Notes under the pieces: model-generated
Database searches by the model: none
What the model was told of the DNA's origin: nothing
The model's input: the letters and a program-made list of their open reading frames with translations, nothing else
In this document: positions 1-56,353 of the stretch, in pieces
Numbering within the stretch: the first letter of the stretch is position 1
Layout of the letters: each line of letters begins with the position of its first letter
Translations under genes and position numbers: made by a program
Assembly (NCBI GenBank): GCA_020725385.1
Contig: DYFC01000031.1
Coordinates: forward strand, 1 to 56,353
Direction of reading: 5' to 3'
Origin: Nitrospira japonica
Lineage (GTDB): Bacteria > Nitrospirota > Thermodesulfovibrionia > Thermodesulfovibrionales > SM23-35
DNA: 56,353 bases

Positions 1-51
1 GAGTTAAATAAATTTTTGAGCAATGTCTGCATTATTTGTTAAACTGTTTTT

Positions 52-891
52 ATGAACACAATATTTTTGTTTTATAATATGAATAAGGGTATTATGAAAA
101 AAAGGATGGTATTAATAGCATTAGCTTATATTTTTTTATTAGTTATCCCTGTATTTTCACAGGACTATATTATTGGTGAAGGCGATGTACTTAAAATAAC
201 TATCTATGACCATGAAGATCTTACTACAATCGCAAGAGTAAGCGGTGATGGTGTAATTATTTTTCCTTTAATAGGACAGATTCAGGTTAAAGGACTCACA
301 CTTACACAAATATCTGAAAAAATAGCTTCGCTATTAGCCGATGGTTATATTATAAATCCTCAAGTAAATATTTTTATTCAGGAATTTAGAAGTAAAAAAG
401 CATTCATTATGGGTGAAGTTACCAAACCGGGACTTTACGTTTTACCGGGGCAGACCACTTTTCTTGCTTTATTATCAGAAGCTGGAGGACTTACAAAGAA
501 TGCAGGAGACAGGGCAATTGTTAAAAGAAAATCAAATTCACAGGGACAAACAGAAAACATTTTTTATATTGATTTAAAGCGACTAATTGAAAAAGGAGAT
601 ACATCTGTTGACATTAATATAGCCGATGGGGATAGTATTTATATAACTAAAGCAGGAGTTTTTTATGTAACAGGTGAAGTTAAAAAACCGGATGCCTATA
701 AATATGAAGACGGAACAACTGTTATCAAAGCAATAACAATGAGCGGAGGATTTACGGATAAGGCATCAAGAAGCAAAGTAAAGATAATTAGAAAAAAGGG
801 CGATAATGAAGAGGAAGTTCTGGAAAAAGTGAAAATGGATGAACCGGTATTACCCGATGATGTTATAGTTGTTCCGGAAAGCTTCTTTTGA
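52..891 (+). CDS. Polysaccharide export protein (Wza/EpsE-like; Poly_export + SLBB domains)
   Basis: DYIIGEGDVLKITIY...VSGDGVIIFPLIG Poly_export signature and two GEVxKPG/D SLBB repeats. Translation may start at ATG 94 (MKKR + signal peptide). Confidence 0.88.
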   Translation: MNTIFLFYNMNKGIMKKRMVLIALAYIFLLVIPVFSQDYIIGEGDVLKITIYDHEDLTTIARVSGDGVIIFPLIGQIQVKGLTLTQISEKIASLLADGYIINPQVNIFIQEFRSKKAFIMGEVTKPGLYVLPGQTTFLALLSEAGGLTKNAGDRAIVKRKSNSQGQTENIFYIDLKRLIEKGDTSVDINIADGDSIYITKAGVFYVTGEVKKPDAYKYEDGTTVIKAITMSGGFTDKASRSKVKIIRKKGDNEEEVLEKVKMDEPVLPDDVIVVPESFF

Positions 892-897
892 AATATT

Positions 898-3003
898 ATG
901 GAAGAACAAGAAATACATTTAAGAGATTACTTAAAAATCATATATAAAAGAAGATATACTGTTTATACTTTTTTTACAATTGTATTTATTGTAGTTCTTA
1001 TCGGCACACTTTCTACAACACCTATTTACAAAGCTTCTACTAAAGTTCTGATCGAAAAAGTCGAACCTGCAAATCTTACGCTCCCATATCCTTATTATGC
1101 GCCTTATGAACCCGAATTTTATGAAACACAATATCAGCTTATCAAAAGTACTTCTGTTGCTTTAAAAGTTGTAAAAGCACTTTCACTTGAAAATATGTAT
1201 GAAATATATTTCAAAGGTGAAAAAATTAACCCCCGTGGCAATAAAACAAAAGCCGATGTTCTCGCAGATATTATAAGTAGCGGGATAGTCGTAACTCCTG
1301 TAAAAAACAGCAAGATAGTTACAATAAGTTTTATGTCAACTAATCCCGAATTTGCAGCTTTGGTTGCTAATTCTGTTGCAAAGGCTTATATCGAGGAAAT
1401 TCTTGACATGAGGATGAGTTCGTCCAGATATTCGATCGAATGGATGTCCAAGAAAGCTGAAGAAGAAAAAGCAAAGCTCGAAAAATCTGAAAAAGCTCTA
1501 CAGGAATTTATGAAAGCAAATGATATTGTTACTCTTCAGGATAGACTCGCTCTCACACCCGAAAAATTAAGTGAATTTAATACACAATTGATAAGAGCTG
1601 AAATGAAAAGAAAGGAATTGGAAGGTTTGTATAGTAAAGTTTCAAGCATCAATATCAAAGATGCTGAAACTATACCATATATAGCATCTGACCCTACAAT
1701 TCAGGCACTAAGAAACCAGAAACTCAAGGCAGAGCAGAATATAGAAGAACTTTCAAAAAAATATGGTTCAAAACATCCGGCGATGCTTAAAGCACAGGAA
1801 GAATTAAAAGTTATAGATCTTAAAAGAGAACAGGAAATTAAAAGAGTTATCGCATCTATTAAAAATGAATATGAACTGGCAAGAAATAATGAGAATACTT
1901 TGCGTAGAACCCTTGCCGGCACAAAATCTGAAGCCATCAGTATGAATGAAAAATTCATTCAATATAATACTCTGGCCAGAGAAGTCGAAACAAATAGACA
2001 ACTATACGATGCGCTTATCAAAAAGCTGAAAGAAGAAAGCGTTACCCAGCAGGTACAAACAGTCAATGTATGGGTTGTTGAAAGAGCAGAAAAGCCTGAT
2101 TCACCTGTTAAACCTAGAAAATCCTTAAACATCCTTCTTGGAATTATTGTTGGTCTTTTTGGAGGAGTTGGCCTCGCATTCTTTTTTGAATATCTCGACA
2201 ATACTGTAAAAACACCCGAGGATGTTGAAGCAAGAATTGGTGTTCCTGTTATAGGAGCAGTACCTTTATTAGAGGAAAAGGGTGAACATATTGAAGAAAT
2301 TATTCTTAAGGAACCACAATCAGTTCATTCGGAAAGCTATAAGAGTATAAGAACAGGAATACTTCTTGCTTCTGCAACAAAGCCGCCTCAGAATATCTTA
2401 ATTACAAGCATGGCACCTGAGGAAGGTAAAACAGCAACTTCTGTCAATTTATCTTTAACTATTGCAAGATCAGGATATTCTGTTGTTCTTGTTGACAGTG
2501 ATTTAAGAAAACCCCGCCTCCATCAGATATTCAGACTTAATAATATGAGCGGACTAAGCACGTATCTTGCCGGTGCAACTCCAGATATTGATACCATCTT
2601 AAAAACTCCTTTAATGAATCTTACTGTAATTCCAGCAGGGCCATTGCCTCCTAACCCTTCAGAATTACTCGGCTCTCAAAGAATGACCAAATTAATTGAA
2701 ACATTAAATGAACGTTTTGATCTTGCAATCTGGGATTCACCTCCTTTAATGACTGTAACAGATGGTTTAATTCTTAGCAATCTTGTTGATGGAACTATAA
2801 TTGTTGTAAGAGCAGGTAAAACTACCTATGATATTATTAAGAGAGGTTTAAAGCTAATTGATGGTAGAAGAAAAACCGATACTACTTCAAATGTGCTCGG
2901 AATAGTTATAAATGGGTTTGATGTAAAGAACGCAGATCAGTATTATTACAAATACTATAATTACTACCCATCTGAAAAGGAAGAACCAAAAAAAACAATC
3001 TAA
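898..3003 (+). CDS. wzc: Polysaccharide co-polymerase / BY tyrosine autokinase (Wzc/GumC family)
   Basis: Wzz-like N-terminus (EIHLRDY), two TM helices, P-loop EEGKT, DSDLRKP, DSPP and a C-terminal Tyr cluster YYYKYYNYY. Confidence 0.9.
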   Translation: MEEQEIHLRDYLKIIYKRRYTVYTFFTIVFIVVLIGTLSTTPIYKASTKVLIEKVEPANLTLPYPYYAPYEPEFYETQYQLIKSTSVALKVVKALSLENMYEIYFKGEKINPRGNKTKADVLADIISSGIVVTPVKNSKIVTISFMSTNPEFAALVANSVAKAYIEEILDMRMSSSRYSIEWMSKKAEEEKAKLEKSEKALQEFMKANDIVTLQDRLALTPEKLSEFNTQLIRAEMKRKELEGLYSKVSSINIKDAETIPYIASDPTIQALRNQKLKAEQNIEELSKKYGSKHPAMLKAQEELKVIDLKREQEIKRVIASIKNEYELARNNENTLRRTLAGTKSEAISMNEKFIQYNTLAREVETNRQLYDALIKKLKEESVTQQVQTVNVWVVERAEKPDSPVKPRKSLNILLGIIVGLFGGVGLAFFFEYLDNTVKTPEDVEARIGVPVIGAVPLLEEKGEHIEEIILKEPQSVHSESYKSIRTGILLASATKPPQNILITSMAPEEGKTATSVNLSLTIARSGYSVVLVDSDLRKPRLHQIFRLNNMSGLSTYLAGATPDIDTILKTPLMNLTVIPAGPLPPNPSELLGSQRMTKLIETLNERFDLAIWDSPPLMTVTDGLILSNLVDGTIIVVRAGKTTYDIIKRGLKLIDGRRKTDTTSNVLGIVINGFDVKNADQYYYKYYNYYPSEKEEPKKTI

Positions 3004-3044
3004 AAAAATGGACTATTCCAGGAAAATTATCTTACTTATAATAA

Positions 3045-5396
3045 ATGGATATGGATAAGATAATTCCTTTCCTTTTTATTTTTGTTCTTTTATTTTCTCC
3101 CCTTGCTTTCGGAACAGTAGAAATATGGTCTCTAACCATAATGGAAATTTCTGTTATTTTCTGTTTATTATTGCTGATAATAAGAAATATTAAACGGAAA
3201 AACATTCCATTTTATGAAGTGCCCGGGTTAATACCTTTTGTTTTGATTTTGTTCTATATTTTATTCCAGCTTGTTCCTCTACCGCATAGCTTATTGAAAA
3301 TTATTTCCCCTGAAACATATCGTATTTATCAAGATACTGTATTTACAGCAGGCTATGATTCTTGGGTTTCTATTTCAATTAACAAAAAACAGACATTACT
3401 TGAATTTCTCAGAATATCTTCATATGCTGCTTTTTATGTCCTTACTGTCCAGATGCTTACCGATAGGAAAATGTTAAGAAAAACTGTTTTTGTAATAATA
3501 ATTTTTGCATCGGTTCTTTCATGTTTTGCAATTTTACAACATATTCTCTCAAATAACAAAATTTACTGGCTTAGAGAATTACCATATGGAGGTTCATTTT
3601 TTGGTCCTTATGTAAATAGAAATCATTATGCAGGACTTATGGAAATGATTTTCCCTTTAATAATATCAATTTTTCTTTTGTATAAACCACACCTTCATTA
3701 TGCAACGCTGCGTGATAAAATATCAGCACTTTTTAACCTAAAAAGCACGAATGTTTATCTATTGATCGGATTCGGGGCCATATTAACAGCGACCTCTGTT
3801 TTTTTAACTCTTTCCCGGACCGGAATCATAAGTCTTTGTATATCCATGATTGTTTTTGGCTTATTATTTGTTTTAAAAAGTCAAGACAAAAAAAGAGGGG
3901 CTATTATAATAATCATAGGAATTCTTGTTGTCCTTTCTGTTGGATGGTTTGGCTGGGAGCCAATCTTTGAAAGATTCGAGAAACTAAAGGATGCAAGATA
4001 CAACATCGAAGAGACCAGGCTTCAGATATGGGATGACAGTATAAAAATAGTAAAAGATTTTCCATTAACCGGAACAGGGATGGGTACCTTTATAAATATT
4101 TATCCACGTTACAGAACAGTCCCCGGTAATGCAATTGCAGCACATGCGCATAATGACTATATCGAATTTTATACAGATGGAGGGGCTATTTTATACTTTC
4201 TTGGTTTGATTTTTTCAGGAATATTTTTCTATAAAGTTTTTAAAGCTTTTACGAAAAGAAAAGATATTTTTTCAATTTATATATTTATAGCATCTATAAG
4301 CGGCATAATTTCTATAATAATTCATAGTGCTACTGACTTTAATTTGCATATAGCAGCAAACGGACTTTATTTTACATTTTTATTCGGGCTTACAGTTTCA
4401 GCAGCCAATACAAGAATGCACCATCATCTAAACAATACTAATTTAAGGGAAATAAAAATTAATACCAAAGTTATACTATCAAGCACCATAATATTATTTT
4501 TAACAATCTTAGTTTTTAATATCAGGTTTTTAATTGGTGAATTTTATTTTTCAAAAATTAGAGATATTAAAATTACAAATAACCTTTCTCAAAATGAATT
4601 CAATGAAATAAGAACTGCTTCAACTAAAGCCTCTATTTTCGATTCATTAGAAGCAGAATATTTCTATGCAACAGCAAACATTGAATGGCTGATGTCGAGT
4701 AAAGAAAATGCAAAAGCAAAATACTTAAAAGCTGTCTGGCTTAATCCTGTTAGTGGGGAGTATTTACAAAGACTCGGTCTTGTTATATCTGATTTTAAAA
4801 AATATGATGTTGCAAACAAGCTTTTACTTGCTGGAATCGATTTTGATAAACAAAATATTTCGAGATATAAAAGATATGTTGCATGGCTTTTTGCGGTTGG
4901 CAGAAATGATGAGGCAAAAAATATTATAAGAAAAGCTATTATAATAGAACCTGAAAAAACAAGAGAATTTGTTACAATAATGATATTAGAAAAAATGGAT
5001 GATTATGAAATATTATCTGTTTTGCCAGAAATACCTGTACCATATCTTATATTCGCGGATTATCTATTGAAAACAGGAAATGAAAAGATGGCTGAAATCG
5101 TTTACACAAATGCTTTTGATTTAATTAAAGAAGATAGAAATTTCCCGGCGTCTTATATTTTTTCGATTAAAAATTACTATTTGAAAAAAGGCAGATTCGA
5201 GGAAGCTTTAAACTTTTTGAAAAAAACCGAGGCATTTTCTCCTAATAATATAAAAATTAAAATTAATATAGGTGATATTTATGAAAAACTCGGGAATAAG
5301 GATAAAGCTGCTGAAGAATATAAAAAAGCACTTAATATTGATCCAAACTATATAGATGCAAAGATACGGCTTGAAAGGTTATCAGCAAGAAAATAG
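3045..5396 (+). CDS. O-antigen ligase/Wzy_C-family membrane protein with C-terminal TPR repeats
   Basis: About 12 TM segments, GPYVNRNH, SRTG, GTGMGTF and HAHNDY motifs, TPR tail (KAAEEYKKALNIDP). Confidence 0.85.
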   Translation: MDMDKIIPFLFIFVLLFSPLAFGTVEIWSLTIMEISVIFCLLLLIIRNIKRKNIPFYEVPGLIPFVLILFYILFQLVPLPHSLLKIISPETYRIYQDTVFTAGYDSWVSISINKKQTLLEFLRISSYAAFYVLTVQMLTDRKMLRKTVFVIIIFASVLSCFAILQHILSNNKIYWLRELPYGGSFFGPYVNRNHYAGLMEMIFPLIISIFLLYKPHLHYATLRDKISALFNLKSTNVYLLIGFGAILTATSVFLTLSRTGIISLCISMIVFGLLFVLKSQDKKRGAIIIIIGILVVLSVGWFGWEPIFERFEKLKDARYNIEETRLQIWDDSIKIVKDFPLTGTGMGTFINIYPRYRTVPGNAIAAHAHNDYIEFYTDGGAILYFLGLIFSGIFFYKVFKAFTKRKDIFSIYIFIASISGIISIIIHSATDFNLHIAANGLYFTFLFGLTVSAANTRMHHHLNNTNLREIKINTKVILSSTIILFLTILVFNIRFLIGEFYFSKIRDIKITNNLSQNEFNEIRTASTKASIFDSLEAEYFYATANIEWLMSSKENAKAKYLKAVWLNPVSGEYLQRLGLVISDFKKYDVANKLLLAGIDFDKQNISRYKRYVAWLFAVGRNDEAKNIIRKAIIIEPEKTREFVTIMILEKMDDYEILSVLPEIPVPYLIFADYLLKTGNEKMAEIVYTNAFDLIKEDRNFPASYIFSIKNYYLKKGRFEEALNFLKKTEAFSPNNIKIKINIGDIYEKLGNKDKAAEEYKKALNIDPNYIDAKIRLERLSARK

Positions 5397-5465
5397 AGTT
5401 GATCAAATAGTTTTGTGATACAAAATCATTGGTTAGAGTCTGTATATAAATAATATAGACAATCT

Positions 5466-5540
5466 GTCATTCCCCGACTTGCTCGGGGAATCCAGTCTTT
5501 TTAATAGGTTCTGGATTGTCCGGTCAAGCCGGACAATGAC
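5466..5540. repeat. Palindromic intergenic element (dRS3/RPE-like, cruciform)
   Basis: GTCATT-CCCCGA cttgc TCGGGG-AATCCAG ... CTGGATT-GTCCGG tcaag CCGGAC-AATGAC: nested inverted repeats, GC-rich in an AT-rich spacer. Confidence 0.8.
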
Positions 5541-5581
5541 AAAACCAGACTTTATATATGAATAAAGTTTAGGAGGTTTTT

Positions 5582-6199
5582 ATGGTTGAGCTTGGTAAAA
5601 TAACTAAACCCGATATAGATAACTTCAAAGGAAAAAGAAAACTTTATTGTGTAGCTAATGTCTTCAGCATGGAAGATGCACCTGATGATTATAAAGAGAT
5701 AATTGTAAAATACTGGGATGAAGTTGCTGCCCAGATCGATAAAATAGAAACAGCAGGCAAGATAAAAAAGATTTTTTCAGAAATAATCCTCGATACAAGC
5801 GAATCTTCTTTCGAAGTCCTAAATAAAATCAGCGAGAAACTTAAAAATATTGTAATCCAAAAATTAGAAGATGGCGCCCAGCTTATTCCGATTGAGGACA
5901 GAGAATTATTGGGAGCACTTACAGACTGGAGTAATTGCCTAAGGGTAATTTATACAAAAGAAGTTTTTTCTAAGGTATTTTCATTTTTCAATGAGGTTGC
6001 AGAAAAAAGAAGAGAGCATATTCTTAATGTAATCACCAAGAACCTTTTTGAATCAGAAGCGGGTCTTCTAATAATGAAAGATGAAGATAGGGTTAAACTT
6101 CAGTTTCCAACTGATATTGAAATATTCCTGATAACACCGCCTTCATATGATGATATTATAAGATGGTTCAGGAATAAAATGATGAAGGAGGGGCAATAA
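5582..6199 (+). CDS. Conserved hypothetical protein
   Basis: 205-aa ORF with strong SD (AGGAGG). No motif recognised. Confidence 0.75.
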   Translation: MVELGKITKPDIDNFKGKRKLYCVANVFSMEDAPDDYKEIIVKYWDEVAAQIDKIETAGKIKKIFSEIILDTSESSFEVLNKISEKLKNIVIQKLEDGAQLIPIEDRELLGALTDWSNCLRVIYTKEVFSKVFSFFNEVAEKRREHILNVITKNLFESEAGLLIMKDEDRVKLQFPTDIEIFLITPPSYDDIIRWFRNKMMKEGQ

Positions 6200-6203
6200 A
6201 ATT

Positions 6204-6686
6204 ATGTTAGTCGGAATAATGTCCGATACCCATGATAACCAGGAGTTAACACTAAAAGCTATAGAGCTATTCAATATTAATAAAACAGAACTCGTTATTC
6301 ATGCTGGAGATTATACATCTCCTTTTACACTTAAGCTTTTTAATAATCTCAAATGTAAATTTGCCGGTATCTTTGGAAATAATGATGGTGATAAACTTCT
6401 TTTACAAGAAAGAGCAAACGGTAATTTACACAACCAGCCATATATATTTACGCTTTATGAGAAAAAGTTTATTGTAATACACGAGCATCATATTGTTGAT
6501 GCACTTGCAGACAGCGGGCATTATGATATTGTTATTTATGGACATACCCATGAAGCAGAGATAAGAAAATCAAAGAATGCGCTTATAATAAATCCCGGAG
6601 AGACAGGCGCATGGCTTTATGGCAAAGCAACAGTTGCATTACTTGATTTGAAAAATATGTATGCAGAAATTTTGAAATTAAATTAG
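6204..6686 (+). CDS. Metallophosphoesterase, YfcE/MJ0936 family
   Basis: SDTH, HAGD, GNND, YGHTH and INPG motifs. Confidence 0.9.
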   Translation: MLVGIMSDTHDNQELTLKAIELFNINKTELVIHAGDYTSPFTLKLFNNLKCKFAGIFGNNDGDKLLLQERANGNLHNQPYIFTLYEKKFIVIHEHHIVDALADSGHYDIVIYGHTHEAEIRKSKNALIINPGETGAWLYGKATVALLDLKNMYAEILKLN

Positions 6687-6738
6687 CCCGGCTAATGTAT
6701 TATTGATAATGGATTCCCTGGCGCAATTATGGATATTT

Positions 6739-8883
6739 TCATTTTAGAGCTTCTCTTATTTTATAGGAGAGTTCATCAATTTTGAATGGTTTTTGAATAA
6801 AACCTTTGCATCCCATTTTAAGAATATTTTCTGTTTCTCCATTAAGACAATATCCACTCGATAAAAGTACCCTGACATTTTTATTTATTTCCTGTAGTTT
6901 TCTTAGAATTTCGCCGCCGCTCATTTCAGGTAAAATCATATCGAGAATAACAAGCTGTATATCTCCATAATATCTTTTAAATATTTCAATGCCTTCTTTA
7001 CCACTTTGTGCGGTCATTATTTTATATCCAAATTCTTCAAGAAGGCCTTTTAAGGATTCTATATTCATAATGTCATCATCAATAAGAAGTAGAGTCTCAT
7101 GTCCGTAAATTAAACTTTTTTGAGGTTGCCCGGAAGTAACCGCTTTTTTTTCTAATGCCGGAAGATAAATCGAAAATGTTGCTCCATGTCCTTTTTCACT
7201 ATAGACATTTATAGTGCCGCCATGATTTTTTATAATACCATATGCAGAAGCAAGCCCTAATCCATTACCTTCACCTAATCCTCTTGTCGTAAAAAATGGT
7301 TCAAAAACTCTCTGTTTTGTTGCTTCATCCATTCCAATCCCTGTATCTGTAATGGAAATTTTTATATATTCTCCGGGCTTGATATTATAAGTTATACTTT
7401 CCTCTTCATTAATAGATATGTTTTTGGTTTCAATATAGATATTGCCTCCCGATGGCATTGCCTGCCATGCGTTTATATAAATATTTAAGAGAACCTGCTC
7501 AATTTGAGATTTATCCGCTTCAACAGTATTAATGTTTTCCTCAAGATTTTTATATATTGTTATATCTTTTCTTGTCATTCCGAACATTTCAGAAGTGTCC
7601 TTAATTAGTTTATTTATATCGAGAGGTTTAACATTATATTTTCCACCTCTTGCAAACCCGATTAACTGTCTTGTAAGATCTGCACCATCTTCAACAAGCC
7701 TTTCAATGGCTTTTAGTTTGTCATAAAAAGGATGGAGTGCATCAACTTTCATTAGCATTAATGAAGTGTTTCCGAGTATTCCCATTAACAGATTATTAAA
7801 ATTATGCGCGATTCCTCCAGCCAGAGTTCCGATTGTTTCCATTTTTTGGGATTGAAATAATTGTTCTTCAAGCTTTTTTTGCTGGGTTATATCCCTGAGA
7901 AAATTCAATGTTGCAGGTTTTCCCTCCCATTCTATTAACATAGCTGTAATTTCTACAATTACTATTTCGCCTTTTTTATTTATACCTCTAAAAGTATATG
8001 TTGCGGGAACATTTTCTCCTTTAATTCTCTTTTTGTAGCGCTCAAGCACCATTTCTCTGTCATCCTCATGGACAAATGAAGTAAACGGAACTTTTGTTAG
8101 CTCATCTTTTGAATAACCAGAGAATTCTGCTAAACGACGATTAGGAAATTTTATGATTCCATCCTGAATAATAAAAATTGCATCATTAGCATTTTCAACA
8201 ACAAGACGGTATTTTTCCTCAGAATCCCGTAATTTTTGTTCTGTAATCTTATGGCTGGCAATCTCCTGTTCAAGTTTTAAAGAATATGCATTTAATTTTT
8301 CAAATTGTTTAGCATTGTTGAGACTTACGGAAAGCTGGTCTGAAATTGTTTTAATAAAACTATACGATTGTCTGAAATCTTTTTCTTTTTTTGACGCAAT
8401 TCCCAATATCCCCAACTCCTCCCCACCATAAACCAAAGGAATGGCTGAAAAAGATTTAAAACCTGCTTTTTTACATTCCTTCCATGTACATCTTTTATCT
8501 CGATTAATGTCAATAGAAAAAACAGGCTTGGCATTTAAAGAAGCAATTCCGCATAAACATTCTCCTTTAATATGAATTGGAATTTCTTCAGGTTTTGGAT
8601 TGTTATCTTTAGATGCAATTGAACATAGAAGCAAATCATTATTGTCGTGTAAAAAAATCATGACTGCATCAAGAGCCAGATTTCTTGAAATTTCTTTTGT
8701 CGCTATATCGCATATTTCTTTAACAGAAAGTCTTGATGTTAAAGCTTTTGCTAACTTATTGATAATAAAAAGTTGTTTGTTAATTTGTTTTAGACGTGAG
8801 GATTTTTTTAGGGATAGTAATTTATTTTCTTCGGCTTGATTGTTTTTTTTGTTGTTTTTTTCTTTTTTTGTTTTCTTCTGCAT
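6739..8883 (-). CDS. Hybrid sensor histidine kinase (GAF-PAS-HisKA-HATPase-REC)
   Basis: GAF region, ENANDAI PAS, AHNFNN H-box, DTGIGM/GLGL G-boxes and a C-terminal receiver (LIDDD, LDMILP, KPF). Confidence 0.92.
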   Translation of the reverse strand: MQKKTKKEKNNKKNNQAEENKLLSLKKSSRLKQINKQLFIINKLAKALTSRLSVKEICDIATKEISRNLALDAVMIFLHDNNDLLLCSIASKDNNPKPEEIPIHIKGECLCGIASLNAKPVFSIDINRDKRCTWKECKKAGFKSFSAIPLVYGGEELGILGIASKKEKDFRQSYSFIKTISDQLSVSLNNAKQFEKLNAYSLKLEQEIASHKITEQKLRDSEEKYRLVVENANDAIFIIQDGIIKFPNRRLAEFSGYSKDELTKVPFTSFVHEDDREMVLERYKKRIKGENVPATYTFRGINKKGEIVIVEITAMLIEWEGKPATLNFLRDITQQKKLEEQLFQSQKMETIGTLAGGIAHNFNNLLMGILGNTSLMLMKVDALHPFYDKLKAIERLVEDGADLTRQLIGFARGGKYNVKPLDINKLIKDTSEMFGMTRKDITIYKNLEENINTVEADKSQIEQVLLNIYINAWQAMPSGGNIYIETKNISINEEESITYNIKPGEYIKISITDTGIGMDEATKQRVFEPFFTTRGLGEGNGLGLASAYGIIKNHGGTINVYSEKGHGATFSIYLPALEKKAVTSGQPQKSLIYGHETLLLIDDDIMNIESLKGLLEEFGYKIMTAQSGKEGIEIFKRYYGDIQLVILDMILPEMSGGEILRKLQEINKNVRVLLSSGYCLNGETENILKMGCKGFIQKPFKIDELSYKIREALK

Positions 8884-9049
8884 TGTACACCCCTAAGATA
8901 ATAACTGTACAATGATTTTCTTAATGATATGACTTTTTAAATAAATAAATCAATACTTTTTTACCGGATACTACAGAGATTGATTGCCCCGAAAATTGAG
9001 AATGTGATAATGCGCTCCCTGTCTAAGTGTTATTTTTGTCTATTTTCTC

Positions 9050-9076
9050 TAAAGTTTTTTCCGGAATTTCCGATAA
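9050..9076 (+). promoter_or_regulatory. Sigma-28 (FliA) promoter for cheW-mcp
   Basis: TAAA-N15-TCCGATAA, with TAAAGTTT at the -35, upstream of chemotaxis genes. Confidence 0.8.
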
Positions 9077-9144
9077 GGATTATAGTAGTCATTAATCAGG
9101 ATTTTTGGAAATTTTATGAAAAATAATTAAAAGGAGCATTGATT

Positions 9145-9621
9145 ATGAGCACGGTTGATTCAAAAACAGATATCCTTCAACTTGTTTCTTTCAATCTTGG
9201 TAATGAGGAATATGCTGTTGATATTCTCAAGGTACAGGAAATCAACAGGATGGTAGAAATTACGACAATCCCGAATGCGCCTTCATATGTTGAAGGTGTA
9301 ATTAATCTTCGCGGGAAGGTAATACCGGTGATTAATCTGAGAAAAAAATTCGGATTTGAAATCAAGGAGATGGACACCCATTCACGTATTATTGTAGTAG
9401 ATGTTGGAAACACTGTTGGTCTTATAGTTGACTCTGTTTCAGAGGTTTTGCGGTTATCTTCAGATACTGTTGAACCTCCTCCCAGGATGACAGGAAATGG
9501 TAGCGCAGATTATATTCTCGGTATAGGAAAATTACAGGATAGATTGCTTATTTTACTCGATATCGAAACTCTTCTAAAAGATGGAAATAACCAGTATCTA
9601 ATCGAACAGGTTCAAAATTAA
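9145..9621 (+). CDS. cheW: Chemotaxis coupling protein CheW
   Basis: EEYAVDILKVQEI, GVINLRG, GLIVDSV. SD AAGGAG favours ATG 9145 over TTG 9139. Confidence 0.95.
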   Translation: MSTVDSKTDILQLVSFNLGNEEYAVDILKVQEINRMVEITTIPNAPSYVEGVINLRGKVIPVINLRKKFGFEIKEMDTHSRIIVVDVGNTVGLIVDSVSEVLRLSSDTVEPPPRMTGNGSADYILGIGKLQDRLLILLDIETLLKDGNNQYLIEQVQN

Positions 9622-9647
9622 TTTTCTAAAAAAGAAGGAGATAGAGA

Positions 9648-11270
9648 ATGTTTAAAGATATGACCATTAAAATGAGATTGATGGCAGGATTTGGAGTTTT
9701 GACAGTTCTTACATTAATAATATCCATAGTTTCAGTTTTCAGTCTCTATTACATAAAAAGCGATGTTAATACAGTTGTGAATGACAGATGGCCTGAAAGT
9801 GTTGCAGCAAATAATGTGGTTAATAACATAAATGTTGTTGCAAGGGCATTAAGAAACGCTATTATTTTATCCGATAATCTCCAAATACGGGAAGAATTAG
9901 ATAGGATAGAAAAAGCAAGGACTGAAGTTGCCCAGGAGCTTGAAAAACTCGAAAAACTTATTGATACGGATAAACAGAAAGAAATTTTAAAGAAAATCAT
10001 AGATTCAAGAGCAGCATATTCAGAAGCACAAAAAAATATTATATCTTTGATTAAACAGGGGAAGAAGGCCGAAGCAGGTTCAGAACTCATAACCAAACTA
10101 CGTCCTCTTCAGAGAGAATATATGTCAAATGTAGAAGATTTAATTGTGTTGACCGGCAATCTTGTTGATGAATCCGGCAAAAAAACATTTTCAGGAATAA
10201 ATAGATCAATTACTGTTACAATTGCTCTTTTCTGCATTGTAGCTGTTCTTGCAGGTAGCACGGCTATCTGGATTTTACGCGGTATAACTATTCCTTTAAA
10301 CAAAGCTGTTGAAGTTGCAAATAAAGTTGCCGGAGGCGATTTGTCAGTAAATATAGAGACAGAGAGTAGCAATGAAATAGGTCAACTTTCACTTGCTGTA
10401 AAACATATGGTCGATAAAATTAAAGATGTTATTGCCAATGTAAAATCTACTTCGGATAATCTTGCTTCTGCGAGTCAGGAACTTTCTGCGAGTGCAGAGC
10501 AAATGTCAAGAGGATTGACAGAACAGTCAGGACGGTCTTCACAAATAGCAACTGCAGCAACTGAAATGTCACAGACAATCGTTGATGTTGCAAAGAATTC
10601 TTCGAATATAGCTTCTTCAGCCACAGAGACTCTAAAAGTTGCTGATAATGGCAAAGACATAGTCGGAAAATCTGTAGAAGAGGTAAAGGCTATAGCTGAG
10701 ACTGTGAATGAATCCGCGAAACTTATATCATCGCTTGGTGAGCGTTCAAAACAGATCGGTGAGATTGTAAATGTTATCAAAGACATAGCAGACCAGACAA
10801 ATCTTCTTGCGCTTAATGCTGCAATTGAAGCTGCCCGTGCAGGGGAACAGGGAAGGGGTTTTGCTGTTGTTGCTGATGAGGTTAGGAAACTTGCTGAAAG
10901 AACAGCGAAAGCAACAGCAGAAATAAGTGAGATGATAGGAGCAATTCAAAATGAAATGGAACAGGCTGTGGGATCAATGGAAGAGGGTACAAAAAGGGTA
11001 GAAACAGGAGTTCAGTTTTCAGCCCAGGCAGGAGATGCTTTAAGGAAGATTGTCGGTAGCGTCGGTGAACTCCAAGCAATGGTGCAACAGATTGCAACAG
11101 CAACAGAGGAAATGTCAACAGCATCCGAACAGATAAGTAATGATATTGAGACTATAGCGAATGTTGCAAAAGAGACAACCGTCAGTTCTGAACAGGTTTC
11201 CGAAGCATCTTCTGATCTCGCAAGGCTTGCAGGAAATCTTCAAGGTATAGTTGCTCAATTTAAAGTTTAA
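9648..11270 (+). CDS. Methyl-accepting chemotaxis protein (4HB sensor, HAMP, MA domain)
   Basis: Two TMs, HAMP (EIGQL), [34 protein letters not shown]. Confidence 0.95.
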
Positions 11271-11311
11271 AATTATTTTCAATGCCGGGTTCGGTTATGA
11301 ACCTGACTATG

Positions 11312-11354
11312 CAGGGCAGGTACTGATTTTATTCATACCTGCCCTGTCCATTTT
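11312..11354 (+). terminator. Probable intrinsic terminator
   Basis: CAGGGCAGGTA...TACCTGCCCTG stem followed closely by a T-run. Confidence 0.65.
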
Positions 11355-11370
11355 ATTAAAATGCTATTGC

Positions 11371-11397
11371 TAAAGTTTTCTTTAAAAAAGACGATAA
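11371..11397 (+). promoter_or_regulatory. Sigma-28 (FliA) promoter for second MCP
   Basis: TAAA-N15-GACGATAA, with TAAAGTTT at the -35. Confidence 0.78.
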
Positions 11398-11463
11398 TTA
11401 TTAGTATAGATAGAAACATGTGGTGGATGATAAATTTGTAAGAAAAAGAAAGGTGATTTTTAT

Positions 11464-13407
11464 ATGATAGGTAATGACTTATCTTTAAAGTGGAAGACAA
11501 CCATTCCCATTATTCTTGCAATCACTTTTGGTGTAATTGCAACTGTTATCATCACAGGCTATTCTACAAAGCAGATTGTCATGAAAGAGGTTAGAAGTTC
11601 AACCTTGCCCGGGTTAAGGGACTCTGTTTTAGCGGGTTTGACTTCAATGATGGGTACTAATAAATATCAGGAAAATAAAATGCATTATATTGAGCAAATG
11701 AAGCGCGCGGGTGATATAAAAATTATAAGATCGGAATTATTTGATAAACATAAAGCAGACGAAAATTCTTTGTCTTCCTATAATGAAAGGGAAGTAATAT
11801 CTTCTGGAAATCAAAAAGAACTCCTAACAGGTAACCATATGCAGGCAATATACCCTATCGTTGCAAAGACAAATTCTTCCGGTACAAATTGCATATCATG
11901 CCATGCTGTTAAAGAGGGTACAATTCTCGGAGCAATCAGTATTTCGGTTCCTCTAACAGAATCGTTCAGCCGTATAAGATGGCTTCAAGCTCTATATGCG
12001 GGTCTTGGTATTATGGGTATTCTCGGAGCTATAGTCATGGTGTTTATTATATTCAAAGTTACAACACACAAACCTTTGACAAAATTAACCAATGCTGTTA
12101 ACACTGTTGCTGCGGGTGACCTGAGGGTAACTATAGAACAAAAAAGCGCTGATGAGATAGGAGTTCTTTCCTCTAATATGAATAAAATGCTGTTGTTTAT
12201 TTCCGGGGTTATAGATAAGGTGCTTTTGTCTGCTAATAATGTTGTTTTTGCTGTTGATGTATTAAGAAAAAGAGCAGAAAAAGCTGCTGAAGGAGCTAAA
12301 AATCAGGCAGGTCAAATAGACCAGATAGCAACTGCTACAGAAGAAATGAGCCAGACTATTACGGATATTGCGAAGAATGCTTCAATGGCATCTGAAACTT
12401 CATCAGGAGCAAAGAAAATAGCCGAAGAAGGGAAACATGTTGCAGATGGAGCTGTTAGCACCGTAAATAATGTTTATAATTCAACATTGGAACTTGCCGG
12501 AATGGTTGAAAAGCTCAATCAGAGAGTTAACGAAATAGGCAGTATAGTTACAGTTATTAAAGATATAGCGGATCAAACTAATCTTCTTGCGCTTAATGCA
12601 GCGATTGAAGCCGCGCGTGCCGGAGAACAGGGAAGGGGATTTGCGGTTGTTGCTGATGAGGTTAGAAAACTTGCTGAAAAAACAATAAAAGCAACAGTAG
12701 AGATATCAGAAAAGATAGAAGCAGTACAAAAAGAATCGAGGCAAACAATGAAATCAATGGATACTGCTTCAAGTCAGGTAACCCAGGCAACAGAATATAT
12801 CAGACAGGTGGGCAGTAGTCTGGACCGTATTGTTGAATCCGTTCAAAAAGTAAGTGATCAGATAACACAGATAGCAGCAGCAGTAGAAGAACAATCATCA
12901 ACTTCTGAAGAAGTTGCAAAAAATGTTGAAAATACATCTTTGATAACAAAAGAAATTGAAAAAGTTTCATCGGATGTGATGAACGAAGTTTTTGCTATGA
13001 TAAAGATTGCCGAGGAATTAAGGAATTCAACCATAGGTTTTAGAACTAAGGGAAAAGAGCGGATGGCTTTTGATCTCGCTAAAACCGAACATAAAGTAAT
13101 AATTGGCAAGGTAGCCTCCTGTGTTAAAGCCGGAGCACGATTAGATGTATCACAGATACCTGACCATCATACATGTAGATTCGGACACTGGTACGATGGT
13201 GAAGGAGCGCAAAAGTATGGACATTTGCCGAGTTTAAAAGCGATTATTGGCCCGCATGAAAGATTTCATAATCTTGCTAAGCAAGCTGTATCTGAATTTA
13301 ATACAAGCAGGAATGGAAATTCTCTCCATATGTATCAGGAACTTGAAGGATTAATGAATGAACTGGATAACTATTTTGAAAACATTAAAAAGGATATAGC
13401 AACATAG
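11464..13407 (+). CDS. Methyl-accepting chemotaxis protein with periplasmic c-type heme motif and C-terminal CZB domain
   Basis: CISCH between TM1 and TM2, HAMP, MA hairpin, C-terminal EH...[11 protein letters not shown]...HERFH. Confidence 0.9.
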
Positions 13408-13424
13408 ACAAATACTATAATATT

Positions 13425-14255
13425 ATGAATACTGATAACATCTTAAATTATATAAAAAAATTGAATGATCTCTCGACAGTTCCTTCTTTAATGGCAAAAA
13501 TTATTAAAGTTTTAAATGATACAGAGTCTGAAGGTAGGGAGCTGTATAAGCTGATTTCACATGACCATGCACTTGCAGAAAAAGTTGTTAGAGTTGCTAA
13601 TTCTTCTTTCTTCGGACATTCGGGAGAAGTTAAAGACATTAATCAGGCTATTATGTTGCTTGGTTATGATAGGATTAAATCGATTTCTCTCGGGATGACA
13701 GTTCTTGAAATATTTCCGTCAAATGGCTCTTTTAATTTAATGAATTTATGGAGCCATAGTTATGAAATAGCGCTTTTCGCGCAGGCATTCTCTGAATTAA
13801 TTTGTATGACATGTCCGAGAGAATGTTTTCTTACAGGACTTTTGCACGATATAGGCAGGGTGATACTTTTCAAGATCGATAAACAAAAATTTCTTGAAAT
13901 CAACCCTAAAAATCATATCCTTGAACAAGAAGAAGATATTTTTGGATGTAATCATGCAGAAGCAGGTGCTTTGTTTGCAGAAGTAAACAATGTACCGCCT
14001 GAAATTGTTTCTGCTATAAAATTCCATCACAAACCTTCGGATGCTAAGGAATATAAAGATATCGTGTCGATCATCTCTCTTGCAGAAGCCATTTCTCAAA
14101 GGTATAGCAGGAATAAAGCAAATGACGGCTTATGGAGCGAAGAGCATGATATATTGATGATGGAGTATGAATTAACAGATGATGATATTCTGTTTGTTGG
14201 TGACAGATATTGTGCTTCAAGACCAGATATAGAGAATTTCTTTTCAACAGGTTAA
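13425..14255 (+). CDS. HDOD domain protein
   Basis: RVANSSFFG, LWSHS, GLLHDIG, HAEAG and FHH motifs. Confidence 0.9.
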   Translation: MNTDNILNYIKKLNDLSTVPSLMAKIIKVLNDTESEGRELYKLISHDHALAEKVVRVANSSFFGHSGEVKDINQAIMLLGYDRIKSISLGMTVLEIFPSNGSFNLMNLWSHSYEIALFAQAFSELICMTCPRECFLTGLLHDIGRVILFKIDKQKFLEINPKNHILEQEEDIFGCNHAEAGALFAEVNNVPPEIVSAIKFHHKPSDAKEYKDIVSIISLAEAISQRYSRNKANDGLWSEEHDILMMEYELTDDDILFVGDRYCASRPDIENFFSTG

Positions 14256-14260
14256 CCCGA

Positions 14261-14302
14261 AAAATAAGAAAGGGCAGGATATAATCCCTGCCCTTTTATT
14301 TT
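14261..14302. terminator. Bidirectional intrinsic terminator between convergent HDOD and atpE
   Basis: AAAGGGCAGG...CCTGCCCTTT stem flanked by A-rich and T-rich tracts. Confidence 0.8.
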
Positions 14303-14316
14303 CAGAATAACTTTGA

Positions 14317-14676
14317 TTACTGAAGGAGTTTTCCGAACGGGTTAACGAAGATGAGGATGAGGACTACAACGAGTGCATAAATTGCGAGAGACTCAATCAT
14401 TGCAAGACCGATAATGAGTGTTGTGGTGATCTTACCGGATGCACCGGGATTTCTTGCAACTCCTTCGCAAGCTCCAGATAAACCGATACCCTGACCGATA
14501 CCGGTGCCAAGTGCTGCGAAACCAATGCCGAGTCCGCAACCAAGTGCTGCCATTGCATAATAGAAAATGTTCGAAGAGCCCTTTGTTGCAGCTGCGGCAG
14601 CTTCCTCAGCAAAGGCTAAAGGAGCCATTAAAAATAGAGCTGTGAGTACGAGAAGAATTACCGCTGTTTTCTTCAT
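14317..14676 (-). CDS. atpE: F0F1 ATP synthase subunit c with signal-peptide-like N-terminal extension
   Basis: GxGxGxG helix, ARNP loop, ion-binding IESLAIY, SD AGGAGG. Confidence 0.95.
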
Positions 14677-14708
14677 TCTAAAAATCCTCCTTTCCTGAAA
14701 CTTAGAAA

Positions 14709-15392
14709 TTAATGTGCATGTTCAACTGCACCAGCTAAATACAATGTGGCAAGTAATGCAAAAACAAATGCCTGAACTACACTAACAAGAACACCGAGTC
14801 CAAGAATAACAGCAGGAGCAAGAAAAGGAGCAATTACACCAAGAACTATTAAAATAATATGTTTACCTGTCATATTTCCAAAAAGTCTGACGGTTAATGT
14901 TAAAGGTCTTGCTATATGTCCAATGACTTCGACGAAAAACATGAGAAGCATTAATATGATTGCAGCAGGTTTACGGATTGGACCTAAAAAGTGATTTATG
15001 TAATGTATGCCGTGTACTCTTATTCCGTAAAAATGTGTTGCAAGAAATACAGGTATAGCCATTGCTGCATTTGTGTTGACATTTGCTGTTGCCGCAGTAA
15101 ATCCGGGGACTAAACCCATGAAGTTACAAAGAAGAATAAAGATAAAAATTGTCATGATGAATGGAAATAACTGACGACTCCAGTGATGGCCTATATTCTC
15201 ATCAACGAGTTTCCAGATAGCTTCTATCAAAACTTCCATGAAGTTCTGGATACCTTTTGGAATGAGTTGAATGGAGCCTCTAACAACAAGAGCTAAGGCT
15301 ATTAGTAAGCCAGATGCTAAGAAAGCGTGTGAAACATTATGGGGAATAATCTCTTTGTTCACTATCAAGTCCATTAAAAGTACTTCTTCCAT
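14709..15392 (-). CDS. atpB: F0F1 ATP synthase subunit a
   Basis: [28 protein letters not shown]. Confidence 0.95.
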
Positions 15393-15462
15393 ATCAGACC
15401 TCCTCTTGAGATAAAAATCGCTGTTATATTACATAACATTGTTTTAAAAAGTCAATACAAAA

Positions 15463-17775
15463 TTAATCAAAATTAAGATTAGTATCTTTTTCTCTTAATC
15501 TACGGGAAGGAATGCCTGTTGGAGCTATTTCTTTAGGCTCTGTGCCTTCTTTAAAATATTCTTTAATACCTGAAGCTTCATCTCTTGCCAGTTTGCCAGA
15601 AGAAGGGTCAATAAGTACGCTTACTATCCCCTCGGGTACAGGAAATTCAGTAGATTCATAAGAATTTATATAACCCTTCATAAAATTTACCCATATAGGC
15701 GATGCAGCGCGTGCGCCAGTTTCTTGATGACCAAGTGATTTCATGTCATCAAAACCTACCCATACAGCAGTGGTAATATTACTTGTATAACCAACAAACC
15801 ATGCATCCCTGTATTCATTTGTAGTACCTGTTTTACCTGCAACCGGAACCCCGAGTGCTTTTGCTCTCCAGCCTGTACCATATTTGACAACGTCTTGCAT
15901 CATGGAAGTAATTAAAAAAGCGGTTTGCTGGCTTATTGCCTCTTCTGCTTCAGGTTCATTGCTTTCAAGTATTCTCCCCTGTGAATCAGTAATATATTTT
16001 ATTGCAATAGGTTTTATTCTCTCACCGCCATTTGCGAATACACAATAACATAATGCAAGTTCTAATGGTGTGATTGACAATGAACCAAGAGCAATTGTCA
16101 GGTCATGTGGTAAATCACTTTCAATTCCTATTGTACGTGCAAAATCTATAACTTTTTGGATTCCCATTTGATCAACCAGCTTGATAGTAACAATGTTACG
16201 TGAATAAGCAAGACCTTCTCTCAGCATTGTAGGGCCATAAAATTTATGATCAGCGTTTTCGGGTTTCCATTCGCCTCTTGGACCACCGGGGTATGTTACA
16301 GGTTCATCATTTATTATTGTAGCAGGTGTAAAACCATTATCCATTGCAGCAGCATATATTATTGGTTTAAAAGCAGAACCGGGTTGTCTTTTGGCAAGAA
16401 CTGCTCTATTGTAGTCGCTTTTTACGAAGTCATATCCACCAATCAATGCTCTAATAAAACCTGTTTCTTGTTCTATTGCAACAAGAGCACCCTCTACCTG
16501 GGGATCCTGTTCAAGATTAAGAAAGATATTATGCCCTTTTAAGCTTTTTATACTTACTTTTACAACATCGCCGGGTTTAAGAATCTGTTTTAATGTGAAT
16601 TTGTTAAGTGTTTTAACTGTTCCTTTTGGCTCAATTATTCTTGATGCCCAAATTGCATCCTGAAGGAGAAGTTTCCCGATTATTCCTCTTGTTTTTATAA
16701 TAGCTTCATTATCCGAGACCGAAAGAACCAGACCTGATGCAATATCTCCTGTATTTGATACTGAAATAGGAGACTGTTCCTGTAATCGCATTTCTTTTTC
16801 TATATCCACTTCTTCTTTATGCTCAATAGGACCACGCCAGCCACGTCTTTTATCAAGATCCCTTAGTCCTTCCTGGATAGCTCTTGCAGCAAGAGTCTGC
16901 GCTTTTCTGTCAAGTGTCGTATAAACTCTTAGCCCTCCTTTATATACAGCATTTATACCATAAGTATCTTCAAGATATTTTCTTATGTATTCAATAAAAT
17001 AATTATTAGCTTCAATTCCTTTTCTTTCTGTAGAAAGGTTAAGATGCTGTTGTTGTGCAAGCTCTCTTTCATGCTTTTTTATATACCCTTCTTCCTCCAT
17101 TCTCATTAATACAATTTGCTGACGTTCTTTTGCCTTTGAAATATCATTAAATGGAGAATAAGTTGTAGGAGCTTTAACAAGTCCTGCAATCAACGCCGCC
17201 TCAGAAAGTGAAATATTTCTTACAGATTTTCCAAAATATATTCTGGAGGCCATTTCAACTCCATATGCTCCATGTCCAAAATAGACTTTATTAAGATAAA
17301 GTTCGAGTATTTCATTTTTATCAAGATTTTTCTCTAATTTAACTGCAAGAATAGCTTCCTTAAGTTTTCGTTTTATAGTTTTTTCAGGTGTAAGAAACAT
17401 CACTTTTGTGAGTTGCTGTGTTATAGTGCTACCACCTTCTTTGAATCCAACGTGAATAATATCTTTAATAATTGCTCTTAGAATAGCCCAGTAATCGATG
17501 CCCTTATGTTTCCAGAATCTTGAATCTTCAACAGCAACAAGCGCATTTATCATATGATTAGGAATTTCTTTTATTGGAACAAAAATTCCTTTTTCAGCTT
17601 TAAGTTCTCCAATTAATACATCATCATCAGAATATATTTTAGTGCCTGATTCAGGTTTATAATTCTTTATTTCTTCAATTGAAGGAATATCTTGAAGCAC
17701 TGCAAGATAGGTACCGGTGGCTATGCCTCCAAGAATTGAAAAGAAAGCAAAAATAAGTATTAATTTCCATTTCAT
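15463..17775 (-). CDS. mrcA: Penicillin-binding protein 1A (bifunctional transglycosylase/transpeptidase)
   Basis: EDSRF, GGSTITQQL, SxxK (GSAFK), SRN and KTG motifs, with an OB-like insert. Confidence 0.93.
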   Translation of the reverse strand: MKWKLILIFAFFSILGGIATGTYLAVLQDIPSIEEIKNYKPESGTKIYSDDDVLIGELKAEKGIFVPIKEIPNHMINALVAVEDSRFWKHKGIDYWAILRAIIKDIIHVGFKEGGSTITQQLTKVMFLTPEKTIKRKLKEAILAVKLEKNLDKNEILELYLNKVYFGHGAYGVEMASRIYFGKSVRNISLSEAALIAGLVKAPTTYSPFNDISKAKERQQIVLMRMEEEGYIKKHERELAQQQHLNLSTERKGIEANNYFIEYIRKYLEDTYGINAVYKGGLRVYTTLDRKAQTLAARAIQEGLRDLDKRRGWRGPIEHKEEVDIEKEMRLQEQSPISVSNTGDIASGLVLSVSDNEAIIKTRGIIGKLLLQDAIWASRIIEPKGTVKTLNKFTLKQILKPGDVVKVSIKSLKGHNIFLNLEQDPQVEGALVAIEQETGFIRALIGGYDFVKSDYNRAVLAKRQPGSAFKPIIYAAAMDNGFTPATIINDEPVTYPGGPRGEWKPENADHKFYGPTMLREGLAYSRNIVTIKLVDQMGIQKVIDFARTIGIESDLPHDLTIALGSLSITPLELALCYCVFANGGERIKPIAIKYITDSQGRILESNEPEAEEAISQQTAFLITSMMQDVVKYGTGWRAKALGVPVAGKTGTTNEYRDAWFVGYTSNITTAVWVGFDDMKSLGHQETGARAASPIWVNFMKGYINSYESTEFPVPEGIVSVLIDPSSGKLARDEASGIKEYFKEGTEPKEIAPTGIPSRRLREKDTNLNFD

Positions 17776-17781
17776 TCTTGA

Positions 17782-17811
17782 ATTATAACTTTGAGGTCAG
17801 ATGTAAGTCAA
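17782..17811 (-). promoter_or_regulatory. Sigma-70 promoter positioned for a leaderless mrcA transcript
   Basis: TTGACT-N18-TATAAT-N6-ATG, no SD. Confidence 0.6.
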
Positions 17812-17891
17812 AAATTTACTGAACAGATATAAGGCGTGAATGATTCTACAATTTTGATATTGCCTTATTTATCAATAAGGTTGTATTATTT

Positions 17892-18050
17892 TCAACATCC
17901 GGGTTCACCGGGATGACCGCAACAACTTTTTAATTTTGCTATTTTGATCAGATTATTTTTAAGAAATAAATATATCTTTCTTTTTATTGGCATAGGCTGT
18001 TTTAGATTATTGAAAACAGTTTTTATATCAGGACGTTCTGAAGTACACAT
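17892..18050 (-). CDS. Small Cys-rich protein (52 aa, ends CCGHPGEPGC); possible Sec readthrough to TAA at 17886
   Basis: Hand-translated, absent from ORF track: MCTSERPDIKTVFNNLKQPMPIKRKIYLFLKNNLIKIAKLKSCCGHPGEPGC. SD AGAGGA upstream. Confidence 0.72.
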   Translation of the reverse strand: MCTSERPDIKTVFNNLKQPMPIKRKIYLFLKNNLIKIAKLKSCCGHPGEPGC

Positions 18051-18230
18051 AATATTATTCCTCTAATGTTAGAATATTTAAACACTATTACATGATACCA
18101 AATACCAATGATTTTTATTTATTATACCATAGTTCAAGTTTTTACCTTATTAACCCCCTGGAATGCAGATATTTATTAAAAAATATTGAATAATGTAAAA
18201 CTTAAAAAGCAAACTCCACAATATATTTTA

Positions 18231-18259
18231 TTGACAACGACATATAATTTTGTTAATGT
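18231..18259 (+). promoter_or_regulatory. Sigma-70 promoter for LamG/IPTL-CTERM gene
   Basis: TTGACA-N17-TAATGT with extended -10 TG. Confidence 0.55.
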
Positions 18260-18307
18260 TTTTGTGTTTTATTTTTTAGGTATTTTTTGAAAGGAGATCA
18301 GATTGAA

Positions 18308-19126
18308 ATGAAGAAAGCATTATTTTTGATTCAAATAATAGCTGTTGTAATAATGCCGTTAATTTGTTATGCCCAATGTGTGACTCCTCCTGGCGGAATG
18401 GTGGGATGGTGGCCAGGTGATAGCAATGCAGATGATTTGATCGGAGGAAACAATGGGACTCTTATGAATGGTGCGACCTTTGCATCGGGTATGGTCAGCC
18501 AAGCATTTAGCTTTGATGGCGTAGATGATTACGTTAATATAGGTAATACTTCACAATTAAACCCTTCAACTATAACAGTAGATACGTGGTTTTACGCTAC
18601 AGATATTACAGGGCAGTTGTATCCTCCTCTTGTAAAGAAGAGTAGCGGCAATGATGGATATGCTCTTGAAATTGATCAAACTAATTTTCGCATCAGATTT
18701 TGGGTTTATATTACAGGCACAGGATGGGTATCAAGTGTAGCTGTACCAATTTCAACTAATACTTGGTATCATGTGGCAGGTACTTATGACGGCTCGAACA
18801 TAATAATTTATCTGAACGGTCAACCTCAAGGTTCTCCTGTAAATGTAAGCGGAACTATTGCCCCTTCACCTAGTCCTTTAAATATTGGGCGAGATCCGTT
18901 AAACACAAACCGTTTTTTTGAAGGACGCATAGATGAAGTAGAAATCTTCGAACGCGCTCTAAGTGCTCCGGAAATACTTCAAATTTATAATGCAGGAAGC
19001 GATGGTAAATGTAAATTTTCTACTGTAGTACCTGCGCTGAACGAATGGGGGATTATAATCTTTGTAGTTTTTTCAGGTCTTGGAGCAGTTTATCTAATGA
19101 GAAAAAAGCCGAATGAAAATATTTAA
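18308..19126 (+). CDS. Secreted LamG-like jellyroll protein with IPTL-CTERM sorting signal
   Basis: Signal peptide, AFSFDGVDDYV, WYHVAGTYDG, FEGRIDEV; C-terminal VPALNEWG + TM helix + RKK. Confidence 0.85.
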   Translation: MKKALFLIQIIAVVIMPLICYAQCVTPPGGMVGWWPGDSNADDLIGGNNGTLMNGATFASGMVSQAFSFDGVDDYVNIGNTSQLNPSTITVDTWFYATDITGQLYPPLVKKSSGNDGYALEIDQTNFRIRFWVYITGTGWVSSVAVPISTNTWYHVAGTYDGSNIIIYLNGQPQGSPVNVSGTIAPSPSPLNIGRDPLNTNRFFEGRIDEVEIFERALSAPEILQIYNAGSDGKCKFSTVVPALNEWGIIIFVVFSGLGAVYLMRKKPNENI

Positions 19127-19215
19127 TAAATAGAAGAGGTTATTTGTGCATGCTGCAGATGCCCTAAGCTCTTTGCTCCTTGCTCTTTGCTTTTAAATAC
19201 CTATCATAAATAAAA

Positions 19216-20571
19216 ATGGTAGATAAAAGGCGTGTAAGGTTATTAAGGAACGGCGAATTAATAAAAAATCCGGTTGTTCTCTGGATGAGCAGGGATCAGA
19301 GGACAAAAGATAACTGGGCTTTACTTTTTGCACAAGAAATAGCAATTAATAAAGCTGTACCATTGGCAGTTGTTTTCTGCTTGGCCCCCAAATTTCTTAA
19401 TGCTACTATCAGGCAGTATAGTTTTATGATTAAAGGATTGCAGGAAGTAGAAAAAACTCTAAAAAAAAAGAATATTCCGTTTTTTCTACTTAAAGGTAAT
19501 CCAGATGAAGAAATACCTGCATTTATAAAAAGACATAAGATTGGAGCTTTGGTATCTGACTTTAATCCATTAAATATAAGTAAAGCATGGAAAGAAGATG
19601 TAAGCAAAAATATTGATATTCCTTTTTATGAAGTAGATACCCATAACATAATTCCCTGTTGGATTGCTTCAAATAAACAAGAATATAGCGCCCGTACTTT
19701 AAGACCAAAAATTCATCTTTTATTGCCCGGGTTTTTAAAGGATTTTCCTTCTCTAAAAACACATCCATACGATTGGAATAAAAAGGTTGAAAAAACTGAT
19801 TGGGATGAATGTTTAAAAAACCTTGATGTTGACCGAACGATCAATGAGGTTGAATGGATAAAACCCGGTGAAAAAGCAGCTTTTAATGCTCTAAAGGAAT
19901 TTATAAATAATAGGTTCAATTTTTATTTTAAGCAAAGAAATGATCCTTCTGTTGATGGTCAATCCGATTTATCACCTTATATTCACTTCGGGCATATTTC
20001 ATCCCAGAGAATAGCTCTTGAAGCCTTAAAATCTTCGGTAGAACAAAATTCAAAGAAAGCTTTTCTTGAAGAACTTATTGTGCGTAAGGAACTTTCGGAT
20101 AATTTCTGCCTTTATAATAAAAACTACGATAATTTTGAGGGATTTCCTGAATGGGCAAAAAAAACTTTAAATGAACATGTAAAGGATAAACGAACCTATA
20201 TTTATACACTTGAGCAATATGAAAATGCTCTTACACATGATGAACTCTGGAACGCAGCACAAACGGAGATGGTAAAAAGAGGAAAGATGCACGGGTATAT
20301 GAGGATGTATTGGGCAAAAAAGATACTTGAGTGGACAGAATCTCCAGAAAAAGCGATGGAGATAGCAATTTATCTTAACGATAAATATGAGCTTGATGGT
20401 AGGGATCCGAATGGATACGCAGGAATAGCATGGAGCATTGGTGGTGTTCATGACAGGGCATGGAATGAGCGTCCAGTTTTCGGAAAGATACGTTATATGA
20501 GCTATAATGGTTGTAAGACAAAATTCGATATAAAAAGGTATGCAAATAAAGTTCGGTCTTATATTCCATAA
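19216..20571 (+). CDS. phr: Class II CPD deoxyribodipyrimidine photolyase
   Basis: WMSRDQR.DNWAL, SDLSPYIHFG, GKMHGYMRMYWAKKILEW, DGRDPNGY, FGKIRYM. Confidence 0.93.
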   Translation: MVDKRRVRLLRNGELIKNPVVLWMSRDQRTKDNWALLFAQEIAINKAVPLAVVFCLAPKFLNATIRQYSFMIKGLQEVEKTLKKKNIPFFLLKGNPDEEIPAFIKRHKIGALVSDFNPLNISKAWKEDVSKNIDIPFYEVDTHNIIPCWIASNKQEYSARTLRPKIHLLLPGFLKDFPSLKTHPYDWNKKVEKTDWDECLKNLDVDRTINEVEWIKPGEKAAFNALKEFINNRFNFYFKQRNDPSVDGQSDLSPYIHFGHISSQRIALEALKSSVEQNSKKAFLEELIVRKELSDNFCLYNKNYDNFEGFPEWAKKTLNEHVKDKRTYIYTLEQYENALTHDELWNAAQTEMVKRGKMHGYMRMYWAKKILEWTESPEKAMEIAIYLNDKYELDGRDPNGYAGIAWSIGGVHDRAWNERPVFGKIRYMSYNGCKTKFDIKRYANKVRSYIP

Positions 20572-20683
20572 GTATTTTCATTATATTATCAGAATAATAT
20601 CAGGTCCACTAAAATTTCTTTATACGTGGAAAGTCCGAAATAGTTTAAATATTTTGTATTGGAGATTGGTTAAATATCGAACG

Positions 20684-20713
20684 TTGACTTAAAACTGCCT
20701 GTAAAGTTAATAT
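20684..20713 (+). promoter_or_regulatory. Sigma-70 promoter positioned for a leaderless dnaE transcript
   Basis: TTGACT-N18-TAATAT-N6-ATG, no SD. Confidence 0.55.
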
Positions 20714-20719
20714 TTTTAT

Positions 20720-23700
20720 ATGCATCAACATTCAGATTATGTTCCCCTCCATCTGCATACTGAGTATAGCCTGCTTGATGGAGCAATCCGTATAAATGAG
20801 CTTATAGAACAGGCAATATTATATAAAATGCCTGCTGTTGCGATGACAGACCATGGTAATCTTTTTGGCGCCCTGGAATTTTATCGTCGCGCAACAAAAG
20901 CAGGCATAAAACCTATTATTGGCTGCGAGGTTTATATTGCTCCGGGCAGTCGTTTTGAGAAAAAACACGATAATGAGACGGATGAAGCATCTTTTCATCT
21001 AATACTTCTTGCAAAGGATAATAAAGGGTATAAAAATCTTGTTACCCTGGTAACAAGGGCATATACAGAAGGTTTTTATTATAAACCAAGAATAGATATA
21101 GACCTGCTAGAACAATATAGCGGTGGATTAATTGCACTTACTTCGTGTCTAAAAGGAGAAGTGCCTTTTTATTTGCAAAAAGGAATGCTTGATGTAGCAA
21201 GAGAGAGGGCACTTCGTTATAAGCATATTCTTGGTCCTGACAATTTTTATATAGAACTTCAGGACAATGGATTGCCGGAGCAGGAAGAAGTAAACAAAAA
21301 GCTTTTTGAACTTGCAAAAGAGTTGCACATTAAGATAGTCGCTACAAATGACTGCCATTACTTAAAAAGAGAAGACGCAAGGGCACATGAAGTGCTTTTA
21401 TGTATTCAGACCGGAACAACTATGTCCGATGCTAAAAGGATGAATTTTAGGTCAGATGGTTTTTATTTTAAATCTCCCCAGGAAATGAAAAGAGCTTTTA
21501 AAGATTTGCCAGAAGCATTATTAAATTCCCTTGCAATAGCCGAGATGTGTAATGTTGAATTCGAACTTGGTAGAAGTCTTTTGCCCTTATATGAACCTGA
21601 AAATGGCCAATCTCCTGATACGTTCCTTGATAAACTTGCATATGATGGATTGGTAAAAAGGATAGGTGCAAATCCAGATGAAATATATGTTGAAAGACTA
21701 AAAAGAGAACTCGAAATCATAAAAAAGATGGGATATTCATCTTATTTTCTAATAGTATGGGATTTTATAAGTTATGCAAAAAACAAGGGTATTCCGGTAG
21801 GGCCTGGAAGAGGCTCGGCAGCAGGAAGTCTCGTATCATATTGCATAGGAATAACAGATATAAATCCTGTTAAGTATAATTTGCTTTTTGAACGGTTTCT
21901 TAACCCCGAAAGAATAAGTATGCCTGATATTGATGTTGATTTCTGTAAAGACAGACGCGGAGAAGTAATTGATTATGTTTCAGCTAAATACGGTCAGGAC
22001 CATGTCGCTCAAATTATAACATTCGGAACAATGGCGGCAAAAGCAGCTATAAGGGATGTAGGCAGAGCTCTTGATTTTCCATATAATGAAGTAGATAAAA
22101 TTGCAAAACTTGTACCTAATGCTTTGAATATTACTATTCAGGAAGCTTTAAAAGTAGAACCTGAATTAAAAAAATTGTATACGGATAATCAGAAAATTAA
22201 AGAACTTATTGATATAGCGATGAGACTCGAGGGTCTTAGCAGACATGCATCTACACATGCAGCAGGTGTTGTTATTTCTCCTACTCCATTAACAGAATTT
22301 ACTCCACTTTATAAAAATCCCTCTGACGGTACGATAATGACTCAATTTGATATGAATTCTGTTGAAAAAATCGGATTGCTTAAATTTGATTTTCTTGGAT
22401 TAAAGACCCTGACAATAATTGAAAAGACCGTCAAATACATTAAAGAAAACGGTAAAGAATTTTCTTTGAGTGAAATATCTCTCGATGATAAAAAAACGTA
22501 TGAACTTCTTAGTTCAGGTAATACAACAGGAATATTTCAGCTTGAAAGCGCAGGTATGAGAGATGTTCTTGTTAAGATGACTCCTGACAGATTTGAAGAT
22601 CTTATAGCAATAGTTGCTTTATATCGGCCCGGACCTATTGGAAGTGGAATGATTGACGATTTCATTAAAAGAAAAAAGGGATTTGTACCTGTTAAATATG
22701 ACCTGCCTCAGCTAAAGGAGATTCTTGATGAATCATATGGAATTATTCTTTATCAGGAACAGGTAATGAGAATAGCGAATAAACTCGCAAACTTTACAAT
22801 GGGGCAAGCTGATATTTTAAGAAAAGCAATGGGTAAGAAAAAACCCGAAGAAATGGAGAAGCTCAAAGAAGTCTTTATACAGGGAGCTATTTCAAACGGA
22901 ATTCCTGAGAAAAAAGCAAAAAAGATTTTCGACCTTATGGAGTTTTTTGCAGAATATGGTTTTAATAAATCACACTCTGCTGCTTATGCTTATATAGCTT
23001 TTCAGACAGCTTATCTAAAAGCCCATTACCCTGTTGAATTTATGGCTGCAACATTAAGCGCTGACATGGACAATACTGATAAAATTGTAAAAACAATAAC
23101 AGGCTGCAGGGAAATGGGGATAGAAATATTACCTCCTGATATAAACCTCTCAGGTAAAGAATTTAAGGTTATAGGCAATTCTATAAGGTTCGGACTCGAA
23201 GCAGTAAAAGGCGCGGGTTCTGCTGCGATTGAATCTATTATTGAATCAAGAAAAAATGGAGGTCCATTTAAATCAATTGATGATTTTCTACAGAGGATTG
23301 ATCAGAGGAAAGTAAATAAAAAAGTTGTAGAGAGTTTAATTAAAGCCGGAGCATTTGATTCACTTAATATTACAAGGCTCGGTGCTATGGAGCTTGCAGG
23401 TAGCATAATTAATTGTTCTTCAAAAGGACAGGCGAGTTTGCTCGGACAACAAAGTTTTTTAAATGAGGATTTTTTAGAATTTCAATCTGAACTCAAAGAA
23501 TGGAGCAGGGAAGAAATACTAAGGAATGAAAAAGAATCATTAGGCTTTTATATATCAGGACATCCACTCGACAAATACGAAAAAGTACTTAAAAGAATAG
23601 GCGCGGTTAAATCATCTAATTTAGATGATTTAACCGATAATTCAGATATTATAGTAGCAGGAATATTAACAGGTATCCGTAAAATACAAACGAGAACAAA

Positions 23701-24136
23701 ATCAGAAATAATGGCTTATTGTACTCTTGAAGATCCGGATGGACACATAGAAGTAATAGTATTTCCCGACCTTTTCAGGAAGAAATTAAATATAATCAAA
23801 AAAGATGAACCTCTAATTGTAAAAGGTACTGTTGACAAAACTGAAAAGGGAATTAAAATAAAAGCTACAGAGATAAATAATCTGGATACATTGAATGAAG
23901 AATCAATACAGAAAGTTGAAATAAATTTGAAAGTTCCCTTTGAACATAAATCTGATATGCTTTCCCTTAAGTCAATTCTTGAATCAGATTCAAAAGGTAA
24001 GTATCCTATTTTTATTCGTTTATTTTATAAGAATACCGAAGTTCTAATAGAAACCGAGTTTAAGATATCTTGTGAAGAATCTATATTAAAAAGAATTGAA
24101 GAAATTACAGGAAAAGGAGAAGTAATATTTAAGTGA
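20720..24136 (+). CDS. dnaE: DNA polymerase III alpha subunit
   Basis: PHP domain ([12 protein letters not shown]), [27 protein letters not shown] fold. Confidence 0.97.
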
Positions 24137-25116
24137 TAAGATATTATCTTGAATTTGAAAAACCACTTGAAGAGCTTGAAACAAAAATCGATGAATTGAA
24201 GAGAATTTCAGACAGCAAAGACATAGATATATCCGAGGATATAAAAAAGCTTGAGAAAAAAGTTCAGAATATGAGATCTGAGATTTTTTCTTCTTTAACT
24301 CCCTGGCAAAAAACTCTTATAGCCAGACATCCTGACAGACCTTATACACTTGACTATATCAAAATGATGACCACAGATTTTATTGAAATACATGGTGATA
24401 GAAAATTTTTAGATGATCCTGCAATAGTCGCAGGAATCGCAAAAATTAATGAAATTCCTGTCGTAATTATTGGGCATCAAAAAGGTAGAGGGACAAAAGA
24501 AAGGATATACCGCAATTTTGGTCAACCGCATCCTGAAGGTTATAGAAAAGCTTTAAGAGTAATGCAACTCGCTGAAAAATTCAAAAAACCGGTAATTACT
24601 TTTATTGACACACCCGGTGCATATCCCGGTATAGGCGCTGAAGAAAGAGGTCAGGCAGAGGCAATAGCAATGAATCTTATGGAAATGTCGAGATTGAAAA
24701 CGCCGATCATTTCTATAGTTATTGGAGAAGGTGGCAGCGGTGGTGCTCTTGCTCTCGGAGTAGCCGACAGGCTTTTTATGCTCGAGCATTCATGCTATTC
24801 TGTAATTTCTCCGGAGGGTTGTGCTGCAATTTTATGGAAGAAAGAAAGTAATGAACTTAAAACAAGTGATTTTTCAAAGGCAGCAGAAGCATTAAGGCTG
24901 ACTTCGCAGGATTTGTTTGATTTTAAGATTATAGACGGTATAATTCCGGAACCATCAGGAGGAGCTCATAGAAACCCTGAGTCAATGGCAGAATCTATCT
25001 CCGGAGTAATTGTTACTTCTATTGAAGAACTGAGAGCTAAGTCGATAAACAAGCTTGTAGAAGAACGATATAAAAGATACAGGAAAATAGGCAGTTTTTT
25101 TGAGTCAAAGAAATAA
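24133..25116 (+). CDS. accA: Acetyl-CoA carboxylase carboxyltransferase alpha subunit
   Basis: [43 protein letters not shown] start overlaps the dnaE stop. Confidence 0.96.
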
Positions 25117-25117
25117 A

Positions 25118-25306
25118 TTACTTTGTATTTATTACTGCAATAAAACCGTAACTACGAAGAAAAAATTTTAAGCATTCCTTGTCCCAGAACGTCATATATT
25201 TTTCACCTTGTGGATCAGGTTCTAAAATATTACCACTTGTGAGTTTTGCCGGTACTACATAAATACCATTTTTTTCTTTGACAGATATTTCTTTTTTCTG
25301 TCCCAT
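25118..25306 (-). CDS. Small hypothetical protein (62 aa)
   Basis: GGAGG SD before ATG 25306 (MGQKKEISV...). No motif recognised. Confidence 0.65.
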   Translation of the reverse strand: MGQKKEISVKEKNGIYVVPAKLTSGNILEPDPQGEKYMTFWDKECLKFFLRSYGFIAVINTK

Positions 25307-25326
25307 TTTATCCTCCAATAAATATT

Positions 25327-25345
25327 AAGCAAGAAAAATGCCCGA
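25327..25345 (-). promoter_or_regulatory. Putative sigma-54 promoter for the 62-aa ORF
   Basis: Minus strand TCGGGCATTTTTCTTGCTT = GG-N10-GC. Predicted start site lies just before the SD. Confidence 0.55.
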
Positions 25346-25538
25346 TAATTGAAAAACTGTATAATATAAAAAGTTAATGAAAACAATAAGTTATATGAAA
25401 TTAAAGTTAATCACTTATAAATTAAAGATGTAATTCTTTTCCAAATATGTTAAATTTAAGCATGATATTACAAGTATTACATAATAGTAAATGATATAAA
25501 AAATCTATCTCCAAAAAATGTTGTAAAAGGAGGTATGA

Positions 25539-25763
25539 ATGGGCATAGTTTTTATAGATACCACCGGATTGAAATGTCCACAACCAATTCTAAAAATAGC
25601 TGCTAAATCTCCTGATATGCAGCCGGGGGATATACTTGAGGTACTCGGAGATTGTCCTACATTTGAAAGAGATATTAAAGCATGGTGCAAACGTCTAAAA
25701 AAAACTTTAATATTTATCAGAGATGAAGGTTCCAATAGAAAGAGGTGCCAGATTAAGTTTTAA
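25539..25763 (+). CDS. tusA: Sulfur carrier, TusA/SirA family
   Basis: IDTTGLKCPQPILK (CPxP) motif, 74 aa, SD AGGAGG. Confidence 0.9.
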   Translation: MGIVFIDTTGLKCPQPILKIAAKSPDMQPGDILEVLGDCPTFERDIKAWCKRLKKTLIFIRDEGSNRKRCQIKF

Positions 25764-25972
25764 GTTTCTGTATCAAAATTCTCACCATGAGAAAGATTTG
25801 TCAGGAATTGAGAAATCAAAATTCATGTCAGGTTTATGTCTTTTTTATAAAAACTCATATCTTATTCATTAATTCTTAGGTTTTGATTTATAACCCCTTT
25901 AAAACAATTAGTTATGGTTGCATATGATTGAGCAAAAGTATTTTTTATAAGATTAGTCTATATATTGAAAAA

Positions 25973-25990
25973 TTGGCATTATAATTGCAA
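25973..25990 (+). promoter_or_regulatory. Sigma-54 (-24/-12) promoter
   Basis: TTGGCATTATAATTGCAA: GG at 25975-76, GC at 25987-88, exact 10-nt spacing. Confidence 0.75.
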
Positions 25991-26000
25991 AAATAATTTT

Positions 26001-26137
26001 AGAGGCATTTAAAGTGAGCTTGAAGCTGCCGCTTAGCGACCTTGAGCGGATTGATTGAAAATCAAGGCTGAAAGGGAAGGTCTTTCGTAAGAACTATCGT
26101 ACAGATAGTGGTAAAAGGGCTTCAAGCTCACTTTTTT
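26001..26137 (+). ncRNA. Candidate structured small RNA of unknown family
   Basis: Perfect 16-bp closing stem 26011-26026/26119-26134 enclosing four short hairpins, ending in a T-tract. Begins about 12 nt after the sigma-54 -12 box. Confidence 0.6.
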
Positions 26138-26213
26138 ATTTAAAATAAATATTGCTATGGATTTAAGTAGTAATGTTATTATCAAATATAAAACTATTAA
26201 ATAATGTTACGAC

Positions 26214-27995
26214 ATGGAAATGAAAATCTCTGATATCCCGACAAATCCCGGCATTTATATATTTAAAAATGATAAAGAACAGGTGCTTTATGTTGGTAAG
26301 GCAAAAAATCTCAGAAACAGAATCAAAAGCTATTTCAATAAGTCATCAATAGATTCGAGAAAATCCGCCCTTGTAAAAGAAACCAAAGATATAAGCTATA
26401 TTGTAACTGACAATGAGCTTGAAGCATTTGTTCTCGAAGCAAATTTGATAAAACAGCATAAACCAAAATTTAATATTATCCTTAGAGATGATAAGAACTA
26501 CCCTTACATAAAACTTACAATTAATGAAGAATGGCCCCGTCTTGAGGTTGTAAGGCGGTTTGTAAAAGATGGTGCATTATATTTTGGTCCTTATGTTCCT
26601 GCCGGGGCTATGTGGGATACTATTGATTTCATACGGAAGAACTTTCAAATAAGGGATTGCTCGGTTGAATTTAAAGATAATATGAAGCCATGTCTTCAAT
26701 ATCAGATTGGTAGATGTTCTGCGCCATGTGCAGGAATGATAACAAGGAATGAATATATGAAGACAATAAACAATGTTAAGCTATTTCTTAATGGAGAAAG
26801 AAAAAGCCTTATAGGAAATCTTAGAAAAAAAATGATCGAACTTTCCAAACAGATGAAGTTTGAGGAAGCAGCAATTATAAGGGATAAAATCAATTCAATT
26901 GAGAAAACATGGGAATCACAGAAAATAGTTTCACCTGGAATGGAAGATATTGATATTATCGGTATATATAGGGGTGAAAATGGGACAGCATTCAAAGTAT
27001 TATTTCTTAGAAAAGGTTTGATGATTGGTTCAAAAGATTATTTTATTAAAGACTCACAGAGTTTAAGCAATAAAGAATTAATTCAATCATTTATTATTCA
27101 GTTTTATTCAAAAGATATTCTTCCCGCAAAAGAAATAATTGTTGAAGTCCTGCCAGAAAACGTAAAATCAATCGAAAAATGGCTTAAATCTAAAAGTGGA
27201 GAGAATGTAAGAATTCTCATGCCTGATGCGGATAGAAAAAAAGAGCTCGTGAATATGGCATCGGAGAATGCGAAATATCTTTATAACTCAAAATCAGGCT
27301 ATAACGTTGAACAGACTTTGCAAGAGTTAATGAAAAGATTAAATATTGTAGAAGTGCCTCAATATATTGGTGCTTTTGATATATCAAATATTTCAGGAAA
27401 TGAAGCTGTTGGGTCTTTTATTGTATGGGCTAAAGGGGAATTTAGAAAAGAAATGTATAGAAGACTTAAGATAAAAACTGTCCATCAGGTTGATGATTAT
27501 GCCATGATGAGAGAAGTTTTAGGAAGAGTAATCAATAATCTTGAAGGTAATGTGCCTGATTTAATAATAATAGACGGCGGTAGAGGACATCTTGAGACAG
27601 CCTGTAGAGTTTTTGAAGAAAATCAGGATATTTTGAAGAAAAAACCCTTTATAATAAGTATAGCCAAAAAACCTGATAGAGTCTTCCTGCCCTTATCAGA
27701 TGTTGTAATTGATCTTGAAGACAGAAGTCCATCTTCATTACTCATGAAAAGTATAAGAGATGAAGCACACAGGTTTGCTATAAGTTATCATAGAAAGCTC
27801 AGAGGAGAGGAGATGTTGCGTTCTCCCCTTGAAAGTTTAAAAGGTATTGGCAAAAAAAGGAGACTTGAACTTTTGAGGAGTTTTGGTAGTATAAAAAGAA
27901 TAAGAGATGCAACTATTGAAGAGATAGCTCATTTAAAAGGGTTCAATAGAAAACTTGCTGAAGAAATTAAACAAAATATAGGGAGGACGGAATGA
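26214..27995 (+). CDS. uvrC: Excinuclease ABC subunit C
   Basis: GIY-YVGKAKNL, FDISN, DDYAMM, IIDGG, RDEAHRFA and a C-terminal HhH. Confidence 0.96.
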   Translation: MEMKISDIPTNPGIYIFKNDKEQVLYVGKAKNLRNRIKSYFNKSSIDSRKSALVKETKDISYIVTDNELEAFVLEANLIKQHKPKFNIILRDDKNYPYIKLTINEEWPRLEVVRRFVKDGALYFGPYVPAGAMWDTIDFIRKNFQIRDCSVEFKDNMKPCLQYQIGRCSAPCAGMITRNEYMKTINNVKLFLNGERKSLIGNLRKKMIELSKQMKFEEAAIIRDKINSIEKTWESQKIVSPGMEDIDIIGIYRGENGTAFKVLFLRKGLMIGSKDYFIKDSQSLSNKELIQSFIIQFYSKDILPAKEIIVEVLPENVKSIEKWLKSKSGENVRILMPDADRKKELVNMASENAKYLYNSKSGYNVEQTLQELMKRLNIVEVPQYIGAFDISNISGNEAVGSFIVWAKGEFRKEMYRRLKIKTVHQVDDYAMMREVLGRVINNLEGNVPDLIIIDGGRGHLETACRVFEENQDILKKKPFIISIAKKPDRVFLPLSDVVIDLEDRSPSSLLMKSIRDEAHRFAISYHRKLRGEEMLRSPLESLKGIGKKRRLELLRSFGSIKRIRDATIEEIAHLKGFNRKLAEEIKQNIGRTE

Positions 27996-28579
27996 AAAAA
28001 ATAGCATTTATAGTAATATTCATTTTTATTCCTGGTGTTATATTTGCGGATTATACTGTAATCATGAAAAACGGTACAGAAGTTACAGGTATAAAATCTT
28101 ATAGTGAAAAAGGTGATGAAATATATTTGTATCTTGATACAGGTTATATGATTTTTCCAAAAAAGGACATTGAGGGTATTGAGGGATCCGAGGCAATTGA
28201 ACCCGAAGAATCTGAAATTAAGGTAGATTCAGAAAAAGTAGAAGGTCAGAATACAAGAGTTCCACAAAAATCCCCTGTAATTCAGGAACCGTCGGAAAAA
28301 AAGACTAAAGAAGTTGAGAAAACAAGACAGGATGAACTTGCAAATGAATATAAAAGTATAATGTCTGAAATTAGAGCACTTGAAGGGAGAGAAAATAATC
28401 TCGTTAACCAGATAAATGAAAAATCCGGGAAGCGCTTCAGCTATAATAAGATTCAGCTTATTCAACTTGAAAAGGAAATAGAACCATTGAATAACGAACT
28501 AAAAGAAGTAAGGAAGAAGAAAGCAGAATTAGTAGAAAGAAAAAAGAATATAGAAAATGAATTGCAGGAGATAAAATGA
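27992..28579 (+). CDS. Exported hypothetical protein with C-terminal coiled coil
   Basis: Signal peptide, small beta domain, long E/K-rich heptad region. Start overlaps the uvrC stop. Confidence 0.7.
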   Translation: MKKIAFIVIFIFIPGVIFADYTVIMKNGTEVTGIKSYSEKGDEIYLYLDTGYMIFPKKDIEGIEGSEAIEPEESEIKVDSEKVEGQNTRVPQKSPVIQEPSEKKTKEVEKTRQDELANEYKSIMSEIRALEGRENNLVNQINEKSGKRFSYNKIQLIQLEKEIEPLNNELKEVRKKKAELVERKKNIENELQEIK

Positions 28580-29508
28580 GAATATTGGTTTCTGGTTCGC
28601 TTGCATATGATAGGATAATGGATTTCCCTGGAAGATTTTCTGATTATATCCTGCCGGATAAGATACATATGTTGAATGTTTGTTTTAATGTTAATGGCCT
28701 TGTTGAGAAATATGGTGGTACTGCGGGCAATATTGCCTATACACTCAAATTATTGGAAGAAACTCCTTTTATAATCGCTACAATTGGTAAGGATTATCAT
28801 AATTATTTCAACTGGCTGAGTAAAAATAATATTTCGTCTGATGGCATAAAAATTATTAAGGATGAATTTACTGCCGGAGCTTATATAACAACAGATATAG
28901 CCGACAATCAAATAACCGGGTTCAATCCCGGTGCGATGAAATATCGATCTGAATACAATATCAATAGTAACAATTCTAATAATCATTTAGCTATTATTGC
29001 TCCGGGAAACATAGAAGATATGATAGATTATGCAAAACAGTGTAGAAATAGCGGTATTCCTTTTATATGTGATCCGGGGCAATCACTTTCAAAGTGGGAT
29101 TCAGAAAGCATAAAAGAATGGCTGAATGGTTCGCAAATTCTTATAACAAACGATTATGAACTTGAAATAATAATAAAAATGACCGGGCTTGGTAAAATGG
29201 ATTTATTGAATTTAACATCAGTAATAATTACAACATATGGTGAAAAAGGTTCGCATATTATAACGAGAGACACTGAAATAGATATACCACCTGCAAAAGT
29301 TGAAAAAGTTATTGATCCAACAGGTGCAGGTGATGCATACAGGGCAGGATTAATTAAAGGAATTGTTTCGGGGAAAAATATTGAAACATCAGCTAAGATG
29401 GGAGCTGTAGCATCTATCTTTGCCATTGAAAAATATGGAACCCAGGAACATTTTTTTAATTATAAAGAGTTTATTGAACGATATAAATGTAATTTTGGTG
29501 AATTATAA
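28576..29508 (+). CDS. PfkB-family carbohydrate/nucleoside kinase (adenosine kinase-like)
   Basis: GSLAYD, GGTAGN, DPGQ, NDYE, DPTGAGDAY. Confidence 0.9.
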   Translation: MRILVSGSLAYDRIMDFPGRFSDYILPDKIHMLNVCFNVNGLVEKYGGTAGNIAYTLKLLEETPFIIATIGKDYHNYFNWLSKNNISSDGIKIIKDEFTAGAYITTDIADNQITGFNPGAMKYRSEYNINSNNSNNHLAIIAPGNIEDMIDYAKQCRNSGIPFICDPGQSLSKWDSESIKEWLNGSQILITNDYELEIIIKMTGLGKMDLLNLTSVIITTYGEKGSHIITRDTEIDIPPAKVEKVIDPTGAGDAYRAGLIKGIVSGKNIETSAKMGAVASIFAIEKYGTQEHFFNYKEFIERYKCNFGEL

Positions 29509-29546
29509 AAAATCTAATATATAACTTACGGGCTAATTAAACAAAC

Positions 29547-30674
29547 ATGATTAATGAAGCCTCCATAAAATCCTATCTAAAAGAAAATTTCAAAAGAGTA
29601 CATGATATTAAAATACATAAACTTGGCTCGGGAGTACAGGGTTCTGGCTTTCTAATTGAAATAGAATTGCCAGAAGGTCTGAAATCATATGTTATAAAAA
29701 CCCTTAATTCTGAAGGATTAGGACATGATTATCCTTCTGACAGAGCTTCAGTGTTTTTGCTTGACCTTGATGAATTCAAAAATCTTCCCAAACATGTCAA
29801 AGCCATTGATGTTCTTGCTGAAATGACTGATGGAAGCATTAAATCAATTGGAGGAGGAAAAGAATATTATCTATTGATGGAACGGGCTGAAGGAATTGAT
29901 TATTTTAATGATTTAAAAAAATTTTCGAAAAAGAAAGAACTGGATGAAATTGATATAAAAAAGATAAAGACCATGACAAGCTATCTTGCTAATATTCATT
30001 CTGAAAAAAAAGAATCAAAGACACTATACTGGAGAAAACTCAGGGATACTGTAGGACATGGAGAATGTTTAATGGGGGTATTTGATTCATATCCTGATGG
30101 AGTTTTAACCTATGATGAAATGTCCGATATTATAAAAAAATCTGTAGATTGGATAGCAAAGCTTAAGCCTAAATATAGAAGACTTGCATGCATACATGGA
30201 GATTTTCACCCCGGTAATATATGGTTCATTAATAAAAATACAACTTTGAATACCGGAGTGAAGGTGAGGGGGGGTAGTGTTACAACAAACTATACAAGCA
30301 CAAAAGAGCTTAAGAAAAATGTTGACTTTATTTTGCTTGATAGAAGCAGGGGCCCCTGGGGTGAACCTGCTGATGATGTGACAGCTTTGGCTATAAATTA
30401 TATATTTTTTTCAATAATGAATCACAATAAAATTAAAGGAGCTTATAATCAGGGATTACAGATGTTTTTTGATGAATATATTAGAGCATCGGGAGATGGG
30501 GAAATAACTTCGGTAGCAGCCTTGTTTTTTGCATTCAGGGGTGTTGTTGTTGCTAACCCTTTATTTTATCCCGAACTTTCATCAGAACAGAGAAGACTTA
30601 TATTCAATTTTGTGCATAATGTTCTTGATGACGAGGATTTTAACTATAAAAAGGCTCAAGAATATTTAAATTAA
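29547..30674 (+). CDS. APH/choline kinase-like phosphotransferase
   Basis: LGSGVQG loop, HGDFHPGN catalytic motif, LLD. Confidence 0.8.
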   Translation: MINEASIKSYLKENFKRVHDIKIHKLGSGVQGSGFLIEIELPEGLKSYVIKTLNSEGLGHDYPSDRASVFLLDLDEFKNLPKHVKAIDVLAEMTDGSIKSIGGGKEYYLLMERAEGIDYFNDLKKFSKKKELDEIDIKKIKTMTSYLANIHSEKKESKTLYWRKLRDTVGHGECLMGVFDSYPDGVLTYDEMSDIIKKSVDWIAKLKPKYRRLACIHGDFHPGNIWFINKNTTLNTGVKVRGGSVTTNYTSTKELKKNVDFILLDRSRGPWGEPADDVTALAINYIFFSIMNHNKIKGAYNQGLQMFFDEYIRASGDGEITSVAALFFAFRGVVVANPLFYPELSSEQRRLIFNFVHNVLDDEDFNYKKAQEYLN

Positions 30675-30690
30675 ATAACCTGTATTTTGT

Positions 30691-31227
30691 TTAAACATTC
30701 ATCTCAAATACTGTCGCGAAATGCTTGACCTTTTTCCTTAGAAATTCTTCGCTTTTACGCAAAGCTTCAATAGCCTGTTTTCTTTCAGTAATGTCTAAGA
30801 CAGAAGCAACTCTTTTTTTGCCATCAGAAAGTAAATCAATCATGATAAGAATGTCTTTAATTTTCCCGTCTTTATCATAAAACTGGGATTCGTAACTTTT
30901 TGGAGCAATATCGGGCTCAATACTGCGTAAGCGATGGTATTCTTTCATTCTTTCAATTTCATGTTCAGGAACGAACTCTGTCCATTTCTTTTTATTTTCA
31001 ATTTCTTGTTTTGAATATCCTGAAAGTTTTTCCGCTTCAGGATTAATCAGACGAATTGTCATATCTTCATCAATGATAATTGTAGGAATCGCCATTTTAT
31101 CAAAAATATCCCTATAAAATTTGTAAGAATTATTTGGATTTTTTTTAGTATGAGAGCTTTTTATCGGTTTACTTTTAATCTTATTTTCTATTTTTTTAGA
31201 TTTTTTGTTTTTAGCTGTTGTTCTCAT
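30691..31227 (-). CDS. Stand-alone PAS domain protein (possibly a truncated sensor)
   Basis: INPEAEKLSGYS, DITERKQA, then stop after the linker helix. Confidence 0.75.
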   Translation of the reverse strand: MRTTAKNKKSKKIENKIKSKPIKSSHTKKNPNNSYKFYRDIFDKMAIPTIIIDEDMTIRLINPEAEKLSGYSKQEIENKKKWTEFVPEHEIERMKEYHRLRSIEPDIAPKSYESQFYDKDGKIKDILIMIDLLSDGKKRVASVLDITERKQAIEALRKSEEFLRKKVKHFATVFEMNV

Positions 31228-31381
31228 AACGAAACTCCATTTATTAATTGCTAAATATTTCTGAATTAGTATAGAACAAAATCAAAAAAATTTAAATAAT
31301 GTAAAGTTAGAACTGTATAATAAAAAAATTTTTCTTGTTGACTTGATATAATTTAAAAAATAATGGAAGGAGGAAAATAAT

Positions 31382-31561
31382 ATGAAAATCGAACTCGAGG
31401 GTTCTTTATTAAAGATGATTCCTGAAAATGAAAGAGAGAAGGGGGAATTAAACCAGCTATGGAATATTATTATAGATTGTGTCGCTTATAATAAAAAGCT
31501 TGTGCCTGTTGGACAATATATACCCGGAATTAATGAAGTTGCAACTTTTAATATAGAGTAA
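31382..31561 (+). CDS. Small hypothetical protein (59 aa)
   Basis: Hand-translated, absent from ORF track: MKIELEGSLLKMIPENEREKGELNQLWNIIIDCVAYNKKLVPVGQYIPGINEVATFNIE. Strong SD AAGGAGG. Confidence 0.8.
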   Translation: MKIELEGSLLKMIPENEREKGELNQLWNIIIDCVAYNKKLVPVGQYIPGINEVATFNIE

Positions 31562-31628
31562 TTTATATTCTGGAAAGTGAGATTCAGTTATGATGTAAGT
31601 TGTTCGAATAATATTTTAAAGAGAGATA

Positions 31629-32267
31629 TCATTTGCCTATTACTTTTAAGATTTCATTCAGGAAATCTGTTTCCGGAGGGGCTCCCGGTATAAAATGATT
31701 TTTATTAATGATTATGAATGGATAACTCTGTACATTGTATTTTACAACAAGATTCGGAAATTCAATCAGATCGATCATATCTGATACAATATTCTCATTC
31801 ATCATCGCAAAACGATGGGCTGTACGTACTGCTATTGCGCAATAAGGACAGGTAGGGGAAGTTAATACTTCAATATGTACGGGCTGGTCAACTTTTGAAA
31901 GATTATTTAAGACATTTTGCGGAAGGAAAGTTTTACGTTTACTGACATCAATAATGTCTTCAATTAAACTTGTAAATTCATACCCTACAGGTAACCCGAA
32001 AAACCGTATCCCATAATCGCGGTCCCCGAGAATTATAGTAGCCGGGATTTTATCAACATTATATTTCTTAACATAATCAGCGTCTTTCACGAAATCATAT
32101 ATTTCAATAGAAATTTTTTCTGATAGTGCTTTTACTTCTTCAAGAAGCTCTCTGTTCATTTTGCAGAATTGACATTCAAATTCCTGAGTAAATGTAATTA
32201 TTTTCACTTCGTGTTCTAATGATTTGAATAAAGTCAGAATCTGGTTTTTATCTTTTTCCTGTATCAT
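31629..32267 (-). CDS. Protein disulfide oxidoreductase (two-thioredoxin-fold PDO / AhpF-NTD-like)
   Basis: Two CxxC motifs (CQFC, CPYC), GLPVGYEFTSL. Confidence 0.88.
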   Translation of the reverse strand: MIQEKDKNQILTLFKSLEHEVKIITFTQEFECQFCKMNRELLEEVKALSEKISIEIYDFVKDADYVKKYNVDKIPATIILGDRDYGIRFFGLPVGYEFTSLIEDIIDVSKRKTFLPQNVLNNLSKVDQPVHIEVLTSPTCPYCAIAVRTAHRFAMMNENIVSDMIDLIEFPNLVVKYNVQSYPFIIINKNHFIPGAPPETDFLNEILKVIGK

Positions 32268-32273
32268 TGTTCT

Positions 32274-33263
32274 TTATGTTTTTGATGTTAATGTAAGAAA
32301 TTCATAAGCGGATAAAGCTGCCTTTGCCCCTTCACCTGCGGATATTATTATCTGTTTATGCGGTATTGAGGTAACATCTCCGGCAGCAAAAAATCCCGGT
32401 ACATTTGTACGGCAAACGCAATCTACAATAATCTCACCTTTTTCGTTGAGATTCACAAGATTTCTGACAGGATCCGAGTTTGGCAAATTGCCTATCTCAA
32501 TAAATACGCCGTCAACCGGTATTATTTTTTCTTCGTTAGTTTTAAGATTTCTTAAGGTAACAGACTCAACTTTGTCTTTTCCGTTTATACCCGTTAATTC
32601 GTGGAGTTCGAGAAACTGAACGTTCTTGTAGTTTTTTAACCTTTGTATGAGTATTTCATCTGCCTGCCATCCTTTTGCAAGATTAACAAGAATGATTTCA
32701 GCGTTGCCCCTTGAAAGATCAAGTGCTGTTGTAAATGCAGAATTGCCTCCTCCTACAACCATGACCTTTTTATTTACAAAAAGAGGTGCATCACATATTG
32801 AACAATACGAAACACCCCTGCCTGTTAATTCTTTCTCTCCGGGTATGGCAAGACGTTTGTGATGCTCGCCTGTGGCAAAAATAACTGATTTTCCAGAAAA
32901 ACTTGTTCCGTCTTTCATAATAACACCAAAGATGTTTTCTTTTTTTATCACTTCATTAACAGCTATACCGGTATTAATAGGTAAATTAAAAGTCTTAACA
33001 TGTTCTTCAAACCTTGCAGTGAGTTCATTTGAATTTATATTTTGAAAACCTAAGTAATTTTCTACTTCTGAAGTCTCTTTTACCTGCCCTCCAAAATCTA
33101 TTGTGATAATGGCAATATTAAGCATTTTCCTGGCTGCGTATATCGCAGCACTCATAGCAGCAGGACCTCCTCCGATAATAAGAACGTCATATATTATATT
33201 CCGATCAGGTGTTTTCAGTTCAGCAAGTAAAGATGTATTAAGGAAAATTTCCGGAAATTCCAT
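32274..33263 (-). CDS. trxB: Thioredoxin-disulfide reductase (TrxB / AhpF C-terminal-like)
   Basis: GGGPAA, GVSYCSICD, GGGNSA, FAAGD. Confidence 0.85.
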   Translation of the reverse strand: MEFPEIFLNTSLLAELKTPDRNIIYDVLIIGGGPAAMSAAIYAARKMLNIAIITIDFGGQVKETSEVENYLGFQNINSNELTARFEEHVKTFNLPINTGIAVNEVIKKENIFGVIMKDGTSFSGKSVIFATGEHHKRLAIPGEKELTGRGVSYCSICDAPLFVNKKVMVVGGGNSAFTTALDLSRGNAEIILVNLAKGWQADEILIQRLKNYKNVQFLELHELTGINGKDKVESVTLRNLKTNEEKIIPVDGVFIEIGNLPNSDPVRNLVNLNEKGEIIVDCVCRTNVPGFFAAGDVTSIPHKQIIISAGEGAKAALSAYEFLTLTSKT

Positions 33264-33364
33264 AAGATAGTTCCTAAATATAAAAATGATTAAACATTAG
33301 TTTATATTTTATCATAGTAATTTTAAAAAACTAAATGTTATTAAAATTTACTTTTAATCCTTAA

Positions 33365-33464
33365 TTTCATAAAGATTTTTAAATGAGGCAATGAATCGCT
33401 TTCGTAAAGATTTTTGATGAGGCAATTCGTGGTATTGACAGATGAGAATGTTTTTTTGTATATT
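33365..33464 (+). promoter_or_regulatory. Two ~27-bp direct repeats directly upstream of a sigma-70 promoter
   Basis: TTTCATAAAGATTTTTAAATGAGGCAAT (33365-33392) and TTTCGTAAAGATTTTTGATGAGGCAAT (33400-33426), then TTGACA-N18-TATATT. Confidence 0.6.
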
Positions 33465-33492
33465 TTCCTTAAAAAAAAGGAGGTGTCCAAAT

Positions 33493-33894
33493 ATGAAGCA
33501 AAAATATTGGGTTTCGTTCATTATTTTTTTAGTAATTTTGTCATTTTTTGTATCCTTAGCATCCGCAGGATGGAACTCTTCTACTAAAGTGTTTACTCCT
33601 GGGGAAGGACAAGTAGTACTCTACGATAACTATTGTAGCGGAGAACCTTTCCTTGTTCTCGGGATTGGTGAAACTCCTGATCTAAGAACAATCGGTGCAC
33701 CGAATGTACAAACAGCTAATTGGAATGACCGCGCAAGTTGCTTATATGTTGGACCTAATACAAAAATTACAGTTTATCAACACATAAATTATGGTGGAAG
33801 CAGCAAAGTATTTTACCCTGGACTTTATTGTCTTAAATCAGATTGGTGGGATAATTCTATAAGTTCTTGCAAGGTTGATTATTATTATCAATAG
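33493..33894 (+). CDS. Secreted beta/gamma-crystallin-like domain protein
   Basis: Signal peptide, WNDRASCL.V, VYQHINYGG, WDNSISS Greek-key motifs. SD AGGAGG before ATG 33493. Confidence 0.72.
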   Translation: MKQKYWVSFIIFLVILSFFVSLASAGWNSSTKVFTPGEGQVVLYDNYCSGEPFLVLGIGETPDLRTIGAPNVQTANWNDRASCLYVGPNTKITVYQHINYGGSSKVFYPGLYCLKSDWWDNSISSCKVDYYYQ

Positions 33895-33971
33895 AAAGTA
33901 TAGAAAAAAATTGTCCCATTTATATACATTTGCTGTTTTAGTTCGGCACAAAATAGACGTTTACCAGAATT

Positions 33972-34005
33972 AAGTCATGACGTTTTTTAGAACGTCGTGA
34001 CTTTC
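33972..34005 (+). terminator. Hairpin, probable terminator
   Basis: AAGTCATGACGTT...AACGTCGTGACTT. Confidence 0.55.
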
Positions 34006-34052
34006 TAAATATTAATTAAATATACAGAAGAAAATTCAATTTTACTATCTCT

Positions 34053-34243
34053 GGATAATATTAATAATTTTGAGAAAATTCATTTAGAGTTTTTATTTTT
34101 TACTGAATTTATTTTATGTAACTTAATGCATCATATACAATTCTCTCGATGCTCTGAGCGTGATTAAAAAGCTCACGTGCCTTTTTTACTCCTTACTTCC
34201 TTGAAGACCCTTTCTGTTGCATTTGTATCCCTATGCTTTTTCT
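34053..34243 (-). mobile_element. Decayed IS256-family remnant (transposase C-terminus plus terminal inverted repeat)
   Basis: Frameshifted pieces RKSI / TNATERVFKEVR / FNHAQSIERIVY, then GAATTTTCTCAAAATTATTAATATTATCC resembling an IS256 end. Confidence 0.65.
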
Positions 34244-34409
34244 ATTTTTTCTTTGCTTTTTCTATTTTTCCTTGCTTCACACTCTGTGTCTGTTAACTCT
34301 GGATATAAAGCTGTGCAATGTTTTCATAATAATTTTATAACAGACAATGATTAATGTTTGATGGATAACGGATAATGCAGTTTTTGGTTTCAGGTGTTAA
34401 AATTATATA

Positions 34410-37400
34410 ATGTACAACATTATAAATAAATCGGGTTCATGCGGTGTTGGTTTTGTATGTAATACAAAAGGACTTAAAAGCCATCAGATAGTAAAATGGG
34501 GGATAGAGGCTGTTAAAAATCTTACCCACAGGGGAGCTGTCGGAGCAGATGGTAAGACAGGAGATGGTGCAGGCATTCTTTTTCAACTTCCACAAAAATT
34601 TTTTCTAAAACAAATTGATAAAGCTAAAGTAGAGATTTCAAATATAGATAATATTGCAGTTGGTGCTTTCTTTCTAAAAAAAGAATGTGAAAGCAAAATT
34701 GAAGATATATTTAAATCTCGTTTGATTGAACCAATAATCTGGAGGCTTGTTCCCACAAATGATAATGCATTAGGAAAATCTGCTTTATCCACAAAACCTG
34801 TAATTAAGCATCTTATTCTTGATATGAAAGATATTGAGCCTGACAAAAGAGAACTCTCTCTTTATATTGCCAGAAAGCACCTTGAAAAAGAATTGGGTGA
34901 ACAAGCATACATCTGTTCTTTATCTTGTAAAACAATTGTTTACAAAGGAATGCTTGTAGCTACACATCTTGAAGAATTCTATCCTGATTTACAGAATGAA
35001 GATATGGAATCTGCTTTTTGTTTGTTTCATCAAAGATTCTCAACCAATACATTTCCTGACTGGGCACTCGCACAGCCATTTAGAATTCTTGCACATAATG
35101 GTGAAATAAATACTATACAAGGTAATAGAAACTGGATAAAAGCCATTGAACCTGATTTATGGCACAATATTTTTGGAGATGATAATGAATTACTCTCACC
35201 TGTAATTTCAGATGAAGAAAGTGATTCTTCATCTCTTGATAGAGTTATCGAGTTGCTTTTACATTCAGGCTATCCAATAGAAAATGCAATAAATCTCTGT
35301 ATTCCTCCTGCGTGGGAATGTTGCGATTTGAATAATTCAGATGAAAGACAAAAAGCTGAAGCATTTTTTACTTTCCAGTCATATTTGATGAAACCATGGG
35401 ATGGACCTGCTGCAATAGTTCTTACCGATGGCGATAAAGTTTGTGCACATCTCGATAGAAATGGATTGAGACCGATTAGATATACATATACTGAAGACAA
35501 TGTATTGGTATTGGGTTCTGAGGCTGGAATGATTAATTTAGGAAACAGAAGAATAACTAAAAGAGAAAGAATGTTTCCCGGGAGTACAATTTTGATTGAT
35601 ACCATAAAAGGTAAGATTCTTGAGACAAATGAGATTATAAACAATCTTTCATCTTCAAAACCTTACAAAGAATGGGTAGAAAATTATTCAATAAAATCGG
35701 ATAATGTCGAAATCAATGAACCTAAAAATACTATTAGTTTAAACAGAAATTTGATAGCTTTTGGATATAGTAAAGAGGAAATAGATTTTAATCTTAAAAA
35801 TATGGCGTTGAAAGCTAAAGAACCAACTTATTCCATGGGAGATGATACCCCTTTGCCTTCATTATCTGAGAAACCACAGCTGTTATTTAGATATTTCAAA
35901 CAAAGGTTTTCCCAGGTTACAAATCCTCCAATAGATTATATTCGTGAAAGAATGGTTATGTCATTGAGAATGAATATAGGCTATAAAAGAAATTTTCTTG
36001 TTGAAACACCTTTACATGCAAAAAGATACAGACTCGATAGCCCTGTTTTATTAGAAAATGATTTTGAAAATATTCTCAAACTTAAAAAAATGAAACCGGT
36101 GAAGGTTTCAATTGTATTTCCGAAGAGAAATCCTGCAATAAAACTTGCTGATGCAGTAGCCGAAATGCAAAAAAAAGTTATATCGGCAGTAAAGAATGGA
36201 GCAGAAATAGTAATACTTTCAGACATAGATATTTCAAATACAATGATGGCAATTCCGAGTCTTCTTGCTGTATCTGCTTCTTTTGAAGCAATGCTGTCCG
36301 AAGGACTTGCTAATCGAGCAAGCTTAATTATTGAAACTGGAGAGGCAAGAGATTCTCACCATATCGCAGCGCTTATCAGTTATAATGCTTCAGCAGTTTA
36401 TCCATATCTTGCTCTTGAAAATATTAAAGATATGTGTAAAAAAGGAGAAATAGGAATTACGTATAAGGAAGCATCGGAAAACTATCGAGATGCACTTGAA
36501 GACGGCTTATTAAGAGTAATTTCAAGATTGGGCATATCAACATTAAGTTCTTATTATGGTTCACATTTATTTGATACTATTTGTCTTAATAAGGATTTTG
36601 TTGATAAATATTTTCCAAATACAAATGTAACCCTTGAATCCGATGGAATTGAAGAAATAGAAAAATCACTTATTTTAAGACACAATGCAGGTTTTGATTC
36701 AGATGACCCTGTGCTTGAAAATGAAGGTACTATAAAATTCAGAAAAGGAGGAGAAAAACACGCTTGGGCTCCTCCATCTATAGTTGTACTTCACAAATCA
36801 ATTAGGAGTAAAGATAGAGATATTTATCGTGAATTTTCAGATTCAACAAATAAAGAAGCTTTGTTTATAAGGCATCTTCTGGATTATAAAAAAGGTAATA
36901 GTATAGATATAGATAAAGTTGAAACAGAAGAAAATATATTGAAAAGATTTTTTTCAGGAGCAATGTCGATAGGTGCGCTATCTCCTGAAGCCCATGAAAC
37001 AATAGCAGAAGCATGTAATACACTTGGAATCAGAAGCAATAGCGGAGAGGGAGGAGAAGATCCTGCAAGATATAATACCATTAAAAACAGCTCAATAAAA
37101 CAAATAGCTTCAGGCAGATTTGGTGTAACACCCGCATATCTTGCTTCAGCCAATGAACTTGAGATAAAAATGGCTCAGGGTGCAAAACCCGGCGAGGGTG
37201 GACATCTTCCACCTGAGAAGGTTACAGAATATATTGCAAGACTCAGATATTGTGTGCCGGGAACTGTATTAATCTCACCACCTCCCCATCACGATATTTA
37301 TTCCATAGAGGACCTTGCGCAACTTATTAATGATCTAAAGGAAGCAAATCCTCTGGCAAGGATATGTGTGAAACTTGTTTCTGAGGCTGGTGTTGGTACG

Positions 37401-38771
37401 GTGGCTGCGGGAGTTGCAAAAGCTTATGCGGATATTATTCAAATAAGCGGATGCGATGGTGGAACAGGAGCTGCTTCTATTTCTTCAATTAAAAATGCTG
37501 GAAATTATTGGGAAATAGGACTTGCTGAAACTCAAAAAGTTTTAATTGGAAATGGCTTAAGAGAAAAAGTAACACTTCGCATTGATGGGGGAATTAAAAC
37601 AGGAAGAGATGTCATTATTGCAGCTCTTCTTGGTGCTGAAGAATATGGGTTTGGAACTGCTACAATGATTTCTGCTGGCTGTATAATGGCAAGACAATGT
37701 CATTCAAATACATGCCCGACTGGCATAGCAACTCAAGAAGAGAGTCTTAGAAAAAGGTTCAAAGCAAAACCAGAGGATGTTATTTATTATTTTAGAGCAG
37801 TAGCTAATGAAGTTCGGGAAATTCTTGCAGAAATGGGCGTTGCAAAATTTGAAGACATTATAGGAAGAACAGATCTTTTAATGTCCAATTCCAGAGTTTA
37901 TTTTAAGGGACAGGAAAAATTATCACGTATAAAAATTAACAGCCTATGTAATGAAAAAATAAATAATGTTTCTAAAAGATGCATGATTACAAGGAATGAT
38001 AATCCTGCTAAATCAATGAATGAAGAAATATTGAATGATTTATTGCCATTTATAGAAAGAGCTGAATCTATTGAAAAGGAGTACATAATAAGAAACATAG
38101 ATAGAAGCATCCCTGTTAGGCTTAATTATTACATATCTAAAAAATATGGTGATAATGGATTGCCTGATGATACCATTAATTTGATTTTTAAAGGGACAGC
38201 GGGACAGAGTTTTGGAGCTTTTAATCATAAGGGAATTTCTTTGACATTGATTGGTGAGGCAAATGATTATGTTGGCAAGGGAATGTATGGTGGAAGAATT
38301 GTAATTAAGCCTATTGAAACTAATGAACCATACAGACATGTAATAGCTGGAAATACTATTCTTTATGGAGCAACCGGAGGGGAGTTCTATGCATCTGGCA
38401 GGGTAGGGGAGAGATTTGCTGTAAGAAATAGCGGAGCAATAGCAGTTATTGAAGGTGCTGGTCAGCATTTATGTGAATATATGACCAGAGGCATTGTAGT
38501 TGTTCTTGGAGAAGTTGGTCATAATGTAGGTGCAGGAATGTCAGGGGGTCTTATTTATATCTATGATTTTCTTGAAAATCTATCATCCAGGATGAATCAT
38601 TCATATGTACAATCTATACCCCTTGCAGGAGGCGAAGAAGCATTGGAACTAAAAAGACTAATTGAAAATCATTACAAATATACAAAAAGTCCATTAGCTT
38701 ATAATATCTTGGATAATTTCAATAATGAATTACAGTTTTTTAAAAAAATAGTTCCTGAGTCATCAGAATGA
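34410..38771 (+). CDS. gltB: Glutamate synthase large subunit
   Basis: N-terminal CGVGF, HRGA, HQRFSTNT, KMAQGAKPGEGG, 3Fe-4S motif CIMARQCHSNTC, GXGXG domain. Confidence 0.97.
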   Translation: MYNIINKSGSCGVGFVCNTKGLKSHQIVKWGIEAVKNLTHRGAVGADGKTGDGAGILFQLPQKFFLKQIDKAKVEISNIDNIAVGAFFLKKECESKIEDIFKSRLIEPIIWRLVPTNDNALGKSALSTKPVIKHLILDMKDIEPDKRELSLYIARKHLEKELGEQAYICSLSCKTIVYKGMLVATHLEEFYPDLQNEDMESAFCLFHQRFSTNTFPDWALAQPFRILAHNGEINTIQGNRNWIKAIEPDLWHNIFGDDNELLSPVISDEESDSSSLDRVIELLLHSGYPIENAINLCIPPAWECCDLNNSDERQKAEAFFTFQSYLMKPWDGPAAIVLTDGDKVCAHLDRNGLRPIRYTYTEDNVLVLGSEAGMINLGNRRITKRERMFPGSTILIDTIKGKILETNEIINNLSSSKPYKEWVENYSIKSDNVEINEPKNTISLNRNLIAFGYSKEEIDFNLKNMALKAKEPTYSMGDDTPLPSLSEKPQLLFRYFKQRFSQVTNPPIDYIRERMVMSLRMNIGYKRNFLVETPLHAKRYRLDSPVLLENDFENILKLKKMKPVKVSIVFPKRNPAIKLADAVAEMQKKVISAVKNGAEIVILSDIDISNTMMAIPSLLAVSASFEAMLSEGLANRASLIIETGEARDSHHIAALISYNASAVYPYLALENIKDMCKKGEIGITYKEASENYRDALEDGLLRVISRLGISTLSSYYGSHLFDTICLNKDFVDKYFPNTNVTLESDGIEEIEKSLILRHNAGFDSDDPVLENEGTIKFRKGGEKHAWAPPSIVVLHKSIRSKDRDIYREFSDSTNKEALFIRHLLDYKKGNSIDIDKVETEENILKRFFSGAMSIGALSPEAHETIAEACNTLGIRSNSGEGGEDPARYNTIKNSSIKQIASGRFGVTPAYLASANELEIKMAQGAKPGEGGHLPPEKVTEYIARLRYCVPGTVLISPPPHHDIYSIEDLAQLINDLKEANPLARICVKLVSEAGVGTVAAGVAKAYADIIQISGCDGGTGAASISSIKNAGNYWEIGLAETQKVLIGNGLREKVTLRIDGGIKTGRDVIIAALLGAEEYGFGTATMISAGCIMARQCHSNTCPTGIATQEESLRKRFKAKPEDVIYYFRAVANEVREILAEMGVAKFEDIIGRTDLLMSNSRVYFKGQEKLSRIKINSLCNEKINNVSKRCMITRNDNPAKSMNEEILNDLLPFIERAESIEKEYIIRNIDRSIPVRLNYYISKKYGDNGLPDDTINLIFKGTAGQSFGAFNHKGISLTLIGEANDYVGKGMYGGRIVIKPIETNEPYRHVIAGNTILYGATGGEFYASGRVGERFAVRNSGAIAVIEGAGQHLCEYMTRGIVVVLGEVGHNVGAGMSGGLIYIYDFLENLSSRMNHSYVQSIPLAGGEEALELKRLIENHYKYTKSPLAYNILDNFNNELQFFKKIVPESSE

Positions 38772-38815
38772 TAAAACTTAGTACATTTAGGTAAGAATAA
38801 AATTCTGGTTAAAAA

Positions 38816-39850
38816 ATGAATATTAAACAAATACCAAGACCTATTTCGGGAGGTTTAATTCTTTCTTATAAGTGTTCTGCTGAATGTAGGCATTGTATTT
38901 ATGCATGTTCTCAACGGTGGCCATCTGATTGGATTTCAGAAGAAAATCTTGAGATGATACTGAAACAACTTTCAGGAAAAATATTGTCAGACACTTACGG
39001 ACCTCGTACGACAGGGCTAAATTCAGGATTGCATTTTACCGGAGGTGAGCCATTCCTTAATTTTGAACTTTTATGCAAGGCTGTTGAGATTGCTGATAAA
39101 TTAAATATCCCTTCAATGTTTGTTGAGACAAATTGTTTCTGGGCGGTTGATGATAAATTTACCAAAGAAAAGTTAAAAATACTGAAGAAAAAAGGTTTAA
39201 GAGGTATTATGATTTCGGTGAACCCTTTTTATCTCGAGTATGTTCCTTTTGAACGCACTGACAGAGCAATAAGGATAAGTCTTGATGTATTTGGAAAAAA
39301 TGTAATGGTTTATCAATTAGAGTATTACAAAAAATTTAAAAATTGGGGACTTCATGATAAAATTCCTTTCGAAGAATATTTAAAACTCGAAAATAAAGAA
39401 GATTTTTTAAGAAATGTTGAATTTTTTGCAACTGGTAGAGCCCCGTATAGATTAAAAGATGTTTTGAAAGATATATTCCCGTTGCTTTCAGCAGAATATT
39501 TTTTCAAAGAAAAATGTATAACTCCATTTCTACGTTCATGGCATAATCATTTCGATAACTACGGGAATTTTATTCCGGGTTTTTGTGCTGGAATTTCACT
39601 CGGTGATTGCAGAGAACTTGATAGACTATTAAAAGAAGGTATAGATCTTGACCAATTCCCTGTTTTAAGGTTTCTTATAGAAGAAAATATGTACGGTCTA
39701 TATAAATTTGCAAAGGAAAAAGGTTTTAAGGACTTAGAAACCGGCTATTTATCGAAATGCCATTTATGTATGGAATTAAGAAGATTCCTTTTCTTAAATT
39801 ATGAATTTCAAGAGCTAAAACCGAAGGAATTTTATAATCACCTGGATTAA
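38816..39850 (+). CDS. Radical SAM protein of unknown function
   Basis: CSAECRHC, FTGGEP, ETN, C-terminal KCHLC. Confidence 0.85.
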   Translation: MNIKQIPRPISGGLILSYKCSAECRHCIYACSQRWPSDWISEENLEMILKQLSGKILSDTYGPRTTGLNSGLHFTGGEPFLNFELLCKAVEIADKLNIPSMFVETNCFWAVDDKFTKEKLKILKKKGLRGIMISVNPFYLEYVPFERTDRAIRISLDVFGKNVMVYQLEYYKKFKNWGLHDKIPFEEYLKLENKEDFLRNVEFFATGRAPYRLKDVLKDIFPLLSAEYFFKEKCITPFLRSWHNHFDNYGNFIPGFCAGISLGDCRELDRLLKEGIDLDQFPVLRFLIEENMYGLYKFAKEKGFKDLETGYLSKCHLCMELRRFLFLNYEFQELKPKEFYNHLD

Positions 39851-39896
39851 TGATAACGGATTTTGCAACGCCTGCATTATTTTAAATTTTTAAATA

Positions 39897-40910
39897 CTAT
39901 CTTGGTTTTATGTAAATAATATCTTTTATTTCTGCTGGGGGTCCTTCCTTTGCAGGCCCAATGGCAGTTACTCTGTAATTTCTTTTTGTAGATGCCTTCT
40001 CATTGTCTGTAAAAGTAGGCACTCTGGTTTCACCTATAAGGATAAAGCCTTTTTTCTTGTCTGTTTCGCGATAAATTTTGTAACCTGTAACGAACATTTC
40101 CGAAGCTCCCTCCCACACAAGAATAACAGAATCAGATAAGGTTGCTGCCTGGAGATTCAATGGTTTGGAAGGTATAAGTTCTTTTGGATCTATACATATT
40201 TCCTGTGAATGGTTGCTTTCATAAATTACTTCATTACCCGATAAAGTTCTTACAGTGTAACATGATATTTTATTAATATCTAAATTATCTATAAATGAAT
40301 TTCCTTTTACCGGATTTTTATTAAATTTCCCGGATTTATAAATACCTCTAATATTAGACTTATAAATGTTATAGGTACTATTTGGTACTGTTTCCAGCCA
40401 TGATAAAACCTGTTTGTCATTTTCGATTCTGTAAGATAATTGGATAGGTGGTTCTGGTAATTTAACAAAGGAAACCTGTATGACATTTGATTCATTACTC
40501 AATATGTCTCTCAAGCTCTGTGAGATTATCTTATATTTATAAGAAATGTTCTCCTTTATAGAAGAGTCAATATAAGTTCTGGCTTTTTTATCAACAAAGG
40601 CTATTTTTTCAAAATCTGCCCATTCTTCCTTGCCATTAGATAAAATAAGTGAAGATCTTAAGATACTGAAGCCCTTTATTGTTGATTCTTTTTTTGTAGG
40701 GAAAGACCAATTAAGCATTATTTCATCAGCTCTTTTAAGTGCATTTATATTTGTAGGAGTTTCAGGTTTCTCGTAAGATTTAAGTGTCGGGTCACCTTTT
40801 TTTCCGCAACTGCTGAATATTATAACTATCGAAAAAATAAGAAATAGATTAGCCATGTAAAATAGTGAGCGATTAAAAAAATTGTGGGTTGGTATCTTAA
40901 TTTTTTTCAT
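39897..40910 (-). CDS. Lipoprotein with fibronectin type III repeats
   Basis: Lipobox FSSC-GKKGDP and repeated W...Y.IYR...Y.V FN3 patterns. Confidence 0.8.
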   Translation of the reverse strand: MKKIKIPTHNFFNRSLFYMANLFLIFSIVIIFSSCGKKGDPTLKSYEKPETPTNINALKRADEIMLNWSFPTKKESTIKGFSILRSSLILSNGKEEWADFEKIAFVDKKARTYIDSSIKENISYKYKIISQSLRDILSNESNVIQVSFVKLPEPPIQLSYRIENDKQVLSWLETVPNSTYNIYKSNIRGIYKSGKFNKNPVKGNSFIDNLDINKISCYTVRTLSGNEVIYESNHSQEICIDPKELIPSKPLNLQAATLSDSVILVWEGASEMFVTGYKIYRETDKKKGFILIGETRVPTFTDNEKASTKRNYRVTAIGPAKEGPPAEIKDIIYIKPR

Positions 40911-42286
40911 AATAAAACTTTTTCCTTCATTTTCTTTATTTGTTTTTTAACTTCAGCAATTGAAGTACTACCAGAAGATTTTTTGTTTTTTATAGATTCT
41001 TCTGGTCTAAGGTATTTAAATATCTCGCTGTCGAATCTGTCAGAAAATGATTTTAATTCATCAAGAGATAATTCATAAAGTTTAATTCCATTATTAATAC
41101 AATGACGAACTATTTTCCCGGTAATTTCATGAGCATTTCTAAAAGGCATACCTTTTTTCACGAGATATTCAGCTATATCTGTTGCTGTCGAAAAGGCATC
41201 TCCGGCAGTTTCGTTCATTCTTTTTATATTAAACTTAATCCCGGGGAACATTTCATTCATAACAATCAGGCAAGCTTTTATTGTATCTACTGTATCAAAA
41301 ACAGGTATCTTATCTTCCTGCATATCCCTGTTATATGCCATTGGTAGGCCTTTCATAATGGTCAACAAAGAAATAAGACTTCCATAAATTTTTCCTGTCT
41401 TGCCACGAACAAGCTCTGCAACATCGGGATTTTTCTTTTGTGGCATTATGCTTGAACCAGTTGTGAAAGCATCAGGCATTTCTATGAATTTAAATTCTTC
41501 CGATGACCAGATAACCAATTCTTCGGCAAGTCTTGAAAGATGCATCGAGAGTATTGAAGAAATAGAAAGAAATTCGATTGCAAAATCCCTATCTGATACA
41601 GAATCTATGCTATTCGAAGTTACAGCATTAAATCCAAGAAGTTTCGCCACATAAAAACGATCAATTGGAAAAGTTGTTCCTGCCAATGCACAAGAGCCTA
41701 ATGGAAGAATATTTATTCTTTTAAGTGAATCGATGTATCTTTCGACATCTCTTTGGAGCATTTCTACATAAGAAAGCAGATGGTGTGATAAAAGAACAGG
41801 TTGTGCCCTTTGCATATGTGTATATCCGGGCATTATGTCAGTTAAATGATTTTCAGCCTTATCAATAATGGATTTCTGAAAAGCTTTTATCAATGAAATA
41901 ATTTCATGTGTTTCAGCCCTGAGATAAAGTCTTAAATCGAGAGCTATCTGGTCATTTCTTGAACGTGCTGTATGTAATTTTTTACCTGCATCACCGATCA
42001 TTTCTGTAAGTGCTGCCTCTATGTTCATATGTATATCTTCAAGTTCTTCTTTGAACTTAAAGATGCCTTTTTCAATTTTTTTCGAAATTTCCTCGAGACC
42101 TTTTATAATTTTTGATGCATCTTCAGAAGTAATAATACCCTGCTTGGCAAGCATTTTTGCATGAGCAATACTACCTTGAATGTCATGTTTCCATAGACGG
42201 TAATCAAAAGATATAGATTCAGTAAAAGATTCAACAACTTTTGAAGTTTTTTGATTAAACCTGCCACCCCAGAGCTTCTTCATCAT
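40907..42286 (-). CDS. argH: Argininosuccinate lyase
   Basis: LWGGRF, HTARSRNDQ, GSSIMPQKKNPD. Confidence 0.97.
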   Translation of the reverse strand: MMKKLWGGRFNQKTSKVVESFTESISFDYRLWKHDIQGSIAHAKMLAKQGIITSEDASKIIKGLEEISKKIEKGIFKFKEELEDIHMNIEAALTEMIGDAGKKLHTARSRNDQIALDLRLYLRAETHEIISLIKAFQKSIIDKAENHLTDIMPGYTHMQRAQPVLLSHHLLSYVEMLQRDVERYIDSLKRINILPLGSCALAGTTFPIDRFYVAKLLGFNAVTSNSIDSVSDRDFAIEFLSISSILSMHLSRLAEELVIWSSEEFKFIEMPDAFTTGSSIMPQKKNPDVAELVRGKTGKIYGSLISLLTIMKGLPMAYNRDMQEDKIPVFDTVDTIKACLIVMNEMFPGIKFNIKRMNETAGDAFSTATDIAEYLVKKGMPFRNAHEITGKIVRHCINNGIKLYELSLDELKSFSDRFDSEIFKYLRPEESIKNKKSSGSTSIAEVKKQIKKMKEKVLL

Positions 42287-42786
42287 TTTTCACCTATTCC
42301 CATTGTTTTTGCTTCAATTTCCTTAAAAACATCAAAAATAAGCTCTGATGTATTCAACTTAATAGGTCCTTTCATTACATAAGCTGGTATAATATCCTGA
42401 ATAAATTCGAACCATCCCTCATTCCATGAAATAGCATCATGCAATAAAGATTTTGCATAATTAAGAATTATTTTTGTTAAATCATCAATTGTGAAATATT
42501 TTAATTCAATAAGACGCTGGGTGAAAGGTATTTTCATAGTCTGACTCTGAATTAGTGCTGTTTTAATTATAGTAGCATCAAGCTTTGATTCCTTAAGGAT
42601 AAATTCACCAAGCCTCTCACCTTCTTTGTTTGAAGATACGTAAACAATCTTTCCTTCTTCTATATAGATTTTTTTTTCTGTGCCAAAATTAGAAACGGTA
42701 AGAGTCCCGGTTTTTCTGGATAAATCAATCCATTGCAGAATATCAGTCAACGGCATTACTGACAAATCACCACTAATTGAAGCCAT
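42283..42786 (-). CDS. DUF4388-domain protein
   Basis: GDLSVMPLTDILQ..KTGTL, RLGEF, WNEGWFEF. Confidence 0.8.
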   Translation of the reverse strand: MASISGDLSVMPLTDILQWIDLSRKTGTLTVSNFGTEKKIYIEEGKIVYVSSNKEGERLGEFILKESKLDATIIKTALIQSQTMKIPFTQRLIELKYFTIDDLTKIILNYAKSLLHDAISWNEGWFEFIQDIIPAYVMKGPIKLNTSELIFDVFKEIEAKTMGIGEK

Positions 42787-42897
42787 CAAATCTCCATTTC
42801 TATTAAAAATAATTCTTTATTAATAATAAATGTACTCGATTTTACTGTCAACTCCAATAAGAGAGAGAAAAAAAATATCTTAGCTCTTTGCTTTTTG

Positions 42898-43311
42898 CTA
42901 TTCGCTCTTTACAAGCGGGATAAGTAAAGCTTTATTTATTTCTTCAGGTATTCTTTGTGGTTTGCCTTCAGGATTAATACATGCAAGTCGTATAACTGCT
43001 TCAACCAAAATTGTTTCGTTTTTCCTGATAATATGTTTTATTTTTATTGTTACTTTTGTTATTTCGATTATATCAGTAATAATTTCAATAATATCACCGA
43101 GCTTAGCAGGGTGTTTGTAATGTATTTCTGCATCAACAACTGCAAAAACAAAACCCTTATTGTGATAATCAGAGACATCTATCCCTCTAGAAGCAAGATA
43201 CTCGGTTCTTGCCCGTTCCATAAATTTCAGATAATTAGCATAATATACTACTCCGCCAGCATCTGTATCTTCATAATAAATTTTTATTTTAAAAGAATTA
43301 TTCATATTCAT
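42898..43311 (-). CDS. YbgC/FadM-family acyl-CoA thioesterase
   Basis: YYEDTDAGGVVYYANYLKFMERARTE. Confidence 0.9.
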   Translation of the reverse strand: MNMNNSFKIKIYYEDTDAGGVVYYANYLKFMERARTEYLASRGIDVSDYHNKGFVFAVVDAEIHYKHPAKLGDIIEIITDIIEITKVTIKIKHIIRKNETILVEAVIRLACINPEGKPQRIPEEINKALLIPLVKSE

Positions 43312-43976
43312 AATCTGGTTTTCAATATTATATATGTAGCACCAAGTCCGCCATCACGGTCTTTTGCAGTAGAATATGCGATTACCCATTTGCTGAACTT
43401 TCCGTGTAACCACTTAATCAAATATTCTTTTAACACCGGTCCGTTAGGAGATCTTAGTCCTCTGCCATGAATAACTTTGATGCAACAGAGTCTTCTTTTA
43501 ACAGCATTTTTAAGAAATGCACTTAAAGCTGTTTCAGCTTCATTAACTGTAAGTCCATGAAGGTCAATATAATCCTGTACAGAAAAATAACCTTTATGGA
43601 GTTTTTGGGTAATGTCTTTTCGAATATCGGAGTGTACCCACTCTATATATTCGGGGGTATCGGGAAGATTGATCTTTTGATGACCGGAAACTATTTTTTC
43701 CAGAGTTTTTATCGTATCATCATTTTTTATTGGAATATGTTTTTTTGTTTGTTGAGTTATATATGGAATTTCTGTAAATTCACTGATTTGTTTGACATTT
43801 GCCATAGCTTCATGAAAAATCTCTTCGTCAGATTTTTTAATCTGAGTTTCATGTTCTTGAGTTATTTTGTTTTTGAGAATGAAATTATTTTCCTTGAGCA
43901 TATCTCCAAGATATTTAAAAGGCATAAACCCCTGAGAAGCCCCCTTTAATTTATTATGTTCTCTATTATTTTTCAT
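43308..43976 (-). CDS. Smr (small MutS-related) domain protein
   Basis: IDLHGL, VIHGRGLRS, DGGLGA. Confidence 0.9.
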   Translation of the reverse strand: MKNNREHNKLKGASQGFMPFKYLGDMLKENNFILKNKITQEHETQIKKSDEEIFHEAMANVKQISEFTEIPYITQQTKKHIPIKNDDTIKTLEKIVSGHQKINLPDTPEYIEWVHSDIRKDITQKLHKGYFSVQDYIDLHGLTVNEAETALSAFLKNAVKRRLCCIKVIHGRGLRSPNGPVLKEYLIKWLHGKFSKWVIAYSTAKDRDGGLGATYIILKTRL

Positions 43977-44030
43977 ATTTTATATTTTTAATTATACCCG
44001 ATTAGAGAGTAAAACAATTATTAAAAATTA

Positions 44031-45854
44031 CTAAACTTTTGTTGCCAATGATAAGAAGGATTTTCTATCAGAAGAGAGTAAAACTATGCCTTTATGTTCA
44101 AAATTATTAATTATAGATTTTATTTCATTAATACTTACTCCTATTGTAGATGAAAGGGCATCTATATCCTGGATATTTTCTGTTGCAGTTATGTATATAT
44201 GTTTTTCTATACCGCTGAATGTAAAATTTGATTTAATGCCATCACGACATAATGTGATAAATAACTTATCCCCATTCTCATCATAACGCATATAATTATT
44301 TTCGCGGTCCTTTTTCTTTATTGTTTCACATGTTTCCCTGATTATCATTGACATTTTATATTGTTCCTCATCATTATTGAAACTATAAGGGAAAGGATAA
44401 TTTGAATATGAGGACATCGGGAACTCTTCAAATAACAATGCAAATATATTTTTTTTACTTTTAGTTATTTCAAATTTCTCAGGATTATCAAAAACAGGGC
44501 AGTCTGCTGGAAGATAAAATTCGCCAGGGAATATTTGTATATTATCATATAAAAGAAGATGTTGAATTGTATACATAACCTTTATATTTTCTATCAGATG
44601 CTCTTCTTTCATTCCAGGATAGCATGTAAAAAGATTAAATTGGATTGGTACGCCGAGTTCTGCTGCTGATTTGATTACTTCAACATTTTTAAGAACTGTT
44701 ACCCCTTTATTCATGAGTTTCAAAAGTCCTTCACTGAATGTCTCTATGCCAATTTGAAAATTCGATACCCATTCCCCGAAATGTAGAATTGCATTTAAAA
44801 CTTCCCTATCCATTCTCTCAGCCCTGAATTCAGCATAATGAAAAGATAGGTTTTTATTGTTGATAAGTTGAGGTATTGCAATAATTGTTTCCTTTTTCTT
44901 GAGAGTGTCTGAATCAAGAATGAAAAAATTGTTTAAATCCCGGGAAATGTTTTTGTAATACCCAAATTCTTCAGAAATTCTTTCTGCTGATTTTGATTGA
45001 CATTTAATATTGTATGACTCATCAGGACAGAATGTGCATCTTTTCCATGGACAACCTCTTCCAAACTCAATAGGAAGAATTAATTCATTCAAAGGAAGAG
45101 GAAAATCATTAAAATCATATGAAGGAAAAGGAAGATATTCCAGTGACAGGTTTGGTTTTATTGGCGAGCTTATTATTTGACCTTCTGCTTTGTAAATCAA
45201 ATTGCATAAATTATTGTTGCCATTTTCAATATAGTCAAGTAGATTTTCTATTGTTATTTCACATTCAGCGATACCTATATAATCTATACAATCCATGTGT
45301 TTAATAAGCTCGAAAGCAAAGTTACCAGAACAATCTTTGCCTCCAAATATTATTGGAATATCAGGGTATAATGATTTAATTTTTTTAGCCATTATCAGTG
45401 AGCTACTTAACTGATAATGTGAACAGCTAAATCCAACTAATTTTGTGTTAGGAATGTATGGCATTAATTTGTTGAATTCTGTTTCAATAAAAGAATCAGC
45501 TATCTGTCTCATATTTAAGAAATCTGTTAAATTAATATTAATAGAATTGAGTCTTTCGTTAATGAGTTTCTGTGATTTAATAAATTTATCATTGAAAAGT
45601 AATGAAGCGAATACGTAATCAAGCCCCATAAATTCAATGCCTGATTGTTCGGTTTGAAAAAGGAATCTTTCCCACATCTTAGGGTCGAATTTCTTAATAT
45701 AAGGAAGAAAATCAAGATGAAAATGAAAAGTTTTAACTTTTTTGCCTTTTTGAGTTAAAAAAGATTGAATCATGCCTAAATTAATGTTAGGTATGTTTGC
45801 GAACCAACGGGAAATAAACCTTGCATATGGCATTGATATGAAAAGGAAGTCCAA
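44031..45854 (-). CDS. B12-binding radical SAM protein (RiPP-maturation C-methyltransferase-like)
   Basis: ISMPY start, cobalamin-binding-like VGFSC..YQL / IIFGG, GRGCPWKRCTFC, QIGIETFS...MNKG. TTG start. Confidence 0.75.
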   Translation of the reverse strand: MDFLFISMPYARFISRWFANIPNINLGMIQSFLTQKGKKVKTFHFHLDFLPYIKKFDPKMWERFLFQTEQSGIEFMGLDYVFASLLFNDKFIKSQKLINERLNSININLTDFLNMRQIADSFIETEFNKLMPYIPNTKLVGFSCSHYQLSSSLIMAKKIKSLYPDIPIIFGGKDCSGNFAFELIKHMDCIDYIGIAECEITIENLLDYIENGNNNLCNLIYKAEGQIISSPIKPNLSLEYLPFPSYDFNDFPLPLNELILPIEFGRGCPWKRCTFCPDESYNIKCQSKSAERISEEFGYYKNISRDLNNFFILDSDTLKKKETIIAIPQLINNKNLSFHYAEFRAERMDREVLNAILHFGEWVSNFQIGIETFSEGLLKLMNKGVTVLKNVEVIKSAAELGVPIQFNLFTCYPGMKEEHLIENIKVMYTIQHLLLYDNIQIFPGEFYLPADCPVFDNPEKFEITKSKKNIFALLFEEFPMSSYSNYPFPYSFNNDEEQYKMSMIIRETCETIKKKDRENNYMRYDENGDKLFITLCRDGIKSNFTFSGIEKHIYITATENIQDIDALSSTIGVSINEIKSIINNFEHKGIVLLSSDRKSFLSLATKV

Positions 45855-45927
45855 TTTTAAATTCTCCGAAATAATGTACTTTTTATTTTTTTTGCTTTCT
45901 ATTATTCTAAATAAATGACGTTAAACA

Positions 45928-46581
45928 ATGAAAGATAAAAAATTAATAAAATCAGGTTATACAAATCCAATAAGGGTATCTTTTCCTGATGATGAGAAAC
46001 GACATAAATGGTTACAAATGCTTTTAAGTGCCTATTATGTTATTGATAAAGGTATTTCAGAAGCTCTTAAAGAAGAATTTAAAAAAGGGAAAAAACTGGC
46101 TTGCACAAAAGGATGTTCCTATTGTTGTAAAACTCATGAAACTATTCCTGTTTATCCTCTGGAGCTTGTAGGTCTTTCATGGTATGTCACAGAGAAAATT
46201 AAGGGACATAATAGGGATATTCTTAAGAAGCAATTAAAAATGTATAAACACAGTGACCCCTGTCCCTTTCTTATTGATAGTATTTGTTCAGTACATCCTG
46301 TCAGACCTGCTGCTTGTAGGCAGTTTAATGTATTTGGAAGCCAATGCAAAGAAGGCGAAGACCCTTATTACACAAGACGTGAAGATGTACTAAAGCCGAT
46401 TAAAAAATATATTGACCGAGCTTTTTTTATTATGCTCCCATTCTATGGAATTAACGATGAAAATGAAAGAGTTAGAGTAATAGAAACTGGTGGTGTACAT
46501 ACTATAGTTAAACTTCTGCAGGATCTTAACTGGAAAAGTCTTGCAGAAAAGATGGAAGAATTCGATTCAAAGGTAGGCTAA
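45928..46581 (+). CDS. YkgJ/CxxCxxCC cysteine-cluster protein
   Basis: CTKGCSYCC, CPFL, CSVHPVRPAACR. Confidence 0.88.
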   Translation: MKDKKLIKSGYTNPIRVSFPDDEKRHKWLQMLLSAYYVIDKGISEALKEEFKKGKKLACTKGCSYCCKTHETIPVYPLELVGLSWYVTEKIKGHNRDILKKQLKMYKHSDPCPFLIDSICSVHPVRPAACRQFNVFGSQCKEGEDPYYTRREDVLKPIKKYIDRAFFIMLPFYGINDENERVRVIETGGVHTIVKLLQDLNWKSLAEKMEEFDSKVG

Positions 46582-46588
46582 AAGAATA

Positions 46589-48511
46589 TTAAATATGTAA
46601 TGGATCTACATTAATCAATAATTTATTTTTTTTATCCTTTTTAAAGGCTTCAAGAAATATATTTGCTGTTTCGTGAAGGCTTTTGCGATCAGAGGATTTA
46701 AGAAGCAGGCTGAAATCATTATCTTTTACTGTTGATTTGAATGGCCCTAAAATTTGGATATTTTTATTTGTATTTTTAATAATGTCTTCTATTCTATCGA
46801 GGATATTATTACCGGGTTTAAATTTTATTAATATAAGTTTCGAAAAAGGAGGATAATTTAATTCTTTGCGCCTTTTTAGTTCTTCTTTTACAAAAGAAAT
46901 GTAATCGTATTTTTTTAGGTGTTTGTAAAGATAATTTTGAGGCATCTGTGTCTGAATTAAAACTTCACCATCAGATGATATTTTATCTGCGATTGAAACA
47001 AATTCCTGGTAAGCTTTTTCAGAAGCTCTAAAGTCAGGAAAGTTTAAAAAAGCATCTGCATTGAGTATAATTGCCTTTGTAAATTCATCTAAAGTAATAA
47101 TCTTATTTGTCATTAATTTTGTGCCAACTATTAGTCTTACATCGTCATTTGATATAGAATTTAAAAGGCTCTTCAATACTTTCTTGCCTGCAACTATATC
47201 ACTATCTATTCTCATAGTCTTAAATCCTGTTGCAGATTCTAAATCTTCCTGAATTCTCTGTGTCCCTGTACCAAGCAGTTGAAGATTAAAACCATTGCAT
47301 CTACAGCATAGTTCAGGTAGTGGTGACAATGAATAATTACAATATCTGCATTTTAATGCATGGATTTTCTTGTCAACTGTAAGAGGTGTCCCGCAATTTA
47401 TACATTTTTGAATATATCCACAATCATTACAATGCATAATAGATGCATAACCTTTTTTATTAATTACAAACATTACTTTATTTCCCATATTTATTGAATT
47501 CAGAGCAGATTCAATCACTAACTTTGAAATGCCCGGTTTTATCAGATGACTAAATCTTGTATCTACTATTTTGATTTTAGGTCTATTTATATTTATATCT
47601 GGTTTAATCAATTTATATTTGCCGGAAATGCAATTATGAAGAGATTCAATAGATGGAGATATTGAAGATAAAAGGACTACTGATTTTTCGTAATAACCTC
47701 TCATAACTGCGACATCTCTTACATTATAAAAAGGTATTTTTTCTAATTTATAAGAACTACTATGTTCATGAAGAACCGCAATGAGAGAGACTTTTTTTAA
47801 TGGTGTAAAAGCAGCATGCCTTGTGCCGATTACTATATCACATTTTCCAGAGAGTATTTTTTCAATTGAAAGAATTTTTTGTATTTTACTAAGTCCGCTA
47901 TGATATTGACAAACACGTTCGCCAAAGGCTTTTTTAAATAAAGGATAAAGTATTTCGGCAATTGATATTTCAGGACAAAGTATAATTATATTTCTAAAAT
48001 TTTCTGCTATTTTAAGTGAAAAAGAATATTCTATATCCTTGGAATGTACATGCAATAAATAACTTTGATAAGTTTCTTTTTTAAGTGATTTAAAGAATGA
48101 ATTCACAATTGGGTTAATATCTGATTCAGTTAACTTTTTATGAAATTCTAATTCTGATATGTTTGATTTATTTTTACTTTTACGGGATGATGAAGATAGT
48201 TCAAAAAATTCCTTTGGAAGTATATTTTTTAAAATAGTACCTTGATTAGCCATATAGTATTCAGACATCCATTTTAAAAGTTTAAGCATATTCTTGCTGA
48301 AAAGAGGCTCATATCCATGAATTTGTTCAATGTATTTAATATTATCAGAGGGTTGTGTATTAACTATTTCAGTTACAATACCTTTTTTAGAACTGTTCTT
48401 AACAGGTGCAGTTACAAGCATTCCGGGTTTTATTAAAGTAAAAACATCTTCCCTACAATTATAGAGAAGTGGTTGAATGTTTTGTGGGAAAACTACACTG
48501 AAAAAATTCAT
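46589..48511 (-). CDS. priA: Primosomal protein N' with degenerate helicase motifs
   Basis: 3'-binding domain, IGTRHA, Cys-rich Zn region, GTGTQR, PDFRASE, NYPPF. Walker A/B are lost. Alternative GTG start at 48526. Confidence 0.88.
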   Translation of the reverse strand: MNFFSVVFPQNIQPLLYNCREDVFTLIKPGMLVTAPVKNSSKKGIVTEIVNTQPSDNIKYIEQIHGYEPLFSKNMLKLLKWMSEYYMANQGTILKNILPKEFFELSSSSRKSKNKSNISELEFHKKLTESDINPIVNSFFKSLKKETYQSYLLHVHSKDIEYSFSLKIAENFRNIIILCPEISIAEILYPLFKKAFGERVCQYHSGLSKIQKILSIEKILSGKCDIVIGTRHAAFTPLKKVSLIAVLHEHSSSYKLEKIPFYNVRDVAVMRGYYEKSVVLLSSISPSIESLHNCISGKYKLIKPDININRPKIKIVDTRFSHLIKPGISKLVIESALNSINMGNKVMFVINKKGYASIMHCNDCGYIQKCINCGTPLTVDKKIHALKCRYCNYSLSPLPELCCRCNGFNLQLLGTGTQRIQEDLESATGFKTMRIDSDIVAGKKVLKSLLNSISNDDVRLIVGTKLMTNKIITLDEFTKAIILNADAFLNFPDFRASEKAYQEFVSIADKISSDGEVLIQTQMPQNYLYKHLKKYDYISFVKEELKRRKELNYPPFSKLILIKFKPGNNILDRIEDIIKNTNKNIQILGPFKSTVKDNDFSLLLKSSDRKSLHETANIFLEAFKKDKKNKLLINVDPLHI

Positions 48512-48564
48512 ATGTAATTCTATCACATTGTTATCAATCTTATCTTTATGTCATAATTTATATT

Positions 48565-50265
48565 ATGAAGAAAACAAGTGTTTTAATTTTAATATTATGT
48601 TTTATTATCATTCTTTGCAAGACTACGGACCTTTCAGCTTTTGAACCAAAAATAGATACCTCTAATTCCGAAGTCTATTATTATTTGATTCTCGGATATG
48701 ATGCTGAGAGGGAAGGTAAATGGGAAAAAGCTATTGATTATTATAATAAAGCTCTAAGCTACGATACAACGTCTTCTCATATAAAAATGTTATTAAGCTC
48801 TGTTCTTCTAAGAACAGGAGATATAGAAGAAGCTATTTTACTTGCGGAAGATATTCTTAGAGACGATCCTAAATATGTTCCTGCTCTTATGTTTCTTGGT
48901 GAATTGTATAATAGTCAGAAAAAAACTGTTGATGCCATTACAGTATATAAAAAAGTTTTAAGAATACAACCTGATAATCAGGAAGCTTCTCTTTTTCTAA
49001 GTCTTCTTTACGCATCCCGGAAAGAATATAATGAAGCTGTTGAAATACTTGAAAAACTTGTTAAATCCTCACCCGATAATCTGATGGCAATTTATTATCT
49101 AGGGATTCTTTTAAATGAAAAAGGAGATATGGATGAAGCTATAAGATATTTCAATATGGCTTTGGAGCAAAGACCTAATTTTGACGCCGCTTATTATAAT
49201 CTTGGTTTAATATTTGAACAAAAAGGTGAAACTGAAAAGGCAATAGAAAATTATAATAAGGCTATTTCATTCAATCCACACAATCTTCAGGCAAGAGAAC
49301 GTCTTGGACAGATATATTTCAAACAAAAAGATACCGAAAAGGCAATTGAACAATATGAAGAAATAAGCAATCAAATTCCAATTAATATTGATATTCATAT
49401 AAATCTCGGTGTTCTATACTTCGAGGATAAACAATATGACAAAGCCATAGAAGAATTTAGAATAGTTCTTCAGGATAAACCCGAAAATGTTTCAATAAGA
49501 TATTATCTTGCTATTGCTCTTGAGGAAATGGAAAGATACAACGAAGCTATTTCTGAACTCAGAAGAATAATACAGACAGACCCAAAACATCTTGGAGCAT
49601 TTTTACATCTTGGATTTATCTACAATAAAACAGATAAAGAAGATGAAGCAATAAAAGTTTATCAGGAGATTCTGGATTTTGAAAAAGAAAAACCTGAAAT
49701 TTATTTATATTTATCTTCTTCATATATTAAAAAGAAAGATTATCAAAAAGCCGAGGAAGTTATCAGGAAAGCTCTGGAGAAATTTGATAATGATGATGAT
49801 CTGTATTTTAATCTTGCCGTTGTGATGGAAAAAACAAACAGGTTTGATGATATGGTTAAATACCTGAAAAAGACTATTGAGCTAAACCCGGAACATGCTG
49901 AAGCACTGAATTATATGGGATATAGCTATGCTGAGAGAGGTATAAATCTTGAAGAAGCACTTACACTTGTGAAAAAAGCTCTTGAGATAAAACCAGGAAG
50001 CGGGTATATTCTTGATAGTCTTGGCTGGATATATTTTAAACTCGGCAGGAAAGAAGAAGCGCTTGAGCTTCTTCTTAAGGCAGCAGAACTTACAAAAAAT
50101 GATGCTGTTATAATGGAACATATTGGAGATATCTATATTGCCTTCGGAAATAAAGAAAAAGCGATTGAGTATTACATGAAGTCACTTAAGTCAGAAACAG
50201 AAAACGAAGATGAGGGCTTAAAAGACAGGGTAAGCAAGAAAATTGAAAGTATAAAAAATGAATAA
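48565..50265 (+). CDS. Exported tetratricopeptide repeat protein
   Basis: Signal peptide and many TPRs, ALNYMGYSYAE / DSLGW. Typical gene upstream of ispE. Confidence 0.9.
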   Translation: MKKTSVLILILCFIIILCKTTDLSAFEPKIDTSNSEVYYYLILGYDAEREGKWEKAIDYYNKALSYDTTSSHIKMLLSSVLLRTGDIEEAILLAEDILRDDPKYVPALMFLGELYNSQKKTVDAITVYKKVLRIQPDNQEASLFLSLLYASRKEYNEAVEILEKLVKSSPDNLMAIYYLGILLNEKGDMDEAIRYFNMALEQRPNFDAAYYNLGLIFEQKGETEKAIENYNKAISFNPHNLQARERLGQIYFKQKDTEKAIEQYEEISNQIPINIDIHINLGVLYFEDKQYDKAIEEFRIVLQDKPENVSIRYYLAIALEEMERYNEAISELRRIIQTDPKHLGAFLHLGFIYNKTDKEDEAIKVYQEILDFEKEKPEIYLYLSSSYIKKKDYQKAEEVIRKALEKFDNDDDLYFNLAVVMEKTNRFDDMVKYLKKTIELNPEHAEALNYMGYSYAERGINLEEALTLVKKALEIKPGSGYILDSLGWIYFKLGRKEEALELLLKAAELTKNDAVIMEHIGDIYIAFGNKEKAIEYYMKSLKSETENEDEGLKDRVSKKIESIKNE

Positions 50266-50341
50266 GGTTCTTCTCCAAAAAATTCCTAAATAAGTAGACA
50301 AACTGTTACTTTGATGGCAGAAAGAATTATAACTGTTATTC

Positions 50342-50369
50342 AAGCTGTTTGAGCCATTCAAACAGTTTT
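50342..50369. terminator. Hairpin, possible terminator
   Basis: AAGCTGTTTGA gccat TCAAACAGTTT. Confidence 0.45.
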
Positions 50370-50437
50370 AGAAAATTTTTTGCAACATCTAAGTTTTTTA
50401 ATAAGAATTTGGAAATAAATAAAAACATAAGTAAATT

Positions 50438-51277
50438 ATGCTCATATTAAAAGCCCCTGCAAAGATTAACTGGTTTCTCAAAATTACAGGCAAGAGAGAA
50501 GATGGTTATCATTCTTTGATTACACTTATGCAGTGCATATCTCTTTACGATATTTTGAGATTTGAACTATCTGAAAAGATTGAGATTATTTCAGACTTGA
50601 ATATTCCGTTTGAAGAAAATCATATTTATAAGGCAGCGATGCTTTTGAAGGAGACATATTCAATTAGAAATGGTGTAAGGATTTTTTTAGAAAAAAATAT
50701 ACCAATGTCTGCAGGTCTTGGCGGTGGAAGTAGTAATGCTGCTTATACTCTAATTGGCTTAAACAAATTATGGAGTATTGGTGTTAGAAATAAAGAATTA
50801 ATGGATTTGTCTTTTAAACTCGGCTCTGATGTGCCCTTTTTTTTAGCTGGAAAGGTAGCCTTAGTTGCTGGCTATGGAGAAGAAGTTACACCAATTCGGA
50901 TAAGAAAACCTTTAGTATTGCTTGTTGTTAAACCATCTATATCTATTTCGACAGCATGGGCTTATTCTGCTTTTGATAAAAATATGAAGTTGACAAAAAA
51001 AGATATTGATATTAAACTGTTAATTCAGGCTTTGAATGATAATGATTTTGCTAAATTAGCAACTTTAGCTAATAATGAACTTGAACCAGCTGTCATTTCA
51101 AGCTATCCAGTTATAAAGGAACTGAAAGAAAAATTAATTAAATTAGGTGCGCTTTTTTCATCTATGACTGGTAGTGGTTCTGCTGTGTATGGAGTTTTTC
51201 ATAATATTGAAATGGCGGAAAAAGCTTCTGAAAAATTTAATTCAGAGTGGTGTAAAATTGTTGAAACTCTGGTTTGA
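50438..51277 (+). CDS. ispE: 4-diphosphocytidyl-2-C-methyl-D-erythritol kinase
   Basis: APAKIN, REDGYH, AGLGGGSSNAA, GSDVPFF, MTGSGS. Confidence 0.96.
   Translation: MLILKAPAKINWFLKITGKREDGYHSLITLMQCISLYDILRFELSEKIEIISDLNIPFEENHIYKAAMLLKETYSIRNGVRIFLEKNIPMSAGLGGGSSNAAYTLIGLNKLWSIGVRNKELMDLSFKLGSDVPFFLAGKVALVAGYGEEVTPIRIRKPLVLLVVKPSISISTAWAYSAFDKNMKLTKKDIDIKLLIQALNDNDFAKLATLANNELEPAVISSYPVIKELKEKLIKLGALFSSMTGSGSAVYGVFHNIEMAEKASEKFNSEWCKIVETLV
50990..51018 (+). promoter_or_regulatory. Internal sigma-70 promoter in ispE, likely driving tRNA-Gln-prs-rplY-pth
   Basis: TTGACA-N17-TAAACT. Confidence 0.6.
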
Positions 51278-51362
51278 AAAATCAGAGGAAGAAATTGAAA
51301 CTAAATAGTAAAAACTATTTATCTTTACAATTTGTATTTTGATTTTTGTGTTGTGAAGGAAT

Positions 51363-51437
51363 TGGGGCGTCGACAAACGGCAAGTCAGGAGACTTTGGAT
51401 CTCCCATCTGGAGGTTCGAATCCTCCCGCCCCAGCCA
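51363..51437 (+). tRNA. tRNA-Gln(TTG)
   Basis: Acceptor stem TGGGGCG/CGCCCCA, anticodon arm GGAGA-CTTTGGA-TCTCC, GGTTCGAATCC T-arm, encoded CCA. Confidence 0.96.
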
Positions 51438-51546
51438 GACCGAATTTGTATAACAAAATCGGTAGTAATCAGTTAAAAGTTATGAGATAAATAAAAACTG
51501 ATAAGATATTTTTTTATTTTTAACTTTAAACTTTTTAGGAGATGGA

Positions 51547-52491
51547 ATGCCAGAGGGAATAAAGTTTTTTACAGGGAACGCACACAAAGAACTTGCTAAG
51601 GAAATTTCAACTTACCTTAATATACCAGTGTCCGATGCTACGGTAACGGAATTCAGCGATGGAGAGATAAGTGTTCATATCAATGAAAATGTCAGAGGTT
51701 CTGACGTATTTGTACTTCAGCCAACATGTATGCCGGTTAATAAAAATCTGATGGAGATTTTATTAATGGTTGATGCTCTAAAAAGAGCGTCTGCAAGAAG
51801 GATAACAGCAGTAATACCATATTACGGATATGCAAGACAGGACAGAAAAGTGCAGCCTCGTGTTCCTATTTCAGCAAAGCTTGTTGCTGATCTTATTACA
51901 GCTGCCGGAACAAGCAGAATTCTTACAATGGATCTTCATGCAGCTCAAATACAGGGTTTTTTCAATATCCCTGTTGATAACCTTTATGCAGCTCCGGTTT
52001 TATTTGAATATGTCAGAAAAAAATATAACACTAATAATTTAATAATAGTATCCCCTGATGCTGGCGGTGTTGAGAGAGCAAGAGCTTTTGCAAAGAAACT
52101 GGAGTGTTCAATTGCAATTATAGATAAAAGGCGTGAGGCAGCAAATGTTTCTCAGATTATGAATGTAATTGGTGATGTGAAAGATAAAGATACGATAATA
52201 CTTGATGATATGGTTGACACTGGAGGGACGACAATTCAGGCAGCTACAGCTCTTGTTGAAAAAGGCGCTAAGAGTGTTGTCGCTGCGTGTACCCATGCTG
52301 TTCTTTCGGGGAATGCAGTTGATAAAGTTAATGATTCCATATTGCAGGAACTTATAGTCACAAACACAATACCAATGAATAGCAAGACTGAAAAATGTAA
52401 AAAACTAACTGTGCTAAGCATAGCTCCACTTATCGGTGAAGCGATAAAAAGAATACACGAAGAAACATCAATAAGTTCGCTTTTTGTATAA
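51547..52491 (+). CDS. prs: Ribose-phosphate pyrophosphokinase
   Basis: [34 protein letters not shown]. Confidence 0.97.
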
Positions 52492-52506
52492 AGGAGGATA
52501 AAAATT

Positions 52507-53169
52507 ATGGAGACAATTACAATTAACGTTGATAAGAGAGATATAAAAGGGAAAGGCGCTGCAAGGTCTCTCAGAAGAAGTAACATGATACCTGCTGTAA
52601 TTTATAGGGGTGGAGATTCAATGCCTATAAAAATTCCAAAGGCAGAGATTACTAAGTTCATAAATACTACTGCTGGTGAGCAGGTTATGGTAAAACTTCA
52701 GTTTTCAGACGGAGAAAATAAATTTGCTCTAATGAAAGATTTCCAGGTTGATCCTGTTAAGAGAGATTTGTTACATGCTGATTTTTTTGAAGTCTCTCTC
52801 ACTGAGAAAGTTAGAGTAATTGTACATGTTACTACAGTTGGAGAACCCATAGGTGTAAAAAGAGATGGTGGAGTTTTACAGCATGTTCTAAGAGAAATCG
52901 AAGTTGAATGTTTGCCTGATAAAATACCAGGCCATATTAAAGTTGATATATCAAATCTTGGAATCGGACAATCTTTCCATGTTTCGGATATAAAACTCGG
53001 AGAAGAAATAAAAATACTTACAGACCCTGACGGAGTTATTGCAAACGTTGTTGCGCCTGTAACAGAAGAAGTTGCTAAACCAGAGGAAGTTGCTGCTGCA
53101 GAGACAACTGCTGAACCAGAGGTAATTAAGAAAGGTAAGAAAGAGGAAGCAGAGGAAGAGAAAAAATAA
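52507..53169 (+). CDS. rplY: 50S ribosomal protein L25/Ctc
   Basis: GKGAARSLRR, IPAVIY, HADF, acidic tail. Confidence 0.96.
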   Translation: METITINVDKRDIKGKGAARSLRRSNMIPAVIYRGGDSMPIKIPKAEITKFINTTAGEQVMVKLQFSDGENKFALMKDFQVDPVKRDLLHADFFEVSLTEKVRVIVHVTTVGEPIGVKRDGGVLQHVLREIEVECLPDKIPGHIKVDISNLGIGQSFHVSDIKLGEEIKILTDPDGVIANVVAPVTEEVAKPEEVAAAETTAEPEVIKKGKKEEAEEEKK

Positions 53170-53177
53170 TATATTAT

Positions 53178-53206
53178 GTAGGGGCAAGTTTGATACTTGT
53201 CCCTAC
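53178..53206. repeat. GTAG-type REP-like palindrome between rplY and pth
   Basis: GTAGGGGCAAGT ttgat ACTTGTCCCTAC. Confidence 0.55.
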
Positions 53207-53217
53207 GGTAATTATAT

Positions 53218-53769
53218 ATGTGGCTGATTGCAGGTCTTGGAAATCCGGGGAGAAAATATTCGAAAACCCGCCATAATATCGGGTTTATGGTCCTTGATGA
53301 AGTCGCCCATAGATACAATATAGAATTCACTGACAAAAAAGAATATCGTATCGGGAAAGGGTTTATTGAAGATAAACAAATTCTGCTTGTTGCACCACTC
53401 CTTTATATGAACCTTAGCGGCATTGCTATTAATAATGTTTTAAAAAAATATACTATCCAAACTCAAAACCTGATTGTGGTTTATGATGATCTTGATATGG
53501 AAACTGGTAAAATCAGAATTAGAAAAACAGGTTCATCCGGAGGGCATAAAGGTGTCGAGTCAATAATAAGCAATCTTGGCTCAAAGGATTTTATAAGAGT
53601 TAAGATAGGTATTGGAAGAGAGCCAGGAGTTCCTGCTGAAAAATATGTTCTCTCAAAATTTAATAAAGATGAAATAACAATAATAAAAGATTCTATTAAT
53701 ACAGTAGTAGATGCAATTGTAACGATAATCAATGAAGGTGTTGATAAAGCAATGAACTTCTACAATTGA
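53218..53769 (+). CDS. pth: Peptidyl-tRNA hydrolase
   Basis: GLGNPG, TRHNIGF, YMNLSG, GGHKG. Confidence 0.96.
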   Translation: MWLIAGLGNPGRKYSKTRHNIGFMVLDEVAHRYNIEFTDKKEYRIGKGFIEDKQILLVAPLLYMNLSGIAINNVLKKYTIQTQNLIVVYDDLDMETGKIRIRKTGSSGGHKGVESIISNLGSKDFIRVKIGIGREPGVPAEKYVLSKFNKDEITIIKDSINTVVDAIVTIINEGVDKAMNFYN

Positions 53770-53781
53770 TAAGGTGACAGA

Positions 53782-55035
53782 ATGAAAGATATGTTGGGAA
53801 GAGAAGAACTTATTTCTGTTGAAAAAGCTTTGAATCTTTTATTTCAATATACACCTTTCAAAAAGCCAGAAACAAAAAAAGTTTCTCTCGAAAAAGCATA
53901 TAGTTCAGTAATTTCTAAAGATATTGTATCCCCGGAAAATCTTCCTTCTTTCAACAGATCAACTGTTGATGGTTTTGCTGTAAATGCAAAAGATACTTTT
54001 GGAGCTACAGAGAGTATGCCTGCTTACCTGAATATTGTTGCTGAGATATTGATGGGAGAAGAACCGAACTTTGTTTTAAAAAAAGGTGAGGTTGCAAAGA
54101 TTTCTACAGGTGGGATGTTGCCTTCAGGTGCTAATTCTGTAGTAATGTTTGAACATACTCAATGTATAGATGAAAAAACACTTGAAATTTTGAAACCTGT
54201 TTCACCCGGAGAAAATGTTATACAGATAGGAGAGGATGCAAAAAGTGGAGGAGTAATTTTTAAGGCAGGACATAGATTGAGGCCACAAGATATTGGAGCA
54301 CTTGCTGGAATAGGATTATCAGAGGTTGAAGTTTATGAAAAACCTATTGTCTCAATAATTTCGACTGGTGACGAAATAGTTCCTGCTGGAATGCCTATAA
54401 AACCAGGACAGGTAAGAGATATAAATACTTATACACTTTCATGCTTAATCGAAGAATCGGGTGGCGTTCCTTTAAAAAAAGGAATATTCAAAGACAATTA
54501 TGAACAGATTTATCAGGTTCTTAAGGAATGTATTAAAGAATCTTCAATGGTACTTATTTCCGGGGGAAGTTCGGTTGGAACAAAAGATATAACAGAAAAA
54601 GTTATTAATGATATTGGAAAGCCAGGGGTGCTTTTTCATGGAGTATCACTGAAGCCCGGTAAACCTACAATAGGTGGAATAATAGATAATGTGCCTGTTT
54701 TAGGACTTCCCGGACATCCTGGCGCTGTTGTAATATGTTTTGATGTATTTGTTGAGCCTTTGATTGCAGAAATTTTAGGAATCAGAAAAGAAGAACTTTT
54801 CAAAAGAAATAAAATCATAAAAGCAAAAATCAGCCGTAATATCTCTTCAAGTCCTGGAAGAGAAGAACATATTGCAGTTAAACTTGAAGAAATTAACGGG
54901 GAATTATATGCTGTCCCATTACTTGCAAAATCCGGGATTATTACCACGTTAACTCAAGCCCATGGGACGGTGATTATACCTGTCTCTAAAACAGGAATAA
55001 TTAAGGATGAAGTTGTTGATGTCAAGCTTTTTTAG
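53782..55035 (+). CDS. moeA: Molybdopterin molybdotransferase
   Basis: RSTVDGFAV, STGDE, SGGSSVG, KPGKP, GLPGHP. Confidence 0.95.
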   Translation: MKDMLGREELISVEKALNLLFQYTPFKKPETKKVSLEKAYSSVISKDIVSPENLPSFNRSTVDGFAVNAKDTFGATESMPAYLNIVAEILMGEEPNFVLKKGEVAKISTGGMLPSGANSVVMFEHTQCIDEKTLEILKPVSPGENVIQIGEDAKSGGVIFKAGHRLRPQDIGALAGIGLSEVEVYEKPIVSIISTGDEIVPAGMPIKPGQVRDINTYTLSCLIEESGGVPLKKGIFKDNYEQIYQVLKECIKESSMVLISGGSSVGTKDITEKVINDIGKPGVLFHGVSLKPGKPTIGGIIDNVPVLGLPGHPGAVVICFDVFVEPLIAEILGIRKEELFKRNKIIKAKISRNISSSPGREEHIAVKLEEINGELYAVPLLAKSGIITTLTQAHGTVIIPVSKTGIIKDEVVDVKLF

Positions 55036-55043
55036 GTATCTAA

Positions 55044-56255
55044 ATGTATTCTGAAAATCATATAGAAGTTAAATACTATATCAAAACCCGAATTGAACTT
55101 GAAAAAGCAGCTGATACTATAGCTGCACTTCAATCAATAGGCGTATGGTCAGGAATTGGAGAACGCTTTAAATCAACTTTGTATAAATATGCAGCTAAAG
55201 TAATTGAAGTCTTAAATATTGAAAAAGGACAGGAATCTTCGGGTTTTATTAAGATTGCATTTCCTTATGTGAATTTTGGTTTTAATATCCCGAATCTTCT
55301 AAGTACTGTTGCTGGTGAATTATATGAAATGAATATTTTCAGTTCAATAAAATTGCTTGATATTGAATTCCCTCCTTCATACTTGAGTAATTTCACCGGC
55401 CCTAAATTTGGTATTAAAGGGTGCAGAGATATTTTAGGAATTTTTGGAAGGCCAATAATTGGTGCTATTATAAAACCATGTGTTGGACTTTCAGCAAAAG
55501 AATTAGCAGAACTTGCTTATGAAGGATTTTCTGGCGGTGTTGATTTTATAAAGGACGATGAATTGCTTACGGATGCTTCTTATAATACTGTTTCTGAAAG
55601 AGTAAAAAAAGTAACGGAAAAAATAAAACAGGTTGAAGATGAAACAGGCGAGAAAAAAATGTATGCCTTTAATATAACAGGAAGACTTGATAGGCTTAGA
55701 GAACTTCATGATGCTGTTGTTAAAAATGGTGGAAAATGTATAATGATTAATGCAGCAGCAGTAGGATTAGAAGCTATGCGGGAACTTGTGGAATATTCAG
55801 AATTGCCAATTCATTGCCACAGAGTTTTTTCTGCGGTATTAGTCAGAAATAATCTTTTTAGTGTCAGTTTCCCTTTGCTTACAAAACTTTTTAGACTGTG
55901 CGGGGCAGATCAAATTCATTGCGGTGCTATACAGGGAAAGCTTTTTGAAAATGACGATGAAGTACTTTTAAATATGAATGAATGTACAAAAGAATTTTAT
56001 AATATAAAACCTGCGATTCCTATAAGTTCAGGTGGACAATGGGCTGGTAAGGCGCCTGTTAATGCGCATAAAATCGGACATTATGATTTTCTTCACCTTG
56101 CAGGTTCAGGAATTTATTCCCATCCTGATGGACCTTTTGCTGGAGCAAGAAGTATGAAACAGGCATGGGATGCTGTTTTGAAAGGGATTACTTTAGAAGA
56201 ATATGCTAAAGAACACGATGAATTAAAAAAAGCAATTGAGTTTTTTGGAAATTAA
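55044..56255 (+). CDS. RuBisCO-like protein (form IV RLP)
   Basis: GVDFIKDDE motif and GPKFG. KPC replaces the catalytic KPK. No rbcS or prk in the window. Confidence 0.88.
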   Translation: MYSENHIEVKYYIKTRIELEKAADTIAALQSIGVWSGIGERFKSTLYKYAAKVIEVLNIEKGQESSGFIKIAFPYVNFGFNIPNLLSTVAGELYEMNIFSSIKLLDIEFPPSYLSNFTGPKFGIKGCRDILGIFGRPIIGAIIKPCVGLSAKELAELAYEGFSGGVDFIKDDELLTDASYNTVSERVKKVTEKIKQVEDETGEKKMYAFNITGRLDRLRELHDAVVKNGGKCIMINAAAVGLEAMRELVEYSELPIHCHRVFSAVLVRNNLFSVSFPLLTKLFRLCGADQIHCGAIQGKLFENDDEVLLNMNECTKEFYNIKPAIPISSGGQWAGKAPVNAHKIGHYDFLHLAGSGIYSHPDGPFAGARSMKQAWDAVLKGITLEEYAKEHDELKKAIEFFGN

Positions 56256-56353
56256 AAAGGAAGATGAAACTAATATCTAAAAACAATCTGTTAGGAATTT
56301 TTTAAAAGTGAACTGTTTACGAATTAAAAGTGAACACCCATAATTGTTCTTTA

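Follow-up and report, generated by a model that had tools for sequence, protein, structure and literature searches.

A candidate sigma-54-dependent structured RNA gene in the tusA-uvrC interval of an uncultured Thermodesulfovibrionales bacterium

The DNA analyzed here (56,353 nucleotides, hereafter the window) comes from an uncultured relative of sulfate reducers, and the RNA gene that we describe occupies the interval between tusA and uvrC (Table 1). By inspection of the sequence, TTGGCA (25973-25978) is followed after six nucleotides by TTGCA (25985-25989), such that GG and GC are placed 10 nt apart, the canonical sigma-54 spacing. An earlier, sequence-only reading of this DNA had reported the near-consensus promoter, and both its coordinates and its spacing prove to be right. 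That reading had also described a GC-richer unit of ~135 nt, closed by a helix that runs into a T-tract. This unit is indeed present, with a length of ~140 nt and a closing helix of 17 base pairs, and our covariance models R1 and R2 match 25998/26003-26142 with E values of 1e-36 and 2e-34.

Table 1. Coordinates of the promoter, the predicted RNA and its structural elements in the window.
Feature	Position	Strand	Remarks
Palindrome TTCTCACCATGAGAA, candidate upstream activator (enhancer) site	25779..25793	.	starts 195 nt upstream of the promoter TGGCA
Sigma-54 promoter TTGGCA-TTATAA-TTGCA	25973..25989	+	-24 GG 25975-76, -12 GC 25987-88
Predicted transcript, ~140 nt	26000..26140	+	start inferred ~12 nt past the -12 GC; end in U-tract
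P1, 5′ strand of closing helix (17 pairs)	26011..26027	+	compensatory changes
P2 hairpin CCGCUUAG-CGACC-UUGAGCGG	26029..26049	+	lower 4 pairs strong, upper 4 mostly G.U
CCUUGA, invariant	26040..26045	+	can pair with UCAAGG 26062-67
Invariant junction 12-mer AAUCAAGGCUGA	26058..26069	+	holds UCAAGG 26062-67; invariant in 16/16
P4 hairpin UGAAAGG-GAAGG-UCUUUCG	26069..26087	+	7 bp (26069-75 / 26081-87), covarying
CGUAAGA, invariant	26086..26092	+	CG closes P4; GUAAGA is the P4/P5 junction
P5 hairpin ACUAUC-GUACA-GAUAGU	26093..26109	+	covarying
P1, 3′ strand	26118..26134	+	compensatory changes
U-tract	26132..26137	+	T6 directly after P1; with P1, likely intrinsic terminator

The promoter is conserved to a degree that its surroundings are not. 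Flanking sequences of the promoter and RNA cannot be aligned between genera, and the -24/-12 box is nevertheless retained in all 24 homologous copies of the RNA, which answers in the affirmative a question that the sequence-only reading had raised. Specifically, TGGCA-N6-TTGC is exact in 21 of these copies, and the remaining three, which represent one sequence type, carry TGGTA-N6-TTGC. Across the genome (2.46 Mb), 30 matches to a strict sigma-54 promoter pattern are seen, compared to ~6 expected from base-composition arithmetic. The genome encodes a single rpoN gene, and the sigma-54 activator domain (PF00158) is matched 15 times, with 12 strong matches (E no greater than 6e-30). Both genomic hallmarks of the sigma-54-dependent sRNA class, namely a co-conserved -24/-12 promoter and a host with rpoN and activators, are therefore found.

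A search of the whole window with Rfam 15 at gathering thresholds recovers only a tRNA (51363-51434). When the region 25850-26250 is scanned with E values up to 10, the only match is to snR83 (E 7.6), on the other strand and outside the RNA element. The earlier suggestion that the RNA belongs to no known class thus came through the Rfam scan, which returned no family match. Searches with covariance models and sequence patterns located the RNA in eight of 57 genomes from one Thermodesulfovibrionales family and on 14 metagenome contigs, and in none of 136 genomes from the other 12 families of the order or 150 other genomes of the phylum. Within the genus, four of six genomes are carriers, including that of the window. 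No carrier was listed among 24 public runs, which has no bearing on expression. In two congeners (G001 and G004), promoter and RNA are missing along with ~210 nt of upstream sequence, and the tusA-uvrC spacer is only ~57 nt. A filter-free model search for divergent copies upstream of uvrC in five RNA-less genomes of the family also found none (best E 2.8).

Such patchy occurrence and the clean empty sites in G001 and G004 might be produced by an element that is mobile or in decay, such as a MITE, the remnant of an insertion or a fragment of a pseudogene, and that bears a promoter-like box by accident. However, BLAST finds the unit only once in its genome, and the covariance model matches once per genome in each of the eight carriers. 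Its chromosomal place is alike in three genera, being downstream of accA (and also of tusA in the window's genus), upstream of uvrC, or both. Moreover, the box accompanies every copy, no open reading frame lies inside, and purifying selection with compensatory changes is evident, as documented below. The sequence-only reading had pointed to multiple promoter-less copies as the sign of a MITE; what exists is a single copy whose promoter is always present. We regard the mobile-element explanation as close to refuted, with only a minute residual probability.

The fold of the RNA was compared among 16 distinct sequences. In this set, 96.5% of 607 cells form a pair, compared to 31-54% when the partners are slid. 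Compensatory double changes affect 10 of 38 pairs and amount to 51 cells, compared to 15.6 ± 3.1 cells in shuffled alignments (0 of 500 reach the observed value), although these shuffle statistics overstate independence because the sequences represent few lineages. The resulting architecture is one in which P1 clamps a core composed of P2, a variable linker, P4 and P5, with core junction and loop nucleotides that are nearly invariant. Identity between genera is 76-84% over the ~80-nt core, versus 47-68% for P1.

In P1, AAAGTGAGCTTGAAGC (26011-26026) and GCTTCAAGCTCACTTT (26119-26134) are complementary at every position. Double changes are observed in seven of its 17 pairs, 93.8% of cells pair, and the helix is part of the minimum-energy fold of all seven sequences that were folded. 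P2 pairs in 99.2% of cells, with one C-G pair replaced by U-A in three of 16 sequences. For P4 the value is 99.1%, and the pair at alignment columns 72-84 changes from A-U to G-C in five of 16 sequences. In P5 (97.9% of cells) the pair at columns 97-105 is seen as C-G, U-A and U-G. Columns 83-90, TCGTAAGA, are invariant in all 16 sequences.

These data bear on the pairings that the sequence-only reading had drawn, every one of which, including CCGCTTAG/TTGAGCGG at 26029-26049, was placed at the correct coordinates. Its closing helix is supported by covariation, as is the presence of a structure maintained by compensatory changes across homologues. Two of its four inner hairpins, CCGCTTAG/TTGAGCGG and ACTATC/GATAGT (26093-26109), have the same kind of support. 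The other two do not stand as drawn: TTGATT/AATCAA (26051-26065) pairs in only 59.6% of cells, is gapped at three pairs in 13 of 16 sequences and is confined to the closest relatives, and four of the eight bases of TCTT/AAGA (26081-26092) are taken by the better-supported, covarying P4 helix. The proposed pseudoknot or alternative fold between GACCTT and AAGGTC (26038-43/26077-82) exhibits no covariation, and its outer two pairs are broken in five and four of the 16 sequences. A different long-range contact can be drawn between CCUUGA and UCAAGG, which would create an H-type pseudoknot with the lower part of P2; alternatively, CCUU could contact AAGG of the P4 loop. None of the six candidate pairs of CCUUGA/UCAAGG varies among the 16 sequences; covariation therefore speaks neither for nor against this helix, which is used in the minimum-energy fold of three of six homologues.

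Read as the plus strand, the unit folds at -50.5 kcal/mol (z -5.25; 0 of 200 shuffles do as well). The minus strand folds at z -6.97, so single-sequence folding does not decide the strand, and we assign the RNA to the plus strand based on its pattern of G.U pairs, its promoter and its U-tract. Specifically, G.U pairs at columns 33-43, 35-41 and 69-87 never change among the 16 sequences and are compatible only with the plus strand. Inspection of the sequence reveals no AUG or open reading frame within the unit, and homologues differ in length by 1 to 4 nt, which together argue that the RNA is non-coding. At its 3′ end, a scan for terminators marks 26117-26129 together with the T-run. Among the 16 distinct homologues, 12 have four or more consecutive U residues just after P1, and 10 of these have at least five. 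Locus L033 has only UUUAUU at this point, and three sequences (G002, G003 and L035) have no U-run.

In those three sequences the start of uvrC lies ~50 nt downstream of the RNA, where transcription past the RNA into uvrC is possible. This arrangement would suit a cis-acting 5′ leader of the riboswitch or attenuator type for uvrC, or for a TPR lipoprotein gene plus uvrC. By such a mechanism, a folded core would join the P1 strands so that P1 and the U-tract terminate transcription, and an unfolded core would permit sigma-54 transcripts to enter uvrC. Aptamers typically enclose a conserved junction of several helices within a closing helix, and the RNA has this layout. Furthermore, uvrC is encoded on the same strand within 4 kb downstream, directly or past inserted genes, in the window and at nine of 13 tabulated homologous loci; this proximity may reflect plain synteny or a functional tie.

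Several observations weigh against the leader explanation. The constant same-strand downstream gene that would characterize a riboswitch is lacking, as the RNA is followed by uvrC, a TPR lipoprotein gene, genes for Fur and catalase, MlaC or a cNMP-binding protein, or by convergent genes. The next gene is convergent at three of the 13 tabulated loci (L028, L031 and L032), and at L018 the same-strand cNMP-binding gene is itself followed by an IS110 transposase gene. In other lineages, unrelated genes (Fur and catalase, MlaC, an HTH regulator) separate the RNA from uvrC. The RNA-less congeners G001 and G004 retain uvrC behind a 57-nt spacer that contains TGCTACAAT, and the same motif occurs downstream of the RNA in G002 and G003. 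Because this motif is kept with or without the RNA, uvrC seems to have its own start signal in those genomes. In the window, for which the sequence-only reading had suggested a separate uvrC promoter, a simple scan for a sigma-70 promoter between 26140 and 26213 gave none. Finally, no riboswitch family was matched in the Rfam scan. We consider a leader function improbable.

A candidate site for an activator is found farther upstream. Exact TTCTCA-N3/4-TGAGAA palindromes occur nine times in the genome, compared to ~0.6 expected from composition, and seven of the nine sit 77-195 nt upstream of five sigma-54-type promoters, which are that of the RNA and four others. The RNA promoter has one site at -195, versus distances of 77-109 nt at the other four promoters. 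In all five lineages of the genus, the RNA promoter is preceded, at a distance of 122-208 nt, by a palindrome with at most one mismatch, against a background of ~0.006 per 350 nt. Likewise, each of the five congeneric genomes is enriched in the palindrome, with 3-7 sites compared to 0 for the reversed control; of 15 sites fetched from these genomes, 11 have a sigma-54-type promoter within 300 nt. Other genera present a different picture, with no such palindrome upstream of the RNA in any of nine lineages and no enrichment in their genomes (0-1 sites). A common enhancer across genera was considered and rejected, as the promoters of different genera are preceded by different perfect palindromes. 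As judged from these sequences, the regulatory link would hold for this genus at most.

Two copies of the palindrome directly follow a GAF-HisKA-HATPase kinase gene and a REC-sigma54-HTH_8 regulator gene in the window's genome (at G000:C37). Because the promoter neighboring these genes carries two copies of the same palindrome, the C37 response regulator, paired with the GAF-domain histidine kinase, is most likely the activator of the RNA promoter, and we infer that it would bind at 25779-25793. This presumed regulator gene is not adjacent to the RNA gene. Genes that share the palindrome encode CheY-like receivers, PilZ and MshE-type c-di-GMP-binding proteins and isochorismatase-family hydrolases. 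Rfam scans of the five co-regulated loci identified no family, and the 230-nt leader of one co-regulated operon (C29) has no detectable structure (z -0.13).

Taken together, the sequence comparisons make it probable that the locus is an independent gene for a sigma-54-dependent, trans-acting non-coding RNA. This agrees with the core of the sequence-only reading, an undescribed, self-contained structured RNA under sigma-54 and enhancer control, which is supported by the lack of an Rfam match, the single copy, the promoter common to all copies, covariation, the presence of rpoN and activators and the shared candidate enhancer. We hypothesize that sigma-54 RNA polymerase binds the -24/-12 box at 25973-25989 and that transcription from about 26000 would require an NtrC-family activator ATPase working from an upstream site. 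In the window's genus, the most likely such site is the TTCTCA-N3-TGAGAA palindrome (25779-25793). Transcription would end where the 17-bp P1 helix meets the U-tract, and the product would act in trans, serving a two-component signal as its RNA output beside the co-regulated genes.

How such an RNA might act is best considered from its architecture. One candidate mode is Hfq-assisted base pairing with mRNAs, for which we see perhaps one chance in three. Its classical version, in which AAUCAAGGCUGA or the CCUU-containing P2 loop serves as a seed that pairs with ribosome-binding regions, is somewhat unlikely. The genome has one hfq gene, 12 of 16 sequences end in a helix with a U-tail, an invariant 12-nt junction sequence is available, and Qrr1-5, the best-known sigma-54-dependent sRNAs, work by Hfq-dependent pairing. 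However, with the ends locked in a 17-bp helix, an unconserved, variable 5′ leader and loops of 5 nt, the topology should leave little space for a long duplex, and conservation extends over ~80 nt (76-84% between genera) rather than one short seed. Moreover, when 4454 candidate start regions from the whole genome were scanned, no target near a start codon was identified. Duplex scans of these regions with five conserved segments gave scattered hits only. The exact complement of the invariant 12-mer occurs at two sites elsewhere in the genome (0.3 expected), one located 75 codons into a pgsA-like gene and the other on the antisense strand of a tilS-like gene. Pairing with the co-regulated operon leaders, the kinase and regulator start regions, uvrC or tusA was no better than with shuffled sequences (best z -2.3).

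The same features, with both ends locked in P1, hairpin loops of only 5 nt and conservation of the whole core instead of one seed, slightly favor binding of a protein or a small ligand by the invariant and possibly pseudoknotted core, a mode to which we give a little less than an even chance. The strongest form of this idea we consider doubtful: a compact pseudoknotted receptor with no antisense role, which recognizes a particular protein or small molecule through its invariant ~80-nt core and whose synthesis, as a decoy or sensor, is turned on by a two-component system. If the RNA is such a receptor, its co-regulated genes point towards a c-di-GMP and CheY-like signaling set. Core folding might then also tune the amount of transcription that reads through, as P1 serves as the stem of the terminator as well.

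Other identities were examined. The sequence-only reading had offered a ribozyme-like RNA, for which no ribozyme family is matched even at E values up to 10, and a protein sponge. A sponge of the Csr/Rsm type was rejected, as only one hairpin loop (that of P4) contains GGA and no CsrA gene is matched in a genome that is 96.6% complete. A bacterial Y RNA was likewise rejected, with no Ro/TROVE match in the genome and no hit to the Y_RNA or YrlA models.

Among well-studied systems, CrcZ/CrcY (CbrB and sigma-54) and GlmY (GlrR and sigma-54) are activator-dependent decoy RNAs that bind proteins. They resemble the window RNA in the sigma-54 and activator dependence predicted for it and in the mode of action slightly favored above. 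Unlike them, the window RNA has no repeated A-rich or GGA motifs and no Rfam match, and no CsrA gene was found in its genome. Qrr1-5 of Vibrio (LuxO and sigma-54) are terminator-ended RNAs, controlled by an NtrC-type response regulator at an upstream palindrome, that serve as the RNA output of a phosphorelay. They are likewise small structured RNAs with a sigma-54 promoter, although no sequence or model match to the window RNA exists (Rfam, E up to 10). Qrr RNAs are rows of hairpins with an open, conserved seed and form a sibling set, whereas the window RNA has a long helix joining its 5′ and 3′ ends, core-wide conservation and a single copy. In riboswitch aptamers, Y RNA and 6S RNA, as in the window RNA, the ends form a long helix around conserved junctions or loops that provide the functional surface. 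However, the window RNA matches none of these families, it lacks the constant downstream gene that a riboswitch would need, and no Ro/TROVE gene was found; compared to 6S RNA it is much shorter and lacks a central bubble.

A further parallel comes from the sulfate reducer Desulfovibrio vulgaris, in which sigma-54/activator-dependent non-coding RNAs exist and Dv_sRNA2 is a target of the response regulator DVU0679 (PMC4641369, PMC3333781). Both cases involve anaerobic sulfate-reducer lineages rich in sigma-54 activators and sRNAs placed in an activator regulon by a binding motif together with a -24/-12 promoter (PMC3333781, PMC4641369). The phyla differ (Desulfobacterota versus Nitrospirota), and the RNA gene of the window is not adjacent to its presumed regulator. 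We know of no regulatory RNA described in Thermodesulfovibrionia, and full-text literature searches returned none.

The members of Thermodesulfovibrionia are widespread, mostly uncultured anaerobes of the subsurface and sediments. For Nitrospirota, we know of no described case in which a decoy or sensor RNA is under two-component control. Sigma-54-dependent sRNAs are already well known, and the RNA introduces no new principle; what it adds is a new family within a known kind, the stand-alone small RNAs that depend on sigma-54 and an activator. This family is well supported by covariation, a co-conserved promoter and a candidate enhancer, which makes it suited to family catalogues and offers a gain in annotation for these metagenome-assembled genomes. 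An RNA with such a closed layout and conserved core is also a reasonable candidate for binding a protein or a ligand. Furthermore, the locus provides a first sketch of a two-component/sigma-54 regulon with an RNA arm, in which a GAF kinase and an NtrC-type regulator would preside over CheY-like receivers, PilZ/MshE-type c-di-GMP receptors and isochorismatase-type hydrolases.

The sequence-only reading of the gap between tusA and uvrC had proposed a near-consensus TTGGCA-N6-TTGCA promoter for sigma-54 followed by an undescribed structured RNA, and all of the features that it named are present where it placed them. Specifically, the GG (25975-76) and GC (25987-88) of the promoter have the canonical sigma-54 spacing. 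The plus-strand RNA (26005-26142) has a predicted folding energy of -50.5 kcal/mol (z -5.25), which 0 of 200 dinucleotide shuffles match, and its predicted shape is that of four hairpins enclosed by a 17-bp closing helix in which AAAGTGAGCTTGAAGC (26011-26) is fully complementary to GCTTCAAGCTCACTTT (26119-34). The 3′ end of this helix is flagged as terminator-like. Folding of the minus strand is comparable (z -6.97), and thus folding alone is no guide to the strand. A protein-coding reading is unlikely because the element contains no AUG and length differences of 1 to 4 nt exist among its homologues.

Coordinates of the RNA, its promoter, its neighbors and related sites
Feature	Position	Strand	Remarks
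dnaE	20720-24136		window
accA	24133-25116		window
Small ORF	25118-25306	minus	about 62 aa
TusA-family gene	25539-25763		followed by the RNA
Palindrome TTCTCACCATGAGAA	25779-93		candidate enhancer; start 195 nt upstream of promoter TGGCA
Sigma-54 promoter TTGGCA-TTATAA-TTGCA	TTGGCA 25973-78; TTGCA 25985-89	plus	read in sequence
P1	26011-27 with 26118-34		closing helix
P2	26029-36 with 26042-49		hairpin
P4	26069-75 with 26081-87		hairpin
P5	26093-98 with 26104-09		hairpin
T6	26132-37		after 3′ strand of closing helix
uvrC	26214-27995		after the RNA
C37 locus (contig of the same genome)	G000:C37:34747-40728 (L042 248-6228)		palindromes TTCTCA-N4-TGAGAA at L042 3357 and 3377; sigma-54 promoter at L042 3456

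With Rfam 15, the whole window searched at gathering thresholds gives only tRNA elsewhere and no match for the element, and a search of 25850-26250 with E values up to 10 returns no known family, only a chance snR83 match outside the element on the other strand. A full-text literature search found no description either, in keeping with the claim that the RNA is undescribed. A repeat element is ruled out by the single copy in the 2.46-Mb genome.

BLAST finds the element in three of five other genomes of the genus and in 0 of 35 other genomes searched. A covariance model built from four sequences (R1) identifies it in eight of 57 family genomes, the window's own included, with one match per genome. 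These comprise four of six genomes of the same genus (g1) and members of two other genera (g36, 2/2; g11, 2/5), with none in 23 other genera of the family. A model built from eight sequences (R2), run with stricter Infernal filters that could lose weak matches, finds it in 0 of 136 genomes from the order's 12 other families and 0 of 150 further genomes of the phylum. Among species-representative genomes, a pattern scan gives seven records, from Thermodesulfovibrionia, Thermodesulfovibrionales or Nitrospirota metagenome-assembled genomes, and a metagenome scan gives 14 contigs, all of which match R2 with E 6e-27 or lower, as do genome contigs L016 and L020. The homologues gathered total 24 copies with 17 distinct RNA sequences, 16 of them complete; two of the 19 RNA strings initially listed differ solely by a one-base offset. 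In the collections searched, the RNA is restricted to one Thermodesulfovibrionales family.

The -24/-12 box accompanies the RNA throughout, being found upstream of all 24 copies, as exact TGGCA-N6-TTGC in 21 and as TGGTA-N6-TTGC in the remaining three, which are of one sequence type (L016, L025, L029). The flanks of the box do not align between genera, and the distance to P1 varies; by arithmetic from the 24 copies, the 5′ leader would be unconserved and roughly 5 to 28 nt long. The host genome encodes one rpoN, 12 strong sigma-54 activator domains and one hfq, and carries 30 occurrences of the strict promoter pattern against about six expected from composition, most of them in intergenic sequence ahead of a ribosome-binding site and a gene.

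Comparison of the 16 complete distinct sequences supports a structure of four helices. Because these sequences are related and represent few lineages, the following figures overstate their independence: 96.5% of 607 cells pair, versus 31-54% when partners are slid by 1-3 columns; two-sided changes occur in 10 of 38 pairs (P1 7; P2, P4 and P5 one each); and there are 51 double-change cells, a value reached by 0 of 500 shuffles, which average 15.6 +/- 3.1. P1 is essentially rewritten between genera with its pairing kept (GUGAGCUUGAAGC versus GUUGUUUUAAAGCC), and it is present in the minimum-energy folds of all six further homologues examined (z -2.0 to -4.7). Between genera, identity is 47-68% in P1 and 76-84% in the core; for comparison, UvrC of the window shares 57-58% protein identity with its counterparts in g11 genomes. 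G.U pairs occur in 16/16 sequences at columns 33-43, 35-41 and 69-87 and in 15/16 at 75-81, and would become C.A mismatches if the opposite strand were read. Their constancy agrees with the direction suggested by the promoter and the U-tract.

Two of the four inner hairpins first drawn, P2 and P5, hold under this comparison. The other two do not: TTGATT/AATCAA is confined to the closest relatives (59.6% of cells pair, and three pairs are gapped in 13/16 sequences), and four of the eight bases of TCTT/AAGA are used by the covarying P4. The alternative pairing GACCTT/AAGGTC can form, but its outer two pairs are broken in 5/16 and 4/16 sequences and it shows no covariation. A second option pairs CCUUGA (26040-45) with UCAAGG (26062-67), and three of six single-sequence folds contain this helix. 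None of its six pairs varies among the 16 sequences, and thus covariation is no test of it. With the lower four P2 pairs it would make an H-type pseudoknot that is sterically plausible and has the variable linker as its third loop. The complementarity of type CCUU/AAGG common to three invariant segments suggests a tertiary contact or a conformational switch.

Genes surrounding the RNA vary. Among 13 homologous loci, accA lies upstream in seven (L018, L026, L028, L030, L032, L033, G058) and L034 and L024 have a divergent gene for a recD2-type helicase on that side. Downstream, uvrC comes next or is separated from the RNA by inserted genes, which encode a TPR lipoprotein; Fur, catalase and TPR; MlaC and TPR; or an HTH regulator. 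In L018 this side holds genes for a cNMP-binding protein and an IS110 transposase, and the next gene is convergent in L028, L031 and L032, short contigs in which uvrC may lie past the ends. RNA-free congeners G001 and G004 have a tusA-uvrC gap of only about 57 nt, without promoter, RNA or the ~210-nt upstream region. In three RNA-free g11 genomes, the 1.5 kb upstream of uvrC contains no sigma-54 box, and a filter-free model search of all five RNA-free loci gives a best E of 2.8. A U-run directly follows P1 in 12/16 sequences; the remaining four are L033, with only UUUAUU, and G002, G003 and L035, which lack one. In G002 and G003 the motif TGCTACAAT lies between the RNA and uvrC, and it also precedes uvrC in RNA-free genomes. 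Overall, the RNA is a separable, dispensable module rather than an obligatory uvrC leader, and we consider a cis-acting leader improbable.

Several further observations concern these loci. TGCTACAAT, which is extended -10-like, ends about 8 nt before the uvrC ATG (L037 from G001, about 1440-1500; L041 from G004, about 720-780), and its position suggests a leaderless or near-leaderless uvrC mRNA in G001 through G004. In G002, uvrC is seemingly split into two frames (L005 ORFs 1506-2225 and 2283-3143, oriented locus), which could reflect a frameshift or an assembly error; G004 has two adjacent uvrC matches. L034 and L031 carry inverted-repeat blocks of type ATTCCCGNNNNNCGGGAAT, with GTCAT/ATGAC on either side, 50-160 nt ahead of the RNA promoter. 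These blocks differ among close relatives and look like small MITE-like insertions between the neighboring gene and the promoter. The small ORF in the otherwise gene-free accA-tusA gap has GGAGG 5 nt ahead of its ATG, is conserved in the two closest relatives (L033, G005), is not alignable in G003 or G001, and has no match in an NCBIfam scan.

The genome has nine exact TTCTCA-N3/4-TGAGAA palindromes, where its composition predicts about 0.6, and seven of them are followed, 77-195 nt downstream, by a correctly oriented sigma-54-type promoter, five promoters in all. Two stand in tandem on contig C37, directly after genes for a GAF-HisKA-HATPase kinase and a REC-sigma54-HTH_8 regulator, and the promoter they mark precedes genes for two CheY-like receivers and a HEAT-repeat protein. 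Other marked promoters serve a secreted isochorismatase-family protein and a second protein of that family (C29, C58), and an operon for a PilZ protein, a protein with MshE-type c-di-GMP-binding domains and a secreted protein (C39). The C37 locus appears to be the central part of a small sigma-54 regulon that includes these genes. Its regulator, a generic NtrC-family protein under every NCBIfam equivalog cut-off, may bind the palindrome, judging from position only. Two exact palindromes (C45:5276 and C45:27656) lack a strict sigma-54 box within 400 nt; one is located between genes for a PAS histidine kinase and an outer-membrane efflux protein, and the other adjoins a nucleotidyltransferase/HepT pair.

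In 5/5 lineages of the genus, a palindrome with at most one mismatch precedes the RNA promoter by 122-208 nt (background about 0.006 per 350 nt). The palindrome is enriched in all five congeners, two RNA-free ones included (3-7 sites each; reversed control 0), and 11 of 15 fetched congener palindromes have a sigma-54-type promoter within 300 nt. In other genera it is upstream of the RNA in 0/9 lineages and is not enriched in the genomes (0-1 sites). Either the RNA is under a different activator there, or the sequence that the activator recognizes has changed.

A sigma-54 promoter and a closed, covarying fold, both conserved, a terminator-like end and a palindrome common to other sigma-54 promoters are shown for an RNA that is single copy and similarly placed in three genera, yet dispensable. 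Transcription would depend on an activator and start near 26000, the transcript would end at P1 and the U-tract, and the RNA would act in trans. We slightly and tentatively favor a mode in which the invariant core binds a protein or a small ligand, because P1 locks both ends, the hairpin loops are 5 nt long, the 5′ leader is not conserved, and the conserved part spans about 80 nt instead of a single seed. Hfq-assisted pairing with mRNAs is a close second, also short of an even chance. Target searches gave nothing convincing. A cis-acting leader and other modes share the remaining probability. No CsrA or Ro gene is found in the genome, a result that disfavors a Csr sponge and a Y RNA.

With no Rfam match and no description in the literature searched, the RNA is a new family of an already known kind, the sigma-54-driven non-coding RNA. 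CrcZ, GlmY/GlmZ and NrsZ are examples. Vibrio-type Qrr sRNAs, driven by LuxO and sigma-54, are of the same kind, as are the four non-coding RNAs of the Desulfovibrio vulgaris sigma-54 regulome, compared here by description only; in that organism, response regulator DVU0679 targets Dv_sRNA2, an RNA with no assigned function (PMC4641369, PMC3333781). The RNA would be of greater interest if its closed core proves to be a receptor for a protein or ligand.
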